Positions 1-64,000 of a DNA stretch of 64,000 bases are shown piece after piece. The notes under the pieces are model-generated. The model was given only the letters and a program-made list of their open reading frames with translations, searched no databases and was not told the origin of the DNA. Position 1 is the first letter of the stretch, and each line of letters starts with the position of its first letter. Origin of the DNA: a virus. Taxonomy: Duplodnaviria > Caudoviricetes. Made by a program: the position numbers and the translations under genes. Location of the stretch: IMG/VR virus record IMGVR_UViG_3300028624_000003, positions 156,983-220,982 of that record; one strand, given 5' to 3'.

Positions 1-105
1 CAAATGCAAACGATCCCTATTGACATCGAAGTACTCGGCAAAGAAATCACACGACAAGTACAACAACATCCTGAACTCAATACAAAAAAGAGACAATGGA
101 TGTGA
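1..105 (+). CDS. 3' end of a hypothetical gene running in from outside the window
   Basis: Frame 1 is open from base 1 (QMQTIPIDIEVLGKEI...) to TGA at 103-105, overlapping the start of the next gene. Confidence 0.5.
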   Translation, partial: QMQTIPIDIEVLGKEITRQVQQHPELNTKKRQWM

Positions 106-911
106 GTAATACAGAAGGAGCATTGTTCGTACAAAATGGAGATACTTCGATCATGCTGTCACTGATATGCAAAGAAAGTAATGATCTGTACAAAGAACCA
201 ATCACGATACCTAACGGTACTGTGGCCGTGTTTACTGACGGGAAGATGGCTGTTGTCATAAATCGTACGCTACTCACGGTATTGCAGACTATCGTAACAG
301 AAGCTGAGCATGCGTTAATCGAAGATGTCGAACTCGTATTAGATCCACATAAGGCTGAAGAAGTACTGACCGTGTTTGGTGTACTCGCACATGAACTTGG
401 ACACGTTCTTTCAGGACGCCCGACCAAGGACAACATGTCTCCTATTGATAACTGGAGCGACATGTGCGAAGATGAAACCATGGATGACTACCACCGCAGA
501 CTCGCTACAGAAATATCGAACGGTAGGTATCTAGAAATAGAACATGAAGCAGACGTATTTGCAGCAGCACTACTTCGCAGTAAGTATCCGCTGTACCGAG
601 GTCACTTTGAGTTTCTTCACCGAAAGTACTTACTAATCGATGCGTATTTTTGCAAGATCAATCAGATCCGAGCTCTGCGAGATGCTAACACACCCAAATA
701 CGCAAAGGTGACGTATAACGGCAAGACTATTGAAGGTGATCCCAATACATTTACCTGGGGAATATGTCTTGTGAAAGAGACCGAAACGGAGCTCAAGTTC
801 TTCAATCTGTCCTGTAGTGGGGATGAGGTGACTATCACTCTGATTAGTACGCTGGATAAATCGAAACTCAAACTCAATGAAAAGGATGAAGGTGAATCAC
901 ATGCTGCGTAA
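96..911 (+). CDS. HExxH zincin-like (M48/IrrE-like) putative metallopeptidase
   Basis: AHELGHVL motif followed by EHEADVFAA (third ligand ExxAD). Confidence 0.7.
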   Translation: MDVSNTEGALFVQNGDTSIMLSLICKESNDLYKEPITIPNGTVAVFTDGKMAVVINRTLLTVLQTIVTEAEHALIEDVELVLDPHKAEEVLTVFGVLAHELGHVLSGRPTKDNMSPIDNWSDMCEDETMDDYHRRLATEISNGRYLEIEHEADVFAAALLRSKYPLYRGHFEFLHRKYLLIDAYFCKINQIRALRDANTPKYAKVTYNGKTIEGDPNTFTWGICLVKETETELKFFNLSCSGDEVTITLISTLDKSKLKLNEKDEGESHAA

Positions 912-1479
912 AGTATATACCGTTCTGACGTGCATCGGGTGGGCTATTCGTACTACCATTCATGCCAGGATTTTGGAACCTCGGAAGTTGCACCTGCGTG
1001 AACTCTTGGTACAGTTAATTGCACAATTTCAGTGCATTTACAAACTACGTACGGATGGACTCAGTTGCTACACTTGGCCAGAAGGTACCACTCCAGTAAT
1101 ACCTGCATGGTGGATATTTGCATCCGACATCGTGGTTTACTTGATATCCGGATACCGAGAAATTCCGTGTGCTGCAGTTCACAGTGTGCTGATTTATGAC
1201 GACGAAAACAAACCGCAGTTTGTGGTGGCTATTTTTCTGAATACCGCAAATGCATGCGCACCACACGATCTCACGACAGCTCTAGTGTATCATGAATTGG
1301 GTCACGTATTAGGTGCCACCGACAGTGAACTGGACGCCGATTCCTACGCAGCGGACAATGGATACGCAGAGCCGCTGTATCATTGGCTTAGATCTATTGA
1401 CTACGTCAATAACAAAGAAAGGTGCGATGCTTTGTATGATAGAATGCAGCTAGAAAAGAATGTCACTCAAGAAAATTGA
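901..1479 (+). CDS. HExxH zincin-like putative metallopeptidase, paralog of the upstream gene
   Basis: YHELGHVL...ELDADSYAA; start moved to ATG 901 (SD AAGGTG). Confidence 0.65.
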   Translation: MLRKVYTVLTCIGWAIRTTIHARILEPRKLHLRELLVQLIAQFQCIYKLRTDGLSCYTWPEGTTPVIPAWWIFASDIVVYLISGYREIPCAAVHSVLIYDDENKPQFVVAIFLNTANACAPHDLTTALVYHELGHVLGATDSELDADSYAADNGYAEPLYHWLRSIDYVNNKERCDALYDRMQLEKNVTQEN

Positions 1480-1481
1480 GG

Positions 1482-1499
1482 TATACATTACTTTCATGA
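1482..1499 (+). promoter_or_regulatory. Early (virion RNAP) promoter TATACATTAC-N6-GA
   Basis: One of 8 intergenic copies; resembles the phiKZ early motif TATATTAC. Confidence 0.8.
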
Positions 1500-1529
1500 T
1501 GTACCCTACTCAAACAAAGGAGTTCGTTC

Positions 1530-1667
1530 ATGCCCGGATACCGTAAGCACAGTTGGCTAAAGCCATACCTCGCTCTGATCATCGTGATTTCGGTCTTGGT
1601 TGGTTGGGGGCAGTGGTATGTCGCTTACCAGCCTTCCTCAATCATTTACGATCGAGTTCAGAGGTAG
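1530..1667 (+). CDS. 45-aa single-pass membrane protein (not in the ORF track)
   Basis: SD AAGGAG; MPGYRKHSWLKPYLALIIVISVLVGWGQWYVAYQ...; directly after an early promoter. Confidence 0.65.
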   Translation: MPGYRKHSWLKPYLALIIVISVLVGWGQWYVAYQPSSIIYDRVQR

Positions 1668-1709
1668 TAGCAAAAATCTCCAATTTAACCGTTCGTAAGG
1701 AGTTACGAA

Positions 1710-1970
1710 ATGTCAAGTAAAGTTATCAAACACCTCGTGGCGATGATGGAAGACCCTACCACGACACGTGAGGATCTCAGACTCCTCAATGAACAAATCA
1801 GCAAAGGTTGGGCGCAAAATAAGCAGCGCCCGAATGAAATATATACGAGGCCTACCAAAAAGGCCAAAAAGATGGATGCCGATGAAGAGACCGAAGAACT
1901 CGGTCAGACCGAGTACTATCGGTGCACGACACGCCAACCTCTCTTCGTTGAAGGGGGACTGCGTCAATAA
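1710..1970 (+). CDS. Hypothetical protein, 86 aa
   Basis: SD TAAGGAG; followed by a terminator. Confidence 0.65.
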   Translation: MSSKVIKHLVAMMEDPTTTREDLRLLNEQISKGWAQNKQRPNEIYTRPTKKAKKMDADEETEELGQTEYYRCTTRQPLFVEGGLRQ

Positions 1971-1974
1971 CACG

Positions 1975-2002
1975 AAAGGGACCTTCGGGTCCCTTTATTT
2001 TT
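1975..2002 (+). terminator. Intrinsic terminator
   Basis: AAAGGGACC-TTCG-GGTCCCTTT followed by ATTTTT. Confidence 0.85.
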
Positions 2003-2027
2003 GTCACATCTGATCAGGAGAATTGTC

Positions 2028-2729
2028 ATGCAATTTGCAGAAAAAGTGCAACTATCTACAATTGACTACCCTCAACAAACATGCTCCGTGATTTATACTC
2101 TGGGGTGTAATCTGAGGTGCCCGTATTGCCACAACATCGGACTGGCCAAAGGTACTGAACCTTCCGTGGATCTAGATAAGATCATAAAGAAGCTCAAAAA
2201 GAATAGGAAAATCACGGATTTCGTCTGCATCACAGGCGGAGAACCTACTTTGCAGAATGGGCTTGTACCATTCGTGAGATTCCTGAGAGACGAAGGATTC
2301 TTCGTCAAGCTGGATACCAACGGAACCCGTAGCGATATTCTCAAAATGCTACTGGACCAAAATCTCCTGACTTACGTGGCGATGGATATCAAATTCCACA
2401 GCAATGAGCACGCACAGAACTTCGGTACCAACGAGAAGTACTTGGAGCAAGTGTACAAGTCGATCAAACTACTCTATGAAAGCTCATGTCAATTCGAGTT
2501 ACGTACGACTCCGATCCGAGATGTCAACAGCATGGAGTTCTTCTCCACCGTCAGCAAGCTGGTCGATTCTTTGGCAAAGGAGTATCGTCACTATGCTCCG
2601 TGGTACATCAATACCACAAAGCCTGCGTATAACGTAGACGAGCGCGATATTCTGAGCGAAGATGACCTCAACAAGATGATCGATTCCACTAACAGCAAAT
2701 GCACCGGTGTTAGAATCACCGTACGGTAA
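2028..2729 (+). CDS. nrdG: Radical SAM anaerobic ribonucleotide reductase activating enzyme (NrdG2-type)
   Basis: STIDYP...GCNLRCPYCHN (CxxxCxxC), ITGGEPT, KLDTNG, YVAMDIK, ELRTT; ATG 2028 with SD CAGGAG. Confidence 0.85.
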   Translation: MQFAEKVQLSTIDYPQQTCSVIYTLGCNLRCPYCHNIGLAKGTEPSVDLDKIIKKLKKNRKITDFVCITGGEPTLQNGLVPFVRFLRDEGFFVKLDTNGTRSDILKMLLDQNLLTYVAMDIKFHSNEHAQNFGTNEKYLEQVYKSIKLLYESSCQFELRTTPIRDVNSMEFFSTVSKLVDSLAKEYRHYAPWYINTTKPAYNVDERDILSEDDLNKMIDSTNSKCTGVRITVR

Positions 2730-2732
2730 TAA

Positions 2733-2768
2733 AGATGCGGAGATGGGTAAAACACCATCTCCGTGTCT
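2733..2768 (+). terminator. Stem-loop, probable terminator
   Basis: AGATGCGGAGATGG...CCATCTCCGTGTCT. Confidence 0.6.
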
Positions 2769-2824
2769 ATTTGCACAAATGTGCAACTATATTACAGACC
2801 CTGCTCGTTCGTCGGTAATTGAAA

Positions 2825-2842
2825 TATACATTACTAACATGA
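2825..2842 (+). promoter_or_regulatory. Early promoter TATACATTAC-N6-GA
   Basis: Exact motif copy. Confidence 0.8.
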
Positions 2843-2875
2843 CGAGCCTCATTAACTTTAACAGGAGGATAGGGT

Positions 2876-3529
2876 ATGCTTTGGAGTAACTTCATCACCG
2901 CAATCGTGACTGCTGTAATGATCTTTCTTTCTCCTTCGGAAGGAAATGTTGCAGTGCGTCATGAAGCTACGGCAGATGCAGCTACTCGTACAGAATTTCG
3001 TGCACCCATATCGCGCACGGTGGTTACAGTTGAATCGGCAGAAAAGTACGAGACTGCCAAGCTCATCCGCGAGACAGCGGAAATCATCAAGCTTCACGAA
3101 GGCTTCTCAGCTAAACCTTATCTTTGTACTTCAGGTCAGTGGACCCAAGGATATGGTAGAAAAGTAGAAGGTCCTCGTCGAGCGAATGTAGGACCTAAGC
3201 AAGCACATGCCTGGCTGATAAAGGATCTCAATGAGATCGTAGACCAGCTAGATGCTGAACTCCCTTGGTGGAGAAACTTGTCACCTGTAAGACAGCAGGT
3301 GATTATGAATCTGGTGTACAACTTGGGATCGTCGGGGATCTACAAGTTCAAGAACTTTCTGGCTGCCACAGAAAAAGGTAAGTTCACGAAAGCGGCACGC
3401 GAGATTCTTTATAGTGGAGCAAAGAAGACGAAATACTGGAAGCAAGTCGGTGACCGTGCGGTACATCTAGCGGAAGCGATGCGCACAGGGTCATGGACAG
3501 ACGAACAGGGTAACCTGATCTACACGTAA
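2876..3529 (+). CDS. GH24 (T4-type) lysozyme with an N-terminal signal/SAR segment
   Basis: HEGFSAKPYLCTSGQWTQGYG gives an E-x8-C-x5-T triad; RQQVIMNLVYNLG; W-x-x-QVGDRA; hydrophobic N-terminus; SD AGGAGG. Confidence 0.88.
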   Translation: MLWSNFITAIVTAVMIFLSPSEGNVAVRHEATADAATRTEFRAPISRTVVTVESAEKYETAKLIRETAEIIKLHEGFSAKPYLCTSGQWTQGYGRKVEGPRRANVGPKQAHAWLIKDLNEIVDQLDAELPWWRNLSPVRQQVIMNLVYNLGSSGIYKFKNFLAATEKGKFTKAAREILYSGAKKTKYWKQVGDRAVHLAEAMRTGSWTDEQGNLIYT

Positions 3530-3556
3530 AATCCATCGGGATATGGAGAAAGAAGT

Positions 3557-4231
3557 ATGCGAGCCAACTGTGAAGTGATCCGTGATGAAGAAGGTAACGT
3601 CATTATACCAGCCGACGCTGTAAAATTCTTAGACATCGCAAGACGCATGAAGTTGACTCTCGTGGTAGCATCGAAGGTGTTTGCACCTATGTGCATAACT
3701 CCGGACCACATACTGGATGGAATTCCAGAACTGACGACTATTCCCAAACGTGGTGCGGGGATATTCTTTCACATGAAAAGTGCTAACCCGTTGAACTGGT
3801 ATGTCGATGCTAAATGTGTCGACCTCATGCTGTACAGGTGGCACTTCATGAATCCGTGCGCAAAAGCCAATATACTCAAAATAGACAAGAAAGTCAGAGA
3901 AACCGTGCGTCGAGAGGATTTACGTGAAATTCTCCGTCCCCAATTGGGACACCTCATCGACATCGAAGGGACTCTCGGAACCATGAAGAAATTCGCAAGT
4001 GCTGAAGGATACTTACGCTACTCCATCAGAATAAATGATGTGAAGCGATTATCCGGCGAATTTCTAACAGCGCATCTGCATACTCAGGTAGATGTAGATA
4101 CGTATGGTAGTTGTATGGCTTGGGGAATGGGTACAAAAGTCAAGGTACTCGGCCGTGTGATGGAGTATCAGGATACTCTCACTGGCGACACCAAGTATAC
4201 AATTGAGAAAGTCCAGCTCGAACGAATGTAA
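3557..4231 (+). CDS. Hypothetical protein, 224 aa
   Basis: Long ORF with SD GGAG, followed by a hairpin. Confidence 0.7.
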   Translation: MRANCEVIRDEEGNVIIPADAVKFLDIARRMKLTLVVASKVFAPMCITPDHILDGIPELTTIPKRGAGIFFHMKSANPLNWYVDAKCVDLMLYRWHFMNPCAKANILKIDKKVRETVRREDLREILRPQLGHLIDIEGTLGTMKKFASAEGYLRYSIRINDVKRLSGEFLTAHLHTQVDVDTYGSCMAWGMGTKVKVLGRVMEYQDTLTGDTKYTIEKVQLERM

Positions 4232-4240
4232 GAAATTTAA

Positions 4241-4297
4241 GAGAGGAGGGACTCCCACAAGGGGTCCCTCCTCTCGTGATGGTGATTATTTTTTTTT
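4241..4297 (+). terminator. 15-bp stem-loop with a downstream T tract
   Basis: GAGAGGAGGGACTCC...GGGGTCCCTCCTCTC; T9 a little downstream. Confidence 0.7.
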
Positions 4298-4302
4298 CGT
4301 TA

Positions 4303-4310
4303 ATTTTATG
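4303..4310 (+). promoter_or_regulatory. Late promoter ATnnTATG
   Basis: ATTTTATG upstream of a structural gene; phiKZ late consensus is TATG. Confidence 0.55.
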
Positions 4311-4348
4311 CGTCCAGATAGTTATCACTAGTATATAAGGAGAATCCC

Positions 4349-5680
4349 ATGATTTACGGATTCGTAGGTGATACTCTCTTCAAGCAGTTTTCAGCTGTGG
4401 AGAGTGGTGATGCAGGATTGCCTCCTGTGTGTTATCTCGATGACACCATTGAGAACTATTTCGAACAACGTCTCACTGTAACAGATACACGGGAAACCCG
4501 ACTCAATCCCAATCTTAAAGGTACAATAAGGTTGTACTTTGACGCGGCTAAATTGGGGGAAGACCATTTATTTTTGCATCTTCCTGAGGAAGAAAGACAT
4601 CTTCTCTTCAAGCTCGTCGAGAAACTCTATACTGCAGAAAGTACTGCACTTGAAGTACTCGAAGAAGATCTGACGACAGATCCTCAGTACAGTGTAGTGT
4701 ACATTCGTGAATCTCTTCGTCTCGGTACGAAATTCACGGGTACTGGACTTGCAGCAGATGTTCTTGGTCCTAAGACCATGCGAGATTACATTCAGTTCGA
4801 AATCAATCTCTCGGTAGGGAGAGTAGAATTCAAACTCTGGATGAGTCGTGTGATGTTTGCTGCAGACTATCCGCTGTCCACAATCTCGCGAGTGGCGTTC
4901 CCGTGCGAAGCCGGTATCCTCTTGAATCCCAGAAAAGTAGCCACGGTAGTAGACGCAATCATCCAGAGTACCAAGTTCAGCTTTATCTCGCTAGAGGACG
5001 AAGTACGTCTCGGTGACCACAGTGGGCTGCTTGTCTATGAGACCAAGTACGTCATCAATTCGAATACAGTCAAGATGATGCCATTTGGTATCTTGTACAA
5101 GGGTGCAAAACCCGGCACACTGGAAATACGCAAAGCCATTCGGGATAAACTCCTTTCCACAGGACTCGCAGATAAATCGGTATGGGAAAACATTCTGCCG
5201 GACTTGTTTGTGGTGGGACAATTCTTCATTGCTCCTATCTGGAACAACACGGTAGTGCGTCCGGAACGATCCATATTCCCTTCGATTCTCAAACTTGCCA
5301 GTATCGGTAACGTGTACAGGTCACTATTCCCGAACTTCGATCCGGAATACATCGCAGACAAACAGGAAATGCTCACGTGCGCACATAGTGAAATTTTCCT
5401 CTTGTGTCTGGCTGATCCATCAAACGAGACCGCGTTCAGTATCCGTGCTCTTCATCCTACGTATCAGTTACATTCCCCGCAGAACTCGAATTACAACTAC
5501 ATGGAACGGAAGACGCGTGAATTCAGTCTGAGGCTCAACCGGTGCATGGGAGTTCTCATGGGAGAAAACGTACTGGACGAATTTGTCGAAAATATATTCG
5601 ACAATCGTACGTATCTGTCTTTCGTAAGTGGTGGTATCGAGTATCACGTACTGACGAAGGACAGCTATCCTCAAAACTGA
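4349..5680 (+). CDS. phiKZ-like virion structural (tail/baseplate) protein
   Basis: 443 aa; SD AAGGAG; resembles conserved jumbo-phage virion proteins (recalled); sits among tail fibre genes. Confidence 0.55.
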   Translation: MIYGFVGDTLFKQFSAVESGDAGLPPVCYLDDTIENYFEQRLTVTDTRETRLNPNLKGTIRLYFDAAKLGEDHLFLHLPEEERHLLFKLVEKLYTAESTALEVLEEDLTTDPQYSVVYIRESLRLGTKFTGTGLAADVLGPKTMRDYIQFEINLSVGRVEFKLWMSRVMFAADYPLSTISRVAFPCEAGILLNPRKVATVVDAIIQSTKFSFISLEDEVRLGDHSGLLVYETKYVINSNTVKMMPFGILYKGAKPGTLEIRKAIRDKLLSTGLADKSVWENILPDLFVVGQFFIAPIWNNTVVRPERSIFPSILKLASIGNVYRSLFPNFDPEYIADKQEMLTCAHSEIFLLCLADPSNETAFSIRALHPTYQLHSPQNSNYNYMERKTREFSLRLNRCMGVLMGENVLDEFVENIFDNRTYLSFVSGGIEYHVLTKDSYPQN

Positions 5681-5698
5681 TCTAGGGGAATGTAAACC

Positions 5699-6343
5699 AT
5701 GGAAACACCGAAGAGCACCAAAATACTGTACTGCTGGAACTCGGTATATCCCAATGAACTCATGGGCGAAGTAGAAGTCCCTGAGAACATGGACCCAGCA
5801 GAATGTCAGACGAGCGAGATTCCTCCCGAACACCGGGAAGGATTTGCAATTTGCAGAGATTGTCTTCGGAATACATGGGTGTACCAGCCAGACCATCGCG
5901 GAAAGGTTTACTGGACACCTGACATGACCTGGAAAGATTCTGGGATTCCTGTATCTCTTCCTGGACCGATTCCTGAAGAATACACCTTCACTGCACCCGA
6001 GAAACCGATGTGTGTCCTTCGAGATGAAATCTCGAAACAGATTACGGACAAAAGAGTGCAGATGATGAATCAAGGTCTGACGATCGATGACGTGTGCTAC
6101 GATACTGACCGAGCTGCACAGATTCGCTACCTTGGGTTCATTGAGGCGCACAAGCATGACTCGGACTACAGGGTGGACTGGCTTACCACACAGGGTACTT
6201 GGGTACCAATGACTGTGGACAAGTGCAGAAAGATCCACCGAGAAATCCAGAGATACATCGAGCAGTGCTTCCAGTGGGAGTACAAGAAACAAGAAGAGCT
6301 TCGAAATACTCCGAACGAAAAGCTTCAGCAATTCCGCGTCTAG
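5699..6343 (+). CDS. Tail fibre assembly protein (Tfa-like N-terminus, DUF4376-like C-terminus)
   Basis: EIPPEHREGFA...WVYQPDHRGKVYW...GPIPEEYT; YDTD...W-x-T-x-x-x-x-WVPMT. Confidence 0.7.
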   Translation: METPKSTKILYCWNSVYPNELMGEVEVPENMDPAECQTSEIPPEHREGFAICRDCLRNTWVYQPDHRGKVYWTPDMTWKDSGIPVSLPGPIPEEYTFTAPEKPMCVLRDEISKQITDKRVQMMNQGLTIDDVCYDTDRAAQIRYLGFIEAHKHDSDYRVDWLTTQGTWVPMTVDKCRKIHREIQRYIEQCFQWEYKKQEELRNTPNEKLQQFRV

Positions 6344-6351
6344 TCACGCAA

Positions 6352-6379
6352 GTAGAGAGGGAGTAAAATCCCTCTCTAC
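6352..6379 (+). terminator. Stem-loop
   Basis: GTAGAGAGGGA-GTAAAA-TCCCTCTCTAC. Confidence 0.6.
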
Positions 6380-6385
6380 CTTGAA

Positions 6386-6393
6386 ATTTTATG
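6386..6393 (+). promoter_or_regulatory. Late promoter ATnnTATG
   Basis: ATTTTATG. Confidence 0.55.
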
Positions 6394-6459
6394 TGCACTT
6401 AAATAAACAAATTGCAGCGTACTGAAATCTCTGCGTACCTTAAACTGAAGAGGACTGTT

Positions 6460-7524
6460 ATGGGCATCGTCTTTCACCTTCCAGACGCTGGACGTATTCT
6501 TCATCAGAAGTTCATCCCTCTTACTGCAGAGAGTATGTTTCAGTTCAACCTGAATCCTACTCAGGATTTCATGACCAACGGTGTCGTGACAAACGATGAA
6601 TTCGTGTCCACGGTGGATAGTCCTCCGGTGGTGAAGTCATTCCGGAATATGACCATCCAAGCTGGTCATACAGTACGACCTACGAACAGATGCAAAGGGA
6701 TGTATCTGTACATCGCAGGAGATCTCACAATCAACGGTACTCTTTCTATGACACTCCGCGGAGCAAAGGGTCCCGGCAAGTACGTAGGTATGGATGCCAA
6801 GAATGGGCGTATCTACTACCATCCGACGGATATCTTTACGTCTGTTGGACTACCGTTCATTACTCCCAATGGTGGTGCGATCACTGCGTATCCTCCCTAC
6901 GACTATTGTGTCGATGGTAACCCCGGCACTGGCGGAGCGTGTGGTGGTGGTGGATCTGGTGGCAGGCATGCTGTACAGCCTGGAACAGCTAACGCTGGTC
7001 GCGGTGGTAATGGTACATCGTTCTCGGGTGGTGCAGGCGGTGGTGGTGTATCTGTAAGAGGTGGTGCTACTACTTCAGGTACGGATGGCGAAGCCGACGG
7101 TGGTGCTGGTGGTATCGGTTACGGGCATAACCCTTCGCCGTATGTTAAGTCCGGTGGTGGCGGTGCTGGTAACCCAGGTGGCGCAGGACGTGGTAACGGT
7201 GGAGGATATGGACCCGGTGCTTCTGGTACCGGTGGACTCATCATTCTGATCGTCAAAGGAAAGATCATTTTCGGTCCGAATGGAAAGATTGAAGCCGCGG
7301 GTGGTGCTGGTGGATACGCACAGCCTAGCTGGACTTGGAATATGGCTTGGGGTTCTGGCGGTGGTGGTTCTGGCGGTGGTGCAATCCATTTGTTCACTGA
7401 CCAGACGCTTACCACGGCAGATCAAGCTAAACTTCTCGTTCCCGGTGGGTTGGGTTACGTATCCGACGTACGTGGTGGTAATGGTGGAGCTGGATCCAAG
7501 ATTATTCGTACCATTCCGAAATAA
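6460..7524 (+). CDS. Glycine-rich (polyglycine-II type) putative tail adhesin, paralog A
   Basis: ATG 6460 with SD GAGG; repeated GGGGxGG/GGAG blocks separated by variable loops; paralog of 15025-16098. Confidence 0.7.
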   Translation: MGIVFHLPDAGRILHQKFIPLTAESMFQFNLNPTQDFMTNGVVTNDEFVSTVDSPPVVKSFRNMTIQAGHTVRPTNRCKGMYLYIAGDLTINGTLSMTLRGAKGPGKYVGMDAKNGRIYYHPTDIFTSVGLPFITPNGGAITAYPPYDYCVDGNPGTGGACGGGGSGGRHAVQPGTANAGRGGNGTSFSGGAGGGGVSVRGGATTSGTDGEADGGAGGIGYGHNPSPYVKSGGGGAGNPGGAGRGNGGGYGPGASGTGGLIILIVKGKIIFGPNGKIEAAGGAGGYAQPSWTWNMAWGSGGGGSGGGAIHLFTDQTLTTADQAKLLVPGGLGYVSDVRGGNGGAGSKIIRTIPK

Positions 7525-7530
7525 CTACAT

Positions 7531-7563
7531 CTCTAGTAGGGAGCATCTGGCTCCCTACTAGAG
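7531..7563 (+). terminator. 14-bp stem-loop
   Basis: CTCTAGTAGGGAGC-ATCTG-GCTCCCTACTAGAG. Confidence 0.65.
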
Positions 7564-7620
7564 TCAGTTAAAGTGAACGACACTCCTCTAAATATATGGG
7601 TAAATTTGAGCATTTCTGAC

Positions 7621-7628
7621 ATTCTATG
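7621..7628 (+). promoter_or_regulatory. Late promoter ATnnTATG
   Basis: ATTCTATG. Confidence 0.55.
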
Positions 7629-7655
7629 TGTCCACGACTATGGAGGATACTTACA

Positions 7656-8270
7656 ATGCAATTGACTGTAGGATGGGCTTATCGATTTCGATTCAAGCCA
7701 GACTTTTCCAAACTGGATGGAACCTACCTAGTCGTTAAGATCTACACTTACGACGAATTGCTCGAGGATAACCTCGATCTGTTCGAAGGTCTTTACACTC
7801 ATGTAGGAAAGACACAAGTCCAATTAGATGAAGACTACTTACAGTACCGTAATGGCAGTATCGCTAAGATCACGAATCCGGACGATTCTTCCATCGTGTA
7901 CTACATACCTGAAGCGATCCTTTCGGTAGAACCTGATCCGAATGTAAAACGATACCCTAAGCTGGCTATAGGCATAAACCTTGGGGTTTGTAAGGATGCG
8001 GCGGAAGTAGAGCACATCAAGAACACTGCTACCGAATTACTCGGAAAGATGTTCGGACTGGTCGACGACCCTGCAGTATTTTCTGTTTCTTCTGTATGGA
8101 TGACTGAAGAAGAGTATTCACAAGTTCTACAGGATAGACAGCATGCGGGTCGTGAGATAGTCAACTATTTTGGCGAAAATCAGCGTCTATTGGCTGAAGT
8201 AAATCGACTGAGTGTCATGGTCGAGAAATATAAAGAATACATCAAAACAATAGCATCGGCGAAGCCGTAG
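7656..8270 (+). CDS. Conserved jumbo-phage protein with a C-terminal coiled coil
   Basis: ATG 7656 with SD GGAGG; YYIPEAI...PDPNV..Y..L.IGINLG pattern. Confidence 0.65.
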   Translation: MQLTVGWAYRFRFKPDFSKLDGTYLVVKIYTYDELLEDNLDLFEGLYTHVGKTQVQLDEDYLQYRNGSIAKITNPDDSSIVYYIPEAILSVEPDPNVKRYPKLAIGINLGVCKDAAEVEHIKNTATELLGKMFGLVDDPAVFSVSSVWMTEEEYSQVLQDRQHAGREIVNYFGENQRLLAEVNRLSVMVEKYKEYIKTIASAKP

Positions 8271-8285
8271 CATGAGGAGTAGAGG

Positions 8286-10181
8286 ATGTACCTGATTCCT
8301 GACCTCACCGGCCAGAGTGAACTCTGTAAGGTGGAAAATGATGTACGGCTCATCATCGCAGCAGATCAGAAACTGGAGTTTCATACTCCAGTATTCGCAG
8401 ATACTCTGAACATCATCCGGATCGGTACTACCAATGTCACGTTCATTCGTGGTGTTGATTGGAATTACGGTCCGAGTGATCATGACGTAACTGCGATGTC
8501 CGAAATGCAGATGAAGGATGATACCTTTGACAAGATCTTGCTCAAGAGTATCGTGATCCTCAAGCCATTCGTATCACTCAAATACAAGGTAAGTCTGTCT
8601 TACCAGAAGCTTTATCCTGTTCCCAGCAAGGTAGCACGAGATCCTGCTGGTGAAACACTGAATGTAACTGGTGAACTCATTCTGGACATGCTTGAGTCCA
8701 TCAGACGACATGAGCTTCTCCTTGCTCCGGTCAAAGACGTACACGGTATTGCACCTAACAATCCGTTGATGCTCGAGATCGACACTACGATGGAGCGAGC
8801 AGAAAACTTCATCGTCAAGGAGCGACATCAAATAAATGTACCTGCAAATCTGGAACACATTCATCCGATTGCAGGTTCTTTCTACAAAGAGAAGTTTGTG
8901 GCCTATAATGGCACCACAGGACGGACCCTCACAGAGGGTGAAGATTACGTCTTCTGGGGTGCAAATCTCTCTAAGACAGCGATGGCTCAGACTCCTTCGC
9001 CGGTCTATGACTTTATTCTCTTGAAGAAGCCGTTTGTAGGACCTATCGATATAACGTACCATGCGTTCGGTGGAGATCCTACGATTCATGATGTACGTAC
9101 TCTCTCCGAGAGTATCAACAACATCATGAACTATCTCGTAGAGAATCAGCTTCTTACTCCGCAAACGATCGGCAATGTACAGCCGCTTATTCTTATTCGA
9201 AACAAGATCTCTGAGCTGGAGGAAAAAATGCGTAGACTCGCCTCTGAAGGTCGTCCTTCTTACGGTGATGTTTCCCATGGGCGTTGTCTGAAGAAGCGTA
9301 TAGCTGCTGACGATACGAACCTTCATTGGTGGACCATTGCCGAATTGTACAAAGTCGAAGGGTCTGAAGAAATCTTCGTGTCTGACACGGCGAAACTTCG
9401 TATTTCGACTCTGCTCACCAAGTTCGCATTTGACGTCATCATCAACGTCAACACGACCAATGAACTCAACAAGCTCAATGTGAATTGTATTTCCGCTACG
9501 TACCCCAAGGGATACATACCCTTCGTGGACTACTCGGAGATGGAAAACATCATCCGTCCCCAGTTCCGTATCATCTGGAATGAAAACACGGTACAGGGTT
9601 CCGGTATCTATCTGCAGATCGGTCTCCGTCTTAAGACAGTACGAGAAGAAACCATCGCAGTGGAAGACTGGAGTGGTGGTGAATCCTGTTGGAAGCTCAT
9701 CTCCGATCCCGTAGAAGCGGTACTTCCTGAAGACAACACGATCACCCTTCCCAGCAAGAACCACATCTGGGATACCATCAATCCTGACTCTCGTCAGGTA
9801 AGCTATCTTGTACCCTTCCAAGATGGACATCTCATCTGGGCAGGTTCCGAAGCTCTCAACCGTCCGGAAAGCGGATGGAAGAACTTCACCCTCGTGCATA
9901 CACTCGAAGACGATACGGATATTCGGAACATCCGTCAGATCCGTATCGATCTGGAAGAAGTCGGCTCGACTGTGTTCCCAATCACACTGGACGTGATTCC
10001 CGGTTCGGAGAAATTGACTGGTACCGCAGCGTTCACCTACAACGGTAAGCCTGCGTACATCAATGCGGTCCTGAATCGCAATCCGGTAACGAAGAAGATC
10101 GAACTGAGTGTCAATGCAGACATCAGTGCAGGCCCCACCTCGACTCGTCTTAACATGCGGCATGTTCTGATTTTCCTCTAG
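8286..10181 (+). CDS. phiKZ-like baseplate/tail-fibre anchor structural protein
   Basis: 631 aa; duplicated N-terminal module (DLTG...RGVDW / DTTM...EGEDY) like phiKZ tail proteins (recalled). Confidence 0.6.
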   Translation: MYLIPDLTGQSELCKVENDVRLIIAADQKLEFHTPVFADTLNIIRIGTTNVTFIRGVDWNYGPSDHDVTAMSEMQMKDDTFDKILLKSIVILKPFVSLKYKVSLSYQKLYPVPSKVARDPAGETLNVTGELILDMLESIRRHELLLAPVKDVHGIAPNNPLMLEIDTTMERAENFIVKERHQINVPANLEHIHPIAGSFYKEKFVAYNGTTGRTLTEGEDYVFWGANLSKTAMAQTPSPVYDFILLKKPFVGPIDITYHAFGGDPTIHDVRTLSESINNIMNYLVENQLLTPQTIGNVQPLILIRNKISELEEKMRRLASEGRPSYGDVSHGRCLKKRIAADDTNLHWWTIAELYKVEGSEEIFVSDTAKLRISTLLTKFAFDVIINVNTTNELNKLNVNCISATYPKGYIPFVDYSEMENIIRPQFRIIWNENTVQGSGIYLQIGLRLKTVREETIAVEDWSGGESCWKLISDPVEAVLPEDNTITLPSKNHIWDTINPDSRQVSYLVPFQDGHLIWAGSEALNRPESGWKNFTLVHTLEDDTDIRNIRQIRIDLEEVGSTVFPITLDVIPGSEKLTGTAAFTYNGKPAYINAVLNRNPVTKKIELSVNADISAGPTSTRLNMRHVLIFL

Positions 10182-10191
10182 GAGGTGCACA

Positions 10192-10410
10192 ATGATCGTA
10201 GTGCATCTTAAGAAGGACATCAAACACCAGCGATATTTCGTGGAGTCTTGGTACTTCGTGAGCAAACAAGAAGCAGCCAAGATAGAAGAAATTCCTGGAT
10301 ACCGTGTGGTAGTAGATCACACAAAAATACCACCCGGATTCTACGAACGTCCGCACTGGTACTTCTACGAAGAAGGTCAGTTGCGTAACGGTTACGGAAT
10401 CAACGAATAA
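10192..10410 (+). CDS. Small hypothetical protein, 72 aa
   Basis: SD AGGAGG. Confidence 0.7.
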   Translation: MIVVHLKKDIKHQRYFVESWYFVSKQEAAKIEEIPGYRVVVDHTKIPPGFYERPHWYFYEEGQLRNGYGINE

Positions 10411-10420
10411 TCCGACAACT

Positions 10421-10466
10421 AGTAGGAGAGAGGCCCTCGGGCCTCTCTCCTACTCTGAGCTTTTTT
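10421..10466 (+). terminator. Long stem-loop with T tract
   Basis: AGTAGGAGAGAGGCC-CTCG-GGCCTCTCTCCTACT...TTTTTT. Confidence 0.75.
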
Positions 10467-10469
10467 ATG

Positions 10470-10487
10470 CATATATTACTAATTTGA
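10470..10487 (+). promoter_or_regulatory. Early promoter (C)ATATATTAC-N6-GA
   Basis: Motif copy. Confidence 0.75.
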
Positions 10488-10578
10488 ACCCAGATAACTA
10501 AATAGAGGAATGATTTTCACTCCTCTGGTAGAATGCTACACATGCAGCGAATACTACAACAAGAAAAAGGAGACAGTC

Positions 10579-11550
10579 ATGCTGAAGAAATTCACATCGA
10601 TATTTTCTGGACTATTCCACAAAGAACAAAAAGCAAAAGAGACTATCCCTGATACAATCCCCGCGTTTGTGTCAGACCCCATTCGTGCGCAACTTATCGA
10701 AATGCTGTTCAGCGAAGAAATACCTCTTCCCACAAAGCCGTATAAGCCAAAGTTCGTGACATTTGAAGAATTGGAACACGTAGATGGGATGCACGATCCC
10801 CTCGTGGAGATTTCCACGAGTGAAGGACTTGTACAATACTTGTACACTGGCTGCAACTGGACTCGTAGAAATTGTTACAGTGTGTACAACATGTACCACT
10901 ATATTCCAGTCAATCCACTTCTCGACGGCTCTCTTTCCTTGGAGGAAAGTGTTAGACGACTTGATTCTGCTTCATTATGGGTGTACTCGTGGTTCCACAC
11001 CACGTATATCTGGAATAAGCATATGTTCAATGAGCACTGGGTACACCCGATAATATCTAACGGCTGCGTCCACGAACTGCAATATGGTTTAGTTGTGGCA
11101 TACAACGTAAACGAAGATGGTCTAGTTGACGAGGATAGTCATCCATCTTACAATGCTGTGAGCAAATGTTTGATCGATATTCAAAAGATCGTCACTCTTG
11201 CTCAGACTCTCGGCGTACCTGTATCGCATTCGAACATATTCAAAGATTTCTCTGAGTTCGAAAGTTATGCAAAGAACATCTCGGTACAGTTACGACGTGT
11301 CAGCGTGATCCCTCAGCTTCCGATCGCTTCGAAGTTTGATGGGTTTGTTCACTCGATGTGTACTGCAACATTAAGTGAATCACGTATACCACATGCAGTA
11401 CATACCACGCTGAAAGGGATAGCAGACCCGCGCATAGTTGTGGAGTACAACGGAAAACTTCACCGCATCGTACCAGAGACATACCAGTGGAAAGGTAGCA
11501 CCCTCATCGTCACGATGGACGAATCATTCAACGAACAACTATTTTCCTAA
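10579..11550 (+). CDS. Hypothetical early protein
   Basis: ATG 10579 with SD AAGGAG (ATG 10510 is an alternative start). Confidence 0.7.
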   Translation: MLKKFTSIFSGLFHKEQKAKETIPDTIPAFVSDPIRAQLIEMLFSEEIPLPTKPYKPKFVTFEELEHVDGMHDPLVEISTSEGLVQYLYTGCNWTRRNCYSVYNMYHYIPVNPLLDGSLSLEESVRRLDSASLWVYSWFHTTYIWNKHMFNEHWVHPIISNGCVHELQYGLVVAYNVNEDGLVDEDSHPSYNAVSKCLIDIQKIVTLAQTLGVPVSHSNIFKDFSEFESYAKNISVQLRRVSVIPQLPIASKFDGFVHSMCTATLSESRIPHAVHTTLKGIADPRIVVEYNGKLHRIVPETYQWKGSTLIVTMDESFNEQLFS

Positions 11551-11648
11551 TCACACAAAGCAGTAGGAGTTATGACCGCACTGGTCAGCGCAAAACGTAA
11601 GAACGTGTCGCGGTAACATCCAAAAGAAATCACCAAGGAAATGTGCAC

Positions 11649-12473
11649 ATGGAAAATGCAGATGATTCACGCAAGCGTAAGATCATTGACTTCTGGCCTG
11701 TAAAGATCGTGGTGAGTATACTCACCAGAATACTGATACTCGTCGTGACACAATTTGTGTACATGCTGGTGTTCACTTCTGTGCTTAACGGGCAAAACAG
11801 TCTGCTCATCTTCCACAAAACAGGGAAGACAAGAATCGTCAGCTACAAGAAAAACTACCAGAGAAACAAAGATCTGCTTACATACGAGTCGGCCAGCGAG
11901 TACTGTAATCGGGTGTGGAACGAGATCATATATCGTGTACACGGAAAAATCAGAGACTCCAGTTGTATCGAGTACGAATCATGTAGCTCTGAGTGGTCGT
12001 GGGCTACAGTGACTTCCGTGGTTTCGTATTCCGATATGACATTCATCAGACCGCACGTGATCACCGAGATCCTGTGCTCGGTGTACACTGAAGTCATCAC
12101 CCCATTCTACGCGAAAGATGATAGCAAGACGCCGCACAGCTTGGGGCAGCTCTTGGATCGGCAGAGTCAGAATGCTGACCGTCTAGAAGCTTCGCAGTAC
12201 TGGGATCTGATAAGTAGTCTGATCATTCTGGTGATATCTGACTACGAAAACCCAGAAGTAGTCATAGACGGAAACACGTTACAACGAGCAGTACTGCTTG
12301 CAGAACTGTATTCGCAGATAGATCAATTGAACAGACCGAAAGCGTGCTCCGGTTGCCAGATAGTGGAGAGGACCCTCCATCGACTGAACAAGTCAGAAGA
12401 ATTTGAGCTGGACGTGGAATATCTTCTGGCGTCATGTCTGCCAGGATACAGACTTTACGTCACGAAAAAATAA
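11649..12473 (+). CDS. Hypothetical protein with an N-terminal transmembrane segment
   Basis: IVVSILTRILILVVTQFVYMLVF hydrophobic stretch; SD AAGGA. Confidence 0.65.
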   Translation: MENADDSRKRKIIDFWPVKIVVSILTRILILVVTQFVYMLVFTSVLNGQNSLLIFHKTGKTRIVSYKKNYQRNKDLLTYESASEYCNRVWNEIIYRVHGKIRDSSCIEYESCSSEWSWATVTSVVSYSDMTFIRPHVITEILCSVYTEVITPFYAKDDSKTPHSLGQLLDRQSQNADRLEASQYWDLISSLIILVISDYENPEVVIDGNTLQRAVLLAELYSQIDQLNRPKACSGCQIVERTLHRLNKSEEFELDVEYLLASCLPGYRLYVTKK

Positions 12474-12519
12474 ATGTGTCCCTATCACCCAAATGACAGC
12501 GACCCCGAAGGAGGCTTCA

Positions 12520-13218
12520 ATGTGGTTCGTTAAGCTCGGCAAAAAATTGGCTACGTTTGCATCTCCGAATGACATCCAGCGGGTATGCATAGATGGTACT
12601 CCACCTTACGTGCACGGCCTGCAAGATCTTGGCATGATTCTCACCTGGGCTGAGATACACCCCGAAAGCAAGCTTTTCACCGGAAACTTGCTGTACAATG
12701 TCACTCCTCAGATGCAGGAATTCCTCACAACTTCGAATCCGCTGAAGAGTATCATCGATCTGGTCATCCGTACCGATATGCAGGAAATGCCTTCCTCGAT
12801 CTACGCTGTCGGTATGCAGAACATGGACAAGATGGCAGAGGCCACCAAAAGCATTGAATTCCTTGTACAGGATCCTGAAGCTACCGATGTGAACAACATC
12901 AATGTGGTGGAGAGTGATCCTCTGCAAGGAATGATCATTCTCAGCGAGATCCACTACCTCTACAACGGGAAGCGTCATCTTCTTCCCAGATTTGGGGTAG
13001 CGTTCGATGGCGAACGATTCTCGCTCGGCGAGTGCATGTACTCGCACAACCCGCTTGTCGTAGACGGTATCATGAAGATCGATGCGCAGGGTTTCTGCGA
13101 TGCTGGAGATCAGCTCGGTCTGAACATACCGAATACGTTCTCGTTCCAGTACAACGCATTCTGGGACGCAGCCAAAGAAAAGGAATACGTCGCTACCGCC
13201 GAAGAAATTCCGCAATAG
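12520..13218 (+). CDS. Hypothetical protein
   Basis: ATG 12520 with SD AAGGAGG. Confidence 0.7.
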   Translation: MWFVKLGKKLATFASPNDIQRVCIDGTPPYVHGLQDLGMILTWAEIHPESKLFTGNLLYNVTPQMQEFLTTSNPLKSIIDLVIRTDMQEMPSSIYAVGMQNMDKMAEATKSIEFLVQDPEATDVNNINVVESDPLQGMIILSEIHYLYNGKRHLLPRFGVAFDGERFSLGECMYSHNPLVVDGIMKIDAQGFCDAGDQLGLNIPNTFSFQYNAFWDAAKEKEYVATAEEIPQ

Positions 13219-13229
13219 TGATGAGTACA

Positions 13230-13261
13230 CAGGAGAGGATGTCCTAGGGCATCCTCTCCTG
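13230..13261. terminator. Near-palindromic hairpin between convergent genes
   Basis: CAGGAGAGGATGTCCTAGGGCATCCTCTCCTG. Confidence 0.7.
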
Positions 13262-13283
13262 CATATAGTTGACAGATTCGCTT

Positions 13284-14954
13284 TTATTTTTGTGGATCTC
13301 TTGACAGATTGAAGAATGTCAGACCAGTCAAGTCAGTCCGAAGACTCTTGATGAATTTCCCATCAGGAGTTACTAGACTTTTTGTACTGTTCAAGTATGC
13401 TTCACATTCTGCAGTACCTTCTACAGACATGACCGAGTTCAATGAACCTGTATCACCGTCGTAGTCAGCAGTGAGACCCTTAGTCTGTCCGGGGTGAATG
13501 ATCGTACTGTCGAGATGGGGCTTGCCGAGTATCGGATACATGGGCAACTCTATTTCTTTCTCGTCGTACTGAGACATGAATCGTACTTTTCTCGAAGGAA
13601 TAGTCGTACCGACTTTGATTCGAGTAGGGTAGATTGATCCAATTTCGATTGCCGGGTATCGAGTAAACGTCATGAACTTCCCGGCAGTAGCACGGAATGT
13701 GGCAAGATAGAGCATTTCCATGTACGTCAATGGTCGTATGTATTTGCGATCGACATCGACGTTATGGTTATCCTTCATGAATGTAGTAAAGTCTTCCACA
13801 CTTCTGAAAAGGTATACACTTTCACCAGTATCGTACACCAAGAAGAGATAGTAGAACTTATCGTTCACGTCACGGATGATTACTGGCTTTTCGCGCATAT
13901 GCACATTCTTGAACATGGAGATAAGATCTTCCATTCCTTCCGATGACAGCGCATTGTTGACTTCACTATTCGACACGTCAATGTATTCGGTGTTGTAAGT
14001 CTTGGTGTCGATACCAATAACACGAGTACTCGACTGGGTAAAGATCTGACTGTAAAACAGTGCTCTGAGATTGTGAATGACCAAAGGTTGGAATCCCTTG
14101 GCTAGCTGAAACAATGGTGCAATTGTTTCGTCGTGTTTCTGGTATGTCGGGTCACTTACTGATGTACCTTTCAGCTCAGCACCCGAGATAACATTTCTAG
14201 TCCCATAAGCCAGTGCACGTCGAGCGTATTTTCTCTGTGCGAATCCTGCTTTACCACTGAGGAATTCCTTGTGTACAGAGAATAGCTCGTAGACCTTCAG
14301 CTGTATATTGTAGCGAACTCCATCGTAGATACGATTGAGCTGAGGGGAATCATCGCTACTCTTCACTTCATTGGCCAGTGCAAGAATGTACTTGTAAATG
14401 CTATTGATCTCTTCAACAGCCACTCTTCCATTCTCTACCTTCAATTCACGCAGTCCTGCAGGGAGTATCAGAAGCCGCTTTACGACAGCCGCACCGATAG
14501 ATTTTGCCCGCTCAATTGCGAGGATTTTCATCTGTCTCGTGTGAGATTCTGTTTTCGGGAATTTGAGGCTATCGAAGCATGAAAGGAAGAAACTGAAGCC
14601 AGTATCAGATCCTACCTTTTCTTTGTCACACGGAATCAGTTCACCCGACTTCTTATCCAGATAAGCGTAGATCTTACCTGACATGATCTCACTGTATATT
14701 GGCTTCAGGTCGATTACGTTTTTGTATATCACCGGAGCCAAAATTGCAGTATTGAGAGACATAAATCCGCAGCGAGAGATTCTCTCAGCGGTACCTATCT
14801 GTCCGAAAATACCCTCAGAAAACAGCCCATCAGGATGAAGGTTCGTAGACGAAGGTTCCCAAATGAGCGGGGAAGTTACTTCGATCAGACCTTGTTCTTT
14901 GATGAGGTTGTCTATATTCAGAGGCCAAATGTTTACCGGGGATTGTGGCTTCAT
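13284..14954 (-). CDS. Virion RNA polymerase beta' subunit, N-terminal part (phiKZ gp180-like)
   Basis: HPDGLFSEGIFGQIG, ILPAGLR, GKAGF...R...GTRNVI, TRYP, catalytic ADYDGD. Confidence 0.92.
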   Translation of the reverse strand: MKPQSPVNIWPLNIDNLIKEQGLIEVTSPLIWEPSSTNLHPDGLFSEGIFGQIGTAERISRCGFMSLNTAILAPVIYKNVIDLKPIYSEIMSGKIYAYLDKKSGELIPCDKEKVGSDTGFSFFLSCFDSLKFPKTESHTRQMKILAIERAKSIGAAVVKRLLILPAGLRELKVENGRVAVEEINSIYKYILALANEVKSSDDSPQLNRIYDGVRYNIQLKVYELFSVHKEFLSGKAGFAQRKYARRALAYGTRNVISGAELKGTSVSDPTYQKHDETIAPLFQLAKGFQPLVIHNLRALFYSQIFTQSSTRVIGIDTKTYNTEYIDVSNSEVNNALSSEGMEDLISMFKNVHMREKPVIIRDVNDKFYYLFLVYDTGESVYLFRSVEDFTTFMKDNHNVDVDRKYIRPLTYMEMLYLATFRATAGKFMTFTRYPAIEIGSIYPTRIKVGTTIPSRKVRFMSQYDEKEIELPMYPILGKPHLDSTIIHPGQTKGLTADYDGDTGSLNSVMSVEGTAECEAYLNSTKSLVTPDGKFIKSLRTDLTGLTFFNLSRDPQK

Positions 14955-14985
14955 TTATATGACTCCTATTAATAAATGGAAATCC

Positions 14986-14993
14986 ATCCTATG
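14986..14993 (+). promoter_or_regulatory. Late promoter ATnnTATG, overlapping a variant ATAGGATG on the minus strand
   Basis: CATCCTATG between divergent genes. Confidence 0.55.
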
Positions 14994-15024
14994 ATCAACT
15001 ACTATTTCACAAAGGAGCATAGAA

Positions 15025-16098
15025 ATGCCGTACCTGTTAGAACTACCTGACGCCGGACGCAATCTGATTCAAAAATTTTACGACATTCCTGCAGAAGGTA
15101 TATTTACATTTTCGATGCCTACAGAAGAATTCGTATCTACCGGTGTCACTAGTAACGACGAATTTCCGTCAGTATTGGACGGAGATCCAGTAGTGAGATC
15201 TTTTAGTAAGATGACCATTCAGGCTGGTCACATAGTTCGGCCTACGAACAGATGTAAAGGGATGTATTTGTTCGTAGAAGGTGATCTCATCATAGACGGC
15301 GAATTGACTATGACTGCACGAGGAGCCAATGCTCCGGGTAAATTCGTAGGTATAGATCCACGTCGTGGGGTATTCATAAATTCGGAAGATATTTTCACTG
15401 CACTAGGACTCGCAGTAATACAGCCGACAGGAGGAGCTGGTGCCCCTAAAAGAAGTATAGGTAGTGGAAATGAAAATTCGTATGGCGGCGGCGGTTATGC
15501 CGGAAGTCCGGGAATAAACGGCGCCTGTGGTGGTGGAGGTGGTGGAGGATGTGAACACCAGAATGGTGGAAGTAGCACGGGAGGAGCAGGTTCGGAAGGT
15601 ACTTCGTTCTCCGGTGGTGCAGGAGGTGGTGGCGTTGCTGCGGCTGGTCGTACTGTGACTGCGGGCAGTGGTCAGCCGAACGGAGGACCGGGTGGTAATG
15701 GCCGCTGTGATACCATAGATTCGAATAACAAACGACGAGCAGTCGGGGGAGGAGCTGGAAATCCGGGTGGAGCTGGTCATAGAGTGGCTCCTTCTAATTA
15801 TTCTGCATACTCTGGAGAGAATGGTACTGGAGGATTACTTATACTCGTAGTACAGGGTGATATAATTTTTGGCCCTGCAGGAAAGATAACTTCCAATGGA
15901 TCCGGTGGTGGTAAAGGACATAACGCGTCAGGTGGTGGATCAGGCGGAGGTGCTATTCACATATTCCATAAAGGAATTATAACTGATCCTACCAAAATAC
16001 AAGCTCAAGGCGGCGCTGGCGCTACTTCTGCTGTAACTACAATTTATACTCGAGGCGGTAATGGTGGCGCGGGTTCTATTGTCATTACGAAAATCTAA
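15025..16098 (+). CDS. Glycine-rich (polyglycine-II type) putative tail adhesin, paralog B
   Basis: Shares LPDAGR..QKF, NDEF, MTIQAGH.VRPTNRCKGMYL, GTSFSGGAGGGGV and GGGSGGGAIH.F with 6460-7524. Confidence 0.7.
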   Translation: MPYLLELPDAGRNLIQKFYDIPAEGIFTFSMPTEEFVSTGVTSNDEFPSVLDGDPVVRSFSKMTIQAGHIVRPTNRCKGMYLFVEGDLIIDGELTMTARGANAPGKFVGIDPRRGVFINSEDIFTALGLAVIQPTGGAGAPKRSIGSGNENSYGGGGYAGSPGINGACGGGGGGGCEHQNGGSSTGGAGSEGTSFSGGAGGGGVAAAGRTVTAGSGQPNGGPGGNGRCDTIDSNNKRRAVGGGAGNPGGAGHRVAPSNYSAYSGENGTGGLLILVVQGDIIFGPAGKITSNGSGGGKGHNASGGGSGGGAIHIFHKGIITDPTKIQAQGGAGATSAVTTIYTRGGNGGAGSIVITKI

Positions 16099-16102
16099 TG
16101 AT

Positions 16103-16140
16103 CATCGGTACTGGGAGGGTAATCCCTCCCAGTACCGATG
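16103..16140 (+). terminator. 17-bp perfect stem-loop
   Basis: CATCGGTACTGGGAGGG-TAAT-CCCTCCCAGTACCGATG. Confidence 0.65.
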
Positions 16141-16178
16141 TTATAGAATGTACCTATCCGACACAAGGGAGTCTCGAG

Positions 16179-16985
16179 ATGGATATTTTCGACCTGAATG
16201 CAGTTCAAGCGGATGTGCAGCAAGAGTTTACTCGCCCTATCCGTTCTGTTTACATTGACTTGGCCTACCTTCAGGATTTCTATCTTGGGGGTCTTTTGTG
16301 TAAACACTGTAATGAGAAGGACTACACCCACATTTACGAAGGTATGAAAGCGTATAACGCTAGAGTCACCTACGAGAGAACAAAGTTCTTCCCTGGGTTG
16401 AATGAAACTGATGAGTCGTTGATGAAGTACATCACTGATCAAAATCATTCCGATAGTCTGATTCAGTGTTCACCAGTGACGGATTTCTTTCTGAAGCTCC
16501 CTGAATTTCATCGCAGTGCACAGGAAAGAAATAGCATTGTGGCGGAAAACAATACCGACAGCACAATCACGTACGTGATCAATCCGTATCCTTTAAAGTT
16601 ATCTCCGACGAGTGTACAACTTCTGAAGTTCAGAATGTCGTCGATTTTGACCAATTTTAGATTGGGAATTATCGAAACGAGATCTCGTGACATGTCAGAA
16701 ATATCGATGAATACATTCGATACTTTTTTCATTGAGAATCTGAATGAACTCACGGATGATACTGGTAATCTGTACAAGTATTTTTTCCTGGAAAATAAGT
16801 TCTCAGATAGGTTGGTCGCAGCCCCTAGGCGCATAAACGATCCTCGTTTAGTTCGAGATATTGATATACTTACACCCGAGAAGATTGACGAAGCCTTAAC
16901 CAATACGGATGCGATATGCAACTTGTTTGCCACGTTTTCGTATGTCGATATTCAAATTTTGTGTGAAGAATCCAAGGTAGGGTAA
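16179..16985 (+). CDS. Conserved hypothetical jumbo-phage protein, possibly HAD-fold derived
   Basis: ATG 16179 with SD AAGGGA; SVYIDLAYLQD near the N-terminus. Confidence 0.6.
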   Translation: MDIFDLNAVQADVQQEFTRPIRSVYIDLAYLQDFYLGGLLCKHCNEKDYTHIYEGMKAYNARVTYERTKFFPGLNETDESLMKYITDQNHSDSLIQCSPVTDFFLKLPEFHRSAQERNSIVAENNTDSTITYVINPYPLKLSPTSVQLLKFRMSSILTNFRLGIIETRSRDMSEISMNTFDTFFIENLNELTDDTGNLYKYFFLENKFSDRLVAAPRRINDPRLVRDIDILTPEKIDEALTNTDAICNLFATFSYVDIQILCEESKVG

Positions 16986-16987
16986 TC

Positions 16988-19900
16988 ATGGCGAAAGACG
17001 ATTTCGATCTTGGACCTGAATTCGATGACTTTTCTAGTGAGTTTGATGATCTCAATTTTGACGATCCTGTCTCTACCAATACGAAATCAAGCCGTGATCC
17101 TGTCACACAGGCAAAACAAGGTTTGACTTCTGGTCTGTCCGCCGCTGGTAAATCTATCGGTCCGAAACTTGCAAGTAAGATCGATCAGAACATACCCAAC
17201 GTAGGTTCTCTCGTTGGTGAAGGAATGCAGCTAGCTTCGGGTGTACAAGCTACAGCTCAGAAGTTTGCACGAGATGTCACTCCTTCGATACTCCAACTCA
17301 AACGAAGTGCGCGTATAGTTGCACCGAAGCTGACTAAGTACCTACCTGAAAAAGTATCTAAGAGGATCGATGAACTCCTTAAGACTGAGCAATCTGTATC
17401 AGGTAAAGTATCTGTAGAAGCATCACGCAAAGCAGAGATAGACGAAAGTCTGGCGCTTATTTTCGCAGCACAAGAAAAGCGCGCACAGACTACCTACGTC
17501 GAAGATCGTGCTGAGCGCATGCTCGATAAGACTACAGAAAAGATACGGCACGAAGACATGACGAAACTAGTCGACTCTATTCGAGTCGCTACTGAGTTTC
17601 AGAAGAACTTTACGTCCACTGTCGGTATCGGATATCTCAAGAAGAGTCTGGAACTCAAGTACCAGCATTTGTTTGTCGCGAAGGATACCCTGTCTACTGT
17701 ACAGGGTATGGCTAAGGTACTTGAAACCAAACTCGAACAAATCAGACACAATAGTGCACTGCCGGATATTCAGAAACAGCATTTGTCCGAATCTTACAAA
17801 GACGTGATGCGTCAGTCTGTTTCACAGAGACTGAACCAGCATCTCTCTGGGTGGGGTGGACGAATACTCAAGAACATTCAATCGAAAATACTCGATCCTG
17901 TAGTCCAAGGTCTCGATATGGCTGCTGGTGGCGCAGATATGTACGCCAGTATGTCCGAGGCTATGGAAGGGTTTGGTCCCCAAGAGACTGCCGCACAGAA
18001 AGTTGGCGGATTTGCAGGGGGTCTTGCATCAGGTAGAATAGCATCGTGGCTTTCTAAGAAAGCATTCGGTGATGGTACTACTCAGGGTATGCTATCCCCG
18101 TACGGTCGTAGCGTCGGCGATATCGCATCGCAAACGAAACTGAGACTACTTCTCAAGTCCAAAGAACTTCAAGAGAATGCAGAACCCGGATCATTCACTG
18201 GGTTCCTTGCTGACATACTTGCACCAGGTATTAACCGTGGTGGCGGGGTAATTTCTAACGATATGCTCAATCCTACTGATGCAGTACCTTTCGATAGGTC
18301 TGTTCGGCAGAGCATCGTAGAAGTCATCCCTGGTTATCTTGCCAAATCCGTACAGTTGCTGACTAAGCTCGCTACCGGTGAAGATGCAGAAGAACTCACT
18401 TATGATCACACCAAACGGGATTTCGTGAGTGTTTCTGATTTCCGTAGTCGCGTAGTAAACGAAGCGTTTGGTGATGCTGTATCTCGCGGTCGCCAGATGG
18501 GTGAATTGGTAGGTACTTACAGAGGTGTAACGGCCGCTGCTGGAAAAGATGTGGCCAGGTTTGATGAGATGTCGCAAGACATCGCGACTGTGCTCACTCA
18601 TCATGCCCTTAAGAAGTATCTGCTTAATCCCAAGGTACTGCAAAAATACGTAGAAGGTGAAGAACTCTCCGATAAGGAACAGAACTACATCTCTCGTGTT
18701 TTTGAAGGTATCGAGAATCGCCGTGCTGTAGCAACTGCGATGATTGCACCTTTGATATCTACCGACGGTAAGGTAGATCTGATAGCAGAAGAGCGTATCA
18801 ATAGAGTCATTATCGCTATCATGGGTAGTGACAGCTATCTTGATACTCTTCCGAAATATCTGCACGGGCTTGGACAGAGCAGACATCTTAGCGATCTCTT
18901 TGAGTCAGATGGAGCCGGATTTGCTTTTAACCAGAAGCGAATTCGAGAAATTCTGTTCGGCGGAAGTAGAGACGACTATGCTTCTTCCGTAACGGATACT
19001 TCTGACAGGATCAAACGCTTCTTGGATCAGGACGCGGATGAAAAATCAGCTACTCCTGAATTTGTCCGGAAGTTGTTTAAGCCGATATTTGGCGACCCTA
19101 CTGAAAGAGAAAAGGCTCCAGACGCCACCGCAGACGGACTCACTCCGGAGACCTCTGCAGCTGTAGCAGTAATCGCCAAAGAAATCGAAAAGCGAAACCA
19201 GGGTACATTTTCTTACGACCCTACTCGATCTTCAGGTGCGCGATATGCGCTAGGAAGTAATCTTCCTGCTGTGATCGATGCTGGTTATCGTGGACCGAGG
19301 TATACGTCTCTTCTGGATTCTGAAGATATTCGTCCCGGTATCGTGAATTCGGACATCATCGATGCCGAAGTCTACGAGTCGACGCGTGGTACCACGGGTA
19401 CCAGTAGCAGTGGACTGGAAGGAATATTCAAAGAACACGCAGAAAGACAACACCCCGTACCAGATCTGCTGCAGAAAATACTCGACAACATGGAGACGAA
19501 CACCAAATATCTCGGTGAGATCAATGACAAGGTTCTGTCAATGCTTGCTGAGATTGGTGATGGTTTCTTTGGAAAGCTCACACACCGTGGTAAGGACTTC
19601 GGTAAATCTCAGCTGGACAAGCTGATGAGACTGAAGACCAAAGCACAAGCTAAGATCAAAGATGCTGCAGAAGGTATGTATCTTCGTGCGCTCTATGGTA
19701 AAGACAAAATACGAGACAAGGGTGACGAACTCTATCTCCGTATGTTGTACGGGAAGGACTATCTTCTCGGAAATCAACTTGCAGGTACTCAAGGTATTCT
19801 CGGACGACTCACGGGTGGTCTTGTAGGAGCTGGTGGTACACTAGCGGGTGCCGGTGCGTCTGTTCTCGGTAGAAGTATTGGTAAGTACCAAGACTTCCGC

Positions 19901-22900
19901 AATAGCTGGGATAAGCGCAAGGAAGACTTCGCTAAGAAATATCGTGGAACCTACAAGCGGGGACTCGTCAAGGGTCGGCGGTTTGGAAGGAAAATTAAGT
20001 CTGCAGCGAATCTGAATTTCAGATATGTCGACATCTATCTGAAGGATAATGTGGAACCAGGTAAGCCTCTTCTGACAAAGAAGAAGCAAGTCGAAGGTGT
20101 CATCTTCTCCAACGGAAAGAAAGTCCAGTCTTCGTACGATATCAAATTACCTGTGCTCGATCCTGTCACGGGTGACACCCTGATCACGGAAGAAGATATC
20201 AGTATCGGACTCGTCGACATCGAGAACAGATCTCTTTCTACCGGACTCTCTGCTATCAGCTTGCTTAAGCGTGGATTCGGTTCCACGTTTGGTGGTCTCT
20301 CCAAGCTTAAGGATTTGTTCTCATCGTCAAATCCTCTAGCGAAGCTCGTTGGTAGTGCAGGTTCAGCATTCTTCGATCTCGTTGGTGCCGGTGGTAAATT
20401 CGGGTTCAAAGCATTCAGTAAGATGTTTGGGCTTGATGATACCAGTATCAATAAGGAGATACTGCAGTCTGTCGTAGGTGATAAACTCGACGCCATACTC
20501 GAGTTTTTGAAGTCCCGATTCGGGGACGGCAACATACCTCCTACTGCACCTCAGACACAATCCACTTCTCCGGTATCCTCGGATATAACCGCAGGCGACC
20601 GTGACGGTGACGGTAAGCGAGACACGATCTTCGAAGAACTCGTCGCAAAGGACGAAGAGAAGAAAGAAGCAAGAGCACAAGCCGCGCAATTGTCCATGGC
20701 TGACTCTCTTAAGAAGTTGGTCGATTATAGTGCTAAGCAGCTTGACACTGCTAAGAGTACCCTTAAGGTACAGAAAGAAGTAGCAGATGAAGCCGGTGGC
20801 GGAATCATCGACAAAATACTTGGATTCCTCGGACTTAGAAGTGCTGCAGGTGGTCTAGGTACGATGATAAAGGGTGCCGGTGGCGCATTACTCGCTAAGG
20901 TGGGTCTCGGTGGTCTATTCGGTGGTGGAGCTGCTGCAGCAGCAGGTGCTGCAAGTACTACCGCCGCCGCTGGAGCAACTGCTACTTCCGCTGCTGTAGC
21001 TACTGGTGGAATCGGTGCAGCTATGTCCGGAATGGGTGGTGCACTGGCCGCTTCCCTTGCGTCCAACCCAGTAGGTTGGGCAATTGGTGGAACCATACTA
21101 GCTGCAGGTGCTGCGTATGCTGGATATAAGTGGCTCAATCCTTCCGGGGATCTCGGAATAGAAACCCGTGCGAAAATATACGGGATAAAACTGGACGAAT
21201 CCACAGGGATGTTCAGCGAATCCATGACTGCGAAAGTCATCTCGCTCGAAGAAGAAACCGATTCTATTCTGGACAACAAATCTGCACCAATGAACGACAG
21301 CTCGATTCGTAATTGGGCAGGTAGATTTGGATTTGACGTCAAGAACGCAGAAGAAATTCGTTATTGGGCGACGTGGTATCGGCAAAGATTTGTTCCTGCA
21401 TTCCGTATTTATATCAGCCTAGTAAAGCAGGCAGGATATACGTACAGCAATGTGGATGATATCCCCGAAGAATCTATCGCTGCTATCGAAAAGGTATTCC
21501 TTGATCGAGTAGGTCCTCACGTACAACAGTACAAGGATCTCACTCCCGACAAGAACGGATATGCCAAGTATCAACGAGCGCTTAAGAAGCTCGAAGAAGA
21601 TGCCAAAAAATCTGGTGGCGTAGACCTGACAGAAGAAGAAATAGATGCAGCTCAGACAGGTCGGACTGCGCAATCCGATACCACCAGATACTCTTCGAAA
21701 TACTCCAGCACCACAGTCAGGTCAGCTGCAGCCGCTAGAATGAGTAATGGAGATTACGACACTCCTACTGGAAAAGAAAAGCAGCAGCAGGCTAAATCTC
21801 CTAGCTTCTGGGAAAAGACCAAATCATTCTTCGGCTTTGGTTCTGGTGGATCTGGACAGAATGTCGAACCTGTTGACACATCTGGATACAACCCTCCTCC
21901 ACCGGATTCCAATGAACTAGGTGCACTTTCTGCTAAATTCGAGTCCGCCAAGCTTGGCTCTCTGGCTATCGGATTTGATGGTACTGGAGGTACATCGTAC
22001 GGTAAGTACCAGATAGCGACAAGAACAGGGACTTTTAACCGGTTCTTGAAGTTTGCTGCATCTGCTGGTGGTGACGGTACTGAAGTTGCTAAAAGACTGC
22101 AGAACGCAGGTGATCCCGATACTGGAGGAAAGAACGGATCAGTTCCTAATGAGTGGAAGAAGCTCGTTATGGAAGGAAAGATGGGTGACCTGGAACACAA
22201 GTTCATACAAGCCACTCATTACGATCCTGCTTTTGGTGGACTCAATCCTGAACTTCGGTCCATGGTAGAGAAATCCAAAGCACTTCAAGACGTACTCTGG
22301 TCCACTGCCGTACAGCACGGCCCAGCAGGAGCAAAGAGCATCTTCAATGCTGCATTTGCTCAGGCAGGCAGCGCTCCTACACCGGATCAGATCATTAAGC
22401 TTGTATATGGGCATCGTGGGAACAAATTCCCATCGTCCACTGCAGCGATACAGTCATCCGTAAAAAGTAGATTCCGGACTGAAGCAGCTATGGCTCTCGC
22501 CATGCTTGCAAAGGAAAAGACTACTCCCGGGAATGAGAATCCTGACCAGCCTCCTGTATCTGGTACGAAGTATGAGGTACCTGCAGCCGAAGGAACTCCT
22601 CAGTCTGTAGCGTCCACAACATCGCAGCAGAAAGCACCTGGTATTGACACTACGCGAGACTCGACGGCAAATGCGCCTCAGTCTGCAGTAGCCACTTCAA
22701 ATACCGGTACTGGAGGAATGCCTACAAGTCCTATCTCGTCAGCTACTACTGATGCGACGACACCTAGTGCCAAAACTACATCAGGACCTGCGGATAGCGG
22801 CGTAGCAGAGCTTAAGCAGTTGAATGCCAGCATGACTCAGCTTCTTAAGAGTGTGGATGCTCTGGTAGTCGGTCAGAACGTACTGTCCGAAATTCGTGAC

Positions 22901-23068
22901 GGTATCAACTCTGGTTTTGCTGATGTGCGCGGAATGTCTTCTGGGTCTTCTGACTCAGTTAAGAGTGCTGTCGCCTCTCAAAGTGCTAGCTCAAGTGCTG
23001 CCCCGACTTCTACCGGACCGGGGGCACCTGCTATTCCTATGAGACGTGCATCCAGACGTAGTGTCTGA
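16988..23068 (+). CDS. gp181-like tape-measure/tail protein with a C-terminal lysozyme-fold (VgrG3C-like) muramidase
   Basis: 2026 aa; KKSLELKYQHLF, EVIPGYLA, DRDGDG, Gly/Ala hydrophobic region; LGALSAKFES...GGTSYGKYQIA...LQDVLWSTAVQHGP...RF..E. Confidence 0.85.
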   Translation: MAKDDFDLGPEFDDFSSEFDDLNFDDPVSTNTKSSRDPVTQAKQGLTSGLSAAGKSIGPKLASKIDQNIPNVGSLVGEGMQLASGVQATAQKFARDVTPSILQLKRSARIVAPKLTKYLPEKVSKRIDELLKTEQSVSGKVSVEASRKAEIDESLALIFAAQEKRAQTTYVEDRAERMLDKTTEKIRHEDMTKLVDSIRVATEFQKNFTSTVGIGYLKKSLELKYQHLFVAKDTLSTVQGMAKVLETKLEQIRHNSALPDIQKQHLSESYKDVMRQSVSQRLNQHLSGWGGRILKNIQSKILDPVVQGLDMAAGGADMYASMSEAMEGFGPQETAAQKVGGFAGGLASGRIASWLSKKAFGDGTTQGMLSPYGRSVGDIASQTKLRLLLKSKELQENAEPGSFTGFLADILAPGINRGGGVISNDMLNPTDAVPFDRSVRQSIVEVIPGYLAKSVQLLTKLATGEDAEELTYDHTKRDFVSVSDFRSRVVNEAFGDAVSRGRQMGELVGTYRGVTAAAGKDVARFDEMSQDIATVLTHHALKKYLLNPKVLQKYVEGEELSDKEQNYISRVFEGIENRRAVATAMIAPLISTDGKVDLIAEERINRVIIAIMGSDSYLDTLPKYLHGLGQSRHLSDLFESDGAGFAFNQKRIREILFGGSRDDYASSVTDTSDRIKRFLDQDADEKSATPEFVRKLFKPIFGDPTEREKAPDATADGLTPETSAAVAVIAKEIEKRNQGTFSYDPTRSSGARYALGSNLPAVIDAGYRGPRYTSLLDSEDIRPGIVNSDIIDAEVYESTRGTTGTSSSGLEGIFKEHAERQHPVPDLLQKILDNMETNTKYLGEINDKVLSMLAEIGDGFFGKLTHRGKDFGKSQLDKLMRLKTKAQAKIKDAAEGMYLRALYGKDKIRDKGDELYLRMLYGKDYLLGNQLAGTQGILGRLTGGLVGAGGTLAGAGASVLGRSIGKYQDFRNSWDKRKEDFAKKYRGTYKRGLVKGRRFGRKIKSAANLNFRYVDIYLKDNVEPGKPLLTKKKQVEGVIFSNGKKVQSSYDIKLPVLDPVTGDTLITEEDISIGLVDIENRSLSTGLSAISLLKRGFGSTFGGLSKLKDLFSSSNPLAKLVGSAGSAFFDLVGAGGKFGFKAFSKMFGLDDTSINKEILQSVVGDKLDAILEFLKSRFGDGNIPPTAPQTQSTSPVSSDITAGDRDGDGKRDTIFEELVAKDEEKKEARAQAAQLSMADSLKKLVDYSAKQLDTAKSTLKVQKEVADEAGGGIIDKILGFLGLRSAAGGLGTMIKGAGGALLAKVGLGGLFGGGAAAAAGAASTTAAAGATATSAAVATGGIGAAMSGMGGALAASLASNPVGWAIGGTILAAGAAYAGYKWLNPSGDLGIETRAKIYGIKLDESTGMFSESMTAKVISLEEETDSILDNKSAPMNDSSIRNWAGRFGFDVKNAEEIRYWATWYRQRFVPAFRIYISLVKQAGYTYSNVDDIPEESIAAIEKVFLDRVGPHVQQYKDLTPDKNGYAKYQRALKKLEEDAKKSGGVDLTEEEIDAAQTGRTAQSDTTRYSSKYSSTTVRSAAAARMSNGDYDTPTGKEKQQQAKSPSFWEKTKSFFGFGSGGSGQNVEPVDTSGYNPPPPDSNELGALSAKFESAKLGSLAIGFDGTGGTSYGKYQIATRTGTFNRFLKFAASAGGDGTEVAKRLQNAGDPDTGGKNGSVPNEWKKLVMEGKMGDLEHKFIQATHYDPAFGGLNPELRSMVEKSKALQDVLWSTAVQHGPAGAKSIFNAAFAQAGSAPTPDQIIKLVYGHRGNKFPSSTAAIQSSVKSRFRTEAAMALAMLAKEKTTPGNENPDQPPVSGTKYEVPAAEGTPQSVASTTSQQKAPGIDTTRDSTANAPQSAVATSNTGTGGMPTSPISSATTDATTPSAKTTSGPADSGVAELKQLNASMTQLLKSVDALVVGQNVLSEIRDGINSGFADVRGMSSGSSDSVKSAVASQSASSSAAPTSTGPGAPAIPMRRASRRSV

Positions 23069-23088
23069 TCGTAACAAAGGAATTCGAC

Positions 23089-24939
23089 ATGCTAGCTACA
23101 CAAACACAGTTCAACGACAACATGATGTCGTCCCGACTTCCGTTTGTTTTCCAGATAGGTAAAGAATTCGCCACGTTTCAAGAGACGTTGAATTATATCA
23201 CCGATCCTGGAAATGACGGAATAATCAAAGGTACTCTGTCAGACTTCAATACGAAGCTGTCCGAGATTACACCTGAGATATACATGCGAGCAAACGTATC
23301 CACCACCAGAATTGGTGGAAACGATGCCATCAACTGCTATCCGCAGTTCTGTCGAAATGACGATATCATTCACCCAGTGACTGGGTTCAATGGAAGTACG
23401 TTTGACGGTCTGGGGCGTGTCTACAGTGAAGTGTACGACATGCCCCAGCAATTACTGCACATGACGTTCGGTTGTCCTCAGCACGGAGATATGCTTTCTT
23501 TTTACACCGACGCTATCAAAACAAACGTAGCAGATCTCGTCAACAAAGGCGAGCAGTCTACTACGCGAGTTCTTTCAGAGCTCATTGGGAAATTAGCGGT
23601 AGGTGCTGCAGTGGTGGGACTGGCGATCAATATCCCTGCAATCCCTCTTCTTTACATGGCAAAGAAAGCAGCAGAAATAATTGACACAGACAGAGTCACC
23701 AAGTACTACGATTTTCGTGCGACTATGCCGTTGTACTACCGATATGTTAACAGCATTCTTGCGCATATCGCTGTTAACTTAGGTCTCATTCCCAACGGAC
23801 CTGGAGGACAGACTGCAGGTCAAATGAACGAAACCTACAAGAATTTGTATTCGAACGATGGTGCAAATCCTGATGGTATACCTAGCATACTCCGAGAAGG
23901 GTGCGACATATATCGCATCTTGGCTACAAGAGACAAATATCTCGGTACTGACCGAGGTAATGTTTCATCTGAAGACTATCTTCTCGGAGACGAAGACAGC
24001 AAGAAGACTGGGTGGTTTGATACGTTCTTCTCCAGAATAGACTCATCGATGCACGGTGCGGACAAATTTGTCGGTTTCCGTATCGAGAAGTCAGTGGATA
24101 GTAGCGAATCATTCAGTAACAACGTCGGCGAATCATCCGTGGCAGGAATGCTGAATTCCAAATCTTTGAGTATGAAGGATTTGGCGTTCTCCGCTATGGG
24201 TGGTAAGGTAGCAGATATTCCTGGCCTAGGTGTAGTAGGAGATGCACTTCAAGGGCTCTTACAGGGTGCGTCCAGTGTTCTAGGAGTAGTAGGTACTGGT
24301 GCAGGTATCATGACTGGTCAAGGGATGGTAGATATACCGAAAGTCTGGCAAGGTAGTAGCTTCTCCAAGAGCTACAACTTTAGCATGACTTTTAAAGCAC
24401 TGGAAGGATCTCCTCTTTCAGTGTTTCAAGATATCGCACTCCCTCTATCTATGCTACTAGCTGGCGCAATGCCTCGCTCAGTCGGGGAAAACGGTTACAC
24501 ACAACCATTTCTTGTACGTGCTTATAGCAAGGGTATCTTTGCTGTTCCGCTCGGAATGATCACGTCACTTACTATCAAACGTGGTGCGCAGGAATTCGGG
24601 TGGAATAACTCGATGCTTCCGACACAAGTCGAAGTATCTTTCACTATCGAGGATCTCGCTCCTGTCATGCACATGGCATTGATGGACGGGGCAGCTGAAT
24701 TCATGAAGATCTTTGGTGCCAACTCAGCATTCCAAGAGTACCTCCTTACGTTGTCTGGTATGGGACTCAACGAACGTCTGGTGTGGACACAGAAGCTCTT
24801 CAGGAAACTCGCCGTATCGCTTCGCATTGCACGAAGTACTTACGGCAACCCACTGTACTGGGCGACAGGTATCGGTAACTCCACCATCCCCAGACTAATG
24901 GCAGCATTCACGCCGTATACACGGTACGGAAACAAATAG
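23089..24939 (+). CDS. gp182-like tail/baseplate structural protein
   Basis: IGGNDAINCYPQF, GLGRVYSE, DIPKVWQGSSFS, PFLVRAY.KG....LGMI.SL. Confidence 0.75.
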   Translation: MLATQTQFNDNMMSSRLPFVFQIGKEFATFQETLNYITDPGNDGIIKGTLSDFNTKLSEITPEIYMRANVSTTRIGGNDAINCYPQFCRNDDIIHPVTGFNGSTFDGLGRVYSEVYDMPQQLLHMTFGCPQHGDMLSFYTDAIKTNVADLVNKGEQSTTRVLSELIGKLAVGAAVVGLAINIPAIPLLYMAKKAAEIIDTDRVTKYYDFRATMPLYYRYVNSILAHIAVNLGLIPNGPGGQTAGQMNETYKNLYSNDGANPDGIPSILREGCDIYRILATRDKYLGTDRGNVSSEDYLLGDEDSKKTGWFDTFFSRIDSSMHGADKFVGFRIEKSVDSSESFSNNVGESSVAGMLNSKSLSMKDLAFSAMGGKVADIPGLGVVGDALQGLLQGASSVLGVVGTGAGIMTGQGMVDIPKVWQGSSFSKSYNFSMTFKALEGSPLSVFQDIALPLSMLLAGAMPRSVGENGYTQPFLVRAYSKGIFAVPLGMITSLTIKRGAQEFGWNNSMLPTQVEVSFTIEDLAPVMHMALMDGAAEFMKIFGANSAFQEYLLTLSGMGLNERLVWTQKLFRKLAVSLRIARSTYGNPLYWATGIGNSTIPRLMAAFTPYTRYGNK

Positions 24940-24978
24940 CTGGAAGGAGGACGAAAGTCCTCCCTCCAGTTTTATATT
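24940..24978 (+). terminator. Intrinsic terminator
   Basis: CTGGAAGGAGGAC-GAAA-GTCCTCCCTCCAG-TTTTATATT. Confidence 0.8.
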
Positions 24979-25020
24979 TCTACTATATTTGAGAGGTGTA
25001 TGTACTAGGAGGAATTAACC

Positions 25021-25359
25021 ATGTATAGAAACAGAATAGTACGCAGGTACCCGAGTACATATTTTCGAGGTTATGTATTCGCAGGCGATGACATGGCGTG
25101 CAATTGTGAGATAAAGAAAACGAATTCACGGGTTTTCGTATACTCTCTTTATACTGAGGAGAAGTATAGACGACAAGGGTGTGCCACTAGACTTCTCAAT
25201 TACATCATGTCGTATTTCAAAAATTGTGACATGATCCTTCAAGTATACGAAACCAATCATGGAGCTCGTGCGCTGTATGACAAACTAGGATTCGTTGAAC
25301 TGGATTATCAGTTGGACCAGTATGGCGAGAAGGTATTCAGACTACTCAAGCTAGCATAA
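25021..25359 (+). CDS. GNAT N-acetyltransferase
   Basis: YRRQGCATRLL; LQVYETNHGARALYDKLGF. Confidence 0.85.
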   Translation: MYRNRIVRRYPSTYFRGYVFAGDDMACNCEIKKTNSRVFVYSLYTEEKYRRQGCATRLLNYIMSYFKNCDMILQVYETNHGARALYDKLGFVELDYQLDQYGEKVFRLLKLA

Positions 25360-25376
25360 CCCAGTAAAATTTCTGA

Positions 25377-25394
25377 TATACATTACTACTACGA
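25377..25394 (+). promoter_or_regulatory. Early promoter TATACATTAC-N6-GA
   Basis: Motif copy. Confidence 0.8.
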
Positions 25395-25431
25395 AAGATC
25401 CATAACTATCCATAAGGAGGCGTAGTTTGAA

Positions 25432-25860
25432 ATGGACAATACCTTAGTAGTATTTGAACCATTCGAAGTCGATGCGGTCGCGCTCATCCTGGATTTTCAT
25501 CGGTACGTGTTTCATGACTACTACGTACTTAACCCGACAGAGCAATCTATCAAACTGGCACAAATCGGGATCGATGTAAACTACGGTGAACCTGTCGTAC
25601 GTCTGGTCATCTCCAATGAGGATGAGAGAGACTGGACGTACAGCTATCCTGAACAAGTAAAAGAACAGCTGATCGATCTGCACGGATCTGACGCATACAC
25701 GAGTGCGCCAGAATACTTTCCTTTACGTCTTCTGACTGAAGTACGTGAAGGTAAAATATTCAATCTCGGTGTTTTCTCGGGAATCAGGGCATCTCAGATG
25801 ACGGCGCTCGGGGGCACAGAACTCACCTTCGAGCGCGTAATCTGGCACATGTCGGAATGA
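25432..25860 (+). CDS. Hypothetical early protein
   Basis: SD AAGGAGG; has its own promoter and hairpin. Confidence 0.7.
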   Translation: MDNTLVVFEPFEVDAVALILDFHRYVFHDYYVLNPTEQSIKLAQIGIDVNYGEPVVRLVISNEDERDWTYSYPEQVKEQLIDLHGSDAYTSAPEYFPLRLLTEVREGKIFNLGVFSGIRASQMTALGGTELTFERVIWHMSE

Positions 25861-25861
25861 T

Positions 25862-25893
25862 GAGTAGCGGGTGGGTAATCCCACCCGCTACTC
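25862..25893 (+). terminator. 14-bp stem-loop
   Basis: GAGTAGCGGGTGGG-TAAT-CCCACCCGCTACTC. Confidence 0.65.
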
Positions 25894-25959
25894 GCATCCT
25901 GTGCACGTTAATTTTTTGTCTAATAGCTTATCGTATAGACTTTTAAGGAGGACTCCCTC

Positions 25960-28900
25960 ATGTTCGAAGATATCATCAGTGCAGGAGAAGAGCGGTTGAT
26001 GTTCAATGCGTTCTTCCGTAAGCATTTCGCATTTCGTCAGGGTGATTTGGCTCCTGTATTCAAGCCACTTCCCTCGGATATCGTCCTTCCTGCTGGAAGC
26101 CTGATTCACGTCGTGGACAACATGTACAGCAGAGACAACAGCCTTCCGTTGTCGGATGCACCCAATATGAGAATTCCTCTCATAGCCAACGATACCTACA
26201 GAAAGTTTGTACATCACCGTATTGCAATCGACACTGATGGACCCGTCAAGATAGACGAGAAGTATGTGTTCCGCACACAGAATCTCGCACAAAACCTGAA
26301 GCAATTCCGAAGCTGGACGACCAAGCAAAAGAATTTGCGTGTAGTAGAGAATCTGAAAGATCTTCCTGCTACAAAAACTACGTTAGCGATCATAAACCAC
26401 AACCCACTGTTTCGTACAGTAGTTCGTGGTATGCTTCCTAACTATCGTCAGTTCAAGATCATCTTTTCTTCGATTCTGAACACTGCGGCAAAATGCCCTA
26501 GCGACCGTACCCAGTACATCGTCATTCCTTTATCGAAGCAGATGTACAACCGCAGTGACTTCTTCCTTGCAAAGAAACAAGAAACTCCATCCGCAATCAA
26601 GTCGAAGAATAGCTACCACTATTTCTTCATGATGCACTGGTTGAACTTCCTCGACGTCGCAACAGACCTTTCACTCTTTGAGAGTTATCCTGAAGATCGT
26701 TGGGGAAACACGGTGATTGTGTTCACCTACGGTGTCGATGAGATGAAGTATGCCATGTTCTGGACTCTTCATGACGCAATTGCACTCAATCAACAGAACC
26801 GTGGATACAACAAGATCGTCAATCAGCTCAATGCGTTCGTACTGACAAACATGGGCGTTGAGCTTGAGAACACTGACAACGAACTTCAAGTCGAAGGCAA
26901 ACTTGCAGAAGTTGTCGACAAGGGTCAAGTAGTTAGCGATACTCCAGATACTGAAGTTGTCGCTATGGGACCGAAAGACGATCAAGAAACAGAACTGAGT
27001 GACGATCCTCAAGATATCGAAGAAGATGTTGCACTCAGTGAAAAGATCAAAGCTATGTTCAGTGATCTCACGAATGTGAAAGCACTGGACCCAGAAATAG
27101 CTCCGATCAAAATGGGCGGACTTGCGTACGCTGAGGGAGAAGAAGATACTCCTATTCGGTATACGAAACCTACGAAAACCGAGGGTAAGAGCAACCCTAC
27201 AGAGACGGAGAATAATCCCGATTTCGCACAAGAAAAACCCGAACAAATGAGGGTTATATCTGACGAAATCGAAGAAGACGCGGAAACTCAGGAAGTAGGA
27301 GTACTATCGAAGATAACTCCTGTAACAACTCCTGAACAGATATCGGAAATGGGTAAAGCCCATCTTCAAGAGATCGACGAAAAGGTGGAAGAGCTTCTTC
27401 GTAAAGATCCTAATCTCACACCGAAAGCAAAAGAACGTCTGCTCAGGATCTCTGCGAATTCCAAACAGGTTAAACTCAATGGGAAAACTATTGAGGAACA
27501 CCTCACAGAATCAGTGGATCCTACTCTCACGAGTCACACGCTCGATCACTTGGCTGATCAATTGGCAGATCCTTCGATGGCTAATGCCAGTATTCAGTCA
27601 TTCGACCAGCTTTACATGGAGAAATTCTACCATCGTGATTTGGCTGCAGTTGCTGTGGGACTGAACAGTCACGGAATGTTTCTCACTGGAATCGAAGAGG
27701 TAGTACAGTCCGACGAACTGAACCGTCTTGTACACTACAAAATGAAATTTGTAGACAAGAATGGCAAATCGCACAAGTTGCAGTTCAGTCTTCCTCAAGT
27801 AGACAAGAACGGCAATTGTCTGATCAATGGTGTGGAGTGCAAGCTTCGTAAACAGATGACCAACCTCCCGATTTGCAAAGTATCTCCTACCAGAGTATCT
27901 CTTGCCTCGTCATTCAACAAGACGGTAGTAGAAAGGAATCTGGCAAAAGCTCACAGCTTCCTGCCTTACTTCCAGAAGCTCATGTCCATGGCTGCCAAAA
28001 ATAAAGAAGGTAGCGAAACAGGAGCGGCTCTGACCGAGGTAGATTACGGGAGTGTGAAGATCAATGATCGAATCTCCACGGAGTATGCTGACATTGCTAC
28101 GCTCTACAAGAGCTTTACACTAGTCTGCAAGAATTCTGATACGTATCGGTTCGTACTGGATGTGAATGCGTACAGAACCGAAGTATACCAATTCTCAGGG
28201 CAGAGTAATGTATACTCCGAGAAGAATATCACGACACTCGCTGAGAAATACGGTACCCCTTTCGGGCTGTGCAAGATCGACGGTGAAAAATACCTACTGT
28301 TCATCCGTGCTAACAACATCGTGACGATGATTAGCTGCAAAGCGGTGAACGTGAAAGGATTGACCAGCAAAGATATCGTAGCGCACAGAACGACGATTAT
28401 CGACATGTTCTCCGCAATCATTGGGAAGCCATCGACAAGACTGACTGAATGGACAGATATCAAGATTCTCGACAAGAAATTCCCAGTAGGGTTCTTGCTC
28501 TGTTTCCAGTTTGGTCTGAAGCATATACTCGACTATCTTGGCGTGCGGTACAGACGCACCGGAGTCCGCAGTCGACAAAGTCTGCGCGCAAGTGACATTG
28601 TCATTCCTTTCAAGGACGAAGCACTGATCATTCCGAGATACCCTCTCCGGAACTCACTGATCGTCACCGGATTGACGATGTTCAATACGAAGAAGTACAT
28701 GTTCGAAGACTTCAATGAGAAAAACGTGTACTACGAACTCTTGACCGATAAGGGCTTCAAGACCAACTATCTCAAGGGCATCGAAGATACTTTCAAGTAC
28801 TTCGTAGACCACAAAACAAAAGAGACCTTGATTCAGATGGGTGAACCCGCCACATTCAAGGATCTCCTCATTCGTGCTACCGATATGCTTTGTACTCCGA

Positions 28901-29391
28901 GACATCTCGAGTCGTCCGCTATCGGCAACCACAGACTCAGATCTTACGAACGCTTCAACATGATTGTCTACAACGAAGTCATGCGCGAACACGCTAACTT
29001 CTCCCGTCGGCAAGGTGCTGGAGCTACTTTCAGTATCAACCCGAATGCAGTACTGCAGAGACTCTTACAGGACCAAGCAATGATCGGTATTGAAAATATC
29101 AATCCGATCCAGGAAAGCAAGATCAATTGCAGTTTCACCTATACTGGTGCAGGCGGTCGTACGTCGCAAGCATTCGTGACAGAAGACCGCAGATATCCCA
29201 GTGACGGCATGGGTGTCATATCGGAAGCCACTCCTGACTCAGGTAGTGTCGCTATCAACGCAGTAGCTCCTCCAGATCCTACGATAGCGAACATCTACGG
29301 ATTGGTCGATCCTAAGCCAGTAGGAGAACTGGAGCCTGCTCAGATACTGAGTACTCCTGCACTCTTACTTCCTGGCGTGACACAGGACGAT
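25960..29391 (+). CDS. Virion RNA polymerase beta subunit (phiKZ gp178-like), exon 1
   Basis: RKQMTNLPICKVSPTRVSLASSFNK, RLRSYERF, TYTGAGGR, GVISEATPDSG; ends PGVTQDD. Confidence 0.9.
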
Positions 29392-29423
29392 CGAAGATAG
29401 ACTTGAACTAGAGTAAAAATAAC

Positions 29424-29440
29424 CCTCCATTGTATGGAGG
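29424..29440 (+). promoter_or_regulatory. RBS-sequestering hairpin with an embedded late promoter
   Basis: CCTCCAT-TGT-ATGGAGG masks SD GGAGG; ATTGTATG at 29429-29436. Confidence 0.7.
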
Positions 29441-29448
29441 ACAAACTC

Positions 29449-30453
29449 ATGTTCATAAACAAAGATTTCCCAGGATTTTTCAATATTCCAGGTTTCTCAC
29501 AATACGTCATTTCCCCTGACGGTAAGGTAATCAATACCACAACAGGAGAAATGTTAAAAGGTAGCACTAATCCCGCAGGGTATCATCACTATCGGTTAAA
29601 ATCAGACTCAGGAAAGATAAAAACTATCGGTCGCCATCGGTTGATGTGTATGACATTCGTACAAAGGGATGAATGGGATTCCCTTGTCGTAAATCATATC
29701 AACGGAGTGAAAGGTGACGATCGTCTGGTTAATCTGGAATGGGCTACATACACCGAAAATGCTGAGCATGCAGGAAGAATGGGACTGACCTCAAAGTGCT
29801 GTCCAGTTGATGTGAAAAGTTTGGATACGGGAGAAATCCTCAAATTCCCAAGTGCAAAAAAGTGTGCGGAGTATTTTGGTTTGAGTAAGGACGCAGTACT
29901 GTACAGGCTAAAGCAGCCATCCAGTCGTGTGTATCCTGAAAGAATGCAGTACCGCATAAGCGCAAACGAACCCTGGCCTGACCCGGAAAACATCGAAAGT
30001 GCTGTGCTCGAAAATGGTCGAGCTAGGTCAATTCTACTTAGAGATGTGTGGACAAAAGAAATCCGTTGGTTTCCAAAACTCAGCGGATTGGCGAGATACT
30101 TAAACGTCTCTCCCGCCACCATTACTAAGTGGATCAATTTACCTAACAATCCAGTACTTCCGGGCGGCATACAGCTGAAACTAGCAGCTGATTGTACTCC
30201 TTGGGTAGAGTACGACGATCCTTACTTGGAAATGTCCAAATTTTCAGGTACTCGATACGTCGAAGTATTCGATTCGTTCACAGGAACTAACCGAATATAC
30301 TCTTCACTCAAAGAGTGTGCACAGGATCGCAATCTCGCGATGTCTGTTGCACATTACAGGGTTAAGACCAATGGGAGATCTTTGTTTTCTGACGGATGTT
30401 ACTACGGGTATTACCCGCTAAAACATCCGGGTCTATCAGGTCCTACCAAATAG
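29449..30453 (+). CDS. Intron-encoded HNH homing endonuclease (NUMOD4-like + HNH + repeated NUMOD1-like HTH)
   Basis: IPGFSQYVISPDGKV...HRL; VVNHINGVKGDDRLVNLEWATYTEN; FPSAKKCAEYFG, FPKLSGLARYLN, YSSLKECA. Confidence 0.9.
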   Translation: MFINKDFPGFFNIPGFSQYVISPDGKVINTTTGEMLKGSTNPAGYHHYRLKSDSGKIKTIGRHRLMCMTFVQRDEWDSLVVNHINGVKGDDRLVNLEWATYTENAEHAGRMGLTSKCCPVDVKSLDTGEILKFPSAKKCAEYFGLSKDAVLYRLKQPSSRVYPERMQYRISANEPWPDPENIESAVLENGRARSILLRDVWTKEIRWFPKLSGLARYLNVSPATITKWINLPNNPVLPGGIQLKLAADCTPWVEYDDPYLEMSKFSGTRYVEVFDSFTGTNRIYSSLKECAQDRNLAMSVAHYRVKTNGRSLFSDGCYYGYYPLKHPGLSGPTK

Positions 30454-30753
30454 CAATATTTGGATAGAACTCCCCTTAATTGCTGGAACACCCTTAGAGC
30501 CATTCTACCACAACGTAAGGATGAAATATACCTAAGCGTGATGGTTTGAAAAACGAATGGATTGGGCAATCAGCAGCCAAGCTCCGAATAGGAGAAGGTT
30601 CAACGACTAAGGCCTTGTCAGCCTGTACGGATCAAGTGATCCGGAAAAAGGGGACACCCTACTAGGGTGAAGATATAGTCTCGTCTTTAGTGAAAGCTAA
30701 AGCTGCAGGTAATGCTGCGGGTACTATCTAACGAATAGTATCGAAGATTAACG

Positions 30754-31905
30754 CCGAAGAGAGCTAACTTTGTATCCATTCAGCTGGCTCACCAGCTTCC
30801 GACGAAAGAAGGCGAGTGTATGCGTACTCGTACAGGATACGAGAGAGTCGTAGCTCAAAGAGCGTCTACTTATTACGCATACTCTGCATCACAAGACGGT
30901 AAGGTCATTGAAGTAGACGAAGCTCTCGGGCTTTGTAAAGTGAAGTACAAAGACGGTACAGTTCAGGTCATCGAATTCGGTGAGAAGTACGGAGAGTGTG
31001 CGGACATGGTCACCACACTCAAGTTGCAGCTTACAGTAAAAGTAGGTGATTCATTCAAGAAAGGTGACGTGCTCTCGTATAATCCCGAGTACTTCGAGTT
31101 TGACCCTATCGCAAGACAGGCAGATTGGAAACACGGAGTAATCGCTACTGTGGCGTTGATGGACTGCGGTCCTACTTTCGAAGACAGTAACTCCATCACG
31201 AAGGAACTTGGTGAAAAGCTGGAAATCCAGCCAATCGAGATCCGACAAATCGCCATAACAGCGGACACTGTAATCCATGCGCACAAGAGCGTGGGCGATG
31301 AGGTCGATGTCACCGACTACCTCATGATCTTCGAAGACTCCGAAGCGGCCGACTTGACCGGTATGTCACAAGACGCGGATGCTTTGGAGTATCTCGCTAA
31401 ACTGAACAGAAAAACACCCAAAGCAAAGTGCACTGGAACAATAGCGAAGATCGAAGCATTTTACGCTGCGCCAATAAGCGAAATGCATTCGAGTGTAGCT
31501 AAGTTCGTACGAGATGTCACCAAGAAAAACATGCAGAAACACAAGTACTCGCAGGGTACTATTTCGGGTATGGATTTCCCTGAATCTAAGCCACTTCCAG
31601 TGGGAACAAAATTCAAGGGAGTGACATTCGAGAAAGACACGGTACTTTTCCGCTTCTTCATCCAAGAAAGAATTGGTTGCGGAGTGGGCGACAAGATCGT
31701 GTTTGACTCGTCTCTGAAATCTGTCACTGGTAAGATTCACGAAGATATCAATACTGAGAGCGGTCTCAAGATAGATGCCGTATTCAGCGGCTCATCGATA
31801 TCTAACCGAATCGTGAACTCGCCCATCATCATGGGCATGGCAGAACGGATTCTGGAGACTCTGGAACAGCAGGCAATTGACATCTACTTCGACAAGTCCA
31901 AATAA
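30754..31905 (+). CDS. Virion RNA polymerase beta subunit, exon 2 (spliced product about 1527 aa)
   Basis: PKRANFVSIQ...RTGYE, TFEDS, GVGDKIVF..LKSV, IDAVF...SI.NRIV. Confidence 0.9.
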   Translation, partial: PKRANFVSIQLAHQLPTKEGECMRTRTGYERVVAQRASTYYAYSASQDGKVIEVDEALGLCKVKYKDGTVQVIEFGEKYGECADMVTTLKLQLTVKVGDSFKKGDVLSYNPEYFEFDPIARQADWKHGVIATVALMDCGPTFEDSNSITKELGEKLEIQPIEIRQIAITADTVIHAHKSVGDEVDVTDYLMIFEDSEAADLTGMSQDADALEYLAKLNRKTPKAKCTGTIAKIEAFYAAPISEMHSSVAKFVRDVTKKNMQKHKYSQGTISGMDFPESKPLPVGTKFKGVTFEKDTVLFRFFIQERIGCGVGDKIVFDSSLKSVTGKIHEDINTESGLKIDAVFSGSSISNRIVNSPIIMGMAERILETLEQQAIDIYFDKSK

Positions 31906-31906
31906 A

Positions 31907-31937
31907 GAGATCGGGGAGCGCAAAGCTCCCCGATCTC
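31907..31937 (+). terminator. 13-bp stem-loop
   Basis: GAGATCGGGGAGC-GCAAA-GCTCCCCGATCTC. Confidence 0.65.
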
Positions 31938-31961
31938 CACGGCATTCGAACGAATCATGAG

Positions 31962-31979
31962 TATACATTACAACAATGA
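31962..31979 (+). promoter_or_regulatory. Early promoter TATACATTAC-N6-GA
   Basis: Motif copy. Confidence 0.8.
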
Positions 31980-32011
31980 ACCCCACCTTCTAACCACTAG
32001 AGGTACTCATT

Positions 32012-32359
32012 ATGTTTGTTGCCACAGAACAAGAAATGCAGTCACTCTCCATTCGCGTGGCTGGGGTCAACGACCCCGAAGCAAAGATGAAGTTTTATCA
32101 CGAGATTATAACCGGGGATCCGCACAACTTTAACTCTCTGCGAATCCCCTTCAGATCGGTGGTAAAAGGATCTGTGCGCGTATGTACCAGACGAACCTAT
32201 CCAGTATATGCGCTAGTTCCGAAGGAGTTGTACGACAAAATACTGTCGATACCTCTGGAATACCGTGCACAGTCACAACCACTCAGGAAGATGGTTTTCG
32301 ATCTCTACGATCAGGTCTGCGACTACATGGTCGCACAAAAAGCAAAACACGAAAATTGA
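32012..32359 (+). CDS. Hypothetical early protein
   Basis: SD AGAGG. Confidence 0.7.
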   Translation: MFVATEQEMQSLSIRVAGVNDPEAKMKFYHEIITGDPHNFNSLRIPFRSVVKGSVRVCTRRTYPVYALVPKELYDKILSIPLEYRAQSQPLRKMVFDLYDQVCDYMVAQKAKHEN

Positions 32360-32370
32360 GGTGACCTATC

Positions 32371-33042
32371 ATGAGAAAAGCAGAAGTAGCTGCACTTGAG
32401 TCTTTATCCTCAATACTTACAATGGACGATCTTGCAAATCCTCGTACAAAGGAGATGTTCTACTGGGTCATCGTAAGCGGACAGCTCCACGAGTTCTGCA
32501 AGCTAGAGATTCAGAAAAGAACCCCCATACCTGGTGGTGGTGCCGTGGTGTGGGATGATGCAACATCACCGTACGTTACAATTCCCAGCTACCTTTATCA
32601 GCAAATGGAAAAGGAAGTGGATCGCGTTAACTGCAAAATCATAAAGTACCAAATCGACGATCTTTACGATCAACTGGTGAAATGCATGACCGCGAAGGAT
32701 CAATTGCGCAGGCTGATGGAAGCACTCGAGCCGCCCAAAAAATCCACAAACCGCAAAGCTGCAGTCAAACGAAAAGTCACTCCAGTTCAGATCAAGCTCG
32801 TAACTTGTCCGGTGTGCAAAAATGAAGAATTTCATGTCGTGACAAACGATATGGATGATCGGTGCAATGTGTGCAAGCTGATGCGTACCACGCTCGCAAT
32901 CGATGAGCGACCTGAGGACACAAAAAAGAACTGCATTGTGTACGATCGGAACACGAACTCGTACGTGCAGCTTAGCAAGAGATCCGGGGTGGTACAAACC
33001 ATTCCTCGTGAAGACGTGGATAACATGTGCAACATGTGGTGA
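32371..33042 (+). CDS. Hypothetical early protein with a Zn ribbon
   Basis: CPVC...CNVC; SD GAGGTG. Confidence 0.7.
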   Translation: MRKAEVAALESLSSILTMDDLANPRTKEMFYWVIVSGQLHEFCKLEIQKRTPIPGGGAVVWDDATSPYVTIPSYLYQQMEKEVDRVNCKIIKYQIDDLYDQLVKCMTAKDQLRRLMEALEPPKKSTNRKAAVKRKVTPVQIKLVTCPVCKNEEFHVVTNDMDDRCNVCKLMRTTLAIDERPEDTKKNCIVYDRNTNSYVQLSKRSGVVQTIPREDVDNMCNMW

Positions 33043-33043
33043 G

Positions 33044-33084
33044 ATCAGGAGGGGTCCCTAAAGGCCCCTCCTGATTTATTTTTT
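33044..33084. terminator. Terminator between convergent genes
   Basis: ATCAGGAGGGGTC...GGCCCCTCCTGAT-TTATTTTTT. Confidence 0.75.
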
Positions 33085-33858
33085 CTATACATTCTTCCGC
33101 AGTCGGACGCAGAGATCGGTGATAAATACCCACATCGCGATACAGAAGTTCTGTGCGTCCCACCCGATATTCGACGCACATATGAATCTTTCCAGATTCA
33201 ATCTGGCGAGCTTAACTTCGTCTTCGGTAGGAGTCTTACCTTTGGGGTACAAAGGAATGGTCTTGTGCAGCTGAGAATACGTCGGCTTGTATGTCTTAGC
33301 AAGAATTCGTTCAGACTTGTCGCAGGCGTTCACGAGTGTCATAACGTCCTGCTTTCTCGATATGTTCAGCTTCGGCGCAAGCGCTGCTTTGTCAACTTTG
33401 AACTTTTCTTGTAGAGTACTGAAGTCAGCATCGCAGTAGTACCGATTACTTGCATCCGGCCATACATTACACCCTACCGATTTGTACATTGCCTGAAGTT
33501 TCAGTACGTCAGTCGTGGTAAGACCCTTACTGATCGGATCGGAGTAAAGCTCGAGATAGTTTCGAACTTGAATTACTTTCTCATGTAGGTTGATCCAGTA
33601 GAGAAGAATGTTACCGAATACATCAAGAAGTTTGACTATCTCTTCCTTCTTGACATTGTGAAGCGCAACCTTCTTTAGCCCTTCCATAATTTCTGCTTCA
33701 GTGCAGTGCTCATTGAAAAAGTCCATGGACTTCATGATGGTTCGGTGCATGCTACCTTTTTCGTCCAGCCACAATTTGAAGCGATCGAACGACTTGAAAC
33801 CTTCGATAGCCACTTCACGATCGTTGTAATGTTCGAAACTTTTGATTATCGGCTCCAT
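33085..33858 (-). CDS. Inner-head protein paralog (protease-matured)
   Basis: Short propeptide ending AIE|GF; late promoter at 33958-33965 (-). Confidence 0.55.
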   Translation of the reverse strand: MEPIIKSFEHYNDREVAIEGFKSFDRFKLWLDEKGSMHRTIMKSMDFFNEHCTEAEIMEGLKKVALHNVKKEEIVKLLDVFGNILLYWINLHEKVIQVRNYLELYSDPISKGLTTTDVLKLQAMYKSVGCNVWPDASNRYYCDADFSTLQEKFKVDKAALAPKLNISRKQDVMTLVNACDKSERILAKTYKPTYSQLHKTIPLYPKGKTPTEDEVKLARLNLERFICASNIGWDAQNFCIAMWVFITDLCVRLRKNV

Positions 33859-33957
33859 GGTTGACCCTCACACGGCGTTATTCGGTTTATTATTTTTAGA
33901 GTAAGGTAAACTTTTCTGAGAACGTACCTTGTACAATCGATGGGTAAAGTAGTATTG

Positions 33958-33965
33958 CATACAAT
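33958..33965 (-). promoter_or_regulatory. Late promoter ATTGTATG
   Basis: Upstream of the gene starting at 33858. Confidence 0.5.
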
Positions 33966-33985
33966 TAACTGACAGCATCATTTGT

Positions 33986-34017
33986 GATAGAGGGGGATCC
34001 GAAGACCCCTCTCTATC
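33986..34017. terminator. Stem-loop
   Basis: GATAGAGGGGGATC-CGAA-GACCCCTCTCTATC. Confidence 0.55.
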
Positions 34018-34042
34018 TGAGTACGTCCTGCAACACGAACTA

Positions 34043-35908
34043 TTAGTTTTTCTTTGCGTTGAGTGCTTTGACAATGCGGTAGATCGTAAAAGTATCCTTC
34101 AAGACCTCGGAGAGCAGCAGCTCTCCGCGTATCTTGGAGAGAACACCGTAACGCTTGCGTCGTACCGCACTGGCAGAGATGCGGTCCACACTGTCTTTGG
34201 AATTCGCACGAAGAATGGCATCTTCTATCGTACGGTGAGTGATCTCACTCTGCCCATTGGCAACCGGGAACGGACTCTGCATGGTCTGCTGCACCGCATC
34301 GAGAGACTTTGCAAATCGTAGGATGTCAGCTGCAGTATAGCCTGCATCACCGACTGTCCCAGTGAACCGAGCGTAGTCGGTATCGAATAGCTTCTTTCCA
34401 TGTACCTTATTGGTAAACATGGCGTCAGCATCGTCGATTTCGAATCCCATAGAATCTGCCAGCTTCAGATACGTCTCTATGGTAGAACCAAAAGACTCAG
34501 TAGAAACTACAGGTTCCATAAGTGCCGCGATCGAAGTGGTGTAGTCCTGACGAACGCCGTTGTAGAACACGACACGGTTATTCATCGTGTCACGCTTCGG
34601 TACGTTTCGGACTACCACTGCATCTAGCTGCTGCTTGGAGATGTGCCCCATCTTCGCCACTTCTCGTCCGAGAAGAATACTGACATTTTCGAGACACGCA
34701 AGCAAATGCTTGTTCTTTTCGATGTCAGCCTGTCTCGCATTCAGCATAGTGCGAGTCGTATTCTTATTGTATCTTGCTTCATCTGCACGGAGGGTTTCGA
34801 GTGCTACTGTACGAACCCCTTCACTCGGGTAGTGCATGGATTCACGTGCTGCGAGAGACGCCTTGAGTTCTTCTCCGGTACATTCCCAATCATGATAGCA
34901 CTTTTCTTCTTCTGGTTCTGCTGTGACGATATCGTCTGCAGTCACTACTTCTTCCGCCTCTACCAGAGAAGAATCGGAGAGAAGCTGGTTTGGTTCTACG
35001 GCCATGAAATTGAGTGTCTCATAACCCGTATCTGCTGCAGCTGATACAAATGAGAGTAGGCGGTTACAGACGCGCAGGTCCTTTACGCACTGTCTCCAGT
35101 TCTGATGCAGTGAAATGGCCTTGATGATGCCGAGACGCATTGACCGGATTTCGATCCCGTCAAACCGGTTTATTTCGTCGTCAGAACGACCAGCGATAAG
35201 ATCCCACAGGAACCTCATCCTGTAAAACTCTGCTCGGTATGCGAGCCACAGTGCACGCAGATACCCGGGCTTTTTATTCCCTGTGAACATTGCTGCAATT
35301 TCAAGTACCCGGTCAGGAGTATACCCGAGTTCTTTCATGGTACCAGCCCGAGGGCGACCTGCGTCTGTCAGTTCAAACAAATTGAGATGGATCAGGCTGG
35401 TGTTGATGAAACCTGCGCCAGTGTATCGGAATCCCGCATCTTCGATTCGACGTATTACACCAGTAAGAATGGTACCCACTGGGTTGTTTCGATCAGCTGG
35501 TTCTCGCATGATTTCCGTGACGCTAGAAAACGTCTTGTTTATCATAGCGTACATACCATGACGCTTACGGAACGTCTCGTATGGTACGATCGCAGATCCA
35601 ATCATTTCCGCAAACCGATCTTTGTCCACTCGTACACCGCTTACGGCTTGCAGCCTAGCAAGTGTCTTACTTTCTGCTTTTTGTACCGCGCTCACCGCCG
35701 CAGTGAGTGCCGGTTCTGTTTTCAGAAATTGTTGGATTTTTCGTTCAACAAAATTCCGCTCTTTGTCAGACAAAGAATCACCGAGACCTTCTTGTCCGAT
35801 CTGACGAATTTCTGCAAGAAGCTTAGCATCTTCTTCTGCAGTCATCTCCATCATTTTCGTTATGCGGTCAAGCTCGAGGTCGAGCTTGTATTCATACATG
35901 TTACGCAT
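34043..35908 (-). CDS. Two-domain inner-head protein
   Basis: GQE|G, GYE, ARE and ALE sites; two copies of the GTxxxxGYT motif. Confidence 0.6.
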   Translation of the reverse strand: MRNMYEYKLDLELDRITKMMEMTAEEDAKLLAEIRQIGQEGLGDSLSDKERNFVERKIQQFLKTEPALTAAVSAVQKAESKTLARLQAVSGVRVDKDRFAEMIGSAIVPYETFRKRHGMYAMINKTFSSVTEIMREPADRNNPVGTILTGVIRRIEDAGFRYTGAGFINTSLIHLNLFELTDAGRPRAGTMKELGYTPDRVLEIAAMFTGNKKPGYLRALWLAYRAEFYRMRFLWDLIAGRSDDEINRFDGIEIRSMRLGIIKAISLHQNWRQCVKDLRVCNRLLSFVSAAADTGYETLNFMAVEPNQLLSDSSLVEAEEVVTADDIVTAEPEEEKCYHDWECTGEELKASLAARESMHYPSEGVRTVALETLRADEARYNKNTTRTMLNARQADIEKNKHLLACLENVSILLGREVAKMGHISKQQLDAVVVRNVPKRDTMNNRVVFYNGVRQDYTTSIAALMEPVVSTESFGSTIETYLKLADSMGFEIDDADAMFTNKVHGKKLFDTDYARFTGTVGDAGYTAADILRFAKSLDAVQQTMQSPFPVANGQSEITHRTIEDAILRANSKDSVDRISASAVRRKRYGVLSKIRGELLLSEVLKDTFTIYRIVKALNAKKN

Positions 35909-35933
35909 GGTGGAATCCTCTCCAAATCTGGAA

Positions 35934-36827
35934 TTAATCAGTGATACACTGTTCAGCTATCTTACACATCTTCAACACATCTATCACGATATCTCCTACG
36001 AGCACGTGAGATGCTTTGATGAAGTGTGTCAGCCACCACAGCCGAGCGATCTTGACCTGAACGACATGAAGAAGTTCTTCCTTCTCCATCGAGTCCATAT
36101 CTTCCTGATGGTTCAGGGATTGCTCATACTTAACCAGTTTGTCGGAGTACTCCACAAATCGCTTGGTGAGATTCTTTACGTGGTTACTCTGAGCATATGC
36201 AGTAAGAGGTTGAATAGCTTGTATTACCTCTCCAAGGTGCTCCACACTGTACCCATGATTTCCCAGAGTGGATTTGAATCTAGCTTCGTCATATACAGAT
36301 GCAGCTTTCTTTACCAGATCGTACCGGTTTGCATCGAACCCGATTGACATCATAGCGTCATACGCCTTCATGAACTCAGGCGTACGCCAATCGTCAGATC
36401 CGGGTTTTACAGGAGCTTCACAGACCATCTCAACGTTGTCGAGAATATGGTAAAGCTTCTTCGCAGCCTCGATACGCTTATCTAGTACTTCTTTCGGTAC
36501 TACAGATGCTTTTCGTTCAGTAAACTTGATAGAATCGATGCGATGAAGATTCTGACGAATCCGTTTATCCCACCGATACATGATAGAACCGTAGCGACTG
36601 ATGATCAACTCGGCAGTATTTCGCAACATGTGCGACAACCTGACGACAAGCATGCCCATCTTTTTGGAGATGTATGACAATCCGGAGATCGTCGCATGTA
36701 ATGCGTCATCTCCAAAACCTTCCGTCCCCGCAGAAGTTAATTGGAGATCGCGCTTCAGCTCTTCGTATAGACTAGCGAGTTCTTCACTTTGGTCTACACG
36801 AATATGAGATAACTTGAAGCCAATCAT
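35934..36827 (-). CDS. Inner-head protein paralog
   Basis: Probable start ATG 36827 (SD AAGGAG); GTE|GF; STLGNHGYS. Confidence 0.65.
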   Translation of the reverse strand: MIGFKLSHIRVDQSEELASLYEELKRDLQLTSAGTEGFGDDALHATISGLSYISKKMGMLVVRLSHMLRNTAELIISRYGSIMYRWDKRIRQNLHRIDSIKFTERKASVVPKEVLDKRIEAAKKLYHILDNVEMVCEAPVKPGSDDWRTPEFMKAYDAMMSIGFDANRYDLVKKAASVYDEARFKSTLGNHGYSVEHLGEVIQAIQPLTAYAQSNHVKNLTKRFVEYSDKLVKYEQSLNHQEDMDSMEKEELLHVVQVKIARLWWLTHFIKASHVLVGDIVIDVLKMCKIAEQCITD

Positions 36828-36858
36828 GTAACACTCCTTTACCTTAAATATAGCGACA

Positions 36859-36866
36859 CATAGGAT
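36859..36866 (-). promoter_or_regulatory. Late promoter ATCCTATG
   Basis: About 30 nt upstream of the ATG at 36827. Confidence 0.55.
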
Positions 36867-36971
36867 TGTACCCACTGGACTATTTACAGTATAACTACAC
36901 AATGTAAAATATAGAGTACATCGTGATGGTATAGAGAACGGTTTGCTTAACTCCTTAAAGAGGTATAACTC

Positions 36972-37145
36972 ATGTCCAATACGAATCCCGTACAGGTGGC
37001 TGGCGGCATTGTTGCGAATTCTCTTCTTTTCATTGTGATGCGTGAAGCTATCACGGCTTGCGCGATCAATCGGAAGATTGAAGATCCTGTCATGGATAAC
37101 CTGATCAGCAGCGACATCAATCGCAATCTTTCTACCGTGGAGTAA
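36972..37145 (+). CDS. 57-aa protein (not in the ORF track)
   Basis: SD AGAGGT; MSNTNPVQVAGGIVANSLLFIVMREAI...STVE; ends 4 nt before the next gene. Confidence 0.6.
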   Translation: MSNTNPVQVAGGIVANSLLFIVMREAITACAINRKIEDPVMDNLISSDINRNLSTVE

Positions 37146-37149
37146 CTCA

Positions 37150-38718
37150 ATGTATTCACTAGAGTCTCTTAAAGCCCAACAGTGGCTTAACACTGACGTC
37201 AGATTCCGTCCGGATACCGAGCTGGGCATGTTGGCGCAACGCATCGAAGAGCGTTTGTCGCTGACCATACCTCCGAATATCAGTAAGACCGAACTCAACT
37301 CGTACATCATCGACAATCTCGACAAGTACTTCAACGAAACTCTGGAAGGTCAGCATGACCTCGAACAACTTCGAGATTTTGGTCTCAAGTTTGCTAGCAC
37401 CTTCCAAGGAGCATTCGAACAACTGTCTGGACCTGTGGCTGATCAGATAGAACTGCTCTCGTCGCAAATCATGGCGGCAACTGACAGCAACATGAAGCAG
37501 GCGATTGGTTTCTATCAGCTTGAAGGTGAACTCAAGCCTGTACAGCCTTCTTTCGTTGTACTGCGAGCACCTGAGATGGCGAACGAACTACACGCCCATC
37601 TTAAGGACTTCATGAAACGACATGCGCTCTCGATGAGCTCAGTGAATCTTACCAACTTCAAATTCTTGGTAGATCCTCTCATCGAAAGTGAAGAAGTGGT
37701 GCTGTCCGAGGAATCACTCAATCGAGTAACTTCGGAACTGAAAGAAAGTGTCGAATCTACTTGCGAAGATACTGAAAGTGCAAAGAACTGCGTGAAGATG
37801 ATCTCCGCTGTACTTAACCCTAGCAAGTACCGCGAGATGATTCGACCTCTTCTTCTTTCTGGTGTGCGTAGCGGAAAGTTGGATCAAACACCCATATTTG
37901 CTGCGCTTGCATACATGAAGCACTACCCCAAGTTCAAGAAGTGCATGGCTTCGTACGATCTCGAAGTCATGGATGATGCTGCAGAACAGATTCGGAAGAA
38001 TCTGCAGAAGATGGAAGATCTGTTCCTCCTTTCCGGTTGCATCATCGAACTTGCTCGGGGTAAGTACAAAGACTGCCTCGTCATCGGACCTGAGCTCATC
38101 AACGGTGAGCAATTCGATGAGTTCCAAAAGAAAGGCGGTATGTTGGAAGACATCGCCAATCACCTTCGACTGTACTACAACAATAACGAGCACGACATTT
38201 TCAAGAGCCGTGTATCGTCTGCGGTGATTTCCGGTGGAGGAATCAAAACCAAACAGATGCTGATCTCACTTCCCTCGGATCGTCAGAAGATCTCGGAGTT
38301 GACAGCAGAAGTCACCACCCAGCTGCTGGCAACCAGACAATCGTGCACTCGCCGTGCATTTGAACTCATCGTCAAGCAGCACATCGCGGAATACCGCAAT
38401 CATCCTGAACTCATCCCTGACGGATTCAATCCTCCGCAGTTCGTGAATTTTGCAACCACGAACCTGCAGCAGGCGCTCAGCGTACTGTCTCGGAATGATC
38501 AGGCCAACATCGAAGATGCGCTCTACAGCTATTATCTGACCACTTTCCACAAGAACACTCTCGTGAGCACCATTTACTACGGTATGGGTGCGGAAGTGAT
38601 CAAGCAGTTGTCTGCAAGTGAAAGCAACGAAGATGTCACCAGTACGGTTCACGCCGCGGTGATGTCTGACTTGCTCGCCAAATATGTGGCCAATGTCTTC
38701 GTCGTCAGGTGTTCGTAG
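37150..38718 (+). CDS. phiKZ-like head/virion structural protein
   Basis: 522 aa; N-terminal SLE site; position next to gp87/88-like genes. Confidence 0.55.
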   Translation: MYSLESLKAQQWLNTDVRFRPDTELGMLAQRIEERLSLTIPPNISKTELNSYIIDNLDKYFNETLEGQHDLEQLRDFGLKFASTFQGAFEQLSGPVADQIELLSSQIMAATDSNMKQAIGFYQLEGELKPVQPSFVVLRAPEMANELHAHLKDFMKRHALSMSSVNLTNFKFLVDPLIESEEVVLSEESLNRVTSELKESVESTCEDTESAKNCVKMISAVLNPSKYREMIRPLLLSGVRSGKLDQTPIFAALAYMKHYPKFKKCMASYDLEVMDDAAEQIRKNLQKMEDLFLLSGCIIELARGKYKDCLVIGPELINGEQFDEFQKKGGMLEDIANHLRLYYNNNEHDIFKSRVSSAVISGGGIKTKQMLISLPSDRQKISELTAEVTTQLLATRQSCTRRAFELIVKQHIAEYRNHPELIPDGFNPPQFVNFATTNLQQALSVLSRNDQANIEDALYSYYLTTFHKNTLVSTIYYGMGAEVIKQLSASESNEDVTSTVHAAVMSDLLAKYVANVFVVRCS

Positions 38719-38732
38719 TAGCCATAACCAAT

Positions 38733-38763
38733 AGTGAGAGGGACCTTCGGGGTCCCTCTCACT
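38733..38763. terminator. Stem-loop between convergent genes
   Basis: AGTGAGAGGGACC-TTCGG-GGTCCCTCTCACT. Confidence 0.7.
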
Positions 38764-38826
38764 GGATAAGAATCGATTTAACTCAGATGAGAGTCACCGC
38801 CACTGGTACGCTACTATTTCTTTTTT

Positions 38827-41718
38827 CTACACAATGACAAATTCGACATCCACTGCCTTTCGTACTGCCAGTGTACCGGACTCAGTCAGATACAACTCTT
38901 GCGCAATAGAAGGCTGAACATCCTTTTCGTCGATCGTGATGGTCTGCAACTGTACGTCATCATTGATCCCGAGTACGTCGATGCTTTCGATGTAATCCAC
39001 TCTGGAGACGATCATCGCTGCAATGTCAGTGAGCGAGATCGTGTTATTCTTGATCAATGGCTCGATGATCGCGATAGCTGCATCTCTGATCACTTGCGTG
39101 GAGGATGCATCTGAAGCCACTTTTGCTTGTACATGGCAACGGAATCTAAACCTCATATTCAGAGGCATATTCACCGTAACTCCATCACCTACCAAGAACT
39201 TCGCATTTCCCATGGTTCTCATGGGTCTGAAGTACATGAGATCTCTTTCTGGTAATTTGTCAATAGCCTGACGAATCGTTTCGAAGTACGACTCAAGTAT
39301 CGTCGTGATGTTCTTCCGGTATGCTTCTTGCGTAGGATGCTCACTCAAATAGATCCGTGCGTCGATCATCATCGCAGAGATGTAGAACTTACGAATACGA
39401 TCCGCAAGAACCACTGGCTTACCGAAGTCATCGTAACGAACTTCTCCTGCTCTGTGCAGATACAGCGGATTGTTCAGCTGGTCGTAAATCTGATCACCTG
39501 CCGAATGTACTTTGGTGAGTTTGGGTTCACCTGTGACAGGATCGATGTCTACGATCACTACACCATTTTCATCCGTGAGATACACATCAGTCGGATACGT
39601 CAAAGGGATGTCGATGGGATACCGATCATACACTTGTCCAGTCCACGACAGATCAATGTCGTTGTAGATCACATCATCCAGAGCATGTCCTAACTGAATG
39701 GTACACGTCTGTCTGAGCATGACCATGTATGTATTTTGAAGCTGTGACGGTATTCCACTGTACAGCGAGGGATCGGTATACGCTGCAGGGAAATATGCTT
39801 TGTTTACCATGAACACCAGATGGTACTTTCCGGTGAGCGGTACGATATGATCCCATTCGGTCGTACTGTCTTTCATCGAAGTAACTCGCAACTTGTGGTC
39901 GCGAGAAATGTAGTAGTCAGTTTCGATGAACCCTTCATACAAGTAGCTCGTACCGAGCATTCCTGCAAAAGTCAGACGAAGACCTATGAGCATTTTGTCG
40001 CTAGCTTCGGTGTACATGTACACATACACCTGTTCTTCAGGAATACTTTCGAGATCCTTGGACTTATTTACCAAGAACTCTACACGATACCCGTTCGATC
40101 CACCATCACGGTGGTGAATGGTAGCAGCTCCTGCTACCATCTGTGCAGTGATGTTCGAATTCTCCTTGGAGAAGGCCAAGTCACTCACACTGGGGTCCAT
40201 CAAGTTGTACGTCCCTGCTTTAGGGTATCGTCCATCCATGATGAGTCGCATGTGTAGTGGAGATTTGGTGTAGATCTGAGAATTGAATTCTGCTACCAAT
40301 TCTTTCTTCGACATACCCGCGAGCATCGTTCGCTCTGTGTCTGTAAGAGGTACACAGGATTCAGACGCACTGGTGTACTTATAAATGGTAGTGGGAAGAA
40401 TGGTCAAAATCCCATCACCAAATTTCTTTATCGACGACACATTTTCGTGTGTGGTCTCCGTCAGTTCTATCTTTCCTGTGGTGGCTGGTACGACAGTATT
40501 CGTCTTGTCTTCGAGTGCTCGGTGTACAAAGTAGATCAAGTTGGTCAAATCATCCATGTATCTGACAGGACGAAATCCTGTATCTTTGAAATACGCGTCA
40601 AGATCCATTTGTGTCACGAGCGAAGTGGCATGAAACGCGTTATTTACTACACGTTCTCTCCGCTCCTCAAACGTCAGTCCATTCGAGCCACCTACGATAC
40701 GAGTATCTGAAGGAGCAAGAATTGCATCAGGATGAGTGTCCAGTACTTTGGAGTATGGGTCATTCGTGATGTGGGTGTTGAACAGACACTTGATTGCTTC
40801 AGGTGCTATACCACTGATATCGAGATCCATAGCTCCACGAGTAACGTACAACTCCAGTTCAATGGTAGGCCCTATTTGGCCATTATTGAAATAGATTTGC
40901 GGGATGTTCACTGAGAACTGTTTCGTCTCTGGAGAGACTTGCAGCCTCGCAGTAGGCGTGAACGGATCGTAGGTATCCACCGCCATCGATTGTGCCAGCT
41001 CTATTCTTTTTTCATTGACAGTGGTGAAAATGCGCACTGCATAGAACTTATCGATGTGCTGGTACACCTTAGCAAATCCACGACCAGGAATCGTGTCTTC
41101 CACAATGGTGGACTTGATGAACTGGTATACAGGAATATTCAGCACTACTAGATCAGTACCGAGGTACGAGTGCTCAAATACCTGTACGATATTTTGATTC
41201 AGTTCCAGTAGTGGATTCTTGATAGTGGTGTCATGTACAGCCAATACTGCACCTGTAACGTCATTGATACGCAGCTCGATTGGATAGTAGATACCGAATG
41301 CGAGATCTCCCAAGGTAAATATCGCATCCTTCGGTATTACGATCTTTTTGTAGATCGTTTCGTAATCCTTACCATTCGCCACAAGATGTGCTTTGTTCAG
41401 CGTCAATATGAGCTTAGTGGTCGATGGTGTGGAGTACATCCCTACGTAATCATAATCCGACATATGCTTTGCAAGTTCTGCTGAAGTCTGAGCACGAAGA
41501 CTATTGTTCGCAGCAAGCGCCCGTTCAGATGCTTGAGCAAACTGTGCAGTCAATACGGAACTCATCTCAAGAAGATGCATTGCCACGTTATTCGGGTCAA
41601 CGATGACATGTTTGCCACCGAATCTCGCATGTACATCGTCAAGAACCAGTTTTTGTACATTCACTGGGTTCTTCAGGATGTTAAGTGGTGTATTGGTATC
41701 GGCAAGACTCATGAACAT
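38827..41718 (-). CDS. Large virion structural protein (phiKZ gp87-like, baseplate-wedge-like)
   Basis: 963 aa; IVDPNN..HLLEMS, HMSDYDY, GGSNGLTFEE.RERV. Confidence 0.7.
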   Translation of the reverse strand: MFMSLADTNTPLNILKNPVNVQKLVLDDVHARFGGKHVIVDPNNVAMHLLEMSSVLTAQFAQASERALAANNSLRAQTSAELAKHMSDYDYVGMYSTPSTTKLILTLNKAHLVANGKDYETIYKKIVIPKDAIFTLGDLAFGIYYPIELRINDVTGAVLAVHDTTIKNPLLELNQNIVQVFEHSYLGTDLVVLNIPVYQFIKSTIVEDTIPGRGFAKVYQHIDKFYAVRIFTTVNEKRIELAQSMAVDTYDPFTPTARLQVSPETKQFSVNIPQIYFNNGQIGPTIELELYVTRGAMDLDISGIAPEAIKCLFNTHITNDPYSKVLDTHPDAILAPSDTRIVGGSNGLTFEERRERVVNNAFHATSLVTQMDLDAYFKDTGFRPVRYMDDLTNLIYFVHRALEDKTNTVVPATTGKIELTETTHENVSSIKKFGDGILTILPTTIYKYTSASESCVPLTDTERTMLAGMSKKELVAEFNSQIYTKSPLHMRLIMDGRYPKAGTYNLMDPSVSDLAFSKENSNITAQMVAGAATIHHRDGGSNGYRVEFLVNKSKDLESIPEEQVYVYMYTEASDKMLIGLRLTFAGMLGTSYLYEGFIETDYYISRDHKLRVTSMKDSTTEWDHIVPLTGKYHLVFMVNKAYFPAAYTDPSLYSGIPSQLQNTYMVMLRQTCTIQLGHALDDVIYNDIDLSWTGQVYDRYPIDIPLTYPTDVYLTDENGVVIVDIDPVTGEPKLTKVHSAGDQIYDQLNNPLYLHRAGEVRYDDFGKPVVLADRIRKFYISAMMIDARIYLSEHPTQEAYRKNITTILESYFETIRQAIDKLPERDLMYFRPMRTMGNAKFLVGDGVTVNMPLNMRFRFRCHVQAKVASDASSTQVIRDAAIAIIEPLIKNNTISLTDIAAMIVSRVDYIESIDVLGINDDVQLQTITIDEKDVQPSIAQELYLTESGTLAVRKAVDVEFVIV

Positions 41719-41723
41719 TCTCC

Positions 41724-42953
41724 TTAAGCGTAGAAGATGTCGGGATTATCCGACCGAGTAGGTGTAGGCTGAGTTTGAGAACTCTGATGTAAACTGGAGA
41801 TCTGCTGTTCGAGTGCTGCACGACGCTGAGCAATACTCGCTGAGGTATCTACCAGATCCTGAGTGAGAGTATCCTCATCGGCGTAACTGGGAGCATAGAA
41901 ATCCAGCCTGGGTCCATCAGGAGTGGGGATGATGTAAGGCAACCCCAGATAGTTGTGTTCAGGATTTGTCGTAAGCTTTTTGTAGGACTTAGACAATATC
42001 CCAGGACAAAAAGATGAGACCAGCATATTGAATTCTTTCAAGATGATCGGATCTTGTGGATAACCAGTATGGTTGCACTTGAACGTCACGTTGAGTTTCT
42101 TCGCAGCTTCGACAAAATTCTCGGATGCGTTGTAATCAAGAATGGATGCAGTAGGTAACGAAATCGGGTAGCATCCTGTGAACTTACACCATCTGGTGAT
42201 GTACTGTCTGGTAGGATCCAGCATGAAACGATAGATGGAACAAGTCCACCCCATTCTTCTTTGTTCCGTATCTGCACGATACTGAATACACTCACCCCGC
42301 TGGATGAGGTCCATGTACAGCAACCAGTAAAGAAGAATAGCTGAGTTTATCCCACCTTGAATTTCCGCAAAACTGACGGAAAGATCTATTGGCTTTGCGT
42401 TACGGTCTGTACCGATCGGCATTGCCTGACTTTCAGAGAAGAGACCACCTTCAGTGGTATACGACTCCATATTCAGATTTGGTCCACCTGACAAAGTTTC
42501 AATGTAGTTGGTGAACGGAGTAATAAACGGCGAAGTACCATCTATCAATGGTGATCTCCCTACCATTTCAGAAAAGTAGGGAGATTGCGAAAGATCGGAA
42601 TCGAGCAACATACGAATCATAAACTGTATAGACAGCGGATCTTCGGTTTCGAGCATTTGCATTATGCGATTTTGTCGCAAATTTGCAGCAGTGAGATTCA
42701 GTGTAGGTCGGGTGAAGAACACTAGACCAGAGTACTCGTGGTTTTGTGTAACTATCCGGTTTCCAAAGCGATCCAGTTTTGCTAGAGCTTTGTGAAACTG
42801 AGCAAAATAACTACCAGCACCGGAATACTTATATGAGTGTTCAAGGACCGACGCATAAAAGTTCTTAAGGTCGGCTTCCACGGATGCTTCGAATTTGCGT
42901 CGAAGATCGTCTTCTTGTTCAGACAGTGTGAGAGAACTCGGGGTATCCGGCAT
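41724..42953 (-). CDS. Virion structural protein (phiKZ gp88-like, tail-tube-like fold)
   Basis: GLVFFTRPTLNL, IYRFMLDPT, GCYP, DPI...EFN. Confidence 0.7.
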   Translation of the reverse strand: MPDTPSSLTLSEQEDDLRRKFEASVEADLKNFYASVLEHSYKYSGAGSYFAQFHKALAKLDRFGNRIVTQNHEYSGLVFFTRPTLNLTAANLRQNRIMQMLETEDPLSIQFMIRMLLDSDLSQSPYFSEMVGRSPLIDGTSPFITPFTNYIETLSGGPNLNMESYTTEGGLFSESQAMPIGTDRNAKPIDLSVSFAEIQGGINSAILLYWLLYMDLIQRGECIQYRADTEQRRMGWTCSIYRFMLDPTRQYITRWCKFTGCYPISLPTASILDYNASENFVEAAKKLNVTFKCNHTGYPQDPIILKEFNMLVSSFCPGILSKSYKKLTTNPEHNYLGLPYIIPTPDGPRLDFYAPSYADEDTLTQDLVDTSASIAQRRAALEQQISSLHQSSQTQPTPTRSDNPDIFYA

Positions 42954-42988
42954 GAAACACCTCTCCGGTGTGGGAATTTAGAAAAAAT

Positions 42989-42997
42989 CATAGTATG
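42989..42997. promoter_or_regulatory. Bidirectional late promoter CATAGTATG
   Basis: ATAGTATG on + and ATACTATG on -, between divergent structural operons. Confidence 0.65.
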
Positions 42998-43042
42998 GTC
43001 GACCGCCTAAATTTAGGCAAATTTTCGTAATGGAGGCCAACA

Positions 43043-44146
43043 ATGGCAAGTATCATTGGGTTGGATATCGACTTCCGCAATAGTGAAGGTGACCTCAGTT
43101 TCAAAAACCTCATCGATCTCATCCGTACTGGTGAGGATCGCACCTCCCGTTCACTTACACAACATCTCCGTCGGTCGATCGTCGCATCTCGTGTGTACAT
43201 TCAGCGAGAGTGCGCAGATGAAGCGATTCTTTCTGACCTTCTGTCCACCATTCAGAACATGTATGTCGGATGGATTCTCACCGCCATGCAGCTCAATACG
43301 TACGTAGACTCTTCTCGTACCGTAAAGCAGGCTCTGGATGTCGTTGCTACCGAGAGCATTGGGCTGAAGCCTACCGACGAACTCATCGCTGGTATGGCTA
43401 ACTGGGATGGTGCTAAGATGAATGTCATTGTCGGTGACAAGATCAGTGACAATCATTCGACTGGTGGAAGCAATGTGCTCAATCTTCCGGACAAGGTCAA
43501 TCTTCCCTCGGGTCGTATAGTCGAGATAAAGTTCAATACCAACGGCGATGTGAGAAATCAGATCGTGGTCAATATTTTCGTGCAGCTTCTTCCGATGTTT
43601 GTACCCGAAAATGTCGCCGAATCGTTCTTCTCCATCAACTTCAAGCCTTCTATGGCGAAGCGCTACTTCCAGGCGAAGATCGGTGAAATTCGTTTCATTC
43701 AGGATTTCTTGTTTGAACTCGATCTCATCAAGAAGCGTACCACTGCAAGAAAGGCGGACAAGACTGGTGTACTTGATGTCATGCTCGCTGATCAGAAGAA
43801 TGCTCTCGTCAAGTTCTTTCTGAAACTTGCCGGGGTATATCCTGAGAAGCAGAACATCGCCAATGCAGTGCACGTATACGAAAAGACTTCTTTCGATCGT
43901 TGGTGTCATGCCAATGGCTGTGACTTCAGAAAGCCTACGGATCGTAACAAGTTCTTTGCTCGTACGTACAGCATGATGGTCGCAGTGATCGATGCTGCGT
44001 ACGGCCGTGTCGATGTGTACTTCCACGGTATCGACAAGCATGGCGAGTACAAATTCGATCAGATCCAGCAGCAAGCCAAAAGCGAACGCTATGATCTGAA
44101 GGAAATCATGAAGGCGTACTATCAGTCCAGTACTCCCAAGTTCTAA
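43043..44146 (+). CDS. Inner-head/virion protein (phiKZ gp89-like)
   Basis: ATE|S site; NLPSGRIVEI, GEIRFIQDF, C-terminal PKF. Confidence 0.65.
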   Translation: MASIIGLDIDFRNSEGDLSFKNLIDLIRTGEDRTSRSLTQHLRRSIVASRVYIQRECADEAILSDLLSTIQNMYVGWILTAMQLNTYVDSSRTVKQALDVVATESIGLKPTDELIAGMANWDGAKMNVIVGDKISDNHSTGGSNVLNLPDKVNLPSGRIVEIKFNTNGDVRNQIVVNIFVQLLPMFVPENVAESFFSINFKPSMAKRYFQAKIGEIRFIQDFLFELDLIKKRTTARKADKTGVLDVMLADQKNALVKFFLKLAGVYPEKQNIANAVHVYEKTSFDRWCHANGCDFRKPTDRNKFFARTYSMMVAVIDAAYGRVDVYFHGIDKHGEYKFDQIQQQAKSERYDLKEIMKAYYQSSTPKF

Positions 44147-44157
44147 GCGAGGTAGAA

Positions 44158-45144
44158 ATGAATATTTTCAAGGTCCTCGAATCGACCGTCGTGAAACTTA
44201 TCAAGGACAAGGTAAAGCTTGGTTCCTTGACCAAAGAAAACATCGACGAGGTTCTGCGCAATCAGTTGAAAGTACTGGGCGATCTGGATACTGCGCTGAG
44301 CGGAATGTCTCCGGAAGTCATGCAATCTTTCAAGCAGAAGTATCAATCGCATCAGTTCAACAAGTCGAACAAACTTGATGCCGGTGCGATTCACCCGCAC
44401 TTCCACAAGCTCCTTACAGGAAATGCATCTGCTATCGAGAACAAGTATCACTTCGCTTCGATACTGGTAGCATGCAAAACCTTGAAGCACATTCTTCAGG
44501 ATGTGCAGAAGAATCTTCCCAAGATCATGAGCGGTGGCAATATTGCAGTGCTCAACTGCAAGATTTCTGACGTGATGCTTTTGGGCATCATTCGCGAATG
44601 CGACATGTTCGTCAAGTTCACGTCAATTCTCTGGGATCACTTCATGAAGACCATCACCATGAATGATTCTACTCTGCTTGGGTACAAGATCGACTACCTC
44701 AACAAGAATGTCGAAAATTACGCCAAGTGCGTATCCAATGCAGTAAACAAAGAAAAGAACTACTCGTTCCTGAAGGAAGTTGAATTGCTGAGAGCCAAGA
44801 ACAACGACATGGTTCTCTACGCTAACAACCAATCCTTCTTGAACTTCTTCTCTCCTTCGTCAGTTTCTGCAAGTGCTGCACGATATGTAGAACAGGGAAT
44901 CATTGGATTCAACCTCTTCTCACTGATCGTGTCATTCTGGGATGACTGGAAGCACTCGCAGTATCTCAAGAACAAAGACTTCAAGGAGTGGCTCGAACTC
45001 AGCAGCACATTGCTTCGTATGGCTGCTATGGATGTCGATCCGAATAGCCCCGAATACCAGAGACTCGTAAAGCTCATCAAAGCTTACGAGCAGAAGATCG
45101 TCGACATCGATCGCAAGATCGATGAATACGAGAAGGAGCGGTGA
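44158..45144 (+). CDS. Inner-head/virion protein (phiKZ gp90-like)
   Basis: 328 aa; C-terminal coiled coil; synteny. Confidence 0.55.
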   Translation: MNIFKVLESTVVKLIKDKVKLGSLTKENIDEVLRNQLKVLGDLDTALSGMSPEVMQSFKQKYQSHQFNKSNKLDAGAIHPHFHKLLTGNASAIENKYHFASILVACKTLKHILQDVQKNLPKIMSGGNIAVLNCKISDVMLLGIIRECDMFVKFTSILWDHFMKTITMNDSTLLGYKIDYLNKNVENYAKCVSNAVNKEKNYSFLKEVELLRAKNNDMVLYANNQSFLNFFSPSSVSASAARYVEQGIIGFNLFSLIVSFWDDWKHSQYLKNKDFKEWLELSSTLLRMAAMDVDPNSPEYQRLVKLIKAYEQKIVDIDRKIDEYEKER

Positions 45145-45147
45145 TTC

Positions 45148-46032
45148 ATGTCGACAGATCGTGAACTCATCAAAAAGTGGGGCGACACTGCGCTCATCGC
45201 CGACGAATTCGGAAAAGCTTCACTAGCGTGTGTATACACGATACTGCAAATTCTTCGCAGTATCGATGTGCGACATGTTTCACCTGAACATGCTTACGTG
45301 CATGCACGACTGTACAAAAACGCACCGATCGAAGCTAACGATACTGATAGAGAAATGCGTAACACGTACATGAGTCAGTATCGCGAAGAAATCACAGAAG
45401 ACATCGCCAAATGCGCTCTCGAAGTCATCATGGATCTTTCGAGTGTGATACTGGACACCACAAAGCTAGGTCGACAGACCGTGGGTCTCACCAAACCTTT
45501 GTATGACCAGATCAAGCGCACGAATTGGACCTTCCGTGAATACGCACTAAACCACGACCACGATTCGATGAGGCTTTCGCTGAGACTGGTCGATCTGGCC
45601 GAACCTGAACAGTACGTTCGTGCGGATATGTTCACGATGAGTGAAGTGATCGAGATGTTCCGTCCTGCATTGCTGGAATTCACTCGTCCAGTAAGAGACC
45701 GCAATGATCTCATGCAGAGAACTACCAAGATCGCTCTCAGCTACACCACAACGATTTTGGCGATAGTATACGGGATGTTCAATCACCTGACCAAACCGTA
45801 CGACGAGTACATCGTCGATCATGTTAGCGCAGGAGAGTGTTCATCCGGGTGCGGTCGTAGCCGTAGAAACATAAAGAATCTCGAACGCTATCCGATACGC
45901 ACACCTGAAGGCGCGTTTGTGTTCGATCCAAGGGTCGTCAAATGCAGCCAATCGATTGAACGTCCTGTCGAAATCCTGGGTGATGTAGATCTCTTCCTCA
46001 TCGGAATGACTACTCAACACGAATACGATTAG
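45148..46032 (+). CDS. Hypothetical protein in the structural operon
   Basis: Tightly coupled to the upstream gene; SD AAGGAG. Confidence 0.65.
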   Translation: MSTDRELIKKWGDTALIADEFGKASLACVYTILQILRSIDVRHVSPEHAYVHARLYKNAPIEANDTDREMRNTYMSQYREEITEDIAKCALEVIMDLSSVILDTTKLGRQTVGLTKPLYDQIKRTNWTFREYALNHDHDSMRLSLRLVDLAEPEQYVRADMFTMSEVIEMFRPALLEFTRPVRDRNDLMQRTTKIALSYTTTILAIVYGMFNHLTKPYDEYIVDHVSAGECSSGCGRSRRNIKNLERYPIRTPEGAFVFDPRVVKCSQSIERPVEILGDVDLFLIGMTTQHEYD

Positions 46033-46086
46033 GACTTTCAATATACTGGAGGTTGGTTAAATGCATCGTGCAGAGATCAACCAAGG

Positions 46087-46094
46087 ATAATATG
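46087..46094 (+). promoter_or_regulatory. Late promoter ATAATATG
   Basis: Upstream of the major inner-head gene. Confidence 0.55.
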
Positions 46095-46135
46095 TGTCTG
46101 TCAGACAATCACCTTTAACTCCGGAGTTATGAATC

Positions 46136-47215
46136 ATGGCTAAGTTCGCATTTGAGCATCTCAATGCTCGTATGGACGACGACGCTGCCGCTGACGAAAC
46201 CACCATCGACGTGGACATCCAGGTCGCAGATCGCACCGAAGAAGCCTCCTCCATCGTCGAAGAAGCTGCCACGGTTGCCGCTGACGCTGAAGCGTCGGAC
46301 GACGTCGCCGAAGAAATCGAATCCCTCGAGCACATGCGTTCGGTCATCCAGCAGCACGGGCTTACCCCCGGCATGATGGCTCTGATCAACCGTGACAATC
46401 GTCTCAGCCTCGTCTCTGGTCGCAGCCTCGCCGCCGCCGAGTCCCTCGATGCCACCGGTCGCAACCACAGCGAAGCTCAGGCCGCCATGGAAGCCATCAG
46501 CGACACCATCTCCAAGGGCTGGGAAGCTGTGAAGAAGTTCTTCCGCAAGATCGGCGAGAAGATCAAGACTCTGTGGGGCAAGATCATGGACTTCTTCACC
46601 GCGTGGGAAACGAGCATCAAGCGTGCCAAGGAACGTGTTTCCGGTATCACGGTGGACGCAAAGAAGGCCGGCGAACACAAGGCGAAGCTCATCAAAATGA
46701 AGGATCACACCGATCTTTCCGAGGCGTGCATTGACATTCTGAATAGCCTCATGAACGAAACCTCGATGGGTAAGGCCATCGAAGACAAGGACCACTTCGT
46801 CAACATGATTCCTGACAAGACGCTGAAGCCGGCCGGTCTGAAGCGTGACGATGGCATTCTCGTCGCAGCAGACAATGCTCTCGAAGCCAAGGAAATGAGC
46901 GTCAAGGAATCCGGCTGGACTGTGGACTACGCGAAGGGTCAGGGTTTTGAACGGACTGCGGGCCTTGTCGCGATGATCCGTACCGGAAAGAAGATGATCT
47001 CGGTGGTCGATAACCTCGTCAAGGCCGGTATCGCCGCCGCCGAATCTGCCGAAAAGTCCGTGGGTACCAACGGTATGTCCTCGGAACTCGCTACGATCGC
47101 ACGCAAGAATGGATCCGACTTCTCGAAGATCGTCAGCAAGGTCGCAGGTCGTGCGACGTTCGTGCCCCGTACGTACATCGCTGCTTGCGGCGCGCTCTAC
47201 GCCTGCCGTGGCTAA
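46136..47215 (+). CDS. Major inner-head (internal) protein with an acidic propeptide
   Basis: Acidic N-terminus; AFE, SLE, AAE and AME|A sites followed by the amphipathic helix ISDTISKGWEAVKKFFRKI; strongly biased codons. Confidence 0.75.
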   Translation: MAKFAFEHLNARMDDDAAADETTIDVDIQVADRTEEASSIVEEAATVAADAEASDDVAEEIESLEHMRSVIQQHGLTPGMMALINRDNRLSLVSGRSLAAAESLDATGRNHSEAQAAMEAISDTISKGWEAVKKFFRKIGEKIKTLWGKIMDFFTAWETSIKRAKERVSGITVDAKKAGEHKAKLIKMKDHTDLSEACIDILNSLMNETSMGKAIEDKDHFVNMIPDKTLKPAGLKRDDGILVAADNALEAKEMSVKESGWTVDYAKGQGFERTAGLVAMIRTGKKMISVVDNLVKAGIAAAESAEKSVGTNGMSSELATIARKNGSDFSKIVSKVAGRATFVPRTYIAACGALYACRG

Positions 47216-47257
47216 TGCTCACCTCGGTGAGTGCACTCTCACCTAGTTGAACAACAA

Positions 47258-47289
47258 ACCGGTGAGAGGGTTTCGGCCCTCTCACCGGT
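47258..47289 (+). terminator. 14-bp stem-loop with UUCG loop
   Basis: ACCGGTGAGAGGGT-TTCG-GCCCTCTCACCGGT. Confidence 0.7.
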
Positions 47290-47333
47290 CACAATATGCG
47301 GTCTATCATCTTTTCGGTAAAAGGAGTTTAATC

Positions 47334-48380
47334 ATGCCAGAAACAGTTGGACTGGATGATGTCATCGACATCCATTCACACCTGAGTGATCTGTGCTTCT
47401 CAGGGATGGACTTAGCAGAACTAGGTTCTCACTATTCTGCAGTCCTGAATGATTTCAGACAGTACGGGAGGCTCTCCCCCGCAGCAGAGAGATTCGTCCT
47501 TAACGACGATCAATTCCTCGAGTATTTGCGCACTCCAAATAGCAAATCTCCTCAAGATGTCCTTTATGCAGTAGAAGGTATCGTCAAGGATATCTTTACT
47601 GCCATCTTCAATTTCCTCAAACGAATCGTGACTGGTCTCTGGGACTTCATTCGCAAGATTTTTGGTCTTCAGAAGAACGTCAAAGCTAGTAACGAAAGTA
47701 ACATCAAAAAACTTCGTCCTCTCTTTGACAAGTACCAATCAGATCTGGACAAAATCAAACTTCCCGAATCCGTACCTCCTATGTCCAAAGTCGAAGGGGT
47801 ACTGCACAAGTTGGAATCTATTCTCCGTGAAGTCGTGAAGTTCGATGTCACCAAACTCGACTCACAAGTAAACGCAATCCTCGACGGCAAATCCGAAGAA
47901 GCTGACTTCCAAATAGATTTCGCCAAAATCATAGGACCCAATTACGTAGACGATCTCAACGATGTAGGTATCTCTCTGGAAGAAGATCTTCCTGTATTCG
48001 AGTCTGTATTCAACATCGCCACTACGGATTCCACCATCCGTGGACTCGGGTACAACTATTCAGAAATCGTACATCTTCTCGGTATCAACGAAAAGGGCAT
48101 CCATCCCTTGCGTACTCAGATGGAGAAGATGACGAAGACGTTCGAGAAAATTACGAACAACATTTCCAAGCTCAAGAATAAACTCCAGAACGACGACTCC
48201 GCAAAAGAAAAGTACCAGGGAGTACTGGAAGTCTTGCCCAAAGAGATTTCCAAGATCACTGGACTTTACCACAAGCTCGCCACCGCTTGTCTGGCCTATG
48301 AGTACAAGATGGCAGATATCATCAAGTGCCACTACGAAGCTCTCAAGTACTACAACGACAGCAACGGAAAAACGAAATAA
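47334..48380 (+). CDS. Inner-head protein paralog
   Basis: ATG 47334 (SD AAGGAG); AVE|GIVKDIFTAIFNFLKRI; STIRGLGYN. Confidence 0.7.
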   Translation: MPETVGLDDVIDIHSHLSDLCFSGMDLAELGSHYSAVLNDFRQYGRLSPAAERFVLNDDQFLEYLRTPNSKSPQDVLYAVEGIVKDIFTAIFNFLKRIVTGLWDFIRKIFGLQKNVKASNESNIKKLRPLFDKYQSDLDKIKLPESVPPMSKVEGVLHKLESILREVVKFDVTKLDSQVNAILDGKSEEADFQIDFAKIIGPNYVDDLNDVGISLEEDLPVFESVFNIATTDSTIRGLGYNYSEIVHLLGINEKGIHPLRTQMEKMTKTFEKITNNISKLKNKLQNDDSAKEKYQGVLEVLPKEISKITGLYHKLATACLAYEYKMADIIKCHYEALKYYNDSNGKTK

Positions 48381-48387
48381 CCACAGC

Positions 48388-48415
48388 AGAGAGGAAGCCC
48401 AAAAGCTTCCTCTCT
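48388..48415 (+). terminator. Stem-loop
   Basis: AGAGAGGAAGC-CCAAAA-GCTTCCTCTCT. Confidence 0.6.
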
Positions 48416-48424
48416 ACGTGCTAA

Positions 48425-48432
48425 ATGATATG
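48425..48432 (+). promoter_or_regulatory. Late promoter ATGATATG
   Basis: About 30 nt upstream of the ATG at 48463. Confidence 0.5.
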
Positions 48433-48462
48433 GCTTTACTTAGTCATACGGAGGAACGCCAA

Positions 48463-49560
48463 ATGCCTATTTCTACTTTTACAATTTGTCCCGGAAATGA
48501 TCGTCTTCCAGCAGAAGACGTAATATCTGATCTTCTACTTGAACAAGCACGTGCTCGTGCACATGGTGTGTACATAAACGGCATGAGCAATCTCGGCATG
48601 TGTCTCGCTAATCTTAACGAGTACAGCCAGAGAAATGAAGATCCCAATAGCTGGGCATTCATGTCAGGCGGAGCTGCGGAATCGATGGAAGGATTCATCG
48701 AAATCGTAAAGAGTACACTCAGTGCGATCGTAAACTTCATAAAAGAGCTACTGAAGAAGCTGATGGAGTTCTTTGGTTCTCTATTCGGTCGCACAGGCCA
48801 CAACTGTGACGTGACACAAGCCAACATTCGTACACTAAACTCCAAAATAGTGGAAGTACCTGAGTCACGTCGTAGGTTTGATGCTATCGAAATTGAGCCG
48901 GCATGTCCGCAACAGTTCTTTATCGAGTACGCAAAATCTGTCACGTATCTTTTGGATACTCTCGATAAGGCAGTAGGGTCCGAACAAATTCGTCTTTACG
49001 GAAGACGACTGTTGAATTCTCTACAGTCAGACGAACCTGTGATAGATCGTCCGCAGAGTGTGGAACTCATTCTTCACGACCAGAAGTACGTAGACTCATC
49101 CAAGTTTGTTGGACTGGAATATCCCAACTTTCAAGTTGGTGTAGTAAATTCCAAATCTCTCACTGGTGTAGTCTTCGGCAGTACACTGAAGAGTACATTA
49201 GGTACTTCCAACAGAAGCACCATGTCACAATTGGGATATTCTCCCGAAAGCTTGACATCCATCTGCAATGACTATGTCATACCTCTGGAATCGAAACTCA
49301 AAGGTATCAAGACAAAAGTCGACAATATCGGAACCATGCAAGTATTGTGCAAACATCAAATCACTCAACTGCATTATGACAAGCGATTTGTCTCGGATAT
49401 CACGAAGACTGGTGACACTTACAAAAAGATCACCATGCTTACGGAATTCGTCGCAGATCTTGGTACCATCATGATCCTGTACACCAAGATCTCATGCGCC
49501 GCAGACGAAGTGATCGCTTACCACAAAATTTTGTCCACTGCAGCTGCCAACGGAGTTTAG
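48463..49560 (+). CDS. Inner-head protein paralog
   Basis: ATG 48463 (SD GGAGG); AAE-SME|GFIEIVK; STMSQLGYS. Confidence 0.7.
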   Translation: MPISTFTICPGNDRLPAEDVISDLLLEQARARAHGVYINGMSNLGMCLANLNEYSQRNEDPNSWAFMSGGAAESMEGFIEIVKSTLSAIVNFIKELLKKLMEFFGSLFGRTGHNCDVTQANIRTLNSKIVEVPESRRRFDAIEIEPACPQQFFIEYAKSVTYLLDTLDKAVGSEQIRLYGRRLLNSLQSDEPVIDRPQSVELILHDQKYVDSSKFVGLEYPNFQVGVVNSKSLTGVVFGSTLKSTLGTSNRSTMSQLGYSPESLTSICNDYVIPLESKLKGIKTKVDNIGTMQVLCKHQITQLHYDKRFVSDITKTGDTYKKITMLTEFVADLGTIMILYTKISCAADEVIAYHKILSTAAANGV

Positions 49561-49561
49561 C

Positions 49562-50599
49562 ATGACTTCTACTTTTGTCAATCTGCTCAAAGATCCGAGT
49601 GCAACCTACCTCGATGCAAGCGATGGATACTGTGAACTCTTGGGTTCTCTTGATTCTTACCACATGCTGCACCGTAAACTGGAAAATACATCTGAATATT
49701 TCCGCTATGGAAATCATGCGATATCCACAGGATACGAAAGTCTGCAAAGTCTCTTGACTGACGGGTACGGCATCGAATCCGCAGAACTAACCGAAATGAT
49801 CACCGGTTTCATCAAGAAGATTTTCAATGCGATCTACAACACAATTGCACGGGTGATTAAGACCATCACCAGTCTTTTCACCAAAGTTGCAAAAGTAGAT
49901 AGACGCATTCGCGATAACGCCGAAGAACTGTACACCAAGTTCAAAGAGTTGAAGTCCAAGAACGAAGGAAATCGTCAGGACATCAATACTTACTTCTCGA
50001 ATCAGCTCGTAACTCACATGTGTGCAAAGAAAGAAATACTCGAGATCATGCAATCCTACGAAAAGATCGCGAGTGTGATCACCATTGACGCACATTCTGA
50101 AATCAAGAAACGTATCGCATCGATGAGTACCGATCAGTCGGGTACCCCTGATTGGGTAACCCATACATTGCTTTCTGATCTGGAACATCTCGGCATCACT
50201 CTGACTGATTCTGCATCGAAATATTCTTCGCCCTTCAAGGATCGTCCTGAAGCATCTCTCGGTACTCTCGGCTTCACTACTGTCGATAGTGTGGATGAAG
50301 TAAACCTGAAGTACAACGATCTGGTATGGAGTAAATACAATACGCTCAAGAAGCTCGTAGATAACCTCAAAGAGTATCAGTCCACCTTGAAAAACAAGGA
50401 AGCTGAACTTCTGAAAGATGTCTCGATGGATCGGCAGATCGTCACACAGAATGCAGTGGATATTCAGAAACACATCAGCATCGTAATCTCTATCTTCGCT
50501 GCATTGAAGCAGGTCAACACCACTCTTAACTTCCGTAGAAAGAGAGTGACTGAAATCGGATTGCGTGCACTCGATACCAGTAATCACAAGAAGGACTAG
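49562..50599 (+). CDS. Inner-head protein paralog
   Basis: GYE, GIE and SAE sites followed by an amphipathic helix; ASLGTLGFT. Confidence 0.7.
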   Translation: MTSTFVNLLKDPSATYLDASDGYCELLGSLDSYHMLHRKLENTSEYFRYGNHAISTGYESLQSLLTDGYGIESAELTEMITGFIKKIFNAIYNTIARVIKTITSLFTKVAKVDRRIRDNAEELYTKFKELKSKNEGNRQDINTYFSNQLVTHMCAKKEILEIMQSYEKIASVITIDAHSEIKKRIASMSTDQSGTPDWVTHTLLSDLEHLGITLTDSASKYSSPFKDRPEASLGTLGFTTVDSVDEVNLKYNDLVWSKYNTLKKLVDNLKEYQSTLKNKEAELLKDVSMDRQIVTQNAVDIQKHISIVISIFAALKQVNTTLNFRRKRVTEIGLRALDTSNHKKD

Positions 50600-50609
50600 G
50601 AGGTCGATC

Positions 50610-52178
50610 ATGTGGCTTCGTGGATTCGAAGGAATCGACTTTCAGTCTGAATCCAAGTTATTCAAAGCGCTCACTGCAGTGTTTCAAGAAGCGATGGATG
50701 AAAGAGACGCCATTGCTAGTGCAGCACCAGATCGTTCCATGCGTATTCACCAGGTGTTTACTTATGTCAAAAAGACATTCACACCTAAGTTTACCAAAGC
50801 GATCAAAGACAATACCAATCTCGATGTAATCAAAGTATCCTACACAGGAACACACGGGATCACGGGTCTCTTTGCTGTCAACCTGTCAATGGACAACTTT
50901 CGAGATGTGGCAGAAATCGTAGCAATGCAGACAGGGCAAAGTGCTCCGCCTAAGACACTCCGCCAGTCTCTCATCGAAATGCGTGACATGCACAAACAGC
51001 TCAACACCAAAACAGGTGAGCTGACATCCAACACTTACGGTAAAGGTCGAAAGATCTTCTGTGAGCTGTACATGGATGCAATGTACGCATTTCTCTTGCA
51101 CGATTTCATACCTGAGAGAATAGCTCCACTACCTACAGCAAAGGAGCTTGCAGCAATTTATCTGCACGAGATCGGTCACGTGCTCACTGTCGTAGAACGA
51201 AGTGCACATTGGTACATGACCATCGAGAGAAATACCAGACATCTCGACGTACTCGTCAAACAAGGCGACAGAAAAGAGAACCTGAAGGCATTCATCGAAA
51301 TCGGTCTGCCCATGCTGAACGAGATGGCAAAGAAAAACGTGATCAGCAAAGAGTCTGTTAACGTGATAACCAATGCTATCAGTACTGCTTCATACATGGA
51401 CAATATCGACGAGGATGGCATCACTTCTGCTACTCTGACTCTGATATTCATGACCATCAATACCATTCTTCTGGTGTGCCTGCACATATGGTTCAACACC
51501 ATCGTAGGATTGCATCTTGGTATGCTGGTTACTGGACTCATGTCCGAGTTTACCTTCATGACAGATGGTGGTGGTAAGTCCAGTGATACCACCAACACTG
51601 CACACAACCTGTACATGCAAGAAAGGCTAGCTGACGAATTCGTATCCAGACACGGTGCAGGTGGACATTTAGCCAGTGCCCTCAATTCCATGGGTGTGGT
51701 ATTCGAAGCAGCAATGCTACTCGATGGTGGTGTAGCTAACACCAGATTGAAGAAATTGTCTCTGTTTACAGGGATGATAAAGCTGGCTGTATGTGTGATG
51801 AAGTGGGCAGGAGTCTTCGCAGTAGAAGCTCCTAACTATGAAGCACAGTACAATCGCGTCAAACGTCTCATCCAAAACGCAAATGCGATGTTCAAGAACC
51901 AGCTGATACGCACTGACGTACTTCACATGTACTTGAGTGACTATGCAAAGCTGGAAAAAGAACTCGAAGTTGCTAAAGGATCCAGAGGCGATCAAGCCAG
52001 AAAGATCATACACGACTATCTGATCCAGTACGCTAAGCCTACTACTGTGATGGCCATGCTACTGACAGGTAGGTTCACTGCAGATTACGAGAAGCAGCAG
52101 AATCTCGTAGAAGACTTGATCAACAACAAGCTCTACGCACTCTCTGCCAAATTCAAGTTACGTGCACAACAATCATAA
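50610..52178 (+). CDS. Virion protein with an M48-like zinc metalloprotease motif and hydrophobic segments
   Basis: ATG 50610 (SD GGAGG); GFE|GIDFQ; AIYLHEIGH...ERLADEF...G...LASAL; long hydrophobic helix. Confidence 0.7.
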   Translation: MWLRGFEGIDFQSESKLFKALTAVFQEAMDERDAIASAAPDRSMRIHQVFTYVKKTFTPKFTKAIKDNTNLDVIKVSYTGTHGITGLFAVNLSMDNFRDVAEIVAMQTGQSAPPKTLRQSLIEMRDMHKQLNTKTGELTSNTYGKGRKIFCELYMDAMYAFLLHDFIPERIAPLPTAKELAAIYLHEIGHVLTVVERSAHWYMTIERNTRHLDVLVKQGDRKENLKAFIEIGLPMLNEMAKKNVISKESVNVITNAISTASYMDNIDEDGITSATLTLIFMTINTILLVCLHIWFNTIVGLHLGMLVTGLMSEFTFMTDGGGKSSDTTNTAHNLYMQERLADEFVSRHGAGGHLASALNSMGVVFEAAMLLDGGVANTRLKKLSLFTGMIKLAVCVMKWAGVFAVEAPNYEAQYNRVKRLIQNANAMFKNQLIRTDVLHMYLSDYAKLEKELEVAKGSRGDQARKIIHDYLIQYAKPTTVMAMLLTGRFTADYEKQQNLVEDLINNKLYALSAKFKLRAQQS

Positions 52179-52185
52179 CCCCAAC

Positions 52186-52215
52186 CTGAGAGTGGATCGA
52201 TCGATCCACTCTCAG
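52186..52215. repeat. Perfect 30-bp palindrome (hairpin/terminator)
   Basis: CTGAGAGTGGATCGA|TCGATCCACTCTCAG. Confidence 0.85.
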
Positions 52216-52366
52216 TAGTATATACTCTGTATTGGTATATCCTGTAGCTCTCCCCAGAGCCTATATAAATTACACTAAACTGAATGATTTTATTACTGAG
52301 ATTATGTGCATTAATACTCCTTCGTTGCATTAATATGAACAACCCCAGCAAACATGGAGAACTCTC

Positions 52367-52870
52367 ATGAACGATCCATTGAATGTAATACCACTCAAAC
52401 GTATAGGTCACGCAAAGTATTGGAACATCTTTCGTAGACACTATCCAATCTGGGATGACAAGTTCTCCGAATCTCAGCGTAAACTTTCGTTGACATCAGG
52501 AGGACCTAAACTTCTCCGTACGACAATGTCACAAAGCGAATACGGTGAGTTGATAAAGGCGTACGAAAAAGACGAAGATACTCAAGTATTTTTGTGTCTC
52601 ATAGAAGAAACTCCCATTGGCTATGTCTTGTGCAAAAAAGCAAGGGGATACGTAGACAATGTTTGGTTTATCTCGGAACTTTACATAGATTCGAAGTATC
52701 GTGGTCATGGCTATGGTAGAGAAGCTCTTACATTCGCTGAACGGCATTTTCGTTCAGTCGGTGTAAAGTACGTCATGCTGCGCGTTCATGAGTACAATAA
52801 AGTGGCTAAGACTTTATACACCACTCAAAAGTACTCGGCAGATACTACTGTCATGTACAAGAAACTTTAG
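52367..52870 (+). CDS. GNAT N-acetyltransferase
   Basis: ELYIDSKYRGHGYGREAL; LRVHEYNKVAKTLY. Confidence 0.85.
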   Translation: MNDPLNVIPLKRIGHAKYWNIFRRHYPIWDDKFSESQRKLSLTSGGPKLLRTTMSQSEYGELIKAYEKDEDTQVFLCLIEETPIGYVLCKKARGYVDNVWFISELYIDSKYRGHGYGREALTFAERHFRSVGVKYVMLRVHEYNKVAKTLYTTQKYSADTTVMYKKL

Positions 52871-52887
52871 TCACATGGAGTCAACAA

Positions 52888-53643
52888 ATGCTCAAAGCAA
52901 TTGAAAAATACATAGTGGACCAGCAGGGTCGTCTTCCTACAAAGACGGACGAATCGATCGAATACTTGTACCATTTATCACCAACCGCAGGCATCAAAGT
53001 ACTAAAACCCAGAACGAGTAAGAGTTCTGAGAAACATGGGAGTAAAGAAACCAACCGAGTTTGTTTGGGTGACGGAGTGCATTGTTGTATACAGGCTATG
53101 TTTTTACCAGGATGGAGTAGAAACTTTACTTACGACAAGAACGATGGAATGATCCATCTGAATGAAGCTAGAATTTCGTTACACACATTTCGGTTCTACG
53201 TCTATCGTGCACCTGTTACAAGTTTGAATCCGGACAAAGTTATCGTGTATGAACTCGGTAAGAAAAATGAATACTATCCAGTATTCGATCAGTTGCTGAC
53301 AGGTGAAGTCGGTTATACTGATCCACTCCCGGTTGAGTACGTAGGTACTGTAGATGTCACTATGCTCAATCAAGCAGATCACCTAGCCAACCAGAAATAC
53401 CCATATCTGTACTACTGGGTATCCATGACTGACTACAAACAAGCTCCTACGCCTTTCCATGATTTCGTAATAAAGATATCTGGTCCTGGTAAGGAGTACA
53501 GTCTCAACGAAATTGATCTTGAAAAGCACAAAGAAACACTGAACCGTAGAGGTCAGTTAATGCGAGATCGTTTGCGTAAAATGGCACACGAAGTAGCAAG
53601 TCGGCTCGATACTTACTACGTTTCAGGAAAGCCCCTCAAATAA
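52888..53643 (+). CDS. Hypothetical protein, possibly ADP-ribosyltransferase-like fold
   Basis: LYHLS...LKPR...E..RVCLG...C pattern and late GEV. Confidence 0.45.
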   Translation: MLKAIEKYIVDQQGRLPTKTDESIEYLYHLSPTAGIKVLKPRTSKSSEKHGSKETNRVCLGDGVHCCIQAMFLPGWSRNFTYDKNDGMIHLNEARISLHTFRFYVYRAPVTSLNPDKVIVYELGKKNEYYPVFDQLLTGEVGYTDPLPVEYVGTVDVTMLNQADHLANQKYPYLYYWVSMTDYKQAPTPFHDFVIKISGPGKEYSLNEIDLEKHKETLNRRGQLMRDRLRKMAHEVASRLDTYYVSGKPLK

Positions 53644-53645
53644 CG

Positions 53646-53675
53646 TGACAGAGAGACCGTGAGGTCTCTCTGTCA
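53646..53675 (+). terminator. 13-bp stem-loop with GNRA loop
   Basis: TGACAGAGAGACC-GTGA-GGTCTCTCTGTCA. Confidence 0.65.
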
Positions 53676-53691
53676 TTCATCTATTTTTAGA

Positions 53692-53709
53692 TATACATTA
53701 CAATCTTGA
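53692..53709 (+). promoter_or_regulatory. Early promoter TATACATTAC-N6-GA
   Basis: Motif copy. Confidence 0.8.
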
Positions 53710-53743
53710 TATACCGACAACCTCTAACATAGGAGTTTGGTGT

Positions 53744-54025
53744 ATGAAATACTGGCTAGTACTAGTGTGGATGATTATACTACTTATCGGCAGCTACTGC
53801 AAAGCTGCTGATTCCGAATCAGACAGGTACCTGTTTGACGGATACGCCATCATCCACATCCCCGCAGCTGAGCATCGCAAGTTCTATATATTTCACGTAA
53901 GCGGAAGAACTTACAAGTTCTATACCGTACCGTGTCCATACAAGAAGGACTGCGACACGGTGGCAGTACCACAAGACATTGCAGAAAAAATAAGACCCAT
54001 GGTCGACCAAAGGAGCACGAAATGA
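53744..54025 (+). CDS. Small exported/membrane protein
   Basis: Signal-like MKYWLVLVWMIILLIGSYCKA; SD AGGAG. Confidence 0.7.
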   Translation: MKYWLVLVWMIILLIGSYCKAADSESDRYLFDGYAIIHIPAAEHRKFYIFHVSGRTYKFYTVPCPYKKDCDTVAVPQDIAEKIRPMVDQRSTK

Positions 54026-54066
54026 ACGGCTGGATCATCATCTTCTTCTAACCGAAAGGACTGAAC

Positions 54067-54498
54067 ATGAGAACTTTTCTCCTCAGTATCGTAGCGATGT
54101 TTTTCTTCGGCGCAACTGCTGCGGCGGAGCCAACCGCAATAGGCTACCAGCTTGAGCTGGACAGCAGAGCTGGAAAGGCCCAGCTCTCATTCCACGAAGA
54201 GTTGGAGAAGCCGATGGCTTTTCTCCATCTACGGGTGGATAAGCCGTTACCACAAGATACGTGGTCATTGGTTCTGTGGATCAACGACACAGAGTTGGTG
54301 TTCCCTATGGAACAGTATGTATTCGGCGACGAATCACATGAACTCATCTGTTCCATAGACCCCAAAGAAATTCAACCCATCGTGGACATGATCCATACTT
54401 CCACAGTGGTACGTGTCGCGCTATACGGAGACGATACCCACGACAAAATCTGGGTTCGTCAAGACCCATGGCTTCATATGACCCAATATCAAAACTGA
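54067..54498 (+). CDS. Secreted (periplasmic) protein
   Basis: Signal peptide MRTFLLSIVAMFFFGATAAA|EP. Confidence 0.7.
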   Translation: MRTFLLSIVAMFFFGATAAAEPTAIGYQLELDSRAGKAQLSFHEELEKPMAFLHLRVDKPLPQDTWSLVLWINDTELVFPMEQYVFGDESHELICSIDPKEIQPIVDMIHTSTVVRVALYGDDTHDKIWVRQDPWLHMTQYQN

Positions 54499-54540
54499 CG
54501 GGCGGAGTCTGCGGACTCCTCCTGTCATCGGAGGAGTCCA

Positions 54541-54666
54541 ATGCTTACTCGCGCTATTGCAATAGTCGCACTCGTGACAGTGATGGCAATGGCCCTCGCT
54601 TGCTGCTACAACTACGGCCAGCAGGCGTCCCAGGTTGTCATGGTACGCGGTACCGTGATCCGTTAA
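54541..54666 (+). CDS. 41-aa hydrophobic protein (not in the ORF track)
   Basis: SD GGAGGAG; MLTRAIAIVALVTVMAMALACCYNYG... Confidence 0.6.
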   Translation: MLTRAIAIVALVTVMAMALACCYNYGQQASQVVMVRGTVIR

Positions 54667-54689
54667 CACAAAAGCAAAGGAGAACTGAC

Positions 54690-55088
54690 ATGACCAGATT
54701 CGAATACACTGGAGGCTCAGTTGGAAGGGCCTGGACTTACCGCAAGGGTGAGTTCAGAATCTTCGCAGGGCACTTGTGCTTTTGCGAAGACTACGCTGAG
54801 TCGATCACTCTCGGTACGGCTACGCCGACACAGTTCGATGAACTGAACCACCCTTTCTACGTAACCATGCACCGGCCCACGGGTAAGTCTCTGCGGGTAC
54901 ACCCCATGCACAAGGCAGGGGTTCTGCCCATCGCCAGAGAACTGGCCAGAACAACTGGCCAAGAAATCCACATTGAGTTCGGTGACTCGATCACCGAACG
55001 CGTTGTTGTTGTCGAAAACAATCAGATCTGTGAGTTTGCCACGGGTGCGCATGTTGACGAAGCGTACCGTGAACACTACACTCTCTAA
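54690..55088 (+). CDS. Early protein, HPF-family paralog 1
   Basis: ATG 54690 (SD AAGGAG); ELNHPFYVTM...VHPM...IARELA. Confidence 0.65.
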   Translation: MTRFEYTGGSVGRAWTYRKGEFRIFAGHLCFCEDYAESITLGTATPTQFDELNHPFYVTMHRPTGKSLRVHPMHKAGVLPIARELARTTGQEIHIEFGDSITERVVVVENNQICEFATGAHVDEAYREHYTL

Positions 55089-55103
55089 AGAAGGAGATGA
55101 AAA

Positions 55104-55508
55104 ATGTTTGATATCAATAACATTGTAATGATGCAGTACATGGCCAGCGGAATCTACGAGATCCCGTACCCATTTAACACAGAGAATCACGACGGGACGT
55201 GTTATTTCGCACAAATCCTCGTCGTGAACAACGACGGGACCTACGAGGTCACCAGCTTCATCGAGGCTGACGAGGACGACCTCGACCTTACAAGGATAAG
55301 GTTTATCCCTGCTGCGTTCTTGACCCGCGAAGCCAAGCGGGTCATGCAGAAAAGGTGCCGTTTAGGGGGCTACAGCCGACCCAAGGGTAGCCGCCCATCT
55401 GCCGGGTATTGGCAGATCAACATGTGGGAGGAGCACGATTTCATGCCTTATGAGGCATGTCGTGCGAAAAAGACCTATTCACGTCCCCAGCCATGGGAGC
55501 GTGGATAG
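55104..55508 (+). CDS. Hypothetical early protein
   Basis: SD AAGGAG. Confidence 0.7.
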   Translation: MFDINNIVMMQYMASGIYEIPYPFNTENHDGTCYFAQILVVNNDGTYEVTSFIEADEDDLDLTRIRFIPAAFLTREAKRVMQKRCRLGGYSRPKGSRPSAGYWQINMWEEHDFMPYEACRAKKTYSRPQPWERG

Positions 55509-55510
55509 GA

Positions 55511-55541
55511 GACAGAGGTGGGGTGTAACCCCACCTCTGTC
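55511..55541 (+). terminator. 13-bp stem-loop
   Basis: GACAGAGGTGGGG-TGTAA-CCCCACCTCTGTC. Confidence 0.65.
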
Positions 55542-55572
55542 CATCTCTAAATGGCATTCATCTATTTTTAGA

Positions 55573-55590
55573 TATACATTACTATTTTGA
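55573..55590 (+). promoter_or_regulatory. Early promoter TATACATTAC-N6-GA
   Basis: Motif copy. Confidence 0.8.
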
Positions 55591-55625
55591 TATCCACCCA
55601 ACAATCTAACCGTAGGAGATTTATC

Positions 55626-56009
55626 ATGCGTGCATTTACTGTTGATTTCAATGGCGATCGTGCATCGATCATCGGTGACGCATACGAGCTTAACGGGATG
55701 CAATTCCTTGCCAACCCCGGCGCGAACGTTGGTCGTGTACTGGATACGACTCCTAACCGGATCGACCACCCGTTCCATCTCGAGATGAGGAGTAAGTCCA
55801 GATGGAACCCCATCTACATATACCCCCTCGAACGGGAACATGTTCTGAAGCTGGCGAAGATAATCTCCAGCGACCTCGGGTGCAGTGTCGATATTGTCGC
55901 CTCGGCGAGGATCCTCATCAATTACGAAGATGGGGTTCTCATGAAGGAGTACAGTATCACCGATTTCTACGTGATGTCAGAGGAGGAAGCAAAAATGTAC
56001 CAGTTGTAA
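55626..56009 (+). CDS. Early protein, HPF-family paralog 2
   Basis: MRAFTVDF...IGD...HPFHLEM...YPLEREHV. Confidence 0.75.
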   Translation: MRAFTVDFNGDRASIIGDAYELNGMQFLANPGANVGRVLDTTPNRIDHPFHLEMRSKSRWNPIYIYPLEREHVLKLAKIISSDLGCSVDIVASARILINYEDGVLMKEYSITDFYVMSEEEAKMYQL

Positions 56010-56019
56010 ACCATCGTAG

Positions 56020-56059
56020 AGATAGACAGAGGTGGGCATGTGCCCACCTCTGTCTATCT
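56020..56059 (+). terminator. Inverted repeat with 19-bp arms
   Basis: AGATAGACAGAGGTGGGCA-TG-TGCCCACCTCTGTCTATCT. Confidence 0.7.
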
Positions 56060-56086
56060 ATCCAACCGTTATCCATCTTTTTTGGG

Positions 56087-56104
56087 TATATATTACTAAT
56101 TAGA
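56087..56104 (+). promoter_or_regulatory. Early promoter TATATATTAC-N6-GA
   Basis: Motif copy. Confidence 0.8.
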
Positions 56105-56138
56105 ATACTCCACCAATATCTAACCAGTGAGGAATACC

Positions 56139-56519
56139 ATGACTACATTTAAGGTTGACTTCGATGCTGATGTTTTGCAGATCATTGGAGATGTTCGGGA
56201 ACTGGCCGATATGAAGTTCATTGTCGCTCCAACTACCCGCATCGGACGGTTGTTGGATGATGCTCCGACCGAACTCACACATCCGTTTTACCTCGAAATG
56301 GATACGTGTGATCTATCTCCTGTATTCATGTACCCCCTTGAACGGGAACACGTAAAGGAGTTAGCGAGGAGGATTTCCAGCGAGTACGCGTGCAGCGTGA
56401 ACGTGTTAGCGGCGGCAAGAGTCCTCATCAGTTATGAGAACGGAGTACTCGTGAAGGAATGGAGTACTACTGATTACTACAAAATGACAGAAGAACAAGC
56501 AGAGCTCTACCGGTTGTAG
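56139..56519 (+). CDS. Early protein, HPF-family paralog 3
   Basis: MTTFKVDF...IGD...HPFYLEM...YPLEREHV. Confidence 0.75.
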   Translation: MTTFKVDFDADVLQIIGDVRELADMKFIVAPTTRIGRLLDDAPTELTHPFYLEMDTCDLSPVFMYPLEREHVKELARRISSEYACSVNVLAAARVLISYENGVLVKEWSTTDYYKMTEEQAELYRL

Positions 56520-56553
56520 CCAAAGTTACCATCATCTAACAAAGGAATACCAC

Positions 56554-57147
56554 ATGCGTGATACTGTCGATACACTGCGTACTCAGATCATTCGGGACTT
56601 CTCTGGGCATTGGCTACTTAACGACGAAGCTCATCGTCAATCACACTTCGAAGCAGTGGAGCAATGTGGCGCACTGATCGCACGTCGTCTCGAGATGGAT
56701 TACAATGAAAAGGAGTTCATGCTCGCAGTATACTTCCATGATCTTTTCGCGTGGTCTCGGGTGAACCATCATGTTCTCAGTTTCGAATACGTCAGGGCCA
56801 CTGACTACCCGATAATTGCGGAACTGGATGATCACGCCAGACGCCGTATTGCCGATGCGTGTCTGCAGCACCGAGCAAGTACCAGAATCGATTTCTCGAG
56901 TGATCTCTCCGAGCTACTCTGTAGCGCAGACCGAGGGGTTCCTGCGAGTGCGGATGTGTATCTCAAGAGATCAATGAAGTTCAATGCGGCAAGACTAGGG
57001 ATCACAGAAGAAGAGGCGATACCTTCGGTAATCGCGCATCTTCATGAAAAGTTCGGAAGAAACGGATACGCCAGATATCCGAAGATGTACACGATCGCAT
57101 TCAAAGAAGAACTGGAACAGTTCTGGGATCAAATCGACGCGCTATAA
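56554..57147 (+). CDS. HD-domain phosphohydrolase
   Basis: H...H, YFHDL, NHH, QHRAS, SADR. Confidence 0.8.
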   Translation: MRDTVDTLRTQIIRDFSGHWLLNDEAHRQSHFEAVEQCGALIARRLEMDYNEKEFMLAVYFHDLFAWSRVNHHVLSFEYVRATDYPIIAELDDHARRRIADACLQHRASTRIDFSSDLSELLCSADRGVPASADVYLKRSMKFNAARLGITEEEAIPSVIAHLHEKFGRNGYARYPKMYTIAFKEELEQFWDQIDAL

Positions 57148-57152
57148 GAGAG

Positions 57153-57192
57153 ATACAGAGAGGAGCACAAAGCTCCTCTCTGTATTTTTTTT
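57153..57192 (+). terminator. Intrinsic terminator between convergent genes
   Basis: ATACAGAGAGGAGC-ACAAA-GCTCCTCTCTGTAT-TTTTTTT. Confidence 0.85.
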
Positions 57193-57194
57193 GC

Positions 57195-57596
57195 TTAGAG
57201 TCTCGTGGCGCGGTATCCATGAGCTGCAAGAAGATCCAGAATGGTCTGAGTCTCTTCCTGCGGACGCTCAAAGATACGAATATCAATGTAGTTCGACAGC
57301 TCCAGCTTTACGAGAGAAGTAGGCTCGATCCACTCCTTCGCCACAACCTGAGTCGCAGTTCTCTCCCCCTGGCGAATCGCCAGAATAAAAAACTGCAGCT
57401 CAGAGATCGGATCCATCGCATGATGGACTTTCTTAACTTCCTGATAGTAGGGAAGCAGGTCCGATTGCATATTCTGCACAACCGGCCAGCTGGCGATGCC
57501 GACAACCGTACCTTGCCATGATACATTGTCATGAGGATTCCTCGATTTGTAAGCAATGATGTCGCCTACTACTACTGAGTTCACATCTATGATCAC
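57195..57596 (-). CDS. Conserved jumbo-phage SH3-like small protein
   Basis: 133 aa; WQGTVVGI...EWI...SL...LL..HGY; ATGA overlap with the chaperonin gene. Confidence 0.55.
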   Translation of the reverse strand: MIIDVNSVVVGDIIAYKSRNPHDNVSWQGTVVGIASWPVVQNMQSDLLPYYQEVKKVHHAMDPISELQFFILAIRQGERTATQVVAKEWIEPTSLVKLELSNYIDIRIFERPQEETQTILDLLAAHGYRATRL

Positions 57597-59524
57597 TTGT
57601 CACCTCCATCAGGAGCCCAAGCTCCACCCGGTACAACAACCATCGCCATGAGTCCTGTGCGCAAAGCGACTTCATTGAGACGGGTGAACAGTTCGTTCGT
57701 CATTTCTGCAGTCTGCACTGGAGGATAGCTGAGGATATCCCCACGCACAAGCTGTTCCATCCAGTCAGGGTTGTCTCCACGGAACGTCAATGCTTCCGCA
57801 GTTTCTGTTTCCATAAAATTGACAATGTCGACGTACGTGTACTTATCGATACTGTCGTCGGTGTGTTCTGCCAATGTACGGAATACGGCAGCAGCGTGAT
57901 CCGAACTTTCTGCGTGATCCCGGAAGAGTGCAAGACATACTTGATGTGCTGCATCGCATACACACGAAGCTAGAATTTCTCCCAACTTATCGACATCATG
58001 GCACTGCTGTACTATTTTTTGCCATACATTGCACGTACGGAACATCGCGTTCGTTACGATACCGTGCATGACAGCAGTGCGTGCGGAACCTGTGGCATCC
58101 TCAATGACCGTCATCATTTCTCGCTGGTCGTGAGTAGTACCGCCGAGGTTGACAGTCATGGTAGTTCTTACCAGAAGCTCGTTGTAGCAGTTTTCGACTG
58201 CTTCTCGTTCTTCGTAGATTTCACGATGTGCATCTGCGACACGCTTTCGATCTTCATCGATGATGTCCAGTGCCTTCCGGTGATGCGGATAGTCATCGGG
58301 GTAGACGAGTCCCGGATGACGCAGATCATCCTCACTCATGCGCGAATCTTTCGGTACAAGATTCGTGAACTCGATATTGCGATGAGTGATTCGTACGCTC
58401 ACATCGCGAATGACGCAGTTCTCGATGTCAGAACCAAGACCGTGATAGACTTCCACGTTTGCCTTTCCTGCGAGTGCAATCGTGTACCACGGAGCACCAC
58501 TCCGATTGTCTACCGTGTTGTGCGTGACAATGAGAATAGGTACTTTGGAAGTGGATGAGATGTTGTTGATGGTCTCGATAACTCTTCCGGGCATGTAGTT
58601 CTCAAGAGCAGGTACGAGGATCAGCAGAGGCGTGGTATTTTTGTCTTCTTCGATACGCTTTGTCAGGTAGCGATAGAAGTCTTCTGTTTCAGGCGCCACG
58701 TCGCATACACCCATGTACAAGGGAAGAACATCGACGTGATTGTTTTCGTAGAACATTCGCAGATTCACGTTGTTGTGCTGCGAAGTCAGATGTATCGATT
58801 TGAGTTTGTACTCGTAGTCGCGAGGCTCCGCTTTACAACGATAGTCGGATACTTCCACACTGGGACAATTCCAGGTAATGGTACCACCCCACACCTCTTC
58901 GGGTGTTCTTTTGAAAAAGTCTGCAACAGTCTTAGCGATCTCGAGATCGCCACCCGTGGCAGTATATACCTGCGTGAACGCAACGAAGTGAGCCGCTTCA
59001 TTCTTCGAAATCCCGAAGTCTTTGGCGATATCGTCCACCGTGATGGTGTGCTCATCTTTCATGATCTTCTTGAAAGTGGCAACAAGCTCACGAAACTTCT
59101 CGTTGATTTTCACGAGAGGATACCTGTCAAGTTCTTCGTGCTTCGAAACAAGCTGCGAGATTAGTGCGCAAGTCATCAGCATCGAAGTAGTCGTACCGTC
59201 CTTGCAGACGTCGTCTACACGTGAACCGACGTAATGCACAATAGACTTGAGGTACTGCTGAATGGGACTGACACATTCAGTTGCATTCAAAATGTGCGCA
59301 CCATCGCGCATGAAGCATCGCACATCATTCTTGGTGCTGATGGTGTTGGTGTTCATCCCCACATCACCATTGGGCAATACCAGAGCTTGTCTGGAATAAG
59401 GCCCGCAAATGATCGACAGCTGCTTGATGAAGGTATCAAGTGTCGCACGGATGACTCTACGAAGATCTTCCGGTCCCACCACGTTGGTTATGTCGTGGTG
59501 TGCACTGAGGTTGATGCGTTCCAT
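57593..59524 (-). CDS. Divergent GroEL-like chaperonin
   Basis: CGPYS, RDGAHIL, VDDVCKDGTTTS, LGGTT...EDATGSARTAVMHGIV. Confidence 0.8.
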   Translation of the reverse strand: MERINLSAHHDITNVVGPEDLRRVIRATLDTFIKQLSIICGPYSRQALVLPNGDVGMNTNTISTKNDVRCFMRDGAHILNATECVSPIQQYLKSIVHYVGSRVDDVCKDGTTTSMLMTCALISQLVSKHEELDRYPLVKINEKFRELVATFKKIMKDEHTITVDDIAKDFGISKNEAAHFVAFTQVYTATGGDLEIAKTVADFFKRTPEEVWGGTITWNCPSVEVSDYRCKAEPRDYEYKLKSIHLTSQHNNVNLRMFYENNHVDVLPLYMGVCDVAPETEDFYRYLTKRIEEDKNTTPLLILVPALENYMPGRVIETINNISSTSKVPILIVTHNTVDNRSGAPWYTIALAGKANVEVYHGLGSDIENCVIRDVSVRITHRNIEFTNLVPKDSRMSEDDLRHPGLVYPDDYPHHRKALDIIDEDRKRVADAHREIYEEREAVENCYNELLVRTTMTVNLGGTTHDQREMMTVIEDATGSARTAVMHGIVTNAMFRTCNVWQKIVQQCHDVDKLGEILASCVCDAAHQVCLALFRDHAESSDHAAAVFRTLAEHTDDSIDKYTYVDIVNFMETETAEALTFRGDNPDWMEQLVRGDILSYPPVQTAEMTNELFTRLNEVALRTGLMAMVVVPGGAWAPDGGDK

Positions 59525-59535
59525 GTATTGTACCT

Positions 59536-60012
59536 CTATTTTCCTTTTAGATTCTTTAATTCTTTCTCGAGATTTTTCATCTCACGAGATTCTTTCGGTG
59601 TATGCTTTCTGATGGCAGTCTTCACTGCGTCATACAGACCCACATCCATATTGAAGAGCTGTTCAAACGTAAAGCCTAATCTACCATGCACATCTTCCAT
59701 CAGCATGAACTCGAGAATATGGTCCACATACGCACGAGTAGACTTAGCAGATTCATCGATGTGACATCTATACATTCCAGTAGACGTCTCGTCTTTCGTT
59801 GGAACGTAGATACCATACATGGTTTGTAAGTACTTTTCGTTGAAGATTCTGACAGCGGTGTTCTTTGAAAGTTCATCGCTGCCAGAATCCTTCAATAGGT
59901 TGTAACACGCGTTTAGATTCTCGCAATACTGCAGGACTTCTTCGTCTGACGGGTCTAGATAACTCGTCAGTTTACTCGACGAAGCCACTCGAGACGCATC
60001 GTCGTAAGGGTA
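59536..60012 (-). CDS. gp51/GT-like C-terminal extension, probably reached by -1 frameshift
   Basis: No SD or usable start; in the -1 frame at slippery U UUU UUU; ends LGFTFEQLFNMD...coiled coil. Confidence 0.6.
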   Translation of the reverse strand, partial: YPYDDASRVASSSKLTSYLDPSDEEVLQYCENLNACYNLLKDSGSDELSKNTAVRIFNEKYLQTMYGIYVPTKDETSTGMYRCHIDESAKSTRAYVDHILEFMLMEDVHGRLGFTFEQLFNMDVGLYDAVKTAIRKHTPKESREMKNLEKELKNLKGK

Positions 60013-62105
60013 AAAAAAGTCCGAAGGATGTCCACAGGTATGAACCCATTGATCGCAATATCCGGAACCGTACCGCAATGGGGGCACTTATCGTACACGT
60101 AGCCGAAGTGAGACACTCGACGACGTCCGATGTAGTCGTGCATCAGTTCACGGAACTTCTCGTTGGATCCATCAAGCTCGAGCTTGTCGAGAACGTCAGG
60201 AATCGTGGTGGGATCCGAGATTACCACTACGTTACCCGTATTGGGGTCGACGTAAGTGATCTTCTCGATGTACGGTACGAAAATGCGGTAGTACTTGTTC
60301 TGTACCATTGCTTCGCAATCAACCGCTTTCTTGGTGGAAACCACCGCAGCAAGTTCACTCACGTAAGCAATACCGCACTGAATGTAGTCTTCAAGTGACG
60401 GTACTCGCACATGCACATGGAACCCATTGTCGAGACTAACAGTCTCCCGGTCCTTCATCAACTCGAGATGGTACTTCTGCAGATCTTCCCTGGTACGCAT
60501 CGTATTTTCGCAGGTATACTTCACTGCATCAGTACTGATGCGAGAGTAATCATTGATACGCATCTTCGCGGGGTCGACCATCGCTTCGTCGGCCTTACCG
60601 CAGCTGGGAAGGTTGCACAGGATTGTCACCGGTACACCTTCTGGGTACATCAGCGCGAGAAGACCCCAGAGAGCAGTCTGCACGTCAGGGTATGCGATGT
60701 TCTGCGAAATGGTTCCAGGAATATTCCATCCATCGAGGTTGGAATCGCACGTGCAGAGTTCGATGAGTTCCTTCGCGGCCTGAATAAGCTCCACATTGGC
60801 AGGAAGATAACTCAGGACACCAAAGACACGACCGAATTCGTATTCAGTGCTTTTGCACTTCACCACAAACTGGTACATCTCCGACTTTGATGGGGGACGG
60901 AGACGAATGCTGAATCCGCTGTTGTACAGTCGAACTCTACGCAGTCCGCTTACCAGAGACGAAACGAGAGTGACCGCAGCTTTTCCCTTGACTTCGCGCA
61001 CAGGTTCAGATTGGGTGAAAGTAGTGCGGTCGCTCTTGGAGTCACCATACTTCTTACCGTCGATGTCAAGACGTCTGGCAGGTCTCACCAGACGATGGAA
61101 TTCTTCCGTAGCCTCATGCACTGCACCGCCTTCGCCCTTGCGGTAATTGATGATACCGCGAACAAGCGTCGAAGGGAATGTGCTGAGATCATCAAGCGAC
61201 TTGCTCTTCATGGCCATGAATCGTTCACTGTCCAGTGTAGGATCAGGAACACAAGCAGCAGCTTGTTTGTCTACCATTTCGTCACCGAAATGTGCAGGGA
61301 TGACGTTATTGTGCACCCTCTTCACCACATGATCGAACCAGCTAGGTATCACCGCAATGGACTCTTCTTCGATCTTGCGCTGATACTCTTCGAACGTCTC
61401 CAGCTCAGATTCCTCGACGATAGGCGGAACGACAGATGCAACTTGATCAAGATCTGTATCAACTTCTTCCGGTTCGGGGATGTTGATTGAAGTCTCGGTT
61501 TCTTGTGAGACCGCAGTTTCTTCAACATGTACGCTTTCAGATACGACTGACACAGATTCGATTTCGGTGTCATCGTCATCGTCCGGGATGATGGATGGTG
61601 CAACAGTGATCGAAGGTTCGGTATCCGCAGGGCTGATAACCTGGTCACGATATTCAGATTCCTGTATCTTTTCTGGTGATTCTTCGATACCGGGAATTAT
61701 CTGTTCCTCGGTCTTCGCATCTTCACTTACTGACGACACGATCTGATCGGTGGTGAGTTCTGTCAGATTTTCAGTATCCAACTGGATACTTTCACCCCAG
61801 TAACCACCGTTATCTGACTGTTCGGTATGCTGATCTTCAGCCATTTGTTGCTCCTGCGTTTGCTCAAGGTACTCCTGTACCGGATTTACGGGTGGCGGTA
61901 CTATCGGCTGTGCAACAGTCGTAGACAGGGAAAGTTCTTCCTTAGCGTTGTCCATATGGAATGTGACAGTACCGGGAGACGTGGGGCTTACTTGAAACTC
62001 TTCGTCCTGTACTGGCGGCTTACCGATACCAAGACGCTGACGAAGGGTCTCTACAGACGGAACTTCTTCCTCGATCTCCGTGACATACTTGCTATCTATT
62101 GGCAT
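59967..62105 (-). CDS. T4 gp26-like tail/baseplate assembly chaperone with a long acidic N-terminal extension
   Basis: ATG 62105 (SD GAGGAG); VRLYNSGFSIRLRPP, CNLPSC, HVRVPSL, CPHCG...RTFF. Confidence 0.6.
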   Translation of the reverse strand: MPIDSKYVTEIEEEVPSVETLRQRLGIGKPPVQDEEFQVSPTSPGTVTFHMDNAKEELSLSTTVAQPIVPPPVNPVQEYLEQTQEQQMAEDQHTEQSDNGGYWGESIQLDTENLTELTTDQIVSSVSEDAKTEEQIIPGIEESPEKIQESEYRDQVISPADTEPSITVAPSIIPDDDDDTEIESVSVVSESVHVEETAVSQETETSINIPEPEEVDTDLDQVASVVPPIVEESELETFEEYQRKIEEESIAVIPSWFDHVVKRVHNNVIPAHFGDEMVDKQAAACVPDPTLDSERFMAMKSKSLDDLSTFPSTLVRGIINYRKGEGGAVHEATEEFHRLVRPARRLDIDGKKYGDSKSDRTTFTQSEPVREVKGKAAVTLVSSLVSGLRRVRLYNSGFSIRLRPPSKSEMYQFVVKCKSTEYEFGRVFGVLSYLPANVELIQAAKELIELCTCDSNLDGWNIPGTISQNIAYPDVQTALWGLLALMYPEGVPVTILCNLPSCGKADEAMVDPAKMRINDYSRISTDAVKYTCENTMRTREDLQKYHLELMKDRETVSLDNGFHVHVRVPSLEDYIQCGIAYVSELAAVVSTKKAVDCEAMVQNKYYRIFVPYIEKITYVDPNTGNVVVISDPTTIPDVLDKLELDGSNEKFRELMHDYIGRRRVSHFGYVYDKCPHCGTVPDIAINGFIPVDILRTFFTLTTMRLEWLRRVN

Positions 62106-62124
62106 ATACAACTCCTCGGTACGT

Positions 62125-63102
62125 TTACTCGGGGGTGTTGATGATTTTTCGTTTGAGAGGAATGACCTCAAGAAATGGACGCATTGAGCAAATAGAGATA
62201 TCTTCATCTTCATAGGTTGCCATGTGTTGAATGGCTCCTCCTGATTTGCTCCACAGAAGTAGTGTCAGTTCTCCATCTTTCCTCTTCATAAATTCTTTAA
62301 TGGATGGTACATCCAATCCATCGATGAGTATGACGTGAAAGTCGTACATATCTTCAGGATAATACCGTTCTCCATTTTCTGTAACAAACTCACTGAGAGA
62401 AATTTCCATTCGGAAATAGTTGGATGTAAAATACGTAATACTCTCACGATCCACTGGCTTACATGCACAAGGACGATCCGTCTTACCAAAGGTATTACGG
62501 TAATCCAGCATCTTAGCTACAGTTTCCTCCAGTATCACTCTTGCGTGAAAATTGTCGATAGGTTTGCCGCAGACCTTAGCATCATCAAAAGTCTTTACGA
62601 CATACTTAGACTTGTCTGCGAATATATCGAATTCTGACGCAGGGGACTCATCGTCCTCGTCGTCTTCTAGTTCATCGTCATAGTCGTCGAGGTCGTCTTC
62701 CACTATCTGATCACGCAACGCCAAATGTAATTTACCATCTTCGGCTTTGAGTGCGTGGACTTCTTCTTTACTGTTGTTTTTTAAGGCAGCTAGAACTACT
62801 GGGATTCTTACGATATATGGACACCCTTTCGGGATATTCATGAACTGCAGAAACTCTTCAAAGAACTCGGTATTCTTGAATGTAATCACGTGAATGGATA
62901 GAGTAACGGGAACGTACGCTGTGAGTAGTTCATAGTCCCCGTTACTCACGACCATCGTGTTAGGATCGTCGGCGACGTTGAGGTATAGATACTTCGCACC
63001 TCTCGCGGTGAGTGATGAAAAGTACAACTTCAACGTCTTTAAAAAACCAGAAGCTTTATTGGCGGCAGGCTTCTTCTTTTTCTTGGACGAAGAAGTACTC
63101 AC
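62125..63102 (-). CDS. Hypothetical protein (basic N-terminus, acidic linker)
   Basis: GTG start with SD GAGG. Confidence 0.7.
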   Translation of the reverse strand: MSTSSSKKKKKPAANKASGFLKTLKLYFSSLTARGAKYLYLNVADDPNTMVVSNGDYELLTAYVPVTLSIHVITFKNTEFFEEFLQFMNIPKGCPYIVRIPVVLAALKNNSKEEVHALKAEDGKLHLALRDQIVEDDLDDYDDELEDDEDDESPASEFDIFADKSKYVVKTFDDAKVCGKPIDNFHARVILEETVAKMLDYRNTFGKTDRPCACKPVDRESITYFTSNYFRMEISLSEFVTENGERYYPEDMYDFHVILIDGLDVPSIKEFMKRKDGELTLLLWSKSGGAIQHMATYEDEDISICSMRPFLEVIPLKRKIINTPE

Positions 63103-63119
63103 GATATACCTCGCAGATA

Positions 63120-63842
63120 TTAGTCACTGGAAGATGAAGAATCAGACGAATCGCAGGAAGTATCGGAAGAACATTCCGGCTCTTCATCCGTGTTAGACGC
63201 ACGATCTTCACGATCCTCTTCGGTTGCTTCCGGTATCTGATCAACCCCTTCCGAGACGAGACTCATTTTGTACGCTTCATTCTGCGCCACTGCGGTGTCG
63301 TAGAATTTAACGACTTCCGCAAAGGTAGAGTTGGTAGCACCCGCTTCACGCAGCTTGTCACCACCAACCTGCATCATTTCTTGCAAAATAAGGAAGTACC
63401 TGGATATGTACTCGCTGAGTTCGAACACAGCGGGCTGTATCTTGGATCCAATGATTTCAACCAGGAGCATCGGATTTTCTACTGCCTTTCTTGCCATCGA
63501 AAGCAGATTGTTCATGGCATCGAGATTCGCGTGAGCGGCAGTGCGCACCTTATCAGCATCGTAGTACGTACGAATCAACTGCCGCTGAGCTGTGTCGAGT
63601 CCGACGAGTGGTACAGTTCTGTCGTAGAAATGAGGGATGTTTGTACTGATCAGCAAGGTAATGCACGCGTCGAGCATGAAGACATGCTTACGCATATCTT
63701 CGATCATCGGCTTATATGACTCGAGTTCTTTACGCAACTCGTCAGACTGACCTTTCATCTTCTTGAGATCCTTACGGATCTTGGCGAGTTTACGGTCACG
63801 CTTCTGCTCACGATTTTTTGACTTCTTATACTTGCAGGACAT
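63120..63842 (-). CDS. Hypothetical coiled-coil protein
   Basis: ATG 63842 (SD AGGAG); basic coiled-coil N-terminus, Ser/Asp-rich tail. Confidence 0.7.
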   Translation of the reverse strand: MSCKYKKSKNREQKRDRKLAKIRKDLKKMKGQSDELRKELESYKPMIEDMRKHVFMLDACITLLISTNIPHFYDRTVPLVGLDTAQRQLIRTYYDADKVRTAAHANLDAMNNLLSMARKAVENPMLLVEIIGSKIQPAVFELSEYISRYFLILQEMMQVGGDKLREAGATNSTFAEVVKFYDTAVAQNEAYKMSLVSEGVDQIPEATEEDREDRASNTDEEPECSSDTSCDSSDSSSSSD

Positions 63843-64000
63843 GGTAGCTACTCCTAAAGTTATTGAATTTGTTGCCGAACATGTGATACCAGAACATAGT
63901 ACATTAGTACACACTGCAGGGATCCCTGCAGTGTGTATCTCGAAATTACTCGACAATGAGCTTGCGAAGAACTTCCGCAGGAATTGCATCTGCTTTACTG

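Follow-up and report, generated by a model that had tools for sequence, protein, structure and literature searches.

The window analysed here (64,000 nt) forms part of a complete virus record of 220,982 bases with a GC content of 47%. An open reading frame at 25960–29400 and a second frame resuming at 30754 correspond to adjoining parts of a single PHROG profile (RNA polymerase beta subunit), and represent the two exons of a gene for the virion RNA polymerase beta subunit. The exons are separated by a group I intron of the IA2 type, which carries a gene for an HNH endonuclease ahead of its ribozyme core. The features of the locus are listed in Table 1.

Table 1. Features of the interrupted virion RNA polymerase beta gene and its intron (window positions).
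Feature	Position	Strand	Remarks
Exon 1, virion RNAP beta	25960–29391	+	1144 codons, ends Asp-Asp; homologue of phiKZ gp178 and PhiPA3 gp211; phrog_3148 positions 2–1050, E 1e-143
5' strand of P1 at splice site (GAT|C)	29389–29392	+	U29391 pairs with G30440
Group I intron, IA2 type	29392–30753	+	1362 nt
5' strand of P1 extension	29396–29405	+	contains in-frame stop TAG (29398–29400), which terminates exon-1 translation on unspliced RNA
Predicted Shine-Dalgarno (SD) hairpin	29424–29440	+	29424–29430 with 29434–29440; buries SD GGAGG (29436–29440)
Late-promoter-like motif ATnnTATG	29429–29436	+	lies across the hairpin; predicted +1 at G29436
HNH endonuclease ORF	29449–30453	+	334 aa; NUMOD4, HNH_3, NUMOD1 repeats; I-HmuI type; His83 codon 29695–29697
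3' strand of P1 extension	30428–30437	+	within last HNH codons
Internal guide sequence (IGS; GGTC)	30439–30442	+	pairs with GAT|C; wobble G30440 is 13 nt before P2 GNRA loop
P2 with GCAA loop	30446–30463	+	overlapped by HNH stop codon (30451–30453)
Core, P3–P8	30471–30680	+	from RF00028 and comparison of relatives
P3	30471–30477/30648–30654	+	
P4	30481–30486/30570–30575	+	
P5 with extension	30491–30566	+	
P6/P6a	30576–30599	+	
P7	30605–30609/30676–30680	+	
P7.1	30610–30624	+	
GUA link	30625–30627	+	
P7.2	30629–30642	+	
P8	30655–30669	+	
3' domain	30681–30753	+	terminal G30753
P9.0	30683–30684/30751–30752	+	paired in 17/17 introns
P9	30685–30702	+	
P9.1	30703–30720	+	
P9.2	from 30721	+	from single-sequence fold
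Exon 2, virion RNAP beta	30754–31905	+	383 codons, starts Pro-Lys-Arg; homologue of PhiPA3 gp209; phrog_3148 positions 1051–1421

A preliminary description of this DNA had predicted that removal of 29392–30753 joins the two frames at an Asp-Asp/Pro-Lys-Arg (DD/PKR) site. The continuity of the PHROG match, two uninterrupted homologues and the RNA contigs described below all agree with this. L006, which is 80% identical around the site and the closest of the relatives found, is intronless and reads PGATQDD-PKRANF across the junction, and phiKZ gp178 reads HDD-PKR at the same place. The spliced product is 1527 aa long, and the annotation is corrected accordingly to a single polymerase subunit, rather than two genes. 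The positions assigned in that description agree with the sequence: U29391 precedes the intron, G30753 ends it, and the pairings are as given there.

A search with RF00028, which had been proposed as a check, located one group I core in the window (30402–30702, 90.8 bits, E 6e-22). All core helices are intact, and in 11 relatives most of them are built from several types of base pair. The numbers of paired alignment cells are 66/66 for P4, 33/33 for P6, 55/55 for P7, 67/77 for P3 and 61/66 for P8; several pair types also occur in P7.1 (44/44) and P7.2 (41/50). Subgroup IA2 is distinguished by the presence of P7.1 and P7.2 between P7 and P3, joined by G-U-A (PMC3428280), and this arrangement is found in the window intron. 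The 3' domain aligns with that of T4 td. However, the sequence of P4 is unlike td, and P5 carries a branched extension of ∼70 nt that is common to the family. P9.0 is formed by five different dinucleotide pairs across the 17 introns compared, a covariation that fixes the 3' splice site. The alignment pair counts for P9.2 are poor (22/73), probably due to misalignment, and its position is taken from the fold of the single sequence. For a P10 pairing with the 3' exon, which is optional in many introns, there was no family support, with cognate combinations no better than non-cognate ones (p 0.94); a candidate P10 suggested by the likeness of the first bases of the intron to the start of exon 2 was discarded, since this likeness is peculiar to this window. 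The chemistry of self-splicing is expected to follow that of other group I introns.

The exact 29391/30754 joint is present in contigs from two activated-sludge metatranscriptomes, X2 and X3, which are samples other than that of the DNA run X1 (possibly the source of the window). The evidence for the joint consists of contigs, from a comparison covering runs X1, X2, X3 and X11. The X2 contig has a depth of 10.3 and 29 letters on its short side, and the X3 contig a depth of 3.8 and 186 letters on its short side, with 0 mismatches over 394 nt. An alignment shifted by one base also fits the joint, but a U before the intron and a G at its end result from 29391/30754 alone. X2 also contains an unspliced contig across the 5' junction, and contigs internal to the intron are present in the RNA. 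Together with the RF00028 match and the GUA-linked P7.1/P7.2, the joint bears out both the earlier class assignment and both splice sites. The joint could alternatively derive from an intronless DNA allele, with the intron itself splicing-dead or an assembly artefact, given that RNA libraries can contain DNA and that the X2 and X3 samples differ from X1. We regard this explanation as very improbable. In X1, the intron is covered at the same depth as the exons (49–50), a contig crosses the 5' junction unspliced, and the joint is absent; DNA run X11 likewise carries the intron, in an ORF-less form. A dead ribozyme would also be hard to reconcile with a core in which every helix is intact and most covary, or with the interruption of a virion polymerase subunit needed by phiKZ. 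The RNA data therefore support ligation of the exons, leaving an intronless DNA allele with identical exons as the residual alternative.

[quoted passage not shown] In the window alone, its predicted energy of −14.4 kcal/mol is matched by 4/2000 shuffles. It is the best partner for the 5' strand within the intron, but the runner-up is close (−12.8 kcal/mol), so comparative evidence has to decide on P1. Across 20 same-site introns, the cognate duplexes average −10.4 kcal/mol, compared to −4.8 kcal/mol for non-cognate combinations, and the own partner ranks first in 10/20 introns and among the top three in 18/20. The cognate pairing was not equalled in any of 100,000 permutations, a value that is not an independent probability, as the 20 loci are related. 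In all 20, exon 1 ends in GAT, the guide reads (G/A)GTC, and the wobble G is preceded by a base that pairs with the first base of the intron. The pairing of GGTC with GAT|C, including the U29391-G30440 wobble, is thus upheld, and the same U-G wobble occurs in an ORF-less sister strain. A spacing of 13 nt between the wobble G and the GNRA loop of P2 is found in the window, in td and in 18/20 relatives (9/11 among relatives with a single candidate G).

The exon contributes only three base pairs to P1, and in 17/20 relatives it ends in GAT GAT, which provides two equal registers. We therefore infer that the extension holds P1 together and sets its register. An alternative register, AGGAC with GUCCU and a C-G pair at the cut, is favoured over the productive one by a predicted 1.8 kcal/mol. 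The corresponding 5' splice three bases upstream, which would lose one Asp in frame, was rejected because the RNA joints show only 29391/30754.

The sister strain, found in DNA run X11, is ∼98% identical in exon 1 and has the same intron with 17 bases in place of 29402–30438, while its core is almost unchanged. Here, GATAGA and TCTATC, the same six pairs, are brought together in a local hairpin. Another ORF-less intron is found at the DD/PKR site of Pseudomonas phage HPP-Temi. The covariation of the long-range pairing and the local hairpin of the sister strain place the ORF in L1, and by this comparison the P1 of ∼1 kb range is real, as the preliminary description had claimed. Its statement that the ORF is looped out in L1 holds for the location, but the ORF is not wholly inside the loop: the last 8 codons and the stop overlie the 3' strand of P1, the IGS and P2. 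Reading through the IGS is likewise true of the window without being conserved, as the ORF runs past the wobble G in 11/19 relatives and stops before it in 8/19, with the stop ranging from −22 to +43 relative to this base. Such variation fits the idea of 'core creep' (PMC3073962). The overlap of ORF and IGS is best read as drift of the stop codon, rather than a designed or selected switch.

The domains of the encoded protein (NUMOD4, HNH_3 and NUMOD1) and its place in L1 agree with the HNH gene proposed earlier in the P1 loop. Its best matches in cultured phages are the Serratia phage 2050HW group (46% identity) and PhiPA3 gp210 (41% identity over 92%, E 3e-71), and about 120 further homologues were found. 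Relatives in viral contigs were found with an alignment as query; a query with the single HNH sequence gave nothing there. Residues 13–155 match I-HmuI (PDB 1U3E, E 5e-9). His83 corresponds to gp210 His82, a residue whose mutation eliminates nicking (PMC11620839). The residues of the HNH motif are invariant across four family members, with an Asp at the position of the middle Asn of I-HmuI. An in-frame ATG upstream, at 29434, was rejected as the start codon: it overlaps the SD, the ORFs of relatives begin 57–79 nt after the intron start, and the protein is entered in the database with 334 aa. The Asp substitution, as well as the ORF-less introns of the ∼98% identical strain and HPP-Temi, could indicate that the HNH no longer homes, and that the spliced intron carries a decaying passenger en route to the state of the sister strain. 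We find this unlikely, however. The ORF is intact and full length, its motif is invariant in the four members, the same Asp is found in gp210, a DNA-nicking enzyme, neither the SD nor the promoter motif is damaged, and the RNA data include contigs internal to the intron.

The leader of the HNH gene is predicted to fold with −10.1 kcal/mol, burying the SD with a pairing probability of 1.00, and the SD is predicted to be paired (≥0.7) in 16/20 relatives (mean z −2.2). Across this hairpin lies a motif, ATnnTATG, that resembles the late promoters of phiKZ, where late transcripts begin at the G of TATG (PMC4666361). The full motif occurs upstream of 9.3% of the genes in the genome, compared to 0.4% of random windows, whereas bare TATG shows slight enrichment there (22% versus 15%); the informative form is the longer one. 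Among the intron leaders, it is exact in 8/20 (0.6 expected) and present with at most one mismatch in 18/20 (7.5 expected), and PhiPA3 has a one-mismatch version. It is mostly located 42–51 nt from the splice site, directly after the anti-SD arm. A transcript starting at the predicted G29436 would therefore lack the anti-SD arm. One X3 contig starts at 29442, near the predicted +1; contigs do not give RNA starts. A similar combination of SD hairpin and late promoter is known from T4 I-TevI, where deletion of the hairpin, or unregulated translation, lowers td splicing (PMC2988022). By analogy with this system, the probable source of the HNH is a separate short RNA that is unable to splice, while the precursor is spared initiating ribosomes.

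The genome also bears on where splicing would take place. A gene upstream of that for the non-virion RNA polymerase (nvRNAP) beta' subunit (G000 112475-114238), the same location as in phiKZ, encodes a chimallin-like protein. Its predicted model (pLDDT 88) matches the chimallin of Goslar in Foldseek (E 4e-15, TM 0.60) at 12% identity. The fold match indicates that the phage encodes a divergent nuclear-shell protein (chimallin), which was missed by sequence searches. No PHROG or tblastn match to PicA or PhuZ was found in the genome, and the same searches had also missed chimallin. A phage without a nucleus, as suggested by the blank sequence searches for all three proteins, was dropped after the fold match, and the host of the intron is probably a divergent, nucleus-forming jumbo phage. 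Late splicing may therefore occur away from ribosomes.

These features bear on the earlier proposal that translation of the HNH and splicing should be mutually exclusive. The proposal holds per molecule, for a ribosome that reaches 30428–30453, but the conflict seems rare given the SD hairpin, the late-promoter motif and the shell gene. If the HNH were translated from the precursor or the excised intron, ribosome passage through the IGS would decide between splicing and synthesis of the endonuclease. Such a switch would fit the position of the 8 terminal codons and stop on P1, IGS and P2, the upstream in-frame ATG and the reduction of td splicing by unregulated I-TevI translation. It appears improbable, nevertheless, with the SD buried on long RNAs in most relatives, the promoter motif in a constant position behind the anti-SD arm, a nuclear-shell gene in the genome, and an overlap that is not maintained, as the ORF ends before the wobble G in the 8 relatives noted above. 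Expression from a short late RNA remains the preferred reading.

Sequence comparison identifies the element as an orthologue of the PhiPA3 gp210 intron, and thus as one of a known kind at a known site. In PhiPA3, the intron follows the same two Asp codons, which answers the comparison of insertion sites suggested in the preliminary description, and gp210 nicks the intronless PhiPA3 and phiKZ alleles, as stated in the text of Birkholz et al. (Science 2024, PMC11620839). PhiPA3 gp211/gp210/gp209 correspond to the same gene and site, with the catalytic His aligned and a core that is 65–71% identical. The PhiPA3 intron shares the ORF in L1, the long-range P1, the read-through of the IGS (with the stop 23 nt past the wobble G) and the SD hairpin, although PhiPA3 is far from the window phage with its 47% GC (polymerase 36% identical around the site). 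The layout of L1 does not set the window intron apart, contrary to the preliminary description, because the PhiPA3 gp210 and phiKZ gp55 introns have the same one. What differs is the evidence available: the splice joint is seen in RNA contigs for the window intron, whereas the nicking and competition data are those of PhiPA3. A search by term of the text and supplement of PMC11620839 returned no RT-PCR, promoter or RNA secondary-structure analysis, and the intron is called 'putative' there.

Full-length HNH homologues with at least 34% identity and flanking sequence are located at the same DD/PKR site. Same-site introns occur in Serratia phage 2050HW, Vibrio phage C-ZP2022, HPP-Temi and at least 15 metagenomic phages, and share the site, the U-G register and P9.0, as well as a homologous HNH in L1 where one is present; Haymo (Serratia) and Pectobacterium phage ParM-25 are known as BLAST matches only, with the same scores as 2050HW. 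Their P1 extensions are unrelated in sequence yet covary, several have another P4 type, and C-ZP2022 has no visible P2. The phiKZ introns gp55/gp56/gp56.1 and gp71/gp72/gp73 have similar cores (72% for gp55) and an HNH ORF 5' of the core, and the gp55/gp56.1 and gp71/gp73 exons are joined as spliced fusions (bioRxiv 10.64898/2026.09.21.753271). In the gp55 intron, L1 spans 1021 nt and holds gp56; this intron also has a P1 extension and the 13-nt spacing of the wobble G. Both introns, however, interrupt non-virion polymerase genes at other sites, and the gp55 leader is short and has no SD hairpin. ORFs also precede the core in the phiKZ gp71 and gp180 introns, and in a second intron in the genome of the window phage, located in the non-virion beta' gene.

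More distant systems share individual features. The IA2 introns of T4 (td with I-TevI, nrdB and nrdD) have P7.1-GUA-P7.2, a similar 3' domain and the same 13-nt spacing from wobble G to P2, and T4 introns combine an SD hairpin and late promoter with an ORF that overlaps intron structure (PMC2988022, PMC3073962). Unlike the window intron, td carries a GIY-YIG ORF from intron nt 133, after P6, has another P4, and lacks the P5 extension. An endonuclease gene in P1, within the U-G pair, is described as the 'P1-extension' of Porphyra S1506, of which size variants self-splice in vitro (PMC2585584), and an ORF likewise lies in P1, inside the U-G pair, in the recA intron of Bacillus cereus AH1134 (PMC2504315). 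These introns belong to other subgroups, encode endonucleases of other families (His-Cys box and unassigned, respectively) and are not from phages. For jumbo-phage introns, no description of an ORF in L1 was found in the literature searched, which left most subscription journals outside its scope. I-HmuI, the nicking HNH of phage SPO1, has the same N-terminal NUMOD4-HNH-NUMOD1 order, but comprises 174 aa, whereas the window HNH has 334 aa, extra helix-turn-helix/NUMOD1 repeats and the Asp for the middle Asn.

Several comparisons point to horizontal movement in this family. Identity to the same loci is 35–48% for the HNH, compared to 27–36% for the flanking polymerase, and the ratio of HNH to exon distances is 0.84 for pairs that include the window, versus 1.44 for others. 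Two loci (L010 and L013) form a pair with 100/100 support on the exon tree that is rejected on the HNH tree (p-AU 0.0009), for a group picked after viewing the trees. A quick HNH tree, in which one fork is well supported, leaves the HNH of the window unplaced. The intronless L006, whose polymerase is 75% identical, has no group I intron or HNH homologue in 200 kb of a record that is 73% complete. An HNH that is closer than the polymerase, together with an intronless nearest relative, argues for horizontal gain from a donor that is not placeable, and the tree conflict adds to the case for a mobile element at the DD/PKR site that the preliminary description had made.

That description also raised the possibility of an inter-phage weapon. 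Nicking and such a role are plausible by orthology with gp210. The site of L006 matches the spliced window junction at 44/60 nt, more than the 31/60 nt between PhiPA3 and phiKZ, so a plausible target exists. Whether the element is kept as a competitive weapon against co-infecting intronless phages, and not just by selfish homing, is a different matter, for which we see a real, but minority, chance. The text of PMC11620839 gives a 3.7-fold cost of gp210 to phiKZ in co-infection, and L006 offers a candidate target. On the other hand, co-infection of a shared host by the window phage and L006 is conjectural, the lost or absent ORF in the near-identical strain suggests that any benefit is neither strong nor constant, and such a function would be an addition to homing, not a replacement for it.

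A further, rather doubtful proposition is that the cassette in L1, with its promoter hairpin, HNH gene and portion of P1, forms a mobile unit of its own in phiKZ-like phages, entering or leaving an existing ribozyme with the core left as it is, and combining with different cores at one site. In the sister strain, L1 is altered and the core hardly so, and homologous HNHs occur at the DD/PKR site on cores of different P4 type. The core of the window intron is 78% identical to that of the second intron of the same genome, compared to 52–74% for same-site introns. If the cassette does move separately, the nicking 'weapon' could be gained or shed apart from the intron.

We consider it highly likely that the element is a functional, mobile member of the PhiPA3 gp210 family of introns, of IA2 type, residing in a jumbo phage that is divergent and probably forms a nucleus, and that it combines splicing, expression of the HNH from a short RNA and gp210-like mobility. 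In this scheme, the ribozyme would fold from the last 315 nt of the intron, and the 10-bp extension across ∼1 kb would close P1, to which the exon adds only three pairs, and set U29391-G30440. P9.0 and the terminal G would select the 3' site, and the joined exons would yield the complete polymerase subunit. On the precursor and the excised intron, the hairpin would lock the ribosome-binding site and keep ribosomes off P1, IGS and P2. Late initiation at G29436 would generate a short RNA that contains neither the 5' splice site nor the anti-SD arm and can be translated, and late transcription inside a phage nucleus would further separate splicing from translation. By inference from gp210, the HNH would nick intronless alleles near the Asp-Asp codons. 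In a close relative, this would lead to homing; in a relative too divergent for repair, it might damage an essential gene.

The intron thus adds no new kind of element, but fills gaps around the published PhiPA3 gp210 intron, namely the exact joint in environmental RNA and a structure, backed by covariation, with the ORF in L1. The conserved unit of hairpin and promoter motif yields a prediction for the expression of gp210-type enzymes that can be tested directly in PhiPA3. The ORF-containing intron, its ORF-less sister and the intronless relative form a natural trio that would allow homing, immunity and interference to be compared, if hosts are found.

A close counterpart of the window intron's core (the group IA2-type intron at 29392-30753 in the virion RNAP beta gene) is found in another gene of the same genome. 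Two introns interrupt the NADFDGD motif of the non-virion RNAP beta' gene as NA|DFD|GD, leaving a 9-nt exon between them, and each contains an HNH ORF. The core of the first is 78–82% identical to that of the window intron, closer than the core of any intron inserted, like the window intron itself, at DD|PKR. The first beta' intron also carries its ORF in L1 and has a hairpin that buries the Shine-Dalgarno sequence.

At the start of exon 2, a sister strain (∼98% identical; run X11) whose intron lacks the ORF differs from the window by three synonymous changes within the first 7 nt (30756, 30759 and 30760), and by a single change over the following ∼940 nt. The exon-2 start of this strain is identical to that of Serratia phage 2050HW and of a further relative (L012), and may represent a short co-conversion tract.

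An alternative P1 register is available in the window (29384-29388/30440-30444), with a predicted stability slightly above that of the productive register. Cleavage in this register would result in the in-frame loss of one Asp; none of the RNA joints examined corresponded to such a product.

Several introns at the same site are variants. Besides the HNH in L1, that of L025 has ∼750 nt extra, within or 3' of the core. Vibrio phage C-ZP2022 has a homologous HNH, yet a different ribozyme: P2 is absent, the exon contributes six P1 pairs, and the P1 extension is weak. Short-leader variants occur in L014 and L017: within the opening 30 nt of each intron, the HNH begins 27 nt in and the late-promoter-like ATnnTATG leader is lacking; a local hairpin over the HNH start region could form from the 5' P1 strand.

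Features in and around the window and in related loci
Feature	Location	Strand	Remarks
Long same-site intron	L025:3496-4572		2152 nt
Same-site intron with homologous HNH	L003:4402-5840		Vibrio phage C-ZP2022
Small GNAT acetyltransferase-like ORF	window 25021-25359		
Split NADFDGD, non-virion RNAP beta'	L088:929-1832 and L089:14331-17800 (genome 114330-117800)		outside window
Very divergent chimallin	L089:12476-14239 (genome 112475-114238)		
PurZ-like gene	L092:1034-2266	minus	shortly ahead of window start, outside; NCBIfam

The acetyltransferase-like ORF lies between baseplate/tail genes and the polymerase gene. The chimallin, matched to Goslar chimallin by Foldseek (E 4e-15, 12% identity), was not picked up by PHROGs, tblastn or PDB sequence searches, and heads a family of >300 clusters at 50% identity. 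PurZ is the top NCBIfam match of the gene shortly ahead of the window (216 bits, under the cut-off of 300). If the phage DNA contains 2-aminoadenine, this would be relevant to the possible recognition targets of the HNH endonuclease.

Follow-up and report, generated by a model that had tools for sequence, protein, structure and literature searches.

A hairpin at the start of an intron-encoded homing endonuclease gene probably keeps the nuclease untranslated unless a phage promoter within the hairpin starts a shorter message. We estimate at about 0.7 the probability that the element is a translational gate whose state depends on the promoter from which the RNA was made, the anti-SD hairpin silencing the nuclease and the internal promoter releasing it. 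This element is located 32 nt into a group I intron of the virion RNAP β gene, in a 64,000-nt stretch (the window) of a 221-kb phage genome. This is a known regulatory logic in a new setting, and in that setting it is real and conserved.

The intron, its host gene and the nuclease

The features of the host gene, the intron and the nuclease are all on the plus strand. Exon 1 of the virion RNAP β gene (25960-29391; PHROG 3148, E 5e-144), the orthologue of phiKZ gp178 and PhiPA3 gp211, ends in two Asp codons. Exon 2 is at 30754-31905 (PHROG 3148, E 1e-98), and joining the two gives a 1527-aa virion RNAP β frame without a stop. The 1362-nt intron between them (29392-30753) matches Rfam RF00028 at 30402-30702 with 90.8 bits, and 33 homologues have an intron at the identical site. 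Like other introns of the gp210 family, it has a group I core, a U-G at the 5′ site with the U preceding that site, a terminal G and an insertion point after the DD of virion RNAP β. The host gene has a promoter-like ATnnTATA core at 25930-25937, with its +1 23 nt before ATG 25960; this word is enriched 9.7-fold upstream of genes. Further upstream, a long perfect hairpin (25864-25894) separates the host-gene promoter from two genes that have early-type motifs (25021, 25432). If that hairpin leaks, early synthesis of the RNAP-β precursor would also be possible.

The intron encodes a 334-aa HNH/NUMOD homing endonuclease of the gp210 family (29449-30453). It is 41% identical to PhiPA3 gp210, and its His83 aligns with the catalytic His82 of that protein. 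PhiPA3 gp210 is a nickase that acts on the phiKZ gp178 allele (PMC11620839). The 5′ strand of the P1 extension (29396-29405), which includes the in-frame stop of exon 1 (29398-29400), pairs with 30428-30437, placing the nuclease ORF in intron loop L1. The 3′ strand of the extension and the IGS (30428-30442, with G30440 opposite U29391) lie within the final nuclease codons, about 1 kb downstream of the hairpin. The stop codon (30451-30453) is held in the P2 hairpin (30446-30463), and PhiPA3 and most homologues share the layout. The earlier note had the nuclease ORF overlapping the IGS, which is correct and extends to the P1 extension and P2; its further idea, that the intron gains from keeping ribosomes off the IGS, would hold by analogy with T4. 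The IGS G is inside the ORF in 16 of 29 scorable homologues, and in 6 more the ORF stops no more than 15 nt before it.

Structure of the nuclease start region

The hairpin (29424-29440) has 7 bp and a 3-nt loop (29431-29433). Folding and comparison with homologues identify its 5′ arm (29424-29430) as an anti-SD, while its 3′ arm (29434-29440) contains the SD GGAGG (29436-29440), 8 nt before ATG 29449, and an in-frame ATG (29434) that is probably unused. An nvRNAP-type promoter core, ATnnTATG, reads ATTGTATG at 29429-29436 and was recognized by motif enrichment and in homologues; its predicted +1 is G29436, following the start at G reported in PMC4666361. The positions that the earlier note gave for the hairpin, SD, spacer, start codon and motif are all exact. 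Just before the hairpin, at 29415-29423, is a conserved A-rich element (family consensus about AARTTWAC) with its last C at -13/-14 from the +1 and with AA at -21/-20 in 86-95% of homologues.

The hairpin has a predicted stability of -9.9 kcal/mol and formed in every context folded. For 29421-29451 the z-score was -2.85, and 2 of 200 shuffles folded equally well. Start regions at least as hard to open are found at 24 of 205 genes in the genome (12%), and the hairpin alone is only mildly unusual. Opening the start region costs 11.5 kcal in the long RNA versus 4.2 in the short RNA, from which the bases before the +1 are removed. The medians for homologues are 10.7 and 4.4, and that for ordinary genes is 7.8. 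A weak second hairpin is kept in the short RNA (SD pairing 0.55), which we counted against the gate. The predicted RBS-sequestering hairpin of the earlier note is thereby borne out by folding, as it is by the homologue comparison below. Its compaction into 17 nt is true of the window copy but not of the family: the window is the compact extreme, with a 3-nt loop and the +1 on the first SD base, whereas homologues have longer loops and leaders of 13-30 nt. The 13-nt leader in the window is also at the short extreme for the genome, where most leaders are 21-47 nt.

Comparison of introns at the same site

We traced 120 protein relatives to their loci and obtained 33 non-redundant introns at the RNAP-β site, 34 with the window. 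The homologous loci were retrieved with an alignment query; a single-sequence search of viral contigs and a scan of genome contigs for such loci gave no matches. Nuclease identity to the window is 35-55% across these introns. ATnnTATR occurs 11-35 nt before the nuclease start in 22 of the 34 (shuffle mean 2.2, maximum 7) and a relaxed motif in 28 (shuffle mean 5.0, maximum 12), counts that are not independent events as the introns are related. Six introns do not carry the motif even in its relaxed form, and the geometry is unusual in three motif picks (L008, L025, L095). About one third of the homologous nuclease promoters use TATA. The usual order in the leader is A-rich element, pyrimidine anti-SD arm, motif, variable loop and SD, and the motif is mostly placed with its AT at the 3′ end of the 5′ arm. 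One homologous intron (L023:5921-8072) is about 750 nt longer than the others, the extra length following the nuclease gene.

In 25 of 28 nuclease leaders the SD pairs (p>0.5) with bases that precede the predicted +1, as against 4 of 40 for ordinary genes bearing the motif (p 3e-9). In an alignment-free test, each arm with its own SD formed a duplex of -7.5 kcal versus -5.7 when swapped, a value that none of 20000 permutations reached. Arms shuffled within their composition gave a gap of -0.2 ± 0.3 versus the real -1.8, and composition is no explanation of the fit between arm and SD. Twenty-seven of the 28 arms differ, with a mean identity of 49%. In the predicted folds, stem positions show several pair types (at -8, for example, U-A in 16, C-G in 3, A-U in 2 and U-G in 2). 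The anti-SD arms covary with their own SDs, covariation in homologous introns being a check that the earlier note had proposed for the hairpin. There is good support for the T4 I-TevI logic as a design of the family as a whole.

The A-rich element was compared with two kinds of known site. It was rejected as the phiKZ middle-promoter element (an A-rich TAC with its C near -19) because its spacing, with the C at -13/-14, is wrong by about 5 nt and the score is -4.5. An operator resembling the homing site was not found either: the best 14-nt match scored 9.6 at the own site, 9.3 at other sites and 9.4 in shuffled sequence, so that the element gives no signal as an operator mimic. At the ordinary motif promoters of this genome no such element was seen upstream. 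A wider proposal is that mobile introns of phiKZ-like phages have, at several insertion sites (RNAP β, β′ and DNA polymerase), taken up a conserved cassette made up of an A-rich element, an anti-SD arm and an ATnnTATR core. The A-rich element would bind a regulator, and the nuclease, a competition weapon of the gp210 type, would be under a regulated promoter of its own and timed independently of the host gene. We consider this proposal speculative and somewhat unlikely in full.

ATnnTATG is a promoter core

ATnnTATG is a real promoter core. It is the top-ranked gapped word upstream of genes in this genome, where a gene follows at 5-120 nt in 32 of its 46 sites (13-fold, p 2e-30), and the control words ATnnTATC and ATnnCATG show no such enrichment. 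The earlier note placed it upstream of structural genes. It does precede many of these, and it also precedes others, such as those for a DnaB-like helicase and the homologue of virion RNAP gp149. ATnnTATA is found more often before replication-type genes and ATnnTATG before structural ones, a leaky split that possibly reflects two promoter classes. Between two divergent genes in the window, ATnnTATG occurs on both strands within 9 nt (42989-42997).

Late promoters of the phiKZ nvRNAP have TATG with the +1 at the G (PMC4666361, PMC12809450), as predicted for the window. TATG is required but insufficient for initiation in phiKZ, and downstream sequence matters (PMC4666361). We mapped 142 of 149 published start coordinates (supplement of 10.1101/2023.10.13.562163) onto the phiKZ genome. 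Mapped starts account for 34 of 68 ATnnTATG sites versus 71 of 2480 TATG sites, and 24 of the 47 late starts with TATG have AT at -7/-6, against 2.7% of TATG sites overall. The core is also found at 8 of 32 phiKZ middle promoters. ATnnTATA, the variant at phiKZ gp179, coincides with mapped starts at only 5 of its 126 sites. The window octamer itself is a mapped late start in phiKZ (P102, P118). With this enrichment at mapped starts and the use of the octamer as a late start, initiation at G29436 in the window is likely. An internal nvRNAP-type promoter whose predicted +1 drops the anti-SD arm, as the earlier note proposed, is thus supported by comparison, motif and geometry.

The published text gives phiKZ late promoters a 4-bp consensus, whereas here the AT at -7/-6 belongs to the signal; it may be visible already in the published phiKZ logos. 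How a consensus of 4 bp can be specific is a stated puzzle, to which it is relevant that half of the phiKZ ATnnTATG sites are mapped starts.

Proposed mechanism

In both the long RNAP-β precursor and the excised intron the SD would be paired with the anti-SD arm, so that ribosomes would not start on the nuclease, as the structure and its conservation suggest. Motif and geometry point to a second event, in which the phage non-virion RNAP would also initiate at the ATnnTATG core in the hairpin, at G29436. This RNA would have neither the arm nor the 5′ splice site; it could not splice and would serve as the nuclease mRNA, presumably translated from ATG 29449. The gate would also let promoter strength set the nickase dose.

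[quoted passage not shown] Deleting the hairpin in T4 lowers td splicing (PMC2988022), and it is by analogy with T4 I-TevI that we infer splicing protection as a purpose. Such protection may be less important if this phage keeps transcription apart from translation by means of a nucleus. If it builds one, splicing may precede contact with ribosomes, and the main role of the gate would be to dose the nickase and to silence the excised intron. Chimallin has a GNAT-like domain. In the chimallin position of this genome, before the gp55 homologue, is a 542-aa gene (L123:211-1836; C1 112610-114238) with weak GNAT-like structural leads only. A sequence search with this gene found no match, and chimallin was not identified.

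Relation to known systems

Translational gates are known for T4 I-TevI, I-TevII, I-TevIII, segB and Aeh1 mobE (PMC2988022, PMC3073962). Like the window, the T4 gates hide an SD about 8 nt from the AUG in a hairpin on the long transcript. Their internal promoter yields an RNA too short for the hairpin, as motif and geometry predict for the window, and the ORF's 3′ end overlaps intron structure in both. The overlap is with P6a/P7 in T4 but with P1, the IGS and P2 in the window, where the ORF is in L1. I-TevI is autorepressed, but no operator resembling the homing site was found at the nuclease promoter of the window. The promoters also differ. T4 uses gp55 promoters with the motif TATAAATA, whereas the window has the core of a multisubunit nvRNAP, with the +1 inside the motif. 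The T4 solution would here be rebuilt with an unrelated polymerase.

A close relative is the PhiPA3 gp210 intron in gp211/209 (PMC11620839), which interrupts the same gene at the same site after the two Asp codons. The nuclease similarity given above is accompanied by the same leader design, with a 13-nt loop and ATnnTATA in PhiPA3 instead of the 3-nt loop of the window and its +1 on the first SD base. The main text of PMC11620839 does not mention a promoter, RBS or hairpin for gp210. We found no published description of such control in phiKZ-like phage introns, in a search that covered few subscription papers. Nucleases of the gp210 family act in competition between co-infecting jumbo phages, and the gate offers a testable answer to how they are expressed without harming the splicing of an essential RNAP gene.

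Timing and alternative explanations

The earlier note described a timing switch with a late promoter. In such a switch the host gene would be middle, the internal promoter late and the nuclease made only after the RNAP-β mRNA has been spliced. This is compatible with the gate and adds a time offset. The virion RNAP genes of phiKZ are middle genes (PMC4666361, PMC10612078). On phiKZ middle-versus-late weights the nuclease promoter is late-like (-4.5), and nuclease promoters mostly lack a middle element at the proper spacing, which fits a delay. In this genome ATnnTATA precedes the gp82, gp75 and gp165 homologues and the host gene, with ATnnTATG before many structural genes. However, the host gene has its own site, ATCGTATA, which is late-like too (-3.4), the core is shared with phiKZ middle promoters, the TATG/TATA split is leaky and TATA serves about a third of the homologous nucleases. 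Moreover, the layout and motif are absent from four checked nucleases in introns of early nvRNAP genes, for which a late delay should be most important (phiKZ gp56 and gp72, and two in this genome), and no start is called in the gp179 hairpin. The timing switch is not supported as stated. Given the late-like host-gene site, the core at middle promoters and the leaky split, we regard the gate as probable and a real delay of the nuclease relative to its host gene as possible.

The hairpin might instead be a real damper without an internal promoter, the nuclease being translated from the excised intron in a leaky or structure-dependent way and the motif being partly an anti-SD by-product. In the phiKZ ONT-cappable-seq table no start is called inside the gp179 hairpin (187756), the sole unit called over gp179 being the whole intron from end to end (187788-186346), and a TnSeq preprint treats gp179 as having no internal start (10.1101/2025.11.23.690004). 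The AT at -7/-6 is moreover paired in most homologues. Yet TATR often lies in the unpaired loop and is kept, and accidental retention is unlikely as the motif is rare genome-wide, in keeping with the 2.7% of phiKZ TATG sites. A start inside the gp179 hairpin could go uncalled if capped intron RNA 32 nt upstream is abundant. We consider a damper without an internal promoter unlikely. That the hairpin arose by chance, and that the nuclease is translated from ATG 29434 or by coupling to exon 1, is very improbable. ATG 29434 is in frame, and equally strong hairpins occur at 12% of the starts in the genome, but this ATG has no SD and sits in the stem, and for these reasons we rejected it as the nuclease start. 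In most homologues the ATG within TATG is absent from the listed open in-frame starts, and conservation and covariation across the family also argue against chance. The start at ATG 29449 preferred by the earlier note is retained.

Other insertion sites

The same leader layout as in the nuclease of the window is found at other sites, namely in phiKZ gp179 and in several nucleases of gp180 and gp82 introns. The counts, 4 of 11 for gp180 and 5 of 13 for gp82, are rough, since the starts were picked automatically and some are wrong (L004, for example).

In phiKZ (AF399011), the published starts P096, P029 and P035 coincide with what appear to be the 5′ ends of the gp180, gp55 and gp71 introns (187788, 49168 and 64454), and TU140 spans the gp180 intron exactly (187788-186346). 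These are probably GTP-capped excised introns, and would then be evidence of the splicing that PMC10914365 states was not found.

Outside the window, the nvRNAP β′ (gp55-like) gene of this phage (L122:1639-3541; C1 115638-117540) has two tandem insertions around its DFDGD motif. A 9-nt mini-exon separates them, and joining restores DFDGD. Both contain an HNH-like gene and a predicted SD-hiding hairpin without ATnnTATR. The second has no Rfam match, and the core of the first is identical to the window intron at 231 of 280 positions.
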